In this document: one piece after another, positions 1-64,000 of the stretch | Layout of the letters: each line of letters opens with the position of its first letter | Numbering within the stretch: the stretch's first letter is position 1 | Assembly (NCBI GenBank): GCA_000165425.1 | Contig: CT868012.1 | Coordinates: 1-64,000, forward strand | Origin: Paramecium tetraurelia | Lineage: Eukaryota | Length of the DNA: 64,000 nucleotides | Direction: 5' to 3' | Translations under genes and position numbers: made by a program | The notes under the pieces: model-generated | What the model saw: only the letters and a program-made list of their open reading frames with translations | Database searches by the model: none | Told to the model about the DNA's origin: nothing

Positions 1-306
1 GGCTGGAAGCCCAACCCCAACCCCAAACCCAACCCCAAACCCAACCCCAAATTCAACCCCAAACCCAACCCCAACCCCAAACCCAACCCCAAATTTAAAC
101 CCAACCCCAACCCCAACCCCAACCCCAAACCCAACCCCAACCCCAAACCCAACCCCAACCCCGAACCCAAACCCTAACCCGACCCCAACCCCAAACCGGA
201 CCCCAACCCCGAACCGAATTCTGAAGCGGAACCGGGAACCTGAAGCTGTAGAAGAGCACGTGTTCGAGGAACCGAGTGAGGGGGTAGGGAAAGTGGGGAA
301 GAGCAT
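1..306 (-). CDS. Possible 5' part of a Gly-rich repeat protein ([16 protein letters not shown]...Gly-X repeats) running off the window
   Basis: ATG at 306 in an AT-rich Paramecium-type context (ataataataATG). The frame is open to base 1. It is divergent from the ATG at 345. Confidence 0.35.
10..215. repeat. Telomere-like (C/A)CCCAA hexamer tandem repeat, degenerating toward its 3' end
   Basis: Mixed CCCCAA/ACCCAA units with strict 6-nt period and variants (ATTCAA, ATTTAA, CCCGAA, CCGGAC). It is preceded by 9 non-repeat bases. Telomere versus coding repeat is unresolved (see findings). Confidence 0.85.
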
Positions 307-344
307 TATTATTATTATTATAAATTAGATTTGTTATTGAAGTT

Positions 345-1300
345 ATGGATATTGGTTGTTGGAGGTTTAGAGGCATTCTACTCATGCTAGTTCTTATCAA
401 TTCGAACTGGAGTTACTTTGGCTGGCTTTTTGGTTTCTTAATATGGTTCAAAACACATAAAACTAGGTTTTACAAATTTTTGTGCTTACTTTTTGTAAAT
501 AATTTTCTATTAAATATATATTTAAACACTTAAATGTAAAAAAGAGATTCAATGGAGAAAATTTCAAACAACTACTATTTACTTGGAGTGACCTTTTTAT
601 AGGTGGCTCCGTATGGGAGTTTTACTTAACATTAATAAATCCTTACTCACCAGCATATACCCAAATCATACAAATACTTTGGATTCCCTTATATATATTT
701 TATGATGGTTATATGGTCAATAGTCAAATGCATAAAGAGTGATCCTGGCTATGTATTGTCTAAATAAAATTTAGGTTCGCATTTTTTATGGAGTTTTATT
801 GGACGATTACAAATAAAAGAAAAGACATTATTGCTTAATTTTTTTTTTGCCATGTTTTAAACCTGAAAGATTTCACAATTGCAAAATGTAACTATATTAT
901 AAAAAATTCAAAAGATGTTGAAGATGTGTTTTAAATTTGGACTATCATTGTCCATTGATTGGAAATTGCGTGGGATACAAAAATCGCAAGTTTTTATTTT
1001 GTTTCTTTCCTAGATAAATTTAACAGTCTTATTAGGATTTGGAATTATCTCCTTCTAAGTTTATCCAAAAATTATGGATCTTGTCTTTGTAGATTGGAGA
1101 CTTCTAAAAGTTTGATTCAGTTTGAAATTCTTCCTCATTATTCGTTGTTTTAGGCTTATGCTGGAGGTACGGATAACTTTGGGTACTTCATAAAGGCAAT
1201 AAATATGTTGATTGAATAATTTAACTTATTGAAAATACATCCGAACTCAGGATTTAGGATTTTCAAATTTTAACTTCATATAATATGAAGATATGACAAT
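345..1300 (+). pseudogene. Disrupted DHHC-type palmitoyltransferase
   Basis: SDPG motif, KPERFHNCK, then C*RCVLNLDYHCPLIGNCVGYKNRKF. There is an in-frame TGA at 919-921, DHHC reads DYHC (940-951), and there are apparent frameshifts. 3' end approximate. Confidence 0.7.
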
Positions 1301-2502
1301 GAGAAAGCTTAAAAGTCTTAATTATTATAAAATGCCTTTATTTATTTCTTTCAAAATTAGGTTTGACTCTATTAAATATAGATTAGATCAATTCAATCCA
1401 TTTTATTTCAGAGAATGAATCAAATCTTTTTAAATTAGCTTGTCTTTGCATATATTTAGATATTTTCTACAAAGTTGCATAAGGATGTCTTTTGCTTTTT
1501 AGAAATTCATGCAGTTCTCAAATAATATTTTTATTTCCCAAAACTGAGAAATAGATAAAATTTATTAGCTAGAAATGATATCCAAAATAATATTCTAAGA
1601 TTTTTATTTTATTATTTAATAATACTGATTCAAGTTCATATTTTCAAAAATAAAAATTTTATTGAAGTGTTAAAACAAAATATTTAGAAATATAAATCGA
1701 AAGGTGAAGTTCACTTTTTTATAAGGCCGAATTTATAAAATCTGATAATTAGATTTATTTGAATAAGAAATACTTATTTTGAATAAAAACATAAAATGCA
1801 AATTGCCCACACTAAGCAAATCAGGATAGTACTTTCTATAAAAGACATTAATACAATATTGACCAATACTACTCCATTTGTGTTATTTTTATGAACAGGA
1901 GGGCAAATATTTTTACAAGCAAGACAATAAAACTTTAAGTTGATCTAAACATACAAGAGAGAAAAATTTGGTCCTAGTGATGGACAGAACAAATACCATT
2001 ATAATCTTATACATTTATTTGAAGCATAAAGTACATTAAGGAGATAAGTATAATAAGATTGTATTGATAACTTTGTAATAGGATGCATTATTGAGTGCAT
2101 CTTTATTCTTTAGAAAAGTTAACATAACAAATTGAGTACATAAGAATTTTGGTAACGATTACCCATAACAAATTATTGATTATGTATATGCAGTCAAATG
2201 TTAACCATGGGCATTTAAGCGAGCTTCATCATAATACAAGAAATATAAGAATAAAAAGTCTATTGAATCGTTTTAACCTTTTATAGCATCAATCTAATTA
2301 AACATTAATCGCCGTTTTTGTAAAATCCTAATAAAGTGATGCAAGGATTATGACATGATTAAACATCTTTTAAATAATCTAGACAATATTTTTGATTGAT
2401 TGTTTGTAAATGGGCAATTTTTCACATTATAAACAGCAATTGCTACTTAAAGTTGTTCAGCTAGATTTTACCAACATAAAGAAAGTTGATATATATCACT
2501 TG

Positions 2503-2652
2503 NNNNNNNNNNNNNNNNNNNNNNNNNNNNNNNNNNNNNNNNNNNNNNNNNNNNNNNNNNNNNNNNNNNNNNNNNNNNNNNNNNNNNNNNNNNNNNNNNN
2601 NNNNNNNNNNNNNNNNNNNNNNNNNNNNNNNNNNNNNNNNNNNNNNNNNNNN
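2503..2652. other. Assembly gap (150 N)
   Basis: Run of N. Confidence 1.
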
Positions 2653-3446
2653 CAATCTTTGCTAGAAAATACAGTTGTAAAAGTGTTGGAATCAAAAATG
2701 AATTCCTAAATGAATCATTTAATGCTAAAAGAAGTTCCTACCAGTTATGAACCCTTGAATATTAATGCTGAAGACTCTAACGGAGTCAAGCTGATTAACT
2801 AAATTTTCTTGCAACATATTAGTTTTGATTGTAAAATCTCTTTGTAGAACTCAAGAACAAAATAGTTGTGCAAGTTTATTTAAGCAAGATTAGCCATTGA
2901 TAGAGCAAAGGAAACTTCAGAATAGAGTTGAATAATTGATGAGGAAGAAAGTTTTATAATATAGGAGTGCAATAATTCAAATCAAAAATTCTACCCAATT
3001 GGAGAGATTGGAACTTATACCATTTAGTAATTGGAAGTTTCCTCTTTCCGTTATTATTTTTATCTTTTCCAAGGATATTATAGTAATTGACTAACTAACC
3101 TTCTCCAAAAAAATTATAAACAAATGCTAGTAATAGACGCTATATCAGCAGTAATTTAAAATAATTTTGCAATAAAGTTAATAACCGTTAAGACCGACTT
3201 TATAAATAAAAAGAATAAATCAAATAAAATAATTTGGTTACAAAGAAACATTCTAACTAACTAATAGAACAAAGACCTATCTCATGGGCAACGCTACCTC
3301 AAAGATCCATAACAATGTGGGAGTTGATTATTTTATATTAGAATTTTCTCAAATATATATTCTTACAATTATATTATTTCTACTACTCAACTAAAGTTGC
3401 TTTATTAAAAAATTATAATAATAAATCCAAAATATATAGGAATGGT

Positions 3447-6400
3447 TCAATTCTATTTTTGTAAAAGCTATATTTCTCTTTTTAAATCATAATAGTATTC
3501 CAAAGCTTCTACTTATTTATACATATCTTCTAATGTTTATGCTGCATAAATTCATATCATCATATTTACCTTTGCTAACCTAATATTCTGAATTTTCAGG
3601 GTCTTTCTAAATCGCTTAATCGTAATATTCTAATGCTTCTTCATATCTATCCATTTTTTTTAAAGCTAGTGCTGCATAAAGGGATATAATATTATTTACC
3701 TTTTAAGATAAAATATTCGGATTTTTCAGGGTTTTTCAAAATAGCTGAATCATAATTTTCTAATGCTTCTTCATATCTATTCAGTTTTAATAGAGTACGT
3801 GCTTTATAAATTCATATATTTCTATTTTACCTTTAAAATAAAAATTTTCGGAAATTTCTGGGCTTTTCTAAATAGCTGAATCAAACTATTCTATCGCTTC
3901 TTCATATCTATCCATTTTTTCTAGAGTTCTGCCTGCAGAAATTTTCATAAAAATATTTACCTTTACCAAAATAATGTTCTGATTTTTCAGGGTTTTTCTA
4001 AATAGCCAAATCATGATATTCTAATGCTTCTTCATATCTATTCATATTTTCCAGAGTTAGTGCTGCCCAAATTCATATTATACTATCTACCTTTACAAAA
4101 ATGATATTCTGATTTTTCAGGGCTTTTCTAGATAGCAGAATCATAATATTCTAATGCTTCTTACTATCTATTCATCTTATCTAGAGTTAATCCTAAAAAA
4201 TATTCAAAATATGAGTACCTTTTCCAAAATGATATTCTGGATTTTCAGGGTTTTTTTAAATAGCCAAATCAAAATATATCAATGCTTCTTTGTATATATT
4301 CATTTCCTATAAAGCCATTGCTAGAAAGGATGAATTTTCTCTATACCTTTGTTATAAAAATATACAGACTCTTCAGGGTCTATCTAAATAGCTAAATCAA
4401 TATTTGATATTGCCTCTTAAAATCTTTCCATTTATATTAAAATTACTGCTAAAAAGTATAATTATACAATTTTACCTTTGAAATTATAAACCTCTGGCAA
4501 TTCAGAGTTTTTCTAAATAGCCATATCACAGCAATCTAATGCTTCTTATAATCTATTCATTTATAATAAAGTTGATGCTAAAATAAAATAAATGATCAAA
4601 TTACCTTTGTTAGTATATTATATGGCCATTTCAGGATTTCTCTAAATAGCTAAATCACAATAGTATAATGCTTCTTCAAATCTATTCATTTTTTGTAAAG
4701 TTTCAGCTTGAAAAGTATGAAGAGTTAATTGTACATTTGATGTAATAATTGTTCGAATTATTAGAGTCTTTTACAATAGCAAGATCACAATATTATAATG
4801 CCTCTTCATACCTATTCATTTTATTTAATGCCTCACCTACAAAATAGTTGTAATATTTACATTTGTTAGAATATATTAATGAATTTTATGGGTTATAATA
4901 AATAGCTTAGTCTAACGATTTTAATGCTTATTCAAATTGATTCATTTAAACTAAAGAAATTGCTACAAAAAAGATGAAATTAAAAAAGATACCTTTATTA
5001 TTATAACATTCAAAAATTTCAGGATTTCTCTAAATAGCCATATCCCAATATAATAAAGCTTCTTCTTATCTATTCATTTAATTTAAAGTTGATGCTAATA
5101 AGAATGTATGGCAAAATACCTTTTTAAAAATAGTTGTATGAAATTTAAGGGTTTATCTAAATAGCTAAATCACAATATTATAAAGCTTCTTCATTTCTAT
5201 TCATTTTTTATAATGCTACAGCTAAAGAAGTATATATGGTTAATAAACCTTTGTTACTAAAATAAAGTGATTCTTCAGGATTTTTCTATAGAGCTAAATC
5301 ACAAAAGTTATTTGCCTCTTCTACTCTATCCAATTGCATTAATATAATTGCTAAAAAGGATGACTATTCAAAATAAACCTTTGATATGATAATATTCTGC
5401 CATTTCAGGGTTTCTCTAAATAGCAAAATCGCTATATTCCAATGCTTCTTCAAATCTATTCATTTTTTATAAAGCATCAGCTACATGAGAATACTTGACT
5501 AATGCTACCTTTGTGATAAATATATTGCGAATTTTCAGGGTTTCTTTAAATTGCTAAATCATAATATTTTAAGGATTCTTCAAATCTACCCATCTTTTTT
5601 AATATTTCAGCTATAGAAATTAAATGGTATATTATACCCTTGTTGTTAAAAAAAAGTGGTTCTTCAGAATTTTTAAATATAGCTAAATCAAAAAATTTCA
5701 ATGCCTCTTCCAATCTATCCATTTCAGCTAACGTAATTGCTAAATAGTATGACTGCTAAAAATATACCTTTGCTATTATAATATTCTGGGTTATCAGGAT
5801 TTTTTTCAATAGCCTAGTCAAAATACTATGATGCTTCCTCAAATCTCTTCATTTTATATAAAACATCAGCTACATAAAATCTTGACTAATTCTACCTTTT
5901 ATATAAAAGTAGAATGATTCTTTCGGGTTTTTCTAAATAGCCTAATCACAATATTTTAATGCTTCTCCTAGTCTATTCATATGCGTTAAAGTAATTGCTA
6001 AAAAGGATGATTGTTCAGCCATACCTTTGTAATTGTAATAATCTGGTATTTCAGAATTTATCTAAATAGCTAAATCCTATGATTATAGTGCTTCCTCGAG
6101 TCTTCTCATCTCAACTAAAGCAAGGGCTAATAAAGATGAATAACCTAATATACCTTTGGTTAAATAATGTCCTGAATTTTACGGATCCTTAGAGATACAT
6201 AAATCGCAATGTTTTATTGCATCTCTAAATCTATCCATAAACAGTAAAGTTTAAGCTAAAGGAATGTATGTTCAAATACTTTTCTCATTATAATATTCTA
6301 GAATTTCAGGATTTATCTCAATTGCTAACTCGTAATATTTAATTGCTTGCTCAAACTATTATAATCTCCTTAAAGCAGAAGCTAAGAAGGTTGAATGTTC

Positions 6401-6780
6401 AACATACCTTTGTTAAAATAATATAGTGAATTTTTGGGATTACTCCAAATAGCTAAATCATAAAATTATAATGCTTCTTTATATTTATTATTATCAACTA
6501 GTTTATTTGCTTTTCGAAATATTCGTTTAAATATACCTTACATATTGTAATCTTAATGTTCTTGCCTTTAGATTGTGTCTTCTTATTTAAAATTGAAATA
6601 ATATATATCAATTGCTGCAAAATGTAAAATGTAACCATACCTTTCTAAAAATTATGTTCTTCGATTCCATCATTTAATAATCCATCTATTTTATATTTTT
6701 CTACTTAAATATCTGAACACAAACTTAATTACTTTTTCAAGTTTACTTATTTCTTCAATTCAACTTTTTGCGATTGATTA
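3447..6780 (-). CDS. Tetratricopeptide repeat protein, about 23-24 TPRs, one repeat per exon
   Basis: Each exon translates to a 34-aa unit such as ALALKKMDRYEEALEYYDQAIQKDPENSEYQVSK. Stop TGA at 3447-3449. The 5' end is not cleanly resolved (all three frames are blocked near 6760-6800). Confidence 0.92.
3542..6536 (-). repeat. Tandem array of [102-nt exon + 24-30-nt intron] units, period about 126-132 bp
   Basis: 23 consecutive exons of 102 nt from 3570-3671 to 6408-6509, all separated by phase-1 GT..AG introns. Confidence 0.95.
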
Positions 6781-9218
6781 ATTTTAATTCTTCATCTCAA
6801 TTATAAAATGGTTTTACTTTTTTTTTTTCACTTTATTTTGTTAAAATTTAGCACTATATAACATCCTTAGAGCATTTTATTATATAATTAATAATTAATG
6901 GGTGTTAAACCTCCTAAATTAACAAAAAATATTCTCATAAGCTGGATACTATCATTATTCATTTACCTATCATTTAGTTGAAGTTATTTTCACCAAAATG
7001 TATCATTAATTTTATTACTTTACAAAATATTATTGTAATTAATTATTTTATAAAATGAAACTAACTAAGGAATATTAATTGTTGAATTGTAATTACAAAA
7101 TTAACCATCCTATCTCCCCTATGAATGATCTGAAATAAACTTGAATTTTTAAAGATAAAATTTAATAAATTTAGAATGGTGCTCGGCATTGAAAATTGTA
7201 ATTATGAACACAAATAACAAAATCGTGGAATATTCATTTAGTTTTAGATGACCTTTATTGTGCACCTTAGTAGTGTTGTAAGTTACGACTAAAATGCTTA
7301 ATACTTATTCTCTTTAACACTCAGATAACATCAATTTTGTCCTATAACAATACCACATTCCTTATAATTTATAAAAGTAAGCTTTCAACCCAAATTCAGA
7401 ACTACTTTGCTATCAAATTGCCAAAAGTCAAACTCACAGACTATATGATATTCACTTCAACTTAAATAAATATCTCAAATCTGCTCAAATCTGAACTACT
7501 ATAATAAAATTCTGAAATGAATAACATTTTTATTGATCTAAGTGTTTTAATTTTATTATTGGAAGCTAAAACTTCATCTTTGGCAATCCTTCATAAGGCT
7601 TCATATCGTTTATTTTATTCGATTGTTTTGACTCATTATTTACACTATTATAATATACGAAAAGATCTAAACCTTTGTTTCATAAATTTGTAATCTTCCA
7701 TATTTTAACCATTGAAATTTTTGACTTATTGTTCTCGTTTCATAGTGTCTGCAAAAATTATTATTGTTAAATATGGAAAAAGATGAGACAATAAATATTA
7801 CTAAACTGAATTCAAATGATTGTAATTACACTAGGAATTACATGTTTAATGTTATTACATTGTTATCAGAACATTTTAATAAATTGAGTAACTCATATGT
7901 CAGGCAATTTAATTGTTAGTATCTATAATCTTATATTCACACAATAAATTAGAGTTAATAACCATTATCAGATGAGGATTAACATTTAAATAACTTAATT
8001 GAAAATATTAATAACCTTGCATAAATATTTCAACTAATCATTTCATTTATTTTAAATTAATAATAAAAATTAATCAACATTCTGAAAAATTTATTCTAAT
8101 TCAATTCGAAAATATTTGTTATTTTAATCCAATTATTTACAAAGTTGATTAATTTTGATTTCTTAAATAAATCATTTTTTCATATGTTATTCCTTTTAGT
8201 CGATAATTCACAATATTAACTGATGTTAATTTTGTGAATTATCGATTGAATACCCTAAGATTATACATTGGATGGATTTCATCCTTATTTCAGAATAGAA
8301 TTTGAGAAAGAATCAAATATAATAATAATGTTTTCAGAGAATAATATAATTTGCTTATTACCTATTTTTTGTGATGTTTAGATGCTGAGGATTTTCTGCC
8401 AGAATTTAAAAAAAATAAAGCAGATATAAATAATTCACCTAAGTCAAGGGCCAAAAAGTGGTTGAATTTAGAAAATATTTTGGCTTTGCTATTTAAGTTC
8501 TATTTAGATGGTATTGAAAAATTTGTTTAGGTTACTCTAAGTATTGAAATCTTAAATGATATTAAAAAAAGTTTATTCAAAAGATATATCAATTAAATTG
8601 CATTCATTCTTAAACTATATTAAAATTCATAATCTTGTAAATAATATATTAAGTCGAAACTTAATTTTTTTCTAGTGAATGTAAACAACAATTATAGGCT
8701 ACCATGTGAGTTATGATATCTACTCAGTATTAACATTGATGAGGAAAACATCAAAGCAGCTACAAGCAGTATCCTTTGATTTATATGCTTTTTAAGCACT
8801 CTCCAAACATAAGGCTCACTCACAAAAATTACAATACCTTGTATAATTTTAATGCAGGATAAATTTAACATCAGCACAACCTTTTTGCATATTCATTTGC
8901 TCATTGTTTAGTTATATGAGCTCTTAAATTAATAGAAGAGAATTTAAACAAAACAAAAATTTATTAAAGGAGTAAACTATATGCTGTAAATATTTCCTGT
9001 CAAGACATTGATAAGTAATTGTTCCCAATTCATAATTTTAGCCTCTAAAATTCATTTTGAGATATTTATGAATATGTATTATTCATTTGAGGAGCTTCAT
9101 TTGTTAACCATTCAGCTATCCCAATCTGTTGCAAGAATAAATTACAATTTTAGGATCACATAAAATAAAATTTGATCAGGTTAAAATTATTTTAGAACTA
9201 TAAAATACTTAAATCTTT

Positions 9219-9368
9219 NNNNNNNNNNNNNNNNNNNNNNNNNNNNNNNNNNNNNNNNNNNNNNNNNNNNNNNNNNNNNNNNNNNNNNNNNNNNNNNNNN
9301 NNNNNNNNNNNNNNNNNNNNNNNNNNNNNNNNNNNNNNNNNNNNNNNNNNNNNNNNNNNNNNNNNNNN
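9219..9368. other. Assembly gap (150 N)
   Basis: Run of N. About 28 bp is duplicated on the two flanks. Confidence 1.
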
Positions 9369-9443
9369 TTTTAGAACTATAAAATACTAAAATCTTTAAT
9401 AAATATTGTAATTTCTAATAATTTAATGTTATTTTTTAAATAA

Positions 9444-12400
9444 TCATGCTAATGTAAATTCTTCTGACCCTTCTGTTATAGCAATTTCTAATTTGGCAGC
9501 TAAGATTTATTCTTATGAATAAGGAGGCAGTTCTAATTAATTTGAACTATTATAAGTAAATCTATTTTATACCATGTGTGTCCTACAGGTAATAATTAAT
9601 CGGTCATATTGAAGTCACAATTAAACCTTCTAATTTGAATCTTTTTTTCTTAATTCTAAAATCCTCCTATTGGTGCCAACGGTAAGGCTAAAAATTAATT
9701 TTTCTTTACATGTTGCGAATTTTAAAAACTTTGCTAACAAATCTTAGCTGAAATTCTTCAATGTATTTTATAACCATATAATCACCTAATCTTGGGGAGC
9801 ATAATCAACGTATTAAAGATTGCTTATAAGATCGTCAACTAAGAATATATATATTTAACTATTACCATCTATGTAAGTTTAACCACATAACAATTATTCT
9901 AGTTAAATTGAATCAAAAATACTAATGTATTATCTCGGTATTACAGAATAAAACCCTTCTAAAAAGGCTTTCATCTAATTTTCAACGTTTTTTGCCATGA
10001 TTTAATCGCAATACATTTTTATGAATTCTTTTTTATTTTACTAAGTGACAAGTATATCTCCTCCTCCTTATTTAAGCTCTAGATCTTCAGGTATCCCATT
10101 ATTAACTATTGTATATAAGAAATACTATTCAAAATCAGCGTTACTCTTACTATAATAGAGAGAATAGAATTATTGATATAACCCTTCATCATGATATGAT
10201 ATATCAAATATAGATAATTTTTAACCTATAATGTGTTTAAAGAAAGAGATTGGAAACCGTCCAAATACCTTAACACCATTGGCGGTAGCTATTGCGAAAA
10301 TCATTCCAACGAATTTAAATTTTTTCAGATGATCAGGATCTTGATAGGATTCCCTATTAATTTAATAAAACAATTTATTTGAAGTAGGAACAAATAGTTT
10401 ATTATTTGGATCTACTATTTATTTCGTGAGTAATTACATCCACTCCTTCGATAAACCTCCCATATCGATACCTTATTCTCCCTCAAATTGTACAATTACT
10501 TGTCTTAATAATTAAGGATCACAACTATTAATCTTATTATAAGAATCCTCGAAAACATGGGTTCTTCTTACTGAAATTCGTTTGAATTATGTTTTTCTTA
10601 TCTTTAAATGGAAATATAATTTCTTATTTTCAAAATCAATAATTTTAGAATGATTTTTGAGGAAATAATCCACATAAAGGTTCTAAAATTCAAAATCATG
10701 TTAGTTTTGAGTAGGTTATTGACGTCTCACCATTTATCGATTCATTTAATTAAGTTTTTGTTCTATTATATAATTGATAAAAATTTTGCCCTTTTTACAG
10801 ATTTCTCTTGATAAACTTTCAAAGTCAACATCTCTAATTTCTAAGGAACCTGAAAAAGAATTGGAAACCTCCATAGAAGCTAATTTAGTTAAAAAAATCA
10901 ATTATTGAGAGTTATTTGGATTGAGAATTTAATTGGATATCACTAAGATACTGAATATGGGTGCTAAGGCTGGGTAATATTTTTGAACTTATTCCTTTGG
11001 TAAAATGGATATAACATTTTCAGTAAGCTTCATTAAGTTCTCAACTTTAATTGAGTTCAAAAATATCTCGCAACTATTTTATTCCTCTGCACCTTGCTTG
11101 TAAGCAATATGAAGCAGTTAAAATATTTTTTCTACTTCATTTATTTTGTCAAAGGATGAGTCACTTGTATTTCTATTTTCGAATTGAATCTAATAATATT
11201 CTGTAGTATTTCCAACTACATCTTCCATACGTTTAAAAAACAGATTTCTGTTCTAAGGAACACCCAAAAGTTTCGATATCAAATTTATATAATTGTTACT
11301 GAACTCTAAATCCTTCTCTTTTAGCATATTATTGAAAAGAGTGTTAATTTATTATTAACTTAATTCTACAATCGGTAGTTTTTCTTATTTACACATAAAT
11401 TATATAAGTAGATTCAACTATTCGCCTTAGAACAATTCTATTAAGCTTATCACATCTTTAAAATTATTGGCTGATAAATTGCATTTTTACAATTTTTATA
11501 AATCAATCATCAGCTCTAAGATTCTTTTTTTCACTAAATCTAAATTTTGAGTCATTTATTTTAATATCTGAATGAAATCATCAATCATTTAATTTGTAAT
11601 GTTCATTTTAGTCACTACACTTTTAAAAAAATTATTGACATTGTTTAAATTAGCCTCAACATCTTATCTATATAGAAGCTTTAACAAAAATTGAATGAAT
11701 TAATAGTCTAGTTTTCCTAAATTATTTAAAGTATATCTTCTGTTATTCAAGATACAAATGATATTTTAAAGTGTCCTATTCTAATTAATTTATTATAATT
11801 AGTTTTATTATTAAAATGGACGGATTAAAGATTAATAATCTCTGTCATCTTCATCTTCATCAAGGTCATTGTCATTAGGAAAAATATCAGCATAATCATT
11901 ATCAACATTTCTTTCAATATTCTCATTCATGAGCCTTACATTATTATTTTATAGATTCAATTAATCTCTTTACAAAATATGATTTTAAGGCAGGGGTCTG
12001 CCTAAAACTTGGATAATAGTATTATTTCTTTGTCTCATGGGATTTCTAAACCTAATGCCATCCTCTAATGATACTCTCTATTAATTATACTAACTTAAAA
12101 TAATCTGAGGGGAATCTTATATAAGAAATTCTCGAAGCTTTATCAAATGGTGTTAAAACTATTTTGGTAAGCGTAATTAATTGAAAATTATAGTGAATTA
12201 GAAATTAATCTCAATTTCATTATTTATGAAAGCATTCACAAAATTGTCTAAAACTTTATCATTTTCTAAATTTTTATCAGCTTCTTAATTTGCTTGCTGT
12301 CCAAACTCATCAATAAATTAATTTTCTTCATGTTCCAATTCTAATGCACTGATTTCTTGGGACTCCGAGCTTTCTTCGATTAAGTGTAATTGATCATTTG

Positions 12401-15400
12401 AAGTCAATTCTTCTTATCTCTAATTCTATTGTGAAAAATTTTCTTCTGTAAATAATGGCCATTATAAAATATATAATTTTGATAAACTTAGAGGATTTAG
12501 TTAGTCAATGAGTTATCTTTGGTCAAATGAGAATAATTAATTTTACATTTCTTATAACCTCATTTCACCAATAATTTTATTTCCTCTTTAACGATTATTA
12601 TTCATCATATTTTATTGATTCAAATTAGTTGGTGCTGGCACATTTTACTCTAAAAGAAAGCTTGTAGCCACATTATATAATAAATTCAAAATTGTAAGTA
12701 TAAAGTATATTTAATCTTTGTAGATAAGGTATTATTACAAATCGTACTTTTTGATTCCTTCAATGAACAAATTCACAAAATTAAAAGTGTCTTAAGGCTC
12801 ATTGATGTTTTTGATACAAATTTTGGCAACAGATTTTATTTACAATAGTATTCCTAAAAGTAAAGTTAAGTTCTTTAATTTGTCATCGCAGGTTTTTATT
12901 GATTTGCTTATCTCGCTATAAAGCTATTTTATAATCATTCTTCTTAATTCATTTGCAAAAGGAACTATTATATTATTAGACTTCTTGAATAGTATTATAT
13001 TATCCAAACATATATAAAATAAAAAATTATGGGTAGGTTGGATAAATCTTGTTATCAATGAAAGAAATGATATATTAGTAGGTAATTCTTATGATTCGTA
13101 TCCAATTTTATGTTTATATTATTGAAGGTATTCACTACAATTAATTCGTAAAAGCAGAGGTAATAGTATTGGAAATTTCTAAATAAGAAACAATAACACC
13201 TCTAATATAGCTTTCCAATCGAATTAATGTTGTGTATTCTCATCAAAATATGATAAAATTAGTTTTTAAACTAAAAATTTAATGAAAATCTATGTTTCTT
13301 TAGTAAGTTTAAAGTTGGCTTAAGATATTGAATCATCATTTTTATTGATGCTATTTAATGTATCTAATCCAATTCCATTTTTTAATATGTAACATTCTTC
13401 CTCTTCTGATTCTGTAAATAATATATTCATGACTTCGTTGACCTCCTCCTTAAAATATACATCATTTTGAAGTGCAAGCAAATTAGGATTGTTTTTTTTA
13501 ATTTTCCATTATTTATTTGCCTAAACATTGTATTATATTGGTTGTAAACAGATTGGATAGGCATTTTCATTCTTAAAATACATGCTATTTTTATTTTCAT
13601 ACGATTTTTTTATTTCTTCATTATTTTCTTAATCAAATAATATTTTTTTTATTTTTGCTTCAATTTAAGCTCTCAAAGTAGTTTTATCAGTAGTTATTCC
13701 TATTGCCAATCTACCAAATATAGATGTATGATTTAATTGTTTTCCTTATAATTTGTAAAGCAATTCTAACCCCCCAAATTCTGAAATAAATTGATTTATT
13801 GATTATTTGTTACTTAGAAAAGACTTTAATTAATACATCAATGCACCACTATACAGTAATCCCATCCTAAACTTGTAAATCAAGTATTTTTTTTATTCCG
13901 TTTAGTAGCAAGTTTATGACTTCTTGATTGTTTGTGATTAACTTAGTCATAATAGACAATGTAAAATTAATTGCTTAAATACCATTCTTGCATATTTCTG
14001 GTTATTGCAATATCTTTTCAAGTATCTTTATCATCTCAATTGCTATTAAGTCTTATTTTTCAGTAAAGTGTTTTTATTAACTAAGCAATTTTAAAATCAC
14101 CACAATGCTCCAAGGAGGAGGAGTGCTTGTATTCTCAAATTCAACCCCTTAGAAGTATAATTTTAAATTAAACTGTTCATAAGCTGTATGCAATAAATAC
14201 TTGAACAATTCCATCTGATCAAACTCTATTCCTGGGAAATTTAGGAAAAATACTTGAGATATTGGAAATCTTAAAATATTTGTTGTTACGTAGCTTTTTA
14301 GCGATTCTTTTTAAGCTTAAATCAATTCTAAATTTAAGTTTTCTTATTTTTGGCCTTATTGTATTCGTTATTCAAGTAAATTCCTATTCTCTTCTAAATA
14401 ATGAACCAAATCCTCTGGACTATTGAAGACAATATTCAAATTATATGCTTCTGAAATAAGTTGTCTTGAATAGCCCATTTCTTCTACTACATTTATTAAT
14501 TCAGGATTTTAACTCAAATTAGAATTTAAAAATTCAGGTTTCAATATTTAGCTTATCTTTTTAATTAAAAATTCAATGATTGTGATTCGGTTCTCTTGAT
14601 ATGAATCGATGGAAATTTAATAAAGAGATTATACATCCTAAATTATCTTCGGAAGTATGTGTGCTAAATCCTCTTTACTTCTTGGAAATTGATATAAATA
14701 TTTAAACACTAATTCAAAGTATTATTTTAACTCCTTTGTTATTATTGAGTTTTATTGATCAATTTCATTATAATTCTTTAGTGCATTTAATAAATTATTC
14801 TTAAATGAAGAGTTGATAAGAAGAATTTAAAGCTTTGTTTAGAAAGCTGGGGGAATTGTTTGTAATAATGTAGATATTAATAGGAGTAACTATTGAGTAG
14901 CATTAGGACAAGAAACTAAGTATGAACTTAGTTTATCAAAAAACCTACCTATAGGTTCTAAATATTGATTCATTTCTAACTTTATTAGATCCTAAAATAA
15001 ACCAATTAATATTCCAACATCAGAAAACTTACTTTAATGATTTTTCAATTATTCAGAATCTTTAGTGACTATCACCATTCCAAACATAGGACCTAATTTT
15101 TCTAATAATTTGCACTTTAAATCTTTAGTAGATGTTCTAATTTGTTCAATATTAATAGCAGAAAAATAGTGAAAAATTTCTGAAAAACGACCAACTATCG
15201 TTAAATTTTAAGGTGAAAATTAATCAAATAACTTTTTTTCATCTAAATATTGAAGTTAGGCATTGTCTAATGTTTATCCTAATTCTGCTTCCCATGATTC
15301 TATTATCTATAAGACTCTTTCTATTATTTTTTTAGGTTAAATCTAAAATAAATAATATAATTACTAATGAAGAATAAAAATTGGTGAAGCTAGGAATTCT

Positions 15401-17667
15401 AAACAATCCTGTTATTACATCTATAATTCCATCAGAACTCAAACGAATATTCATATTCAAAGTTAGAATGGCATTTTTTTTCTAAACAATCTTTTTAAAT
15501 TCTGTTTTACTTTCTTAATCGAATTTCAAATTTTTGATTCTGTTATTTAATTATTCTAATAATTATTAATAGATTTATTGAATAGGTTCAATTGATAACC
15601 CTACCATCCTATTATTTAAATGAATAATGTCTCTTATATTTTGGTTTAATCGATTTATCCATTACATTATGTTATTATCTTAAACAACTAAATTATAGTG
15701 TAATAGATTATGTAAGAATCTTATAGCTTAATTGCTAAAGTGATCAAATCCCTTTTCTTATAGACAAATATTTCGATAAAATTTTAATATATAAATTGTC
15801 TTTTTAAGGTCTAATTCTTCTACCTTTATATTTTGAATTATATCATTCAAGATTGCAGGTGTCTTGGATTCAATAATTTTTTCAGTCTAATCAGGAGCTG
15901 CTTAAGTTAAACAAGAAATAAAGTATAAAGCTTGTTACGCAGTGTTTGTAAGCTAGGCTTGTTAACTTAATTTGCCAGCAAAACACTTTAATATATCTGA
16001 GTTTAAAATTTTATTAGTTAGCAAAGTGTCAATATTTATTGTTTGATTAGTTTCAAAAATATTGTCTCTATCAAATTACATAAATTCATAATTTTAAGAT
16101 AGAATTTTAATACATTTTGTCATTATAGAATCTGCTTCATTATCACTAATTTGGACATAACCCTTTTGACTTGGCTTTTGCAAGTTTTATCCTTAATTTA
16201 CGTAATGACCAATTATGGATAAAAGATCATCGAAATTCTGACTTAGGTTTTCTTGATTTTTTAAGCACAACCAATTGTAGAGTGACAATGCATCTCCAAA
16301 TTATTCAGGAGGAAGCATTAACTTGTTATCTTAAATATTAAGGACTCTTATTAGCAATTTCATTATATCTGAAGAGAAAAATGCATTTCTAAATGAAATA
16401 AGATAAAAATTTATTAGGATGCAGGAAGTCAATCGACCATCCATTGCTAATTATTAACTCAGTATTGTTGAATTATATTTTAAAGGATAACCTTAAATTT
16501 ATTCATTTTCTTCAATATGGTTCATAGATAATACATCGGATATCAATTTTAATAATAACTCTTAATGCCTTTCACTTCCTGAAATATTAAAATGGTATTC
16601 TGGAATATTAATTACTTACTCTAATGACATAGGTTCTATGGTTTCCAGTCGGAATAAGTTATCATTATCAGTTTATTCTAACTTTCCAATTATTTAATTG
16701 TAACAACCCTTAAAAATGCTTTTTAGAATTCTTTATCCCAAAAATTTTAATGATTTTAAATGTAATCCTATTATAATTTTCCTAGTTTTTTTTGGATCTG
16801 TTTATAAACCTCGTTAAATTAGGATTCGATATTTTACTATTTCTATTAATGGAGAAAGAGGCTAATTTTGTAGATTTAATAGATTTCTAGACAATGCAAG
16901 AGCTGATGTTGAATTGTCGTCTGCTATTGATATTTTCTATAAAATCAATTAATAATTAATACTTTTTTTAATAATTACCCTTCCAACTTTTTCTAATGAA
17001 GAAAATTTTTTTACAATTCTTCATAACTTTCATCTAATTAGGTAGGTTCATAATATTCAATATCAAACTGCAGAGATTCAATTGGTTCCTGGCAGAGTTC
17101 TCGATACTTAGGATCGTCATAATAATAGTCAAGTAAATTGATTTTTTGAGCACCAAGAAAATTAATATGATTATAGAGGATTTTCCAAAAATATAAAATT
17201 CTTGGAAGATTCTCAATTTTTCTTCTTATCATATAATTAGAACCTGACAATAGAATCGAAGAAACTAAATCATAAATATGTAAGTCTTCTGTATATTCGA
17301 TTATCTTGAGTAAATTCTCTGAACTAGGAATTACTTTACTAAAATATATGAATACATTCCTATGCAAAAGGGATCTTGGTATTTTCTTGAAGAAATTCTA
17401 AAAGTTGGGAACAGTCATATTTAGGATTCGTTTATAGTTCTGTTACAACCCTGGCTAGGTGTTATTCAATCACCTCTAATAAGTAATTACCGTGCCTTGT
17501 AATGAACCAGAATTTTTTATCTTGTTACTAAAGAAGATTTCTTAGTTCTTCAATATTGAAGGAATTTATTAAGTTTCTAATCTAAGAATATATATATAGA
17601 TAACTTCTTCATCATCTAATTATGTTTCCTCTTACTAAGGGTCTCCACGTTATATATTTAACATCAT
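9444..17667 (-). CDS. Giant HECT E3 ubiquitin ligase (HUWE1/Tom1-like architecture, about 2700 aa), with apparent frameshifts
   Basis: HECT motifs FEGEQGIDMGGLSKEW (~10440-10490) and C-terminal LPVGHTC|SNQLELPPY...AITEGSEEFTLA*. Acidic tract near 11850. Introns at 9547-9572, 15343-15364 and 16937-16962. Frame change near 13860 and irregular 5' end. Confidence 0.88.
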
Positions 17668-18250
17668 TATTAAAGATTAAACATGTTGTCATTCAATTTT
17701 TATAGCAAATTTTACTTAAAAAATGTGCAAAAATCTTTTTCTTCTAAAGAATTGCCTTAAAGTATTTATATTAATTATGCATATCCTTAATCTTTAAAAT
17801 CATCAAAAAACTTAAATTAGAATGAAAAATATGATGTCTTAGAGAAGAACTCATTTTAAATAAAAAATAAACCAATCCACAAATAAAAATAAAAAAAAAT
17901 AGTGACTATAATAATCGAATAATAAATTGATTATTTTTCTTTGATATTTCAGGCAATAATTCAGCAATGAAATTCATTGAAATATTACATTGATCTCATG
18001 TAGATTCTTATTGAGATGTAATTGTACAATCAATAAATTCTATATTATTGATTAGCAATTATTTGTATTATTGCAATCCTAAGGAGGGACAACAGAGGTT
18101 GACAATCAGAATAGGAAATTTTTGATTCTAATTAAACCTTTGTTCAAAATTGATTATTTATGGAATGACGAATGTCATTAATATTATTTAATTTTTTTAA
18201 AAATAAAAATTATTTACACAATTCTTAATATCTCCCACATATAATTTTCA

Positions 18251-19420
18251 TCATTATAAAATATATAATTCGGAGAATTTTAAGGCTAATAATGAAATCA
18301 TTTGAAGATAATTCTTATATATCGGTATTACCAAAGTAAGACATCTATTTAGAACTTGTAACAGCGTTCTGATATTTTTGGATGTCATAGATGCTTTGCT
18401 GTGTTTATTTATATCAGGTTGATAGCCTTCAATGAATACATTCAAGAATTCTCTTCATTTTATAAAAAGATCTCAAATCCTGGAGTGAGCGCGTAAATAG
18501 AAAATAGGAAAATGCTAAAAGTTTTCAAAATATGTTCAAAAAGCAGAAGTCTTAATAAGCAAACTTTAGATTGACATATTCCTTTGGGAAGCGAGAGGGT
18601 TTTCGTGAAGAAAAAATAAATGACTTCTATTCAAGACTTTAAATTTCAACCTTCTAAAAGTGTTTTTATTTTTCAAAATTTTTTAGAGCACTTAATTCAT
18701 TTTCTTAATCATCTCAACTCTTTGCCAAAATGTTGTTCAATCTATTAACTATAAATAGTATTTCTATAAAGCACAATCATCCCTCTTCTGAATTGAAATA
18801 GTTAGTTACTATTGTACATTTCGCAATCCAAATAGGATCCAAACCATTACATGTAACAGATATCAGCCATTTGAAAAATTCTCAAATTTACTAAGATTCT
18901 AAAATTTTCATCTAAACTATAAGTTTGATTCTCTTACATCATCATTGCTTCTGAGATTTTTTTTTAATATTGAATGTTTTGTTCTCCTATCTTTTGAAAA
19001 TTTTAGCCTGGAATTTTAATTATGAAGACACTTGATTATCCTAAAATTACCCTTTTCTTCATTCACAACAATATATGATAATGACATTATTTCCTTATTT
19101 AATAAAAGATGGTCTATTCAATAAATGGCAATATAAAATCTATTTCGCTATATGATTGCATTCTCATAAATATGATTTCACTATAGACATTGCATACTAG
19201 CTTGTTGCAATTCCATTAATGATTCAATATGATGTAATCTGTAATAATCTTTAATCTTTATCTATTCTCTTTACCTAAAATAGTAAATTATATTATACAT
19301 AACTTTATTAATTTCTTTTTTGTACTTACAAATAGAAGATAATTATGGTATTCTTAATGATGTAAGTATAAAACAATAATTTAGAATTTACTACTCAAAA
19401 TTAGATAAACCACCATGTTT
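18251..19420 (-). pseudogene. Decayed coding remnant of unknown family
   Basis: Protein-like segments and an intron-like GTA..TAG (~19255-19278), but each frame is repeatedly closed by TGA. Confidence 0.4.
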
Positions 19421-19685
19421 TATTCCATTCTTTCTGGATATACTCTAAAATTTAAAAGAAAAAATGCAAAACTATTCTATTATCCTAGCCTTTTATTTAT
19501 TATTAAAACCTACATATTCAATTAATATTCCTAAATTAGATGCTCTCTCTTTACGTTTTGTTCCTTAAAATATTACATTTTTTAAGATTCTGTATATATT
19601 TTTTTTCATATGTCAAATCAATCTTTTGACAGAAACCAAGATGGTACATTATAAGATATAATTATATTATATGATAAACCTTTTA

Positions 19686-20472
19686 TCATTGTTGGCTACC
19701 ACCAATCCATCTCAAGCGGGCATCTATAGTTGTATTAGATTAAATGGATAACTGAAGAAGTGATTTTTGACGTTTTTCAGGGCTATTGTAAGTTTAACCA
19801 AAAATAATTAAATCACAAGATGCTGCCTCTCTTAATATATTATAAATAAAATACTTTGCTACTCCTAAATAGGAAAGCACAGCAGTTGCTACATCTTCAA
19901 GCAAATCATTTTTAGTAAAAATACTTTAGAATTTTCTTTGTTAAATCCCATCAGTTATTGTTAAATGGAGAATTACTTAATTTGACTGATCTTAAGATTA
20001 ACCCGAATTTTGATTTTAAACTTAATTAGGATTAGATTTTTGAGGTTAGGATTGATTTTATTATTATTATGGAATAGAATTTTGGGGTGGAAATTGTTAA
20101 GGTTACGCTTATTATTGGACTGGAGCTGGAAATTATTAGACATTAACATAATTTTGAATGTTAGAGGATGAGTTTACAAGATTACTATTTGGAGTATACA
20201 TTTGAATTCCTGCATTAGGCAAAGTATTGATGGTTAGCGTTTCATTTTATACATCTCCTATGCAACTGACGCGATTTAAATTCATGCGTTTTAACTAAGA
20301 ATAGCAAGTCCAGGTTTATACGTCTGAATTAAGTCTAGATCTAATTATAAAATAAACAATACCCAAATTAACCCTTAATGAATTCGAATAATTCATTGAT
20401 CGAAGTATCTTTTTCCAAATCTAAGCTTATATTTTCATTTAATGGAAGTATTTAGAGAGCCACGATTGGCAT
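19686..20472 (-). CDS. Ubiquitin-like domain protein: N-terminal UBL-like segment, Q/P/N linker, C-terminal UBL ending RLRWIGG-SQQ
   Basis: Intact ORF with two short introns. The C-terminal ~85 aa (VILHLTITDG...DLLEDVATAVLSYLG...DLIIFGQ...SLLQLSIQSNTTIDARLRWIGG) follow the beta-grasp hydrophobic pattern. Confidence 0.75.
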
Positions 20473-22430
20473 AATAAATTATTAATATTTATTGTTTAAT
20501 AGAAATTTAAGTTTTAACATTATAAGTAATATATTCAAAAACGTGCACCTGACCATTTTATTTGATTAATGAAACTGAGATCATGAAAAATAGATGAACT
20601 AAACAATTTAGGTTGATTTTGCATTCTAAAGTCTAAAATTTGTTTGGCAAATTTCATTTAATTCAATCAGATTTTCCTATTTTGCATCTCTGAGAAACTT
20701 AGCAAATATGTTTTTATTACTTGAAATATAAAAAGTAGAGGTTTGTGAATGGTATTTCGGCCTATTATATATAAGTTCATAGGAAAATATTATTTATTGA
20801 TAATGACTTTCCACCAACAAGATATTATTTAAAGAATAGGCTACAGTGCTTCTTGAAATTGAATTTATAAGATAACATACCTATTTTAATTATTAAAATA
20901 TATTAAGACAATTATTTTTCTCCCTTTTTTTGGATATATACTTGCAATATAAACAACTAGTCTAGCTAAAATGTTCGGAAAAATCAGTTTCGCTCACTTT
21001 TTGGAATAGGATAGCTTTGTAATCACCTAATTTGATTAGTAATTTTGGTTTATTTCTTAAATAAGCATTCGAAATTACTAGCGGTCTAGTTTGCTAATTT
21101 CAGTAAAGTAAATTTTTAATAGTTTATTTTATTTATACACTTTCATGTTATCCAAGCTCAACTTAGGTCATATTGATTGATACCACTAAATAAAATTCAA
21201 CATCGCTCTTTCAGTTCTGCTCATTCATAAAAGACTATTTGATAGATTAGATAATAAATTGCTTTGTGAATAACAAAACCAATATAGAAATTATGTGGCC
21301 TACAGACCCTTCTATTGATCTGAAACTTATGGACACCCTAATATTTTCAGTCCCTACTTAAGAATTAGAGGTTAGAATTAAAATGAAGGAAAAATAGATA
21401 TTCTAAATAATTTACCTAAAAATTTTCATAAGTAAGATATCTTAGAATAATTATAAAGTCCCAAAATAATCATTTTACCTGAGTTAATCAAAATTAACAT
21501 TGATAATCACTTATTATTCTTAATATTTTATTAAATAGTTTAGATTTAAATATTGTATATTGAATTCTCGTGTAGCACTTTAAACTTTGTTATTATCATC
21601 ATATTAAACAACTTTTGAAGGTTTATTTCTCTAAAATCCATCTTGATAATGATTATTAATATAAACATAGTTTGAATTTAATTACAGCAAGTGAACTTTA
21701 ATGATTTTATAAAGCAGCTTATTAATCATGCCAACCATATAGGTTAGATTTATCAAATATTTCTTATGGGGAGATATTGTTTATGGTCCTGATAATTGAA
21801 AAACTGTGAAAAAAATTGAATTTGTAATTTGAATTCACTAATTAGATTTGGTAAAAATATATATTAATATTTACCTTTTAATTATTCTTAAGAGTTTTAA
21901 ACTTGAGTATTTTAAGAATTTCTTATTAGTAAGAGTTAATTTTTGTGTTTCCTGCCATAAATTTGCCCTTATTATAGGCTTGTCTCCACAAAATCTGCTA
22001 TTTCTTTTATTGGACATGAGGTAGATTAATAACAGAAAACACCTCATATTCAATCAATTATAAAATCTTAAGGTTATTGCTTCCTTTCCTTTCGTCTACC
22101 TTCCTCTGAATTATCTTAAATTCTTTATTATTTTAAAAAACTTTATCAAAACTATAACTTAAATTATTCTTTAAACTCAAGAAAAATTGATCTAAAGGAT
22201 AACTTTTTTGAGAACCGTTATTTTTCAAAACAATTATTTATAATAATCCAAAAATCGTTAAGCCTTGGCCTTGCACCAGGAATGCAGGAGATTAACTGAT
22301 TTTAGAACCTAACCGAAAAATAACTCCAATTAGTTTTATTTAATCTTATAAATTAAATGTATTAAGCTTTATATCCAAAGGGTGAAGAAATTAGATATCA
22401 AAATGTTATATGTATTTATATCTTTATTAA

Positions 22431-23221
22431 TCATTATGGAATATATTTTGGGAACTAAAGTTGATTCTTATATGAATACCTTATAGCCGCCTATACAGGG
22501 CTATGGAGACGAATACTCTTACAAAGCTCCTCCAAACTAGTTTGGATCTTTTATTTTCACAATGATGCCGCAATCCATCATAATAGATTTTATTTCATAG
22601 GGTAAGCTTGTAGATCTTGTCGTTTTATCACCTTTACATATTTGGAATAATTCTCCAGAATAATTACATTCACTATAAAAATTAACACAAAGAGATGAAA
22701 GTGACAAAACAAAGTCCCTTAGTCCCCACGATTCTAAAAATTATTCAACTTGTACCATCAATTAATTCCTAGTCTAAAAAGTCCTTTAGTTCTAATGTAA
22801 AATGAGTATTTGTTAGTTAAAATTGATAGGAAAAATAGTAAAGGTGATCTCCCCATTATGGATCTCTGCATACATCGGGATAATCATAATTTCCTGCTAC
22901 TAATTTCTCCATTAGAACATTATTTATCCAAATCTCAAATCCTTCATTATCCCAAGAGTCTAACTTCCATATTCCAAAAGAAAGTTCCACATTTTTGTTG
23001 GGGATAAGGTAGGGAAGATCATAGGTAACTAAAGTTTTATTACCAAATGGCCCGATAAATGTTTTTCTAGAACCTGAGCCACATATGCCAGTATTTGATT
23101 CGATTGTTCCAGCAATTTAAAAATCTTAAGATTTACAATCATTCTCTTTGTCAGTTATACAATTTTGGTATAGGATTGACCTTAGAAATAATATTTTAAG
23201 AAATGAAATTGAGTGTTTCAT
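22431..23221 (-). CDS. Secreted Cys-containing protein with ciliate GPFG..DSWDNE..ESWG domain and a beta/gamma-crystallin-like C-terminus
   Basis: Hydrophobic N-terminus; FIGPFG, WKLDSWDNE, D|ESWGLRDF, CVNFYSECNYSG; two introns; stop TGA at 22431. Confidence 0.75.
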
Positions 23222-26200
23222 TATTTTTATTATTACAATAGGGATAGGAGTTGAAATTTGAATGAATTTTGATAAAAATATTCAAGTAGTAAATTCTATA
23301 GCATATATGTTGAACCCAAATACAACACATTTAAAAAATTGGAGAATAATCATAATTTTTATTTATAATTAAGTAATTATGTTATTTTAATGAGAAAATT
23401 CTTAAATGAGAAATCTTTCCCTCATCTCATTTTAATTCATTATGTTCAATACCCCCAGTTTTTTTAGATCAAATTTATTGAACATTAATAAACATTCAAA
23501 AGTTGAACTTAAAAATTGAATTAACAATTATATAAATTGACTAATGTCGAATATGACCTCAAATTGCTTTTTTTTTTTTTTTGCCAAAAAATCGATGTTT
23601 AAAACTAAAACAAAATATGCCCAAAAAAATAAACTTTTACCCCATAATCCACATTAAACTTTTATTATTATTAGGTTATTGAGTGGATAAATTGGCTAAA
23701 TAATGTTAATATAATCTCAACATTTTGTTAAAACCCATTATGTTTAGCCTAACTTGAAACTCTAATCCAATTGTTTGATAGATCGGTGTCTGTGCATCAT
23801 TCATTCAAAAGGGTATTTGATAGTACAATCATTGCATTTTCTGGTTAGTATGCTAGACTACATGAGCATATCCATCTTTTGCATCTAAAAAGGCGTTATA
23901 AAAATTAGTATCATACTAAGTCGAAGTATGAGATGTTAAATTTTAGGATCCTTTGCTGCTAGTGTGTAAGTTTGCAAAGACCATCATTCACCTAAGTTAC
24001 TTCAGCTATGCAACCAGCCTAATTTGAACTAAAGACATCGTTAGTATTTCAAAAATTAAACAATCTACATCTTAGTAGAGTATATCTCATAAATATTTTC
24101 ATTGAAAAATTTCCTCATTATTGTATATTTTGTTACTAATTACTCAATAAAGTTCATCAATACTCCTTTCTAAAATCTTTCGCCATATCTAATTAAACGA
24201 GCTACTTTATAATATATATTTGTATTATTCTCAATCTATAAATCTGTTTTATTTGAACCTAACCATTACCCATTAGTGAGATTATTTACTAAATAATACA
24301 TCAGCTTGATGCATTTTTAAATATTAGATGAAATTTCAGAAAAAATTACAGCATACAAATTTAATTTTCCAAATTTGAAGGACATAAAGAAATAAATATT
24401 TAATTTAAGATGATGCTTAGTTTTCTCATTTAATGTAATTATTATAACTATTAATCATATAAAAACTTGTTGTATGAACTAAAAACAAACTAACATTCAA
24501 GTAGAAACTTTTACTTCTTTGTATTGATTTAATTCATAATTAAAAAAAAGATATTATTTATTTAACTATTATAAGAAGCATTTTCTAAAATGAAAAAATT
24601 TTCTATATAGAATAATGTTAAGCTCACATCTATTCTTCCTCTTAAATAACAATAATAATCTATAATGATTTATACATATAGCTTTCATCAAGATGTAATT
24701 GAACAATTAAAGGAACGTATAACTATTGGCTAATTTTTGAAATCTGTAATTTCTTTAATCACCACTATTGTTTTAAAAATTTTCTCAAATGTTTTTTAGG
24801 TAGCAACATGCTCTGCCACAGTGATCATTTATTAAAAGCCAAGCTTACTACATTCTTGAGCTGATAAAAAGCAACAGCATAATGCTAATTATTGATGAAA
24901 ATAATCAGATTTTGTAGCCAAATGGCTCATATATGCCATTTAATTCAGCTTGATTTCTCTGTTATCAGCATACTTACCCAACAATAAGTCATTCATATTG
25001 ATAATTTCTTGCATTCTTTCGGTTGGCTTTAGTGCTAGCGTATCCTATTAATTATCATTAAATCCTAAATCGTAAGTTAAGCATGCAGACACTAGCACAT
25101 CTTATTTAAATGCTCCAAAGGAAAGTTTCTCTTAAATTATCGAATCACTAAGGAAATATTTCAGAATTCTTACAAAAGCTCTTATGTAAAACAACTCTAA
25201 ATGTCTTGTTCGGTTATTTAAACAATCTTAAATGCAGGATTATAATTAAGAAACTGATAGGACATTAAAGATTAAATTTATGGCACATCCTAATGTTCAA
25301 GCCTACGAAATGTGAAATGCTACTCTTCCTTTCCTTATATAAGTTAAGAGAGATCATTGATATTAGAGATATTCATAATTTAATTCCAAAAATATTAATC
25401 ATTTGATATCAATAAACTAAATAAAAAAAATCAAGTCCTGATTTGTTAAAAAGCTTCATGTTTAATACTTAATAATTTGAGAATATATAATATGTATTTT
25501 GTCAAAATTAATTAGAATAGTATGTTGTTAATAGGGTCAAAAATATAGTTTCTTTAGGTAAATTTTAGTTTATTTGTTTCTGCCTGTTCTTTTTTTTTGC
25601 CGAAATTTTGATGAGACCAAAACTAATACATAAATGTATAAGCAATTTCTCTCAAATTTTTTAAATTTTAAAAGAGGCCATTTTATTGAATGTTCTATTG
25701 TTGTACATATTACCATAAGAATTATCTTATAAGAAAACACTAGAGCTTCTCTATATTGATCTTAATTTTGAATTTGATATTGTCACAATCATTTACACAC
25801 TTCAAATTAATGATATTGAACTACAAAGAATTTTTATAAAAAAAAACTAAAAAATCTAAACAAAATAAAGGTTGTCTTGAAGGACACGACTAATTATTCC
25901 AATTATAATTTAAGAATAGGCTAACATTCTATCTTGAAATACTCTCTCAGCAGATTGAGAACTTATTATATTTGATATTAAATTAAATATCTAAACCCGA
26001 CTAATAGATAATGAAGAAAAAATACTAAAAATCTTAATCGTATTTTAAGAATATATAACTGATTATTAAGCATGAATTTTATATTTATCATATTTTAATT
26101 CGTTTCCCAATAAGGGGTCTTCATTTAGATATTAAGTATTATTTAAGAAATATTTACTAAATAAAGAAAAAATCAAGAACACTAATTTGAAATAGCTAAT

Positions 26201-26370
26201 TAATAATTAGAAAATAATCTTAATTTTTTATAGGGTAAAAAATAGATTTATTCTCAAAATTTAGGTAGAATTCCTGAGATTTCAATAAAATATTAATGAG
26301 AGTATATTAATACAAAGGATATGAAATATAATAATATTACTTTGAATACTAAAATATAAACATTTGTTAT

Positions 26371-27384
26371 TCAATTATATATATTTTCCCTTCTTGCTTA
26401 TTATTTAGTCAAACAAAATTTTACTCTTTTAGCAGAGGAGTATAAGTTTTATTGTAATTTTTTAGGAGTTGAATCTATTAGATTTAAACTAGAAAAGCAT
26501 GGTCTGCCTTAAATTTTAATTTAGTTAATAATATCTAATACTGAATTCTGATATTAGGGATTCTTTAATATACTTTTGGGAGTGGAAACAGAACTCAAAG
26601 ATCTTCCTCTGAAACCCTCTTTATCAATTTAAAGTAAAGACAATTGTGAGGATCTTTGTGAATGAACTTGTTGTTGCTGAGTTTTTATTTTTACACTTTA
26701 ATGATTATGTTTTAATTTAATAGTTGATTTTTAACATTATTGTTATTCAAACTTATTATCCTAATATTTAATAGAACCTGAAGAGGCAATTTGAACAGTA
26801 TAATTAAAAGACAAATCTAAATTGGAGTCATGATCTTGAGATCTTTATGAAGGCTTGGAATGATTTTTTGCTGATAGCCTATTGATTGGAGAAGGACAAA
26901 GCCCATTTCTTAGCTTTCTGATATCGAAAGCATTGTGACTCTGAGTTTTCAAATCTATTCTTAGATCTAAAGTTGCATCCTATTTAGTGCTATCTTTCAT
27001 TTCCCTTATAAAATTGATTTTTGGAACTGTATCCATTAATGTCATTTGATCAGCACATGATAATTATATAGCCTGCTACCTTTGTTTAAGAGTTGCTTAT
27101 AACTAATTTGAATCGTTTTAAGTGTATTTCTCATTATTGAGAAATTACTATCCTTTTTTAGCTAATTTCTGATGTCTCCTAATATCTGTTTTGAAATTGC
27201 ATTTATTGAGTGTTAATTAGTTCATTTTCTAGTTCAAGTCTTGCACATCACACTCATTTAATTAGTGGTCCTATAATCTCATTTTGATATCGTCCTTAAA
27301 ATGTGCTTTTAGACTACAGAACGAAACGGGATGCTCAACCTCGTCATCAAAGATATCAGAATCATGATTATATGGCTCTATCAT
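26371..27384 (-). CDS. Hypothetical low-complexity protein with KSILK and KRVKF motifs
   Basis: Intronless ORF under the ciliate code, from MIEPYNHDSD to ...RRENIYN*. Confidence 0.75.
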
Positions 27385-27658
27385 TATTATAATTATTAAT
27401 ATCATTTTAATTACTATTATAGTAGCCAATTGATATTGAAGACAAGTTTATTATGTATCATTTGATTTTGAGAAATGCGTTATTCCCCAATCCTTCTAAA
27501 TAAATTCATAAGAACATATTATTAAAGATGAACCAATTTAAAATAACAATCATTCATTTATGTATAAATAATATTTGAAGTATTTATTATTATAATTCTG
27601 AATATTTTAATCATACAAATGATATTTACAAAATTATTCATATAATTCTATTAAAACA

Positions 27659-28828
27659 TCAACCAAACTTAGGTTATGGAACAGATATGATGTTGTCGTC
27701 ATCCTTAAATGTAAAAATATGCTCAATATTGACCTTACTTTGGAAAGGAGAACAATTGTTGGATGAGCTGATTTGAGTGTTGGTACTCTATGTTAGTGAA
27801 CTCTTCTAACTATCAGCCATACACTTCTTAACTGATCCACTTCAATAACTTAAGGAATATTACTTAACATCGATAATTTTAATTGCAAGGTTTTTGGATA
27901 ATGTCTTATTTTTCAACTGCTGATTCTCATATTTATTGAAAATATTGTAAAGTTTCATTTGCTTTTTAACCCATTTACTCATGAAGAGTTATTATATAGT
28001 TGGTCTGTGTTGGGGATCTTTTGTTAATAAGGCTAAAATTAAAATTTACAAGTCTTCATCAATTCCTTTCTATACATTAACTTCGTTTGTTGTAATCTAT
28101 GAGATCAATTCTGATTGCGATTATGCTCTAAATGGGTAGTGGGTATGAACTAAAATCTATCCATTATGGTTTGGAGAACTTACATATATCAAAACGCCTA
28201 AAGACCAAGAATCTACTTTAAAATCATGATTTTGTTTGAGTACGACTTCAGGAGGCATATACTCGGTTGTGCCACATATCACTGGCTAAATTTTGTCTAG
28301 ATGAGTGGCCCATCCAAAGTCTCCCAACTTGTAAGTTCCTTCCTCATTTATGAAGATATTTTCCAGCTAAAATGGAGAGATAACTTAACATAATAATACC
28401 TTCAAATCTCTATGTACGATATTATTAGAGTGTAAAACATCAAGAGCACTTAGTAGAGAATGTGTAATGTTGAAAATTTCTTTCTCTTAATAAGGAATTT
28501 TTGGTTGTTTCAAGGTTCCTCTAGAACATAATTCAGAAATGATATAAATGTAATGATTATCTTCAAAGGAGTCAATTACCTTGACAATATTTCTATGGGC
28601 TATGGTTGACTGAATATGAATTTCCTGTCGAACCATCTTTTCAGCATTATATTTTTAGAGCAGAGCCTTTGAAATCTAGAAATATCATTTATAGCTCACT
28701 ATTTTGCAAGCAAAATCTTTATTCATTGCTAGATCTGTCACTTAATAAACAGTACCAAATGAACCACTACCCAGTTGATTTTTAATTATGTATTGGGTAC
28801 CATCATTTCCTATTAAAATACTATTCAT
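27659..28828 (-). CDS. Ser/Thr protein kinase, Aurora-like
   Basis: [48 protein letters not shown]; short introns. Confidence 0.92.
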
Positions 28829-28868
28829 TAAATAATTTATATCTAATTAAAATTATAAGTTTCCTTTT

Positions 28869-29590
28869 TCAATAGAGAATATAAAGTAAAATTAAATAAT
28901 CATCTCTTCCTTTTGTATACCACTCCTTGGAACTCATATGGTCTCTTATCTAAGGATATAGGTTTTTTGGTCCCAAAAAAAGGTGTCACAAAAGAGTCTC
29001 CAAATTTAACTACATGGGATCCACTGATCTTTCCTTCATTTTTTTCAAATTCTTACGATAATAATTTTAAATTACATAGTTGATGCTTTTTCAAAGTAGG
29101 CAATTTGGTTCGACGTCCTTAATAATTTTCTTTATTGATAAAACAATTTTTTGGTGGTTCAGAATGTTATTGCTGTTAAATTTGAAAATTCCCAATAGGA
29201 ATTTATTCTGATTCCAGAGGATCCATTTAGCATGACTAATATAAGTCTAATTAGCTTTATATTTTCTTGAAAACTAATTAATTAAATTTTATATACAGTT
29301 GATATAATTCGACTTCTCCTTTTTTAATAGTTCCTTGGTTCCGTACTCTATCTTCTATAATCTGCTTCCAAACTTTCAAAGGCTGTTGAATCTGTTTGTA
29401 TTGAATTATATTAGATTGATCGTTTTGGTTTGATATAATTATTGTCATTGATTGCAACTTTATTCTGACATTAGGATTGAGTCTGTCGAATTCCTCGAGA
29501 TTTTGAGACGGCTTGAAATTGTCGGTAGATGCGATATTCTATAGTGGATTTCAAGTGAGATTCCTAAACTCCCTTTTGGAAATTAATCAT
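28869..29590 (-). CDS. Hypothetical protein (exon structure uncertain)
   Basis: ATG at 29590, open segments and two intron-like sequences. The frame could not be fully reconciled. Confidence 0.45.
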
Positions 29591-29694
29591 AATAATAATA
29601 ATATATAGCTTTTGAATAATTGCATTTCGGTTTCATTATAAATATTTGGACAACTAAGAGGGAAATAAAAAATCCGAAATGTGCAGATGATTGC

Positions 29695-30469
29695 TCAATA
29701 TATATCATGATCCATATTATTATTATTAATTGAAACATTTTGTTAAGCTTGAATTAATAATATTGTGAGATTATTGTTAATTAATTTTTATTGTTTGCAT
29801 TCTTCTGTAAGATCTTTAATATAATTTTAATGTTATTTTTCTTTGTTTTCTGCATCCACTCTCACTTTCTCTAACCGCTTGTTTTGTTTAAGGAAGGCTT
29901 GCTTCAGCAATTTATTTTCATCAAGTAACTTTTAAGTCTAAAAATACGAATTTGTGAATACATTTTATTAAAACTTTTCTCCCAATTTCTATTCAAAGGC
30001 TTCAAAGCAGAGTTGAATATTTTATTAAGCAGTCTAGATGTTTTACGACTGTTGAAGTCTCTTCAATAATTCTTCTTTTAAACAAATTTTATAGTTGTCA
30101 AACTACATTTAATAATTTAAATTATACATCTGCATTATCAATGTCAATCTTTTGAGGGGTCGCCATTTTTTGTCCTAGAATCTCAAATACCATCTCAATG
30201 TTATTGTCGAAATCTTCCAACAACCTAGTAATCTCAGACTATTAAATTTAAGGGTATTTCTCCTGAATTATTGCCAAATTTTATCTACAATTTTAATAAA
30301 AATTATATACTATGTTAATCTCCTTCGCGCTTAACTCAAAGTCTCTATATTTCGATCTTGATTTATTCGCCTCCTTAAAGCGAAAGTCGGATTCAATGAC
30401 TTATTTTAATTTTAAACATATTACTTCATTTGGCTCATCTTCGAAATATTTTCTTTTACCAACTAACAT
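29695..30469 (-). CDS. CUE-domain and coiled-coil protein
   Basis: IQEKYPQIQQSEITRLLEDFDNNIEMVFEIL (CUE-like), then ENKLLKQAFLKQ coiled coil, ending DHDIY*; four introns. Confidence 0.75.
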
Positions 30470-30601
30470 TTAATTATAATATTAATATTAATAATTTAAT
30501 TTAAATATTTTATTTGCCTCACTAAAATACAGATCCAAAAATTTAAATATTTATTATGTCATTTCAAAAGCAGAATTCTAATCTATTTATCTCATCAGAT
30601 T

Positions 30602-32641
30602 ATGATGGAACTAATCAATTAGACGACTACACTCTCTTTAACAAAGTCTGTTACAAGTCTTCCCAGGCACAAATACCAACTGAAATCTAAATCCAAATCA
30701 TAAATGCAAACTTACGTTAATCCTAAGAAGAATGCTTGCAATCTACCAGAGATAGTATTGAATTAGAACTATCATTCATGTAGTAATCAGTTAATTGCAT
30801 CACATCATCAAGATACTCAAGACTTTAAAGTGGCAATCCGAAGACCAACTTAAGATTTTCTATAATTCCAATAGATAATTTTTGATTCTCCTGAAAGGAT
30901 TATAGATTGTGGATGAACTATTGTCTAATTGCAAAGAATCGCCAACAAAGATACTTTTAGAATTAAAATAAAGTAACATTCCCTTCCATTTAGATTATGT
31001 GCAAGAGAGATCGATTAAGGCAATCAAAGCAGATGATGTCAATATAAGGATGTTGCAGATGCCCTACCATTATCTATAGACATCATTCTTGCCTAATATG
31101 CAACAACAGTTGAAATCGTATGAATAGAATATGAGTGCTTCCTAAACTTTGACTTAAGAAATCAAGATCGTTGGAACTCATATTCTAATGATCAACTTAA
31201 TTATGCCTTCTGCAATTGATACAGATTAAAATGACATCATGTCATTAAATAGTACTCATCCAGTTTGGAAGAAATTAGATTGCATCACAACAAGAAAAGT
31301 ATAATTTCTAAATATTAGCAAGTCTTTAGGGGACTCTGAATAAATCAAACAATCTTTTTAATCATTTGTGTAATCAGTTATGGTTGGTCATGCCTTGGTA
31401 AACGATTGCAAGAACAAATCAAGTAGATGGAGTAAAATATTTTCAGTAAGTTTGAATTCTCTGTATTATTTCTTATCAAGCTCAGCTGCAGAAAAAGGAA
31501 TGAAAGATCATATGAGTTAGTTAAGAGCTGATACTGCACACTAAGCTATGAATTTCATCGAGTTGCCAGGAGTCAAACATTTAATTAATTTGGGATTACC
31601 CAAAATTGCTACAAACTTAAAATTTTATATATTGCCAGTTGTGTTACCACTCACAATTCAAGAAGCCAACAAATAAATTAAATTGGGAATTTATGATCAA
31701 ATCTCTACTCATTCAATTCAATATGTAAATCAAGAAATCCACAGAGATGATAAATTCTTATTTGTTAAAAATCAATCTAGAATTAGAATCAGATTATTGT
31801 ACAACCAACGTGTGGTGGAATAGGATAATATTTTTAGTTTCCTAAAATCATTCTTCGTCAAACAAAAACACAACATCTTTGAAGATAAGATTATCATTCA
31901 TATTCATGGGGGAGGTTTTATCTCATAATCATCATCAAGTCATCAATGCTACACCAGAGAATGGGCCATTAACTTAAATGTTCCCATCTTTTCTATTGAT
32001 TATAGTTTGGCTCCTTAATATCCTTACCCAATACCTTTGGATGATTGTTGGCAAGCGTATAATTGGATATTAAAATATTCTGAAACCATTTTTGGCATAA
32101 TTCCCAATAAGATCATTGTTACTGGTGATAGTGCTGGAGGTAATTTAGCTACTGCTTTGGTTGGATTAACGATAAAATATAAATTGTAAGTTCCAAATGG
32201 ATTGATTTTGAATTATCCTGCTGTTGATATTCGATTTTAGTACACACCTAGTTACTTGAATTCCATTAATGATAAAATTCTTAGTCATACTATTTTAGGA
32301 ATTTGTATTGAATCTTATTCAGCTCATCCAGATTCCTAACTTGGACTTGATTCATTTATGAGTCCTCTATTGTTGTCCTATGATATTCTGAAACATTTCC
32401 CACCCACAAGACTATTTTGTGGAAATAAAGATCCCTTGTATGATCAAGTTTTTAGACTAGCCTAAAGATTATAGTAATATTTTTCGACTATTATTTTAGA
32501 GTTGTAGACAGGGATGTAAAAATAACTGTATATGAAAATTTGTCCCATGGTTATCTAAATTTTAATACCATTAAAGGAATGTCAGAAATTAAATAATGTA
32601 TATTAGATAGTTAAGATGCCTTTTCTGAATTATTAAATTGA
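30602..32641 (+). CDS. Hormone-sensitive-lipase-like alpha/beta hydrolase
   Basis: IHIHGGGF (~31900), SIDYSLAPQYPYP, GDSAGGNL (~32124), DPLYD, HGY. Needs a 28-nt intron or a +1 correction near 30895-30936. Confidence 0.92.
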
Positions 32642-32658
32642 ATTCAATGTATTAAAAA

Positions 32659-33436
32659 TCATTCAATATTTTTACTCTCATTCTCAATCTTATCTTATGG
32701 AATATTATTCTATTATTCAACTTATTATTATTATTATTATTATTATTCTATTTTTTATTTCTTTTTTTCTCTACCCAATTCAATCATCTCTTATTTCTTT
32801 CTTTCTTTTTCCTCTTTTTATTTTTCTGGATCCAAGAATTTCTCTCCTTCTACTTGTTATTCTGTGAACCCTGCCCATTCTAAATTTTTATATAATGAAA
32901 TATTACATGCAAAATGATGAAATATTATTCCTGATGCTACACCGACATTTAAACTTGCAGTCTTTTGAGTGTATTAAGGAATATAAACAAAATGATCACA
33001 TAAAGCTTTATGTTCTGGAATCAATCCCGTACCCTATAATTAAGCTTTTTAAAATATAAACTTCATTTCCGAGAAAAAAGACTGTGTTACCCTTAAAAGG
33101 ATTTGTGATAATATTTTAAGAACCTTCACCAATTTCAACACCACAAACAAAAATATTGTTTAGTACAAAATACTCCTTTGCTTCTTTTAAATTATTAAAA
33201 AGGTGAAAATTCATTTAGTCATAAGTCCCATGATTACCAAAAAAGGAAAATCCTTCAGCAATTTAAAATTTCTTTTTCGTTTAGCCTTGTTTTCCAATCA
33301 TAAAGACTTTTGTTAAATTGAAGGCTGCAGCATTTCTAATAAAATAAAAAGGGAAGTAGTACCTGATGATAGTGCCTATATTTTTAGGCTTAGCTATATT
33401 GTGGAGAAGCAGATAACCTTCAAACTGCTATTGCAT
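32659..33436 (-). CDS. SpoU/TrmH-family RNA methyltransferase
   Basis: NIAKPKNIGTIIR|NAAAF, FFLGNE|GTGL, VYIPQY...SLNVGVASGI; Gln-rich tail. Confidence 0.92.
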
Positions 33437-33472
33437 AATTTTATATTTATTTTATTTAATAATATATATTAT

Positions 33473-33944
33473 TCAAAATGCTGAATCATCTTTTAGGATC
33501 AGCTTCTTAATGTCTTGCAATGATTTCAAATTATCAAATACTCGATCCTCAAAGATTGCTGTGAATTCATGCTCTATTGAGGTGATCAAAGCTATTCTTT
33601 CAAGACTGTCCAAACCTATATCCTTAATTAAATCTCCTTCCCAATTGACAGATTTGACATCTATTTTCTCGAAGGATTTCAAGACTTTCAAGAATCTGAC
33701 ATCGACCTAGAGAATGTAGGAATAGGATGTGTTACTTCATTTTCTTCCATGTAGAGTGCTGCCTCTTCACTTGGAGATGGTAATGGATTGACAGATGACT
33801 TAATGCCCTCGGTGCTTGACCTGTTAAACTTCTTAAAGTGATCTTGAGTGTCAAAGCTTGTCTATAGGTGGGATATGAATACATGTGATTGATGCAGAAT
33901 TGTGGTCTAATAAATAGGGACCTTGATAATAATTTTCTAATCAT
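33473..33944 (-). CDS. Mitochondrial acyl carrier protein (NDUFAB1-like)
   Basis: Arg/Leu/Ser-rich presequence; DIGLDSLERIALITSIEHEF phosphopantetheine motif; two introns. Confidence 0.88.
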
Positions 33945-33984
33945 TATAATAATTATATTTTTATTGATATTGCAATATTATTTT

Positions 33985-34561
33985 TCAGAAATGAGCAGCA
34001 TTACTACTATCGCTTGTAAGTTCTGCTCTTAATTATTTTAATCTTGCTTCCTTCTTGGCCAGGGCAAAATCAAAGACTGAAAAATTATACTTTTCAGCTA
34101 ATTCCAACAACACTTGATTTTTTTGTACAAAAAGTGGTTCGAACAATACTTTGGACAGGTTGTAAGAAAATGCGGCTGAGACCAAACCTAAGAGTATAAA
34201 AGACAGTATTACCAACTCCTAAGATGAACATACCATTTAAGATGGGTCGGCTGGTAATTTTGGAAGTGATCATTTGTTGTTCTCTTAATGTTGCTAACGC
34301 CAAGAAAATACCCCCAAAAGAAAATATGCCTGATCTCATGTCAACATCTATTGTTTATTCTTTGATGAATTTCTTGTGATCCTCCTATGAAATTTTTTCA
34401 GGTGTTTGACTAGCGACAAAATAAAATATTAATCTTCTTCTGTCTTGTGGTCCAGCTAGAAATAATAGGATAAAAGTACCAAGCATGATGTTATCGTGAT
34501 TGATATAATAGCCATTTGTAGTTTTATGAAGTTATGGTGATACAAGCCAGCTCAAACTCAT
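33985..34561 (-). CDS. Small membrane protein with two hydrophobic segments, unknown function
   Basis: MSLSWLVSP..., two introns join the ORF-track pieces, ends ...SSNAAHF*. Confidence 0.75.
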
Positions 34562-34602
34562 TTTTGGATATTTAATTAATTAATTATATATAGTTGTAAA
34601 TA

Positions 34603-36186
34603 TCAAATTTATTGGCATAGAAAACTTTGGAATTTGTAACAATCCTTAATCTTCGTTTTGTTAAGGTCAACTGGGATCGAAATAAATCTACCCATTAGAT
34701 GTTCACCCTAGAAATGGTTAATATTGAGGAGACACTTACAATTCGAATAAGATCATCAGTTTCAACATCTTCAGAAAAGTGGCCTCCAATATTTGGGTGT
34801 TTGCAAGTCCACAAAAATCCCCCATACACTCCTGCTACCACTTGTAACACAGTTGGACCAAACTTTCCATTGAATATTTTAGAACTATCGATTTCATCCA
34901 TAATACTGCCAGTCCACCAGGCTCTATTATTTTTCATAATCAAGAGAGCACCAACTTTATCCCAACCTTTCATCGAAGGGAAATTCATAGGATGAATAAC
35001 TTCCATCTCTGGATGAGTATTCTCTATGGTGGCACTTGATGGTAGGTTTCTTATGAACTCCTTCGCCAATGGATTATAATCGTAAACATAATATTGTGAG
35101 GGCGAGTATCCTGTTTCTGGATCGCTCAAATAATCTTAAATAGAATAAGCTTCGCCATGAGGAATCAGAACCCCTAAACTTAGTTAATTGTCAAAATACC
35201 TGTAATGTCTTCATTAGGCACCCAACTCTTCGCCCATATGTTCACCGATGGTATTTTCGAGACTATCGTTTTTCCATCTCTTATTGTATAACAATTTGGA
35301 ATATGAGTATCTTCGTGTGAACCTCTGGCTACTTAAGCAGGGACTAGTCCTTCAGTGAGAAACCCTCTGCATGACCAGGTATTATAGAACTTAGTCTTGA
35401 CATCTTTAGGGATTTCAGCCATTAACTAATTGTCAGTTTCAGAACAATGGATTGTATGTACTCCAAGCACTTAAGCTAATTTCGAATGGTTCTTCTACTC
35501 CAGATGTCTTCTCAAATCACTTTTATTATATTCTCTTAGAGGATTCTTAAGATAGTGTTTAGCACAGTCTTCCAAACCTCTTTTTACGCAATGAGATATT
35601 ACACCTGGGTTGAATCCAGTTTCAAACAATGAAGTAGGACCCTTAATTATATAATAAGATTATACTTTCTACCAGAATGGTGATTTTTTAGCATTGTCCT
35701 TGATATAACCTAATGTCAATTTATATGCTTCCTCTGCATTCTAGGGACATGAGTTGGCATCTTCGCTGTCATCCCAAACTTCCAAGGCTGTATTTAGATA
35801 TCTAACTCCCTTCGAAGCACAAAGTGCCCAAATTTCTGCAAACCCAATATTAGTCGACAAATCTACTAGTGTATCTCCCTCCTTTAGGCTGATTTATATG
35901 ATATTTTCTAATTACCCCATTATGTCAAGTGTTTGTGTTAGGTTATCTCTTGTTTGTTTGTAAATTACAGTCTTAAATCTCTTCTCGTTGGGGAAAAAGG
36001 CATCATGCTTGTCAAGAATAACAATATTGGCTTCTAGCAAAAATTATAGAGGACTTTACTTGGATGTTACTTTAATAATAGTTCTGTGAAAGCTTTTCCT
36101 ATTGCCCCATATCCTAATACTCCGATTGTTTTTGGAAGATTAACTTTTTAACTAAATTGATAAAAGCCACGATTGATCAATTACAT
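34603..36186 (-). CDS. hss: Homospermidine synthase (bacterial-type, NAD-dependent)
   Basis: GYGAIG Rossmann motif, VDLS, YLNTALEVW, GFNPGVISH, IHCSETDNQ, FYNTWSCRGFLTEG, IPHGEA, GWDKVGAL, WWTGS, TVLQVVAGV, terminal FQSF; several short introns. Confidence 0.93.
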
Positions 36187-36577
36187 ATAAGGAATTAGAA
36201 TTGTTTTATTAATGATGTATTTTTACATTGCAAAAAATCTTTAAATTTTACCAGCCCATATATTTCAAATACAGTAATTAAGATATTTTTAGGTATATTT
36301 ATAAAATATTTTATAATGCGCATTATAAATTAATATTCAAAAGAACACATAGCAACGCTTGCAATTCTCAAGTCTAAATTTATATAATAATTGCATCCCG
36401 AATTTTCAGATAATATACTCAGGGAACAGCTTGAAATTAAAGTAATTTAAGTCGTATAATTATTGCAAATCAACAACTGAGTTTTATCTACATCATCTTA
36501 GTACCTCAGAGTTAAACAGTAAATTATAAAATATTACAAGAAAGGAATTTAGCATTTAAATAATATTAGTAATCTAA

Positions 36578-37129
36578 ATGTCAAAGTAATTTTTTGAGAG
36601 AATAGGAATAGTGTTGATAGTTGTCAGAAATAAAAATAACTAATACCTAGCCGTCCTAGAAACAAAGAATAGAGGATGGTGGTTACCTGGAGGCAGAGTT
36701 GAACCTGGAGAGCAGTTTGAAAAGGCAGCTTTAAGAGAAACACTGGAAGAGGCAGGGATTAATGTAACTTTGAAAGGAGTCCTCAGAGTTGAATAGGATA
36801 TTGATCAACAAAATTGCTTCATGAGATTCAAGATAGTGTATTATGCAGAGCCAACTGATTAAAATCAAGTGCCTAAGAAAGTAGCAGACAAAGGTATTAA
36901 GTGATTGCAATTGATTTCAATAGAATCTGAGTTGGCTGTATGGGTGGATTACGATAAACTTCACGAATTGGGAAAAACCAAAGAAGGTTGGAGAGGAATG
37001 GAATTAATATAATGGGCTAATTACATTGAGTAAGGAGGTGACATTATGCCATTAAGTACTGTAAGTAGGGAGGGAGCCAATGTGGAAATGGCGAAACCCT
37101 TTACCATAAAGGATCTCAAATAAAATTGA
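36578..37129 (+). CDS. NUDIX hydrolase
   Basis: Nudix box GWWLPGGRVEPGEQFEKAALRETLEEAG; one intron. The start could lie further upstream (36316). Confidence 0.92.
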
Positions 37130-37135
37130 TATAAT

Positions 37136-38646
37136 TCATAATGTAAAATTAAAGTCTAAATCAATAATTTGCTGCAGTTCCTTTTCTTCAATGATTCTCA
37201 CCTATTTATCCAAGGTTGTTGGATTGTAGAACTCTAGTGATGCAGGAGTATAAACAATCTTGAAGTCGGAATCAACGGTTTAATTCAACAGAAAGCCATT
37301 CTCAGAACAGGCTAATCCTTGTTATCCTGCTACGACATCATGCTGTTCTGGGATGTTCACTTTCACAGATGCTCTCGTGGGAGTGAGAGTGATGATTTCA
37401 ACGTAGCTTTTAATGAAGCTTTGGATTGGATTTTTGAAACAAAAACTGGCTAAGCACTCCAAATCAGCTATGGAGAAATGAAATTAACCGATTTATCTAA
37501 CATTGTTAGAAACGACTATTGAGGGTGGTATGAAGGCGATTTGATAATAGGATTCCTCGTGATACACGATTTTCTTTATGATTTTTTCCTTTTTGGTCAA
37601 TTTGCCTGGTTGAATTGTTACTGGAAACTTTTTTTGTGGGATTACAAAGTTGGACAATTCATCTATCTCAGACATCTACATTAGAAAACAGATTACATAA
37701 TTATCGATCTCTTGGAAATTGGATTGAAGTAGCTATGACATTTTTAAATTGGTCAATGGAATAGTTGCATGTTTGTTAATGTCATCGCAATAAACGATCA
37801 ATTTGGGCATCACACAAGTAAATCTACGCTGTTCCAATACGAATTCAATGTCCTTTGGTTTTTAGATTTCATCTATGAATTCGGATCCGCTTATTGCATA
37901 GACATTCAATGAAATCTTTTTGCTTTAATATGTCATATCTATTTAGGTTTAGGATAGTTACTTTCAATCAGATAGTTTGTCAAGTCCTTTACTAATAAGA
38001 GCTTTTTGGTTTGATTCCAGTTTAAGGTCAAAGGATGGTGTTCTTTTTTCACCTTCCTCTTTCTCAATTGCATCGGTCTATATACATATATTTAAATGAC
38101 TTACGTTAATTTTGCTATGATGACATGATTGCCTTTGTTGAATGTTCTATGTATTTCTCCCAAAGGCTACACATCGTCATTTATTATTTGTAGTAGTTAT
38201 CTCTTATATTTCAATTCCTTCTCCCTCTCAGTTATAGTTTCTGGGTCCTATCTTTATCTTGAGTCAATTTCAATCAATTTGTATACTTGAGGTTTCTTGG
38301 TCTGTTGTTATTATTATTAATTGCTTTGGGAAATCTTGGTTTTTTACGTTGTACCATTATTTTATGATCTTCCAAACTTCTACAGTTATATTTATTTGTT
38401 GCTCTCATAGTAACCTCTAATGTCAAAATGCCATTTATACTGATCGCAAAGCACTCCAAAATTCCTTGGTACAAACTTTTAATAGTGAACTTCCACTTAA
38501 GGCTTAGTAGTAAATTCAAAATTAGGTTTTGATGTTTTCGCACTCAAATTCCTTAATTACGTGGATGTCATCAATTTCGCAGTTTTCGGTCTCATTTAGA
38601 CATCCAGAAATTCACGTACAAAAGTTTCAGAAGTTTATGGTCTCAT
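37136..38646 (-). CDS. Hypothetical protein
   Basis: Long multi-exon reading under the ciliate code (MRPQTSETF...IIDLDFNFTL*), with at least three short introns. Confidence 0.7.
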
Positions 38647-39056
38647 ATATAAAATATGATATAAATTATAATAATATCAAAATAATATTCTAATCTCATA
38701 ACCACTATTTGTGACTGACTAGTTCTGCCGTCTCTGTAGAAACCTTACGATATTCTAACCATCTCTCCATAATTTATAATCATTATTCAATAACATCCTA
38801 TAATATTTGTTTTAAATTTATTTTCCTAAACAGATTTGAAATAATCTATGAATTTTTTGCATTTACAAAGTAAGTGCAAAATACATAAGCCATAATTTAT
38901 GTTGTGTTATCTTAATTTTTCTTATATTCTTAAATACAATTCTTAATGTAAAATCAATTAAAAAACAGTATATAATTTATTTGTTTTAATTAATATGTAG
39001 AGCCATTTATTTGATGTATAAATATATTAATAAACCTATAGCAATCATAAAGTTTA

Positions 39057-41921
39057 TCAATAATATCTTTATGATCCATTATTGCTTTAAGATACATAAG
39101 GTTGATTTTATTGGCCAGATTATGCTTTGCTCTAGAAAAATAGATAATATAATTTACTCTCATCAGATTCAATCTTGAATTTTCATTAGCCAAAAGAGCA
39201 CACTTATTCTCTAATTCAATGATTCTTCTATCCTTATCCTCTTACTATGAATACTGCTATCTAGTATCTGCTCGAGTTTATGAAATACTCTGGATTTTAG
39301 ATCTTAAATCGACGATTTCCCTCTCTTGACTTCTGATCTTTTCATTTAATTAATTCAATCCATTATCATTGTTCTAATTATTAAACTAAGAGTTTCTTTA
39401 AGAATTAGTTCCTTATTGATTTAATTAAGAACTCAACTGACTGATTTGATTCTGTAATTCCCTCTCTCTTTACTATGAAATCATTAGAGAACTCTCTAAT
39501 TATTAGACCTTACCATTATTAAGTTAAGAAGTGCTTCCTTAATTAATGACACTTCCAGTAGTGACTCTTTATTCAATTACGTAGCTACTCCTACCAAGAT
39601 TAGATTCATTCTAAAGTTACTCTTAGAGTTTTTGATCATCAATATTCTTCATGTAAACCTCATATTTCTTTAGTTTATTTTGTAGTGCCTTGATTTCAGC
39701 CATTAAATTCCTGATTGTCTAATCGGCAGATTTATCTCTCTAAAATTATTAATAATATTTATTTACCAAGGAATCAAACTCTTACATGATTAGAGTCTTA
39801 ATTTTTTATTCTTATTCATTGACTTAATATTTCAATGATTGATTGGCTGACTCCAATTCAGCAATTAATGTTTGATTTTTGGTACTCTATAAACTTAATT
39901 AAGTGACTTGATTTTCCAATGCTCTGATTTAATCTGCTTTTTAATTCAATTAAATTCTCAATTCATTTTTATCTTAATTTAATTTACTAAATATGATATC
40001 AAATTCTTATTTTTATTCACTAGTCAGATTCTCATATTTCTCAATCAAAGTCTTCTCAGTAGTTATCCTAGTCTCATCGACTGAATACTTGATTTACTAT
40101 TTCAATCGAATCACTTACTGTTCCCAATCTCTATTAATCTATAATAATAAAGGATGATTAATTTACACTCTATTCTCGTCTGTAATTTTCAATCATTATA
40201 GATAGATCTTCTTCCAATTCTTTCATTCTCATTGTGTAATTATTGGTTTCCTTCTCAAATCTAACCTGCAATGCTTAGAATTCTTCATTCAACAACTAAT
40301 ACCTTCCTTCCAATTAGATATAAGATTATGTTTTTTCATTTACATTGCTTGTAATTCTTTGATTGTCTCTGTTCAATTTAGACACATCATTTTCATAAAT
40401 TCTTTTGTAATCATTAAATTCTTATTGTAATTATTCAAACTAATTTATAACAAGAGACTTCTCCTTATTTAACTAGTTATATTGATTATTTCTAAGATCC
40501 AACTATTCTTGTTGTGATCTTAGTCTGTCAGTCAACTCTGTAATTTATTTTTAAAACACCAAAACCTCGTTATCAGTTCTCCTTTGGATTGTTTATAATT
40601 GATCGCTGAGCTGCTTTACCTTCAATTCTAGTTCAGTAATGGTTTGTTGTCTATCATTCAATTAAACTTAAAACCATGATCTTTCTTTTGAAGATAATTC
40701 GTCAGTTTTACTAATTTCTTGATTGTATCTCAGTTTTTGAGTATTAATTTCATCCTACAACTTCAAATATTATCTCTCTGCTCTTTCCTTATCAGAATAA
40801 ATCTAATTAAGTTCATTAGTCTATTGATCAAATGATCTCGATAATTTGGTTAATTTATCTTCCAAATCTTGAACCCTATAATTCAAAGCCTATGTGTCCT
40901 TATCGTATTATTACTACAATGAGAAGTATTGATCTAATTGTTGTCTGTTCTTCTTCTCCAAATCATTAATCTATTGTATTTTTTCGTTTAATTAGGCTTG
41001 AAATTGTTATTAATCCCTAATGATTTAAGATTCACTAGTTTTGATTGTTGATTGATAATTGTAAATTTTTGTGTTAGATTCAGATTATAGTTTATCCAAT
41101 TAGACTGACAAGTTCTACTTCTCCATATTGATTGTATTGACTAAAATGGTTTATTAATCAAATTATTGTTGCAATCTTCGATATCTGTCTTCAGCATCAT
41201 TGCATTACACTTTAAGCGATGAAGTGTCTTGATCGTATTTCCTCTGCAAGATTTGAAATTGATCACTCAATTATTGATATCTCTACTCCCATTATTGGAT
41301 ATTGACTTATTTTTCATTAACAACTAGTGATAATCGTTGGCTTTCCTTGCTGTATCTTAATTCCCCTTCCGATATTTCCTGCTTGTAATTCAATTTAGAA
41401 CTACCGATTTGATCCTGTAAGGCTTGACATTGAGATGCCAAACTCACCTTGTCTCTTTGTAGTTAATTTATTTGGATGACCTAAGAATCACATTGGATTT
41501 ATAATTTTTGAAGTCTGTCCTCTAAATCAAGGATCTATCGTTTACTAGCCTCATTCTGTTGAGACAATCGAATTTGACTGGATACTTCTAAATCTGAGAT
41601 TTTGGATTGCAATTGTCTAATAGTTTGATTGGCACTTCCAAAATCAGTTTGCAATGCTTCCCTCTAGATTGTTGACCTGGCGATTTCCTACTCATAAATG
41701 ATTGGTTTTTGTGAGAGATTTTTCAATTGGAATTCTAAGTCCTCAATTCGTTTTTGCAATAATCGTTTTTCTTCATCTTTGATATTCTGTGTCTGTTCTA
41801 AGACGTAATTTCTTTGCGATGTTTACAGAGTTTGGAACGTTGCTGAATGATAACTCTACTATTAAGGATCCTAGTTGAGATTCCTTGAATATGATGCATA
41901 TGATTAGGATTCACTTTTCAT
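39057..41921 (-). CDS. Long Gln/Glu-rich coiled-coil protein (probably cytoskeletal or cortical)
   Basis: About 900-aa reading rich in E/Q/K/L heptads; several short introns; ends QRYY*. Confidence 0.8.
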
Positions 41922-42300
41922 TGTAAAAATATATATATATAATAAATTTTATTTTGATATAAGTAGTTAATTTTATCTATATTATTTTGATTGACCTTCA
42001 AGGTATTAGATCAATTTTGATGTCTGTATGATGATTAATATTTATGAATTTGAAATTTATTCAAGAGCTTGGATTAGCATTTTTTAGAGTATTAAAGTTC
42101 AGACCTTTGAACACGAATTGTTTAAAAGACAATCTCAAAATATAGAAAAAAAACAAGATATATTAATAGTGTTTATAAGTCTAGGATGAAGAAACTGTTG
42201 CAATTGGTGAAGAGATAAAAATGCAAGAGATTATAAACAAAATAAATGGATAGAATAGAAATCAATAATATTTTTTATTTCAAAGATAATATTTAAATAA

Positions 42301-42784
42301 ATGAATATGATCAGAGGATTTAGATTGTTAGCTATGAGACCTATCTATACATTTGCAGCTGATAAGACTCCAGCTACAACTTAGGGCAAACAATAATAAG
42401 CCAAACCAATCCAAGTTTATAAGGATGGACAATTGATCACTAAGAATTATTTATAATTGAAGAAGTCATAGGATATTGAGGGATATGTACTTACCTTGGT
42501 TAAAAACTATTACAGAACAACCAATAAAGTAATTCATGTTATATATCTTGACAGTCAGCTCTGAGTTTGGATTCTGAATTGGAATAACATGGTTTAGATA
42601 GTTTGGATTCTATTGAATTATCTATGCAAGTAATCTAGCTTACTTATAATAGATTGAAGAGGATTTAGGTTATGTAATTTCAGCTGAAACATTGCCAGTC
42701 TTGAATAAACTCAGACATTATGTCAATTACATTAAGTAGGTTGAGTAATATAAGGTAGAAAACAATGCTGCTCCATTAGCATGA
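42301..42784 (+). CDS. Second mitochondrial acyl carrier protein
   Basis: Presequence MIRGFRLLAMRP; HGLDSLDSIELSMQ|IEEDLG; two introns. Confidence 0.9.
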
Positions 42785-42913
42785 TTTACATATAATCAAA
42801 TGCATATTCATAATATAATAAGTTTATAACTGTACCGTAATAACTAATTGAGGCAGCAAATATTGCAATAATTACAAATAAAAAAAAGATAATTTATCAA
42901 ATAACATATTTTT

Positions 42914-43665
42914 TCATCTGGCTGTGTAGAAACCATCCACTCTCAATTTGTTTAGTTATTGTATTGATTTTGCACTCTATCCTTACTAATTGATTTTTGG
43001 CAACCTTAATTTTGGCACCTAATTAATTTTGTTATTTTTAGAGTGCAGAGAAGTTTTAGATTAAGATGTCAGGCTATCCAACATCTCTTTGATCTTTTTC
43101 TACTTCTAATATGAGTTTCTAGTCAATCGATCTCGCTCACCTTGATGTCTAACTATTTTTCATCTATTTACTTATTGAAGTTCTCGATTATTTTATTGTA
43201 TGCAATTGAAGATTACACATTCTCAATTTTGTCTTTCAACCTTTTGTTTTCTTGAAATAACTCCCTCTCCTTTGTTTTCTTTATTACACTATGTAAAGAT
43301 TTGCTTGATCTTGCTGAGTCAATTCGACCCTTTTGCGAATCTTCAATAAGGTGTCTAATTACTCTATGAAAACAATTGGTCCTCCTTAGCATTGGCCACT
43401 TTTATTAGCATTTTTGTATTTAACTTAACTATCTCTTCGTATTTCATTTGCTCTCTTTTCAAATTTGCTGACTTCCAGTTTTACTCAAGTTGCTTAACGA
43501 AGGACTATTACTGTGATAAAGACTAAATTATGTACAATAAGTTACTCTCTTCTCCAACATTGGATTACATTTTGCATTCTTTATTTGCTTGATATGCTTG
43601 TTGTATTCCAACCTTCTTTACAATAACAATTGGAAGTTGTTTTCCACATATTTGGGTCCCTTCAT
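42914..43665 (-). CDS. CFAP97/KIAA1430-like ciliary coiled-coil protein
   Basis: YNKHIKQIKNAK ... EEIVKLNTKMLIKV ... SKSLH ... ERELFQENKRLKDKIENVQS pattern. Confidence 0.6.
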
Positions 43666-44108
43666 TCTCAATATTAATATATGTATGCTAATTATATTAT
43701 TAATATTCAAATATGCATCTAATATTCAATTACTTATCAATATAATATGACCTGATTTTATAATAAATTATCTGAATATTGCATCGTTATTACGGTATTT
43801 CAGATTTAATAAATATCAGCTGAATTTTGAATTAAATTCCATAGAATACAATTATAGATAGATCTACAGTTTATGAATGGAAGGTTTTAAAACTAGAACA
43901 TTGAAAGTTAAGTTAAAAAGAAAGTAGTCTAATTTTTAAAGAATCAAATATTCTTAAATTTCGCGGTTTTCAATTACTATTTAAATTCACATATATTGGT
44001 GTTAATTTAGGTGCTAAAATGCTTTTACCTACACAAAAGGAGATTAGAAATATATCAAGATGGACTCTAGTTATTAATTGAATTATATTTATATTTACAT
44101 ATATTTAT

Positions 44109-47100
44109 TCAAACTATATCAATTACCTTTTTAGATAGGGTAGACTTTGATTTTATAGTTGTAGATCGTTTAATTTATTTTGCTTTATATGCAGCTGCTC
44201 GCCTGGCTTCACTCATTATTGATTGCAATCTAATTTTAAAATCCGTATGATAGTTCTTAAATAAACGAACCCATTCTTTATAGCTAAGTTCCATAGTTAA
44301 TTTTGGAGGTTCAATTTTACTATAAGCCACAACTAATTTATAGGTTAGTAATTAAAAGGGATAGTTATCTTGCTGAAATGCTTTGATCTTCTCAAAAATA
44401 TTTTCTTTCAGCGCACTATCAAATATTCTAACTAAAATATAGAAAATAATATTTTCGATTACTTCTTTTGGTGTTAATCTCCCGCTTCAAAGCTAAGATA
44501 CGATACTCAAGTTCATCCTTTTATTTCAGCTGTTTAACTTCATCTAAACCCAACTTTGACATGATTTTAATCCTTTCAGTCCCTATTGAAATCTTATTCT
44601 TCTGTTTGAAATCACATAGTGCTTGAAAATACTAAGAAAAAGAATGAAATATACATTTCGACATTATTGAATGTAGTCTTTTCTCTAAATCCTCTGGTAT
44701 GTTTGCAACAATTCCATTTTTAGTTTAGCTTCTTCTAGATTGACTTTGTCAAGCACATTTAACAATTAAATTTCTTAATAATCAAATCTAATTCTGAAAT
44801 TTTAAGGAATAATGATGTTCTCAACATATTTGGTGTATGGTAATAAAATACTATTGAAACTGGTTCTGATTTCTTTGTCCTTCGTTTCTTCTTCTTAAGA
44901 TTGAAGCAATGGAATTCTCTTTAAGATATTGGTTCTGAGAGTGTCTACTTTAAGTTTGAGTTTCTTATTCAACAACATGTCCTTGATTAGTTATTTATTG
45001 GATTTATAAGGGTAAGATAATTGCTTCATAATTTGAATCTGTTTTTCACTAAAGAATTGCAATTGATTTAATTTCTACTCTTCTTTATCTTTGTCAATAA
45101 CTAGTCCCTTGAATTCTTATTTCATATATTCATCCCATTTGAAATTTAGGTAACTCAATTACATCTTAATAGTTTGATTGTAATATTTGCAAAATACTTG
45201 TATGTTCTTGGCAGATTTCATCAAGACGTTTAGGTTGATGCGAATCTTAAGAAATAGTTAGTTTTTTTGATAGAATAGATTTAGTTTTCGAAAGAGAGCT
45301 CTTCTTTTTTTGATTCTGATGGACATTCTAATACGAAAGATGAAGGAGAGCAGGATTTTTCTTGGTTTTTCTCCCAATTTGTTGTTAATCATTTTGATGA
45401 TGTTTCTCCTTCTCACAGCCTTTTGAATGATCTTCGCTTTATTATTGGCTTAGAATAGTAGTCTCTTTTTCTGTAAACCTCGAAAGGCAGCTTCTTCAAA
45501 CATTTGGCAACAAGCTTCAAAGTTGAAATACTGTAGCAATTGTATGAAAGCAAAGAATTTGGCAACTTCTTTTTTCATTTCAGTTTTCTTTTTGATTTAG
45601 AATTCAGTAGAGTTTTCTTGCAATTGCTATTAGAGTCCTTCTAATTTAGTTTTGAGTCTCTCTTCCTTCCTCAAGATGGTGTATTAGATTTTGATATTCT
45701 TTTCAACAGCCTGCAAACGATTAGATTCAATTTATTCTTCTTTTGACATCTATTCTAACTTGGTCATTTGAAATTTAGTTTTTAGCATATTGATCTTGTT
45801 TTCTCTAATTTTTCTTTTTTTCAAGTATTGTTTCCATCTTTCTTTACTGATTTCAGCCAATTCCTTTTTGACATTTTCTAATAGATTGGGATCTAATTTA
45901 TCGTACTTATCATTAAATTTGATGATTTTAGGTTCACTCTATTGCTTATATGTCTTGACTTAATTCCTGGCAGTTAAAGTGGAGTGAGTCTTTTTGGTGG
46001 TTTGTTCATCCAGTAATTGCATGAGAACTTAATCCTCTGAGTTATCCTTGACTAATTAGATGTAGCGATATTTGAGTTCATCATCATCTGTTTAAATAAG
46101 AAAGTCCAGATTGATTTCGTCTTCTTTCATGAATGATGTCATTTGGAATCTTGGCAGAATGGGCAAGTAAAGTGGATTATTATTTTCCAATTTGTTTAAT
46201 TTACTTTAAACATTATCAAAAGAAATAGGAGATCGCATAGTTCTAGCAGAGAGTTCATTATTGCTGAAGAGAGAGTGGGAGATATGAGTAGAATTAAAAG
46301 TTGGTTTGATTCTGGGAGAATCCAATTTCAATTGCATCTTATGTATAAGTTCATTGGCTTTGTCATATTCCTTATCATCTGGTTTATACAACTTGTTCTG
46401 ACTGGGTGTGAGCATCTACATCAGAGTCTGTCGATTCCTTCTTTCAGTGAAATCTCGAATCAAACTAGCCTCTTCAATGAAACACTTCTTCTGTTGACTG
46501 GTGAAGGAATCCAAATTGAGATTTGGCAGTTTCTGCAATCGGCCAGAAGGAACAATCAAAACTGTACAAGTAGGTCCCATACTTGCATCAATTACCTTTA
46601 GTCCACTCAATTCAAAAGGTGTTGGTTTTTGTACTTCCTCTTCCATTTGGCCTAAACAATTGTTGTTATTCAAGCCCCACACATACAATTGACCAATCAT
46701 ATCCAATGCTCCAAAATGATCATCTCCAGCAATCACCTTCACGAATGACTTATTCTTCTCTATGAGTTTAGTGGGTTGAGTTGCTTTCAGTAATTCTATT
46801 TTGAATGGACCTTTTCCCCATCCATAGATATCCCCTTTCACATCCAATGCTATACTATAATTCAATCCACAAGCACATTGTATAATCCTGTTTGTCAGAT
46901 TCTCCACAATCTTTGGCTAGACCTATTCTTACTAATCGAAATTCATGTATCCCAATTTGCCATCAGAATGCGATCCCCAACTCCAGACTCTGCCTTCAGT
47001 ATCCCATGCCAAAACATGATTCTAATTGCAAGCCAAACCAACGAAATTCTACATGATTTGTATTGGCTAACTAGATATCAAGTACAAACTTTGAGTTGTC

Positions 47101-47739
47101 AATAAATACAGTTTATTTGAACTTGATTGCATTTGTTATAACTCATTATTTCTCTCCTACATTCCATTGCCTTGAATCAACGTTGAAATTTCACAACATT
47201 AGAATTCATACCTTCTATCTATGGTCTTGCTAAACTCTACTCTCTTCTGCTTCAAGCAATCCCCTAGATTCATCTCATCCGTTTTCCCCCAAATGTACAG
47301 TCTATTTTTCATCGTGTACACTGATACAAAGTTTTGGGCTGCTGTCACATACCTTATCTTCGTATCCATCACTTGAGATATATTCACTGGGTACACTAGA
47401 CCAGCTATTCGTAAACCCAATAATCCCTCATTAGATGCTCCAAATGCCCACATTTCAGATTTATCTAATTCTAAGCACAAAGCATACTATCAAATAAAAA
47501 CACCATGTTCTCTTTGCAAATCACCTTTACGAATGCTACTTATTGTTCCCCTCCTTTGTTCTATTTTGTTTAGTCATTCGAAAACACATTCTCTGGCAAA
47601 CAAACCCTCGTTAATCTTTTCTGCTAATACCAATTCATACATCTATTAATGACTCCGTAGGCTTTCAGTCTGCAGATTCGCGAATATCTTCCCAAAGTAG
47701 AGTACTACCAATAATTTTATAATTGATACCATGAGTCAT
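44109..47739 (-). CDS. RCC1-repeat protein with long basic/coiled-coil C-terminal region
   Basis: ACGLNYSIAL..GDIYGWGKG, IAGDDHFGALD..GQLYVWGLNNNNCLG, MWAFGASNEGLLG repeats. Confidence 0.85.
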
Positions 47740-48063
47740 TTCCTTATTATAATTAAATACTTGAGAAATAGAAAATTCATACAATAAATCCTACTATTAT
47801 ATCTGCATTCAAGAGCAATCCATCTGAACAACTCGCCTATTCTATTAGTTCCAAACTAAACCTATCCAATAAAAACCATCCTTTCTCCAAATCAGATTTA
47901 TTTATTCCTAATAGCAATGCTACCATAATTGAAATAGTGAAGAGATTGATATCACAATACTAATTGTAATTGAATATGAATGAGAATTGACAATTTTATT
48001 TTTTAGTTGCTACTAAAATATTATTTGATTAAAATTGTTAATAAAATTCAATTAATGGTTTCA

Positions 48064-48807
48064 TCAAAGTTTTAATTATTTTTCTTCAGCTTCTTTCTGC
48101 TGTCTGATCAAAGATAACGTTCTCATTCGGAGTATTTGAGAGTCTGTAATTGTGTTTTTAGCATAAGTAGTCGATCTCTTATAGAAGAAAATGTAGGCAC
48201 TCGTTACTGACACAACAAATGTGAACATCATTAATGCCTTAAGCAGACTATGATCGCTATATCCTAGATTGCATACATATTAGTTACTGTAAATACTCTC
48301 AGAATTAAAGTTTCTATTTATCTTTACATCATTAACTACTTGCTGATTAGACTAGCCTTGTTTCCCATTTTGAGATTGGTATTTACGCAGCATCTCCTGA
48401 TAATCAGCCCTCTTCTGTGCATTCTCAGGCTTATAATATTCTTATGGATTCTCATAGAAATAGAATCCAAACACTTATTTGAAACATTCCTCCTCTGAAT
48501 GTGCTGTACTATAATAGGAATCAAAATTACTAATAGTTTTGTTTGAATTCCTATTCCACTTATTCGTAAAACTTGCGTTGCTTCAATAGATTATAAGCCT
48601 AATGTATTTCTGCAAATTTCTCCTTCGCATCTGTCTCACTATTCAAATCTGGGTGATCTTCAAATTAATCAATTTATTACATTTCTTGCACATCTCAATG
48701 TACGCCTTCTTAATCTATTCCATTGAAGCATCTTTGCTAATGCCCAAGAGGACATAGGGATCAGTTCTAAAAGAAGTGAATCTAAAAAATCTTAAGTAGG
48801 ATAGCAT
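48064..48807 (-). CDS. DnaJ-domain protein, probably mitochondrial
   Basis: DPYVLLGISKDASMEQIKKAY...HPDLN...AKEKFAEIHQAY after a short presequence. Confidence 0.9.
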
Positions 48808-48978
48808 TATTTATTATAAAAATTGTCACAATTACTCATACAATCAATTAGATATTTGATGGCAATTAGACTTAATTAACTGTCTCTCTAACACACAAGA
48901 TTAACATCTGATGTATTTATAATAAATTATAATATAAAGTTTGTTCATGAATGAGGATTGTTTTGAGATTACTCTTAA

Positions 48979-50752
48979 TCAACTAGACCCTTATGGTAGC
49001 ATTTCACATCCACTGTTGACAATAGATTCACTGTGAAAATTTCTTTGCAAATTGAACAGTATCTTTACGATGGAATTGTTATATGGGCTTTGTGATTGGC
49101 AACCTAATCATGACATTCATAACAAGGGTATGCCTAAATAATATATGTAAATAATTACTTAATTACAACATGTAAAGACTGGACTTGCCTTAATTATATC
49201 ATTATGTATGCACTTCATATTATTGTAATTGCAAGGAATGTGATAGCTTTAAAGTTTCTATGCAGACACTCTTTTATCTAATGATTACTAATTTAGAGAT
49301 GAAGAACTTTGTGATTGCAGATGATTCCCTCTTTTTCCATCCAATTTCTTACCATCACTTTGATAATAATAATGCATTCCATTTGGACTGATTTATCGAA
49401 GTTATGTCTATTATTTTTGGTTACAATTATTGTTGATTGTTTAATTATTGACATCTTTCAATTATTGAGGTTAATTTTGATTCTTCAGCATTAGGTTCCT
49501 CAAAGAATTCTATTTTGATGTTGGTTATTTTGAATTCAATTCACTTTTCAAAGGAGATACTACATCTGATGATCCAGCTACCTATTTGATGCTTTTCGTA
49601 TGATCCTTCGGACTATCTATCTACTTTACACTTTCTGAAACTGAGTCTGCAAATTTAGATGTGTTAGGCTTGTTGAGTTGTTTGTCTACACATTAGAGAT
49701 GCTAAAATAGTTAAATTGGTTAGAGCTTAAGCAGTGGCTACTATGAGTAATTGGTTCTTTAGAAGGTTGACATATGTATGGATTCAGACTTATTAGTTGT
49801 AGTTGTATATTACGCTGTCATATCTTAATACTTTTGATCTTGTAATAGCATATTAACTTAATCAATTGGAGTTCTTTTTCCACTGGGTTTTTAGACATTT
49901 AAATTATACTATCCAATCTAAGAGATCACATCTCCTAACTTCTCTTCTAATTCTTCATATATCAATTTCCATTAAGCCTTCAATGTACTAGAGATAGTGG
50001 CACTCTGGTCTTCAAAAGTGGTTAGTTTATATATTATTTATTCGATGTGACTGCTTCCGATTAATAATAAGCTATGATCCATTTCAGCGGGAGTCATCTC
50101 ATAGAGGTTTTTAATTGCATACTCCTTCATCTTTGATAGGATCTGTCTTTCATCATTAAAACTTTATATCAAAGATGCATTAGTTGTTTCGGAATGAGTT
50201 TGCATGTCTTAGACGTACCTGTCTCTCACTGTTTTTAGTTGGTATTTTATTATTTCAAATATGGTATTCATGTCTCTATCAATTTATTCTATAACATCAA
50301 TCATCTTGCATTTTTTATAGTTTTCCTCCATTTTTGCTACCTACACCATATAATTTTGATCATACTTATAACACATATTACTTATAATTGTACTCGAATG
50401 CTTCACAATATTACTCAACTGTTATCTTATTCGAAACATGCTAATCGTGTTCTTCAATTATGCAATGTGCACATGCCAATCTTCTGTCAGCCTTACAATC
50501 TTTTTCCTTTGATAAATTAAGTCTAAGATTTTACTATGCAAACGTATTGAATTCTCCCTTTCTCGTGTGTCTTTTTCCAACAAACCGGATCGAATTTCAG
50601 TCCTAATTTATTAACGACTAATCGATCATTTGTTATTCCTGGCTTTTTTTGTTAAACTTAAATGTTATCAACTAAGGTTGGAATTCAAAAGATGTACTTG
50701 TTTTTGTTTTGGATCTCCCATGCTATCTCGGAGTAATTTTAATATCGGACAT
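48979..50752 (-). CDS. Protein with N-terminal B-box-like zinc finger, coiled coil and C-terminal CHY-like zinc finger
   Basis: CWKKTH...VCI|EKDC...ACAHCIIEEHDQH; C-terminal CIH...FTCCN|AYPCYECHD...YCSICK. Confidence 0.75.
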
Positions 50753-51545
50753 TAATAGATTAATTTATTATATAATCGGAACTTTTTAACAATAATTCAC
50801 TTTATTTTTATTATGAATTTATATTAACACTATTGTTATTTGTTCAGTACTGTTTAGCAATTCTTTATTAATCCTGGTTGCTTTATTGAAATTAGATTGG
50901 TTATGATCATATTCACACTGTCTAAATAAAACCTTGATCTTAAGAATATATGTATAACTAGATATGAGAAGATAGAACAGTAATAATATTAACAGTTTAC
51001 AAAATTATTTAGTTGATTTAATATTTATCTCTATTATAATTTGAGTGTATTTTTGTTGATATACCAAGTACTCCATTAGCATTAATATAATCTATTGTCT
51101 ATTAACAAAATAAAACAGAATAGGATTTATATCCCTAATATTAAATTATTATTTTTATTGTATTTAAATAAGATTACTCTACCAGGGCAAAAATATGATT
51201 CATTATGGATAACTTATATTATTCATCATATAATTCGCATAAACTCTATTTAACTTAAATTTATTCATCTACTCAATATTATCAAGTTTTAAAGAATAAT
51301 AATTATAATAAAGACTACAATATAATGATAATTTATAAGAAATTTAATTCTCCTATTATATCTTATTATCAACTATTAAGTAAAGAAAATAAAGCAATAT
51401 TGATATCATTTTATATTCAATTCTATCAAGTACAACAAAGATGACTCTTTAGACATCTAGAATTTAATTCACACTCTCCAAATTGAGCAATCTGTTTAAG
51501 CAAAAATATTAACAAATTTATAAAATCAAATGGACTTAATTAGGA

Positions 51546-53150
51546 TCATGTTTTTGGCTAATTTACAAAATTTGAGAACTGATTGATCTAACTCAAATCT
51601 CTATATAATCTAATAATTACAACTACAGATTAATTCAACATATACCATTATTTTCCATAAGTACCCTATCATAAGGTCCTATCTATTTTAGATTGCTCCG
51701 AAAGTGAATATTTTATTGGAGTTACTAAAACAATTAATAGGATTGATCATATTTGATTAAGAGATCCAAAAATTGCTCATTCTGATAGTAGCTACCTCGT
51801 AATATTAATTTTGCTTGGGAGCTCTCTTATGTTCGAAATATGAATGTCATTAATATGGTTAAGAGTTCCTCAAACACATTCTTGTATGTCAAAATTTAAA
51901 GGTGTTGTTTGTCAAACTAAAAATGAACTCGCTTATTGTAAGCCTTATTGAATAATTTAATAAAATTTTAAATTTTTGGTACAACCTTACATTAGTGCAC
52001 AAATAAATTTGGTTAAACAGATAATTTGGTGAGAATGTACATTAAATTGACTTTGTTCTAATATATGTAGGATAAATCTTATGCGGTAGATTTATTTAAC
52101 ATCAGTAATTGTTTAATTAGGAATGCTTTCAATTGGTTTAAAAATAGATTGATTCCTGTTTCTAGTCTTTGTATTTTGTGTTCCATTTTTATATAACTCT
52201 ATTGTTTCTGATCCAGGATGATAATGAAGGTTTATTCGGTGAGTTAGACTTCTGAATATTTGATGTAGATTCTGTCAGAGTAGTTCTTGGAATTAATGAT
52301 TTCGTGTTCTTGATTGACAGTGATGTTATCAGAATTTTTTCTTCGATTAAGGACGAAGGTTTCAAGTGTTTTTCCATTGAGCTTATAATTCCTTAAAATA
52401 AAATTAAGATTCTGAAGATTGGAGTTGGTTGATTCGAATTAATTGAAGGAATTGAAATTGGAGAGTTTGACCTGAAAACCCACGTTTTCTTTGTCGTAAA
52501 CAAAAATGGCAAAAGGGTTCTCAATAATTTTGGGGATAATCCAGTCTATATGAATTTTAATAGTCAATAATACCTAAAGAATTATTTTATGTTGTATAGA
52601 GAAATGATTCCCTGTACTGTTTGTTGGTTCTTTGGAGAGGGATTACGATCATAAGAGTGAGGATGAAACAATAAATGAAGGCTTAGATAGAGATGTCTGG
52701 TTAAAAGTATTTGGCAATTGCTAATTTGATGATGGCATTGTTAATCACTTGGATTACGGCGAATTTGAAGTCTGATACTAGGATTATGATGGTGTGCATA
52801 ACCATCATGTTTTATCCAAAGACAAAAGCTTCTTGGGGTTTGAAATCTGCCTCGGTGTACACTTGATAACACATTAAAAGATGGTTTATTCCAACTAGAT
52901 AGAAGTCTATCCATTATTTTTTATAAAACATAACTACAAAGTGAACGATGAAAACAAGTAGCCCAAGCGGGGCAAAAATGAAAACGTTTATATAATCTTA
53001 CACAATAACGCAAAATATCGATCTAATCATGCAAATTGTGAAGCACATCAAATTAATAACTTTGCAAGCAGGTATCGTTGATAAATATCTATGACCCTAA
53101 TACTTTTATTCCAGGCATTTTTAAATGAAAGTAAGACTAAACTTGTTCAT
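51546..53150 (-). CDS. Multi-pass membrane protein with cytoplasmic C-terminal domain (possibly a degenerate histidine-kinase-like fold)
   Basis: Several N-terminal hydrophobic helices followed by an open soluble region to TGA at 51546; short introns. The kinase-like fold is inference only. Confidence 0.7.
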
Positions 53151-53370
53151 TATTAAAATAAATTTTACTAGATTTAATTTACTACAATATATATTTTCAC
53201 ATCTATACACTTTAAGTTGTTTCTAGTAGACTCAAAATAATAAAGGAGGGGTAGGAATGGGTGAGAGAAACATAAGAAAAATAATTGAGAAAAATGAAAC
53301 GACTGATTTATTTAATATTACTAAATATATAAGGAATTGAATGTAATTTATATAATTTGTTATAATATAA

Positions 53371-54808
53371 ATGAATAATTGTTCAAGCAAAAAGAATGTA
53401 ATATTTAAACCAACATTGCCAAGATTGAAAATCATTCATTAACAACGATAAATATTGAGTTCTCCTCAGAAAACTAAATTTAATGATGAAAAGAAATTAG
53501 AACAAATAGTTGAAAAGCGAAACTTTTAAAAGCAATTGGTCGATCTAGTCATACCAATACATGATGATGCACAATCCAGTATCATAAATTCGGAGCTCTC
53601 CAAAAACGATTTGCTAAAACATTATAAGCAACTCCCATCCAAACCGACATTGTTGTTCGAAAAGGCAATGAAGGGATTGCATCCTCTGTAATAATAGGAG
53701 TATAGAAATAAAGAACTCAAAAAGTTGGATAAGAAAGTATAACAATTAAACGAAAGAAACCCATTATCAGAATCATGGAAATCTCCATTCCTCTCACAAC
53801 CCAGATTGTATAAATCGTCTGAAGAGGTCGACTTGAGTGCATCTCAAGAGATCGACCCCAATGTGTAAAATGTGGTGGTATTAAATGAAAATTTAAGAGG
53901 ATTTGGGTCTCGATTGAGATCATACTTGGATTATGACAAAAACACCGTATTCGAGCGACAGAAAGGGAATCCCAAGTATTTGTATCGAGACAACATGATA
54001 AGGATGATAAAGAACAACTCCACAAAGGAGTTGGATTTGGTTAAGGAATGGAACATATTGATAAATAATGACAAATTGGTATCGCATGCTTAACTTCAGA
54101 AACCAGAAATACGGATGTAACAGTTCGGAACCATCTCCTCAATAAGTCATTATTACAGCATACAGGATTTCCACAAAAAGAAGATGGGTTAGAGTTAGAC
54201 TCAATAGACTCCCAATTCTCAGATATCTCCCCAATTTGTGGTCAAGAATTCAAGACAAAGCAATTCATCGGAGCCAATAGATTTTGGAAAATCGAATCAA
54301 GTGTTATTGGATGTTTCGGAGGTTGAGAAGGGACAAGACGACGTGGCTATTCACAAGGATACATTTTTGACGTATTGTTAAGTTTTTTGGGATTTGATAC
54401 GCAAAGAGGACGAAATCGTGGAGAGAGTGGTTTGGGCATTCTGTAAGGGAGACCTCTTTACATTCAGTGGATTCAAACATTTCTATAAATTGATAGTGTT
54501 TCAGGAGGGGACATTCGAGGACTACATCAAGTTCACTTACGACTTCTTTTTGGCTCAAGATCGCAGTGAAATACCATTTACAGAGATTTAAGGATTGCTC
54601 AGATTGTTGGCATCAAGAATAGATGGGAAGGATCACGTATTAAGCGATTAAATACTTATGGACATAGTGAGTCAAATTCATAGGTAAAATGATCGAGAGT
54701 AATTATGATAGACCTCAAGTGATATCTAAGGAAACATTGTAGCAATTGATTTTTGAAGACAAGATCCCTCCGACTGTGGTGGTGAAGATGGTCTATGAGT
54801 AGTCCTGA
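53371..54808 (+). CDS. Hypothetical protein with degenerate EF-hand-like C-terminus
   Basis: Long ORF under the ciliate code; EDYIKFTYDFFLAQDRSEIPFTEIQGLL; one late intron. Confidence 0.75.
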
Positions 54809-54851
54809 ACAAATTGTGAATTATTAATATTTTTTATTAACGGCTACTTGA

Positions 54852-55336
54852 ATGTACGATCAATCGCAAAGGCAAGAGCTGATTGAGTTCAGGAATTATG
54901 TTAGATAAGTGACTTAGGCAAAAATTAATAACACTTAAGAAAAATCTCCAAGTGGGAAGAATTCGACAAAATAATTGTCGTTTATTTTGAAGAGCACTCA
55001 ACTAAGACAGAGCGTCTAAGAACCTATTAAGAGTTATCAAAATATGAAAACCAGTTTTGATCAATCTTATATCTAAAGATCCACATCTCAACCATATGTT
55101 CAATTTGATGCCAATTGTTGGAAGGAAAATCAGAACTCTTTTATGAAGATTAAAAACGAAGGTTATGTGAGTGTTTCTGATTTGATTAAAATCAGTAATG
55201 GTCTAGGTTAAATGTCCAAAAAGGATATACGAGATTTGAGTTCCAAGTATATGAATCTAATTATTCATTTAGTTATTTGCATTCCTTACACGAATTGGAC
55301 TAGACACTCAGTACATTACTTAAAAGAATAGATTGA
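54852..55336 (+). CDS. Hypothetical protein
   Basis: MYDQSQRQE...LLKRID* with one 26-nt intron. Confidence 0.7.
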
Positions 55337-56027
55337 ATAATAGATTTAATATATAATTATGTATTAATAATTTTAATTATGCAATTAGAGCAAATGGGAT
55401 ACAATTATTTAGAATTTAAATTGGTATCATAAAATTTTGGATATTTTTGTGTATTATATATTTGTTGAGAAAAATAATATTTTAGAGGATGAATTAGAGC
55501 TATCTTTAATCACTGGTTACAGAACTGTTTTGATTATTATTAATTATAAAATATGTACAATGAGAAATCAGAAGGCTGATAATAAATAGGGTATTTAGAG
55601 TGTATAGAGGATTATATTTAATTTTTGATCATGAATAGAATTGTCTGAGATGTGGCAAATCTGATTATCTCTATAATTTGCACTCTAATTGATATAGACC
55701 ATTTAAATGTAATAAATAATTCTAATAGAGAATTGGGATAATAAAATGGGGAAAAATCAAATAAGTAAGAGCACATCATGATCAAAATTGTTCTTTTAAA
55801 ATTGAAATATTTAGTTATATTTTATAAAGTTTTTGCTTGATTTGAGGGGTAAATATATTGTATAAAGTCAAGGCTACTACTAATTGAATAATAAGAAAGG
55901 GATGGAGAAATAATAAATTAAGGAGACTTAGAAATTCTCAGTGGATTGGCTGGAGCCTTTCTAACTGAGATTATGAAGTAAATATTATTCCAATGATTGA
56001 TATTCATTATATCATTTATTTTATCCA

Positions 56028-56743
56028 TCACAAATTGGGATTTTATTATGAAGCCAATTAGATAACATCTGGCATAAACTTGTAGTGGTCCCTTCTTCAC
56101 AGTTCCAAAGAGGGCCTAATATTTCTCAGTTGCTAGTGGGTCCAGAGTGCCTCTTTCGATTTGGCTCTTAGCTTTTCTGTATTGGATTGCCCAGTTGAGA
56201 AATTCGACTGCCCTTGATTTATTTTAGTATGATGTTGCATAGTCATAGAAGACCTAGATGTTAAGCGATTACTTACTCTAGCACAATATGGGAGAACCAA
56301 GAATCCGAATCGCCATGAGTATCCAAAATTAAACAATTGAGCGTAGACTTGTAGCCCAGCTGTAATGGATATGTCTTGGAGATTCCACCAAAGGCCATTG
56401 AGTGCTGAAGGTCTTATTCAAGACGGTGCTGATGCTTGGGTCGACAGTCTTATATAAATTGACCTCTGATTATTCAATCTGAAATGTGAATAATAATACA
56501 TCATACCTTTCCTAATTGCTATTTCAATTGGTATAGCTCTAATTTCTAACTGTAATGCTGAGTCAAAGCAGGGTAGAATGCCTTTCCAAATATCCAGAAC
56601 CCCCTAATGCTTCTCTGTAATGCATAGGTATTTTTGTCAATCTCTGTTTAATACATCTCGTAATTCTCTCTGAAACTGTTGTCCCATTGTTACAGAGTTG
56701 GACTATTTAATGCCACTGGTGATTTGGACAGCAACTTTACCAT
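56028..56743 (-). CDS. Small membrane protein with two apparent single-base insertions (sequence error or young pseudogene)
   Basis: MVKLLSKSP...; removing one base near 56388 and one near 56071 gives a coherent protein that uses a canonical 23-nt intron and ends QQNPNL*. Confidence 0.6.
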
Positions 56744-56776
56744 ATCTAATAATTTAATTTAATTATATTTATTCGC

Positions 56777-57121
56777 ATGTAATAATATCCAATCAGATCC
56801 TATTCTAAGTATTAAAACCAGCTTCAAGAACACACCACGCGATACACTCCAAACAAGTACACAGATTGGCACAAGAAGTACGAGCCAAAACATAAGTTCG
56901 ATTGCCAACCTGACCTCCAATTCCAAGCTCAATCAATAGCTAACCAGAGGGATTTTCAAATTACACAAAGAAGATACTCTTAATTCACTCAACCGCAAGC
57001 ACCTCTCAATTAATATCATTCGGAGCGCTCTAACAAAGAGAATAAACCAAATATCCAATAGAATTTTGATGTGGAAACCTATGTTCGCAGACTCCAAATT
57101 AAACTCAACCAGAGACACTGA
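56777..57121 (+). CDS. Small hypothetical protein (114 aa)
   Basis: Intronless ORF from MQQYPIRSY to LNQRH*. Confidence 0.7.
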
Positions 57122-57355
57122 TTTCAATCAATATGTATTTCATATAGTTAAGTTGAATATCAATTATACTGTTACCCAGTATTTTGTCTTCAGCTCCATA
57201 TCAATTAAATTTACTGTTACTAAATCAAATGGCCACAGAATTCACAAATTCAAATATTTTAATTCAAACTGAAATTCTTTTAATAACAATCTAATCAATT
57301 CTTATATTATTTTTATTGATCACTATTTAATATCAATATAATCATTAGTATTTAT

Positions 57356-58518
57356 ATGAATTTTATCGAACGATTCTAGTTGATCAAATGCTTAAAGCAC
57401 CCTGAAAAGCCAATCAGCAACTTGTGTCTGAATGAACAATGCAAAGAATTACACTACTTTTGTTCGACCTGTGTCAAGCTCCATGTGGAACACTCCAAAG
57501 ACATCATTTACATGAAATAAATTGGATCTTCTACTCAAACGCTCTTCCAATGTCAATGAATTCTCTCAAGACAAGTTGGGATTGGAAACATTCAACATCT
57601 ATCGTGAATTCAAGAAAACAATCCTTAATTAATTGAATCTCTTGGAAGAAGAATTAAGGATCATTATAAGCAATTTAGTCAACGATGAATAAATGAATCA
57701 ATACGCCTACAAATTCTTAAAGAGCATCAATGACTTCGGCAAAGAAGACCTTGAAGATTTAAGAGAATATCTTTTAAAGGAAAAGAAAGACATTTAAAAA
57801 AACTAAGTAACATTAAAAGAGAGTTAAAACAAACAAAAACTCATTGAACTCAAAGACTATCTCAATGAAAGGATTCCACATCTATAAAAGGAAGTGCTTA
57901 ATCAATTAGATTGTGTCAATAGGATATTTTATACCCAAAGTGAAAGAATCGATAGATTGAAGAAAGTCTGGATTAGTATTTTTATCATCATATCTTTCAG
58001 CTGAAGAGGGTTTGAGCCAACCAAGTGTCTTCAATAAGAACACAATCAGAGTCAATTAATTCCAAATCAGAGACAAACCTTTGTATTTAATTGGAATCTA
58101 CTAGCCTATGTTATACAAGGGTAGTTACAATTCAACAAATTATGATTCACAAAGCAAATCTTCATTTTAAATAACCTACAAGTTACATTTAGGACATGAT
58201 CTAACCAAATATATACTCAAAGAAAAAATAATATTGGAACATGAAAAATTGAAAATTGTGGATGGGCACTTATATTATTTGGAATTCAAGAGGCCCATTA
58301 AAATGTTGCCTCATCAGACTTACAGTTTTTCAATAACAACAAAAGAATAAAAACCATTTTACACTTATCAATATTCCCTTAATCATGTTGATCATCCACT
58401 CATCAAGTGGCAATCAGAGAATCTATCAGAATCTGATTAGTTTATCAAATAGAAATATGATCATCTTTATTCTTATCCAGATATTGATTAATTGCCAGCA
58501 TTATAGGTGAAGTTGTGA
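57356..58518 (+). CDS. B-box-like zinc finger, coiled coil and PHR-like C-terminal domain protein
   Basis: CLKHPEK...LCLNEQC...FCSTCVKLHVEH; C-terminal LEFKRPIKMLPHQTY...QLPALQVKL*. Confidence 0.72.
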
Positions 58519-58546
58519 CATTATTAAAATACATACATTTTATCAA

Positions 58547-59362
58547 TCATTTCCAAAACAATACTTTTTTTTTTGCAATAAAAAATCCAACCACTACTAA
58601 AGCTAAACCAGCGAAAACGTAAAATCTTAAGTAAGATTTTTACTCCTCGTTGTTATTTTGTTTCTTGGTCCTTCCACCCACCTTCGTTTCTGGTAATTTG
58701 GTGCCAGAACTCCAAATTCTATGGGAAGGAGTGCCATCCCAACACAAGGGCATTGTGGATAGATTCAAATACTTATTCTCCATCCATTCCTCTCTATCCG
58801 AATAGGAATTCACTTTGTATCCTAATGAAGTGCAGAATTGATCCCCATTATTCACAATATTTCTTAATTCAGAACATAACACGTCATTCTAGAATTATAA
58901 ATGTTCTTACTTAATAGCAAAGTCTCAATTTCTGAGTTTTTTCATCATACTAGAATAAGTCTCTCCAACAAGCCTAATACATCTGGGTGCAATAATGAGG
59001 GCAGAACCCAACTCTTATTTGTTATCCAATATCGCCATCACAATCTGAACAAATGGTCTTAGTAAATATTTCCTAACACTACTGACTGAGTTCTACTGCT
59101 AATTGCTATTCTCTGTACCATCTACGACATACTATAATCAAGTGTACTTAAATTTCAACTCCTCCAGATTTTGTTAGCTGCAACATGTTCTCTTTGCATA
59201 TGAATCGCAAAAGTACATTCCAGTCAACTAATGAAGTTTCTATTGTCCATAAGCTATTCTATTTTTCAGACTGCATTCCTAGTCTACCAACTAATTCATC
59301 ACCTCCTGCACATATCCGAATTACGCATATCCCACACTTACCAAAATTATATATATTATCAT
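58547..59362 (-). CDS. Folate-receptor-family Cys-rich type I membrane protein
   Basis: Signal peptide; FCDSYAKRTCC, CQEIF..TICSDCDG, FCPHYCTQMYQAC, LCSEL..FC; C-terminal transmembrane helix followed by KKK. Confidence 0.75.
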
Positions 59363-59566
59363 ATTTTAATTTATATTGACTTATTACACTATTCCAAACA
59401 TCTTAACTCGCCTACTACCTAACTCATTTTTTAAATATTATTTAAATTATGAACTGCTTAATTATTTATCAATTCAATACATTCCTTCACTAAAATAATT
59501 AGTTTGATTTATTTTGTATTATTTGAAACAATTCTATTCGATAAATTAATAATTAATTAATTTTAC

Positions 59567-60339
59567 ATGGAACTACTTCGATTAAGTTCTAATCATGTTG
59601 AATTCAACTACAACAAGTACGATAACATGCAATCAAACATCACCCTCTACAATGATACTCTCACCCCTATTGCTTTCAAAGTACTATTGTGATGACATTG
59701 TTAGTTCAAAGCCTCCAATCGAAATATCTTTCTAGTAAGACCAGCCATTGGAATAGTCTAACCTAAACAAAACCAAGTAGTGCATGTCACTCTCCACTGC
59801 AAAGTCCTTGAAAATGCTATGACTAATGAATTCAATGAGAAATTGCAATTGAACTCTATTCCAATTTTCTCAGGAATCCAAGACCCAGTAGCCATTTTCA
59901 AAGATCCCAGCAGACCATCTGATAACCAAAAAATCAGCATAGCCATCTAAACTATGGACAAAAAGATCACATCATAGGGTTGTGGGGGTCCTGAACAAGT
60001 GTTTTAGTCACTTCATAAATAGAATAGTCAATTGGATTTTCACAACGACACCACAGAACCAAAATTTGATTAAACCAGATTTCAAGCCAGCAACAACCCA
60101 CCTAATTTTGAACTGTTGTAGTAAGAGTTGGCAAAAAATGAATAGCAACTTGTAATCATTTATTTTAAATTCCATTTTAGTTGAACTTGCAAAAAACTCA
60201 CAGCAATTCAATCTTGAAACCAAAGAACGAACCCAATAAAAACTCTAAAGATACTATCCTTATGATAATCGTAAGCATCATGTCGTTCTACTTAATTTTG
60301 CGATATTTTGATTTAACAAATAGAATTATTCCAAAATGA
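59567..60339 (+). CDS. MSP-domain tail-anchored protein (VAP/Scs2-like)
   Basis: ITLYN...IAFK|FKASNRNIFLVRPAIGIVQP; coiled coil; C-terminal transmembrane helix. Confidence 0.85.
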
Positions 60340-60951
60340 TAACAAATAAATAAATATCAATATAGAAATTCTTATTATTAATATATAAAACTATTCAATT
60401 TCTTTTTCCTTCTTAAGAAGCAATATATCTATATCATTCAGTCTATTATAATGGAATATTTTTATGGTATAATATTATTGTTTAGGATCACACAGAATTG
60501 TTGGAAATAGTACTACTTTGAAATCTCTTAAAACATAAAATGTGGTTCCTCTCAATATTTGAATCTCTTATGAAATTAAAACATAGAATTTTTTCTCTTA
60601 TTTAAATGAATTTAACCATTTACAATATGATTTATAGAATTAATATATAGGTAACAAACACTTAGGCTTAGGAAGAACTATTAAAAGGAAATATATAAAT
60701 TAAAACTCTGAATTTATTCAAAATTTAGTTTAGTTATTAATAAATAATTACAAATCAAACTAAGATAAATGAATGCAATTTCACAAATAATTTAGATTGT
60801 ATCAGTTTCAACTTAATATGATATTGACTGTATTTAACGTTTGAAATGACAATAGAGAATGTATGAAAAGTACTAGAATAATGAATTATTGATTATATAT
60901 ATTTAATATTTCATTTAACAAAACAACAGATAAGTCTAAATATCTACAATT

Positions 60952-62506
60952 ATGAGTCAAAAATTACTATTTACTCTATTTATAGCACTATTGTTGCTAC
61001 AGGTTGTAGATTGCAAGAAATCAGGAGGAACGAAAAGCGGAACCAAAGGATGTACGTATTTATTTATTTAAATTAAGCATCATCATCCTCTTCAAAACCT
61101 TATTCATCATCCTCGACTTCGAGTGGATCGTCAAAAAATGATGCTGGAGAATCACAAATAAATCCATTAGTTGAATTTATAGCTGGGATTATATTATTCA
61201 TTATGGCATTTCCTATCTTATGGCTCAACGAATACAAGTATAATATTTGATAAAAATAAAGAGCTGCTGAAAATGAAGTAAATTTAGAAAGGGCAGAAAA
61301 GGAATGCGTATCAACCAATTGTCTTGAAGTCAATCCTAATTTAGAGAAAAGGTTAATCCACATAAATGGCTAGACAAGAACTGATAACATTCTTAAGGAT
61401 GAGGAGTTTGGGATTGAAGTGGATAATTGTTTGGTTCTGAAACGTAAAGTTGAAACTTATCAATGGATCAGAAAAGAAGAGACTGATGGAGTTGGCAATA
61501 ATAAAAAAATCAAAGTATTCTTTGTCCCTGAATGGTCTGCAATTAAACAAGGAAGTTATGAAAACTTTGAAAATAATGAATCGGATTGGACTGTCAAGAA
61601 GAAATCTAAATACGCTAAAGATGTGTATTTAGGAGCTTATCTTCTTACTAAATTCTAATTAAAATAAGCTAAGAATTTTTAAGAAATCCAACCATCACAA
61701 GAATGGGTCACTGCATGTGCAAAAGCATTCCCTAAAAAGACTTAAGAACACACGTAAGACTATAATCAATTATCAAACTAGTAAAATAAAAGATGAGTAC
61801 ATTTATTTTAACAAAGTATATGGCAACCTCACAGTAGGAGATCAAAGAATCAAATTTTAGAAAGTAAAGTGTGGAGATGCCACAATTGTATCTCAATAAA
61901 AGGGTAACACTTTCGAACCATATTCATTACATGTTAATGAAAGCAAATTGCTTAATGATTACGATGATAAAGGGAGCGATCATTCTATCTATGTTGGATA
62001 AGATTTATCGTAGATTTTAGAGGAGAAAGATGATGAAAATGCACTAAAACGTTAACTTAAGCATTTATTAGAACCGATTAAATACATTGATTGGCTATTG
62101 GAAAAAATGCTAACAATCCATTAAGTATTTGATCATAAGCTTAATGAATCCCGTAAATTGACCATGGCTGTCAGGTTTTTAGGTTTTCTACTAATGGTAT
62201 GAATAATTCAATTATATTTAGTTCTTTGGGTTAATGTTATTCTTTTCGCCTGTTGTCTATGTAATTTCATGGTTCCCTTTTTTGGGTCGATTCATGGCTG
62301 AATTGTCTACCTTATTGTTTGCTCTTGCTAGTTTCTTAATATCCTTACCTTTGACTTTAATAACAATTGCCTTGGCTTGGCTCAGGTTTCATCCAAAACG
62401 AGCCCTCCTGATATTTGTAATAGGGTTCCTAATTGGTTTTTGTGTGTGGGTTGTCATTTCCAAAAAAGGTAACCATTAATATTAAGAAGAATATGATAAT
62501 TATTGA
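60952..62506 (+). CDS. TMEM43/LUMA (DUF1625)-like membrane protein
   Basis: Signal peptide, GIILFIMAFPILWLNE, D.EFG...LKRKVETYQW, VGDQRIKF, and C-terminal transmembrane helices with IALAWLRFHP. Confidence 0.85.
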
Positions 62507-62821
62507 ATTATTTTTATCACTTTATAATCATATATATATAATTCTGTAAATATCATAAAAAATAATTTATAATCAAGAAATTATGTTAATAATTTAATTT
62601 AATTTTTTGCCTCTATCTGGCTCTATTAATGTTATTTGCCAATTAGAATAATATTCCATCGTGAATGTTACTATTTAAATTACATCTAAATTCTCTCAGC
62701 TTAATTGTATTAGAATTATGTGTTTCCACTTTATAATTAGATACCTCTCTTTGATCCACTCTATATAAATAAATTCTATTATATATGAGATTAAATATTT
62801 GTATAATAATTCATAATAGTG

Positions 62822-63148
62822 TCAGTATCCTTTAGACTTCACGCTTATAAGGCCCTCTAAGTAAAGTATGTCTTATTCAACCCCTTCTTCCTGTAAGTCT
62901 TCGGTGTTAAGGAAGGCTTTCTAAAAACTAAGAGCTCTGTAATAGAAATAAAAGAGTTCCCTCAGTAATTCAGATTGAAACTCATGTTTGAGGGAGGCAA
63001 CTAAGGTTTTCGTGTCTTTTGTTTGAATAGCCTTCACATGTGTTATTACTTCTTGAACCTATTCTAAAGTATATATGCGCTTGACAAAGTAGTAGGCTGC
63101 ATAAAGCATTTGAACTAATCCTGGTGTTTATAAGATGAACTCTTGCAT
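62822..63148 (-). CDS. Small hypothetical protein
   Basis: ORF MQEFILQTPG...; 3' end uncertain. Confidence 0.55.
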
Positions 63149-63891
63149 TATTATATTTAAATTAATAAAATAAAGATGAAATGATTTAGAGATGTAAATA
63201 TCTAATTTTTACATTTTTTATAAATGTATTAATACTATATTCTAACTTTCTAAATCAAAATAAATTCATTGTATTTATTCTCCATTTACAAAAATTAGGA
63301 AAGAACGATCAGTATATTTTAATATTTTATTTTTAAATATCAAACATTAACATTAAATTCCAAATAGAAACTCAAATTTGACTCAAGCAACTTCTATCCT
63401 TATGATATCAAATAGAATAATTATTTAATTCATTAAACTATTAAATAGCTTTACTAAACAGAAATTTTCGAGAGGAAATATACTGGATTTAATAATCACT
63501 TCACATATTATATTATATAATAAAATTTGATACTACAACTAATTGTTAGTGTAAATGGCTTAAAGTTAAAGTCAAATAGTAATAGCTTTTTGGATTGATA
63601 TGGTAGCAAGGACTAGGATATAGTAATTTTCATATCTAATATATTTGAAATGTTATTAAAATATTGTGATATAATAATTTGTCTTCTTGGTTTTATGAAT
63701 TTTCAAAGTCATTTTCGAGGTTTTTAAAAATCAGTTTAAAATATTAAACAATTATATTTACAGAAATAAATATATATAGCAATTAAGATACAATTAAAAC
63801 AATTATACTTTTAAAATATTGTGTAAAAATAATTAACTCGAAAGTTTTATGATTATTATTTAATTCCAAAATTTACAGAATTTAAACAGAA

Positions 63892-64000
63892 ATGATTTCA
63901 ATTTTGTTACTGTCAACATTTATTGTCTTTGGAAGAGCATTTGGTGATGTCAGATGCAATCATCAAACATAATTTCCACTACAGAAGGAAGGATTCTCAG
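63892..64000 (+). CDS. 5' end of a putative secreted protein (truncated by the window edge)
   Basis: MISILLLSTFIVFGRAFGDVRC..., signal-peptide-like. Confidence 0.55.

What the first reader, a model, noticed from the sequence alone, without database searches (positions are those of the whole stretch)
3542..6536. One-exon-one-TPR cassette array: 23 exact 102-nt exons flanked by same-phase introns
Seen: every exon from 3570-3671 to 6408-6509 is exactly 102 nt (34 codons, one TPR) and is bounded by phase-1 introns of 24-30 nt at the same repeat position. Any exon could therefore be added, lost, swapped or skipped without breaking frame. Scaffold residues (M.R.EEAL...D.AI.K.PE) are conserved, while residues around the splice junction vary. 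Known: Tetrahymena LRR genes have an analogous 90-nt symmetric-exon architecture linked to exon shuffling. Inference: a TPR-based modular diversification system, possibly a variable recognition or defence receptor family. This is the best candidate for an undescribed system in the window.
Basis: partly seen in the sequence, partly recalled or inferred. Interest (0 to 1): 0.8.

Follow-up and report, generated by a model that had tools for sequence, protein, structure and literature searches.

The report
Paramecium TPR gene, one repeat per exon
A Paramecium gene encodes a protein made almost wholly of 24 TPR repeats, 23 of them each on its own 102-base exon, a layout best explained by repeated tandem copying of an exon-plus-intron unit and not by a programmed diversity system.

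Summary
On the minus strand, under the ciliate code, 23 consecutive exons (6509-6408 down to 3671-3570) are each exactly 102 nt. All are entered in phase 1 and are separated by GT..AG introns of 24-30 nt. Spliced, they give an 815-codon frame with no internal TGA. The other two frames hold 17 and 57 TGA, and 0 of 2000 shuffles had none.

The protein is a pure TPR solenoid: Pfam TPR_1 E 7.7e-18 and no other domain. The intron splits the codon of TPR position 8. Introns resemble each other in the same pattern as their exons, including a three-unit block copy. The array therefore grew by tandem duplication of ~130-bp exon+intron units.

The repeats are old: 53-85% nt identity, and no closer to each other than to repeats of paralogs in other Paramecium species. 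The variable residues are the generic TPR concave-face positions.

There is no receptor or signalling domain, no gene cluster, no cassette reservoir and no sign of exon skipping. P. tetraurelia TPR genes with "TPR coding exons" and one germline IES per exon are already in print (PMC6771405). I rate this a new member of a known kind, of modest interest.

The parts
3447..6543 (-). Coding region of the TPR gene: ATG 6543-6541 to TGA 3449-3447. 25 coding exons and 24 introns; 2448 nt spliced, 815 aa.
   Evidence: No internal TGA, against 17 and 57 in the other frames; 0 of 2000 shuffles had none. The start codon is inferred: it is the only in-frame ATG upstream of the first TPR. RNA reads cover the depth bins from 3468-3601 up to 6416-6549.
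6537..6543 (-). Inferred first coding exon (7 nt: ATG, TAA read as Gln, and the first base of the split Ala codon).
   Evidence: The upstream alternative (exon 6686-6641 plus intron 6640-6615) has no in-frame ATG. Not confirmed by RNA.
3570..6509 (-). Array of 23 exons of exactly 102 nt, one TPR each. Exons as high-low coordinates: 6509-6408, 6381-6280, 6255-6154, 6126-6025, 5997-5896, 5869-5768, 5739-5638, 5610-5509, 5480-5379, 5350-5249, 5221-5120, 5094-4993, 4962-4861, 4836-4735, 4706-4605, 4577-4476, 4448-4347, 4320-4219, 4192-4091, 4062-3961, 3932-3831, 3801-3700, 3671-3570.
   Evidence: All are 102 nt and all start in phase 1. Profile scores are 43.7-62.4 bits each.
3542..6536 (-). The 24 phase-1 introns (GT..AG, 24-30 nt). 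As high-low coordinates: 6536-6510, 6407-6382, 6279-6256, 6153-6127, 6024-5998, 5895-5870, 5767-5740, 5637-5611, 5508-5481, 5378-5351, 5248-5222, 5119-5095, 4992-4963, 4860-4837, 4734-4707, 4604-4578, 4475-4449, 4346-4321, 4218-4193, 4090-4063, 3960-3933, 3830-3802, 3699-3672, 3569-3542. Each splits the codon of TPR position 8 after its first base.
   Evidence: For 10 of 24, the best-matching other intron scores above the 99th percentile of shuffled interiors. 10 of 24 have a length divisible by three, and 9 of those 10 lack an in-frame TGA.
3447..3541 (-). Last exon: a truncated 24th TPR, a short tail and the stop codon.
   Evidence: (partial hit at 3492-3542, profile positions 1-17).
5120..5895 (-). 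Three-unit block duplication. Introns 7-9 with exons 8-10 (5895-5509) are copied as introns 10-12 with exons 11-13 (5508-5120).
   Evidence: TRF period 389, 2.0 copies, 78% matches, at 5140-5899; exon pairs 8/11 at 76%, 9/12 at 77%, 10/13 at 73%; introns 7 and 10, 8 and 11, and 9 and 12 are each other's best partners.
3542..4218 (-). Youngest part of the array: exons 21-25 with introns 20-25.
   Evidence: 74-85% nt identity among exons 21-25; introns 21-25 are each other's best partners; periods 130 and 261 at 3540-4305, 76-77% matches; the closest pair, E21/E22, has dS 0.22 and dN 0.14.

Best explanation
This is an intact, weakly transcribed macronuclear gene of a Paramecium aurelia-complex species. 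It encodes an 815-residue soluble protein that is a TPR solenoid of 23 full repeats and one partial repeat, with no other domain. It most likely acts as a protein-protein interaction scaffold. Each repeat offers its own concave-face residues on a conserved helical frame.

The one-exon-one-repeat layout is a product of history, not a device. An ancestral TPR unit carried a tiny phase-1 intron inside the codon of TPR position 8 (Gly/Ala). The ~130-bp unit of 102-nt exon plus intron was then copied in tandem many times, singly and in blocks of two and three units, by unequal recombination or replication slippage. The exon length stays at exactly 102 nt because a TPR tolerates no length change. 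The phase stays the same because every intron is a copy of the same intron.

Shown: the anatomy, the intact frame, TPR identity, homology among the introns, the block duplications, the age of the copies, and transcription from the right strand. Inferred: the start codon, actual splicing of this gene's own introns, the scaffold function, and the duplication mechanism.
For: Exon and intron model: 23 of 23 exons at 102 nt, all phase 1, introns 24-30 nt.

Intact frame only after splicing: no internal TGA in 815 codons, against 17 and 57 in the other frames; 0 of 2000 shuffles had none.

TPR identity: TPR_1 at 63.9 bits against a cut-off of 27.8, in 3 stretches of a 171-aa read-through piece.

Introns copied along with exons: 10 of 24 introns have a best partner above the 99th percentile of shuffles. 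Partner pairs 7/10, 8/11 and 9/12 match exon pairs 8/11, 9/12 and 10/13. TRF finds periods of 130, 261 and 389.

Selection: scaffold sites have pN/pS 0.41, against 1.02 at concave-face sites. The closest exon pairs have dN/dS 0.29-0.85.

Variability: the highest-entropy positions in this array (12, 6, 9, 5, 22, 24, 2, 13, 34) largely match the positions that vary or contact ligand in TPRs at large (2, 5, 6, 9, 12, 13, 33, 34; PMC1261162).

The same junction across the family: 25 of 25 complete repeats taken from eight annotated P. tetraurelia and P. octaurelia proteins start with Ala and end with Lys. Two junctions in the old P. tetraurelia models carry a 9-residue insert starting with Gly, and a third carries a 7-residue one. 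That is what an unspliced 27-nt phase-1 GT.. intron would give.

RNA: 58 and 68 reads were laid from two oligo-dT runs. Between 3468 and 6549, every bin with depth has it in the first-mate-on-plus column only, which in most stranded libraries means a minus-strand RNA.

Literature: P. tetraurelia TPR genes have "TPR coding exons" (PMC6771405, passages read). IES copies multiplied by expansion of TPR repeats are reported in PMC3464196 (passage read).
Against: Splicing of this gene's own 24 introns was not seen. RNA depth was 0-5 and no small skip reached the reporting threshold.

Some of the laid reads come from paralogs. Depth peaks at 3736-3869 and 5344-5477 coincide with word-depth spikes in the DNA run, and loose ends there differ from the window.

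No ortholog above 49% identity was found in annotated proteins of other Paramecium species, although a neighbouring gene has 86-90% orthologs. The gene may therefore turn over faster than an ordinary scaffold gene would.

pN/pS of about 1 at concave sites fits relaxed or diversifying selection as well as old functional divergence.

9 of 24 introns are divisible by three and lack a stop. This runs against the genome-wide trend in Paramecium (PMC5014332).

The partner and function of the protein are unknown.
Confidence: 0.8

Rival explanations
1. A TPR cassette diversification system. Symmetric 102-nt exons are added, lost, swapped or skipped at an appreciable rate, in evolution or somatically, to generate variable recognition surfaces in a receptor-like or defence-like family.
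For: All exons are phase 1-1 and of equal length, so any change in exon number keeps the frame. Concave-face sites show pN/pS 1.02, against 0.41 at scaffold sites. No ortholog above 49% identity turned up in annotated Paramecium proteins, while a neighbouring gene has 86-90% orthologs. Analogous exon arrays in Tetrahymena LRR genes and in Ectocarpus NB-ARC-TPR genes have been read in this way (PMC6564038; PMC3341825). TPR genes are the most IES-dense genes of P. tetraurelia and are prone to IES retention at stressful temperatures (PMC6771405).
Against: No signalling, effector, secretion or membrane part: the whole product is TPR. Exons are 53-85% identical and none is recent. They are no closer to each other (mean 47% aa) than to repeats of other genes (49%). 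The introns are too small to hold spare or inactivated exons, and no other such gene lies in the 64 kb. The variable sites are those that vary in every TPR family. Skipping an exon would need removal of about 150-160 nt, far outside the ~25-nt introns Paramecium uses. [quoted passage not shown] The two longer joints in the RNA reads (4399/5058 and 4263/4784) are not at exon borders, lack GT..AG ends and carry extra letters, as expected of paralog reads.
Confidence: 0.07
2. In-frame isoform generation through retention rather than skipping. Stop-free introns with lengths divisible by three, or the germline IESs expected in each TPR exon, are sometimes kept. This would insert 8-10 residues at TPR position 8 without triggering nonsense-mediated decay, and so modulate the scaffold.
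For: 10 of 24 introns have lengths divisible by three, and 9 of those 10 have no in-frame TGA. In Paramecium generally, such introns are depleted and enriched in stops (PMC5014332). Read-through keeps the frame and begins with Gly, the canonical residue at position 8. Temperature-dependent IES retention hits TPR genes in P. tetraurelia (PMC6771405).
Against: 10 of 24 does not differ significantly from one third. With TGA as the only stop, most 27-nt AT-rich introns lack one by chance. A low-expression gene is also under weak selection on this trait. No retained-intron read was reported, though depth was too low to tell. An insert inside helix A would probably damage the repeat (inference). [quoted passage not shown]
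Confidence: 0.07
3. A decaying or non-functional tandem repeat: a dead gene or satellite-like array that only looks like a gene.
For: Very low RNA depth (0-5). No ortholog found. No known partner.
Against: No internal TGA in 815 codons, against 16.6 expected from shuffles. 24 of 24 introns keep GT..AG. Scaffold residues are conserved at 19-23 of 23 repeats, with pN/pS 0.41 at these sites. Reads in the gene lie on the expected strand.
Confidence: 0.03

Closest known systems
Paramecium tetraurelia TPR-motif genes, e.g. PTET.51.1.G1500001 (Vitali et al. 2019, PMC6771405), and proteins GSPATT00011674001, GSPATT00009802001 and GSPATT00039102001 (P0003, P0017, P0020)
   Same: Same genus and the same TPR subtype; P0003 scores 510 bits in 13 stretches against the profile of the window's repeats. 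Same Lys|Ala repeat junction. Inserts beginning with Gly at that junction, as expected from an unspliced 27-nt intron at the same place. The paper's figure legend speaks of "TPR coding exons".
   Different: This is a different gene, with at most 49% identity to any annotated Paramecium protein found. It lacks the ~360-aa non-TPR N-terminal part of P0003. Its repeats are more diverged: mean 47% aa within the gene, against 64% in P0003. The defining germline trait of that family, one IES at the 5' end of each TPR exon, cannot be seen in macronuclear DNA. The papers I read do not state the exact 102-nt, phase-1 regularity.
Tetrahymena group II/III LRR genes with arrays of exactly 90-bp exons (Xiong et al. 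2019, PMC6564038)
   Same: A ciliate gene family. A solenoid repeat domain is encoded by runs of exons of one exact length, with introns all in one phase. The arrays grew by tandem exon expansion.
   Different: LRR, not TPR. 90 bp and phase 2, against 102 nt and phase 1. Tetrahymena group III shows recent clonal expansions detectable at the nucleotide level; here the closest exon pair is 85% identical. The paper states that P. tetraurelia LRR genes lack such a pattern, and it does not describe TPR exon arrays.
Ectocarpus NB-ARC-TPR candidate receptors (Zambounis et al. 2012, PMC3341825)
   Same: One TPR per exon in a repetitive exon array. Exon gain and loss are proposed to vary the TPR domain.
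   Different: There the exons encode 42 aa (a TPR plus a linker) and are fused to an NB-ARC domain. The genes sit in clusters together with pseudogenes, and inactivated exons lie in long introns. Here there is no NB-ARC, no linker, no cluster in the 64 kb, and the introns are 24-30 nt.
O-GlcNAc transferase / SPINDLY TPR domain (the automatic UniRef name of P0003)
   Same: A long uninterrupted run of TPR_1-type repeats.
   Different: No glycosyltransferase domain. The window's protein ends within a 24th TPR. The name reflects TPR similarity only.

Membership tests
TPR repeat proteins (Pfam TPR_1 PF00515 / TPR_2 PF07719) | Score above Pfam's curated cut-off | tested here: met
   TPR_1 at 63.9 bits against 27.8, and TPR_2 at 55.1 against 27, on a 171-aa read-through piece. 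TPR_1 at 43.8 bits on a second piece.
TPR repeat proteins (Pfam TPR_1 PF00515 / TPR_2 PF07719) | 34-residue unit in tandem, with small or hydrophobic residues at positions 8, 11, 20, 24, 27 and Pro at 32 (the position list is recalled; the numbering was checked against PMC1261162) | tested here: met
   23 units of exactly 34 residues. Position 8 is Ala in 18 and Gly in 2 of 23; position 11 is Leu in 23; position 20 is Ala in 22; position 24 is Cys, Tyr or Phe in 17; position 27 is Ala in 22; position 32 is Pro in 19 of 23.
Paramecium IES-dense TPR gene family (PMC6771405) | Sequence relationship to P. tetraurelia TPR proteins, with the same repeat junction | tested here: met
   P0003 at E 2.0e-152 in 13 stretches. 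25 of 25 complete repeats from eight Paramecium proteins begin with Ala and end with Lys.
Paramecium IES-dense TPR gene family (PMC6771405) | One IES near the 5' end of nearly every TPR-coding exon in the germline | not testable with these tools
   The window is IES-free (all exons are exactly 102 nt) and no micronuclear sequence was available. One DNA contig leaves the window 8 nt inside exon 16; this was not resolved.
Tetrahymena-type symmetric repeat-exon arrays (PMC6564038) | Runs of at least 3 exons of one exact length, with introns all in one phase | tested here: met
   23 exons of 102 nt, all in phase 1. The length, phase and domain differ from the Tetrahymena case.
Tetrahymena-type symmetric repeat-exon arrays (PMC6564038) | Recent clonal exon expansions detectable at the nucleotide level; LRR domain | tested here: not met
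   Maximum exon-exon identity is 85% and the mean at any lag is 65-68%. The domain is TPR.
Exon-shuffling candidate immune receptors (Ectocarpus NB-ARC-TPR, PMC3341825) | Fusion of the repeat array to an NB-ARC or other signalling domain | tested here: not met
   The product is TPR from residue 3 to the C-terminus. Pfam found only TPR-type families.
Exon-shuffling candidate immune receptors (Ectocarpus NB-ARC-TPR, PMC3341825) | Gene clusters with pseudogenes, and inactivated spare exons inside introns | tested here: not met
   No other hit of the repeat profile in 64 kb. The introns are 24-30 nt. Neighbours are HECT, hydrolase and RCC1 genes.
Exon-shuffling candidate immune receptors (Ectocarpus NB-ARC-TPR, PMC3341825) | Diversifying selection on ligand-facing residues | tested here: inconclusive
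   pN/pS is 1.02 at six concave sites, but this compares old paralogous repeats whose median pS is 0.46. No ortholog was available for a proper test.
O-GlcNAc transferase / SPINDLY | C-terminal glycosyltransferase catalytic domain | tested here: not met
   The frame stops at 3449-3447 inside the 24th TPR.

The most novel reading that the evidence does not exclude
The germline unit in Paramecium TPR genes may be a triple module: a 102-nt exon, a tiny phase-1 intron and one IES. The cell might exploit it in two ways. Imprecise or regulated IES excision at each new macronucleus would vary the gene at the DNA level. Retention of stop-free introns with lengths divisible by three, invisible to nonsense-mediated decay, would vary it at the RNA level. 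Together these would give clone-specific variants of very long TPR scaffolds, a somatic diversity mechanism built on repeat-exon symmetry.
Probability: 0.06. Interest if true: 0.75.

Novelty: new member of a known kind. Interest (0 to 1): 0.3.

Why it matters
The gene is a very clean example of how a solenoid protein grows. One exon-plus-intron module was copied 23 times, and both the exon length and the intron phase were preserved exactly.

It extends the ciliate repeat-exon pattern, described for Tetrahymena LRR genes, to Paramecium TPR genes, with another length and phase. My seven searches on this question found no paper that states the 102-nt, phase-1 rule. They did find that P. tetraurelia TPR genes have "TPR coding exons" with periodic IESs.

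For annotation, such arrays are a known trap. Old P. tetraurelia gene models read some of these stop-free introns through as short in-frame inserts.

The locus would matter more if the family proved to vary in repeat number between strains or between macronuclei.

Tried and rejected
1. Whole genome. None is held for this window, so no census of 102-nt exon runs could be made.

2. Sequencing runs. No RNA holder is listed. Ten coded runs hold 0.35-0.47 of the sampled words. That is close to the ~0.48 I estimate for a fully spliced transcript. They are only guessed to be RNA, however, and the one I laid (X3) put contigs on just 7 of 30 bins. I draw nothing from the shares.

3. Read laying. Depth was too low to see the 24-30-nt splices, exon skipping or intron retention. 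The joints 4399/5058 and 4263/4784 were rejected as skipping. They are not at exon borders, have no GT..AG ends, and have extra letters between the two sides.

4. Metagenome scan with a 20-nt family motif. It returned 9 loci with GC 0.35-0.49. None has a Paramecium-like array; one bacterial-looking locus has 5 intron-less TPRs. No paralog DNA was obtained.

5. PDB profile search with one repeat. Only weak designer PPR and helical-repeat hits (E 6e-8 or worse); uninformative.

6. Earlier findings of this scan. Nothing on record.

7. An upstream start (exon 6686-6641 plus intron 6640-6615). Rejected because it has no in-frame ATG.

8. Profile search with a 33-column alignment.

9. Structure prediction. 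Left out, because the true spliced protein is not a contiguous translation of the window. The TPR fold rests on Pfam scores only.

10. Supplements of the cited papers were not opened. Those of PMC6771405 may list exon and IES coordinates of the P. tetraurelia TPR genes.
Full report
**What is in the sequence.** The window is AT-rich: GC is 0.22-0.35 across it and 0.24-0.26 around the finding. The region 3540-6540 is a diverged tandem repeat of about 130 bp. Tandem Repeats Finder reports period 130 over 3566-5602 (15.8 copies, 66% matches), period 261 over 3540-4302 (77%) and period 389 over 5140-5899 (78%).

The coding strand is the minus strand. Under table 6 (TAA and TAG read as Gln), no frame crosses the array unspliced; the longest open stretch there is 171 codons.

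I placed GT..AG introns at the 24 candidate donors. This gives 23 consecutive exons of exactly 102 nt, all entered in phase 1, and introns of 24-30 nt. The spliced frame runs from ATG 6543-6541 to TGA 3449-3447. It has 815 codons with no internal TGA, against 17 and 57 in the other two frames. Shuffled sequence averaged 16.6 in-frame TGA, and 0 of 2000 shuffles had none. The frame holds 53 in-frame TAA/TAG codons and 6 CAA codons, so the ciliate code is in use.

**Organism and surroundings.** Tiny GTA..AG introns and the code point to Paramecium. A neighbouring alpha/beta-hydrolase gene is 90% identical to a P. pentaurelia protein and 86% identical to P. sonneborni and P. octaurelia proteins. 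The window therefore comes from an aurelia-complex species whose proteins are not in the database. No whole genome is held for it.

Neighbouring genes are ordinary: a giant HECT ligase, the hydrolase, an RCC1-repeat protein and a coiled-coil protein. A profile of the 23 repeats found nothing else in the 64 kb; all 24 of 24 hits lie in this gene.

**What the protein is.** Read-through pieces score well above Pfam's cut-offs for TPR_1 and TPR_2 (63.9 and 55.1 bits). Each exon encodes one 34-residue TPR.

In canonical TPR numbering, the intron falls after the first base of the codon for position 8. That residue is Ala in 18 and Gly in 2 of 23 repeats. It is preceded by an invariant Lys at position 7.

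The product starts Met-Gln and goes straight into TPR 1. It ends inside a 24th, truncated TPR. There is no other domain, no signal peptide and no hydrophobic stretch longer than 5 residues.

The start codon is inferred. It is the only in-frame ATG upstream of the first repeat, and it leaves a 7-nt first coding exon. An alternative upstream exon has no in-frame ATG.

**How the array arose.** The introns are homologous to one another. For 10 of 24, the best-matching other intron scores above the 99th percentile of shuffled interiors; 16 of 24 reach that percentile. The pattern of intron relatedness mirrors that of the exons:

- Introns 7/10, 8/11 and 9/12 are mutual best partners, and exons 8/11, 9/12 and 10/13 are 76, 77 and 73% identical. 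This is the three-unit block that TRF sees as period 389.
- Exons 21-25 and introns 21-25 form the youngest cluster, at 74-85% exon identity.

The unit of duplication was therefore exon plus intron. Single, double and triple units were all copied. The uniform length and phase follow from common descent plus the fixed 34-residue length of a TPR.

**Age and selection.** The copies are old. Exon-exon identity is 53-85%, with a mean of 65-68% at every lag. Median pS between repeats is 0.46, and the closest pair (E21/E22) has dS 0.22 and dN 0.14.

At the protein level, the window's repeats are on average 47% identical to each other. They are 49% identical to 25 complete repeats taken from eight P. 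tetraurelia and P. octaurelia proteins. For 14 of 23, the best foreign match is at least as good as the best match within the gene. I see no homogenisation within the gene and no recent cassette traffic.

Scaffold sites are constrained (pN/pS 0.41). The six concave-face sites are not (1.02).

The most variable positions are 12, 6, 9, 5, 22, 24, 2, 13 and 34. These largely match the positions that vary most in 6,887 TPRs of all kinds (2, 5, 9, 12, 13, 33, 34) and those that contact ligand in Hop (2, 5, 6, 9, 12, 13) (PMC1261162, passages read).

**Family.** The single-repeat profile finds 18,441 cluster representatives at E up to 0.001 and 323 at E up to 1e-30. The best by far is a P. tetraurelia protein, P0003, at 510 bits in 13 stretches. 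Two further P. tetraurelia proteins stand among the top ten, together with bacterial and archaeal TPR proteins.

A wider word-seeded search listed 120 proteins. Eleven of them carry Paramecium names (tetraurelia, octaurelia, bursaria), and none exceeds 49% identity to the query piece. So I found no ortholog, although a neighbouring gene has 86-90% orthologs. That search scores only the candidates sharing the most words, so this is moderate evidence at best.

In the Paramecium relatives, complete repeats begin with Ala and end with Lys in 25 of 25 cases. Three junctions in the old P. tetraurelia models carry an insert that starts with Gly, two of 9 residues and one of 7. That is what an unspliced 27-nt phase-1 intron beginning GT gives in the window itself. 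The intron position thus seems shared across the family. This is an inference from proteins, not from their DNA.

**RNA.** No run is on record as RNA for this stretch. I laid two raw oligo-dT RNA runs of the same species label. They gave 58 and 68 reads, at depth 0-5. Between 3468 and 6549, every bin with depth has it in the first-mate-on-plus column only, which in most stranded libraries means a minus-strand transcript. No read lies in the bins between 6550 and 7200. This fits the gene model and weak expression.

No splice, skip or retention event reached the reporting threshold, so these questions remain untested. Part of the signal comes from paralogs. Two depth peaks coincide with 31-mer depth spikes in a DNA run, and the loose ends there differ from the window.

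One loose end is informative. Five reads in X23 leave the window behind 5474. Read by eye on the minus strand, their consensus runs from the ...Asn-Asn-Lys end of one TPR straight into Ala-Ile-Thr-Leu of the next. That is a Lys|Ala junction without an intron, in the mRNA of a paralog (table 7; my reading).

**Comparison with what is known.** Xiong et al. [quoted passage not shown] They note that P. tetraurelia LRR genes lack such a pattern, and they do not treat TPR exon arrays (PMC6564038, passages read).

Zambounis et al. 2012 describe Ectocarpus NB-ARC-TPR genes with one 42-aa exon per TPR. These genes are clustered, sit with pseudogenes and carry inactivated exons. The authors read them as candidate receptors (PMC3341825, passages read).

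Vitali et al. 2019 report that P. tetraurelia TPR genes are the most IES-dense genes of that genome, at up to 10 IES per kb. [quoted passage not shown] Arnaiz et al. 2012 attribute IESs present in 3-6 copies to expansion of TPR or WD40 repeats (PMC3464196, passage read).

The repeat-per-exon structure of Paramecium TPR genes, and its growth by tandem expansion, are therefore already visible in print. The exact 102-nt, phase-1 rule was not stated in anything my searches returned.

**Verdict.** The finding is real, and the architecture is striking. The best explanation is ordinary: a member of a known, fast-evolving Paramecium TPR family, built by tandem duplication of an exon-intron module and encoding a long interaction scaffold.

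The diversification or defence reading lacks every feature that supports it in the Ectocarpus and Tetrahymena cases, except exon symmetry itself. Exon skipping is also mechanistically unlikely in an organism that splices only ~25-nt introns and shows little alternative splicing (PMC8997360, passage read).

Three things stay open: the function and partner of the protein, the germline IES pattern, and whether repeat number varies between strains. A side observation may deserve a look. Nine of 24 introns are divisible by three and free of stops, against the Paramecium-wide trend (PMC5014332).

Noticed in passing
window 3542-6536 (-), the 24 array introns: 10 of 24 introns have a length divisible by three, and 9 of those 10 have no in-frame TGA. 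Their retention would add 8-10 in-frame residues and escape nonsense-mediated decay. Paramecium as a whole depletes such introns and enriches them in stops (PMC5014332). Old P. tetraurelia models of paralogs read such introns through.
   Followed up: partly
window 4828 (8 nt inside the 5' end of exon 16); also 3228/3325 and 6874: Contigs of a DNA run (X15) match the window up to these points and then run on for 255 nt or more of unlike sequence (table 7). They could be IES-retaining copies, strain differences or paralogs. The 4828 site recalls the reported IES position at the 5' end of TPR exons, but its junction does not look like the usual IES end (consensus recalled from memory).
   Followed up: no
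window 2503-2652 and 9219-9368: Two runs of 150 N. The second is flanked on both sides by a near-identical stretch of about 29 nt, so it seems to lie inside a direct repeat.
   Followed up: no
window 9615-17247 (-): Several long open frames, the last with a HECT domain (E 2.3e-53). Together they look like one giant HECT ubiquitin ligase gene, interrupted by small introns.
   Followed up: partly
window 30762-32867 (+): A hormone-sensitive-lipase-like alpha/beta-hydrolase gene. It is 90% identical to a P. pentaurelia protein and 86% to P. sonneborni and P. octaurelia proteins. No close P. tetraurelia counterpart appeared in the length class searched.
   Followed up: partly
window 3736-3869 and 5344-5477: 31-mer depth in a DNA run rises from about 44 to 198 and 773 at these points. 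A few conserved words of the repeat, in the part encoding the Met-Asn-Arg-Phe-Glu-Glu-Ala stretch, are therefore shared by many paralogs in that genome. RNA reads at these peaks are partly from paralogs.
   Followed up: partly
window 3285-3440 (+), just downstream of the TPR gene: A short plus-strand frame opens with Met-Gly-Asn-Ala-Thr-Ser-Lys, which looks like an N-myristoylation start (recalled motif). A few RNA reads of the opposite orientation lie at 3200-3467.
   Followed up: no
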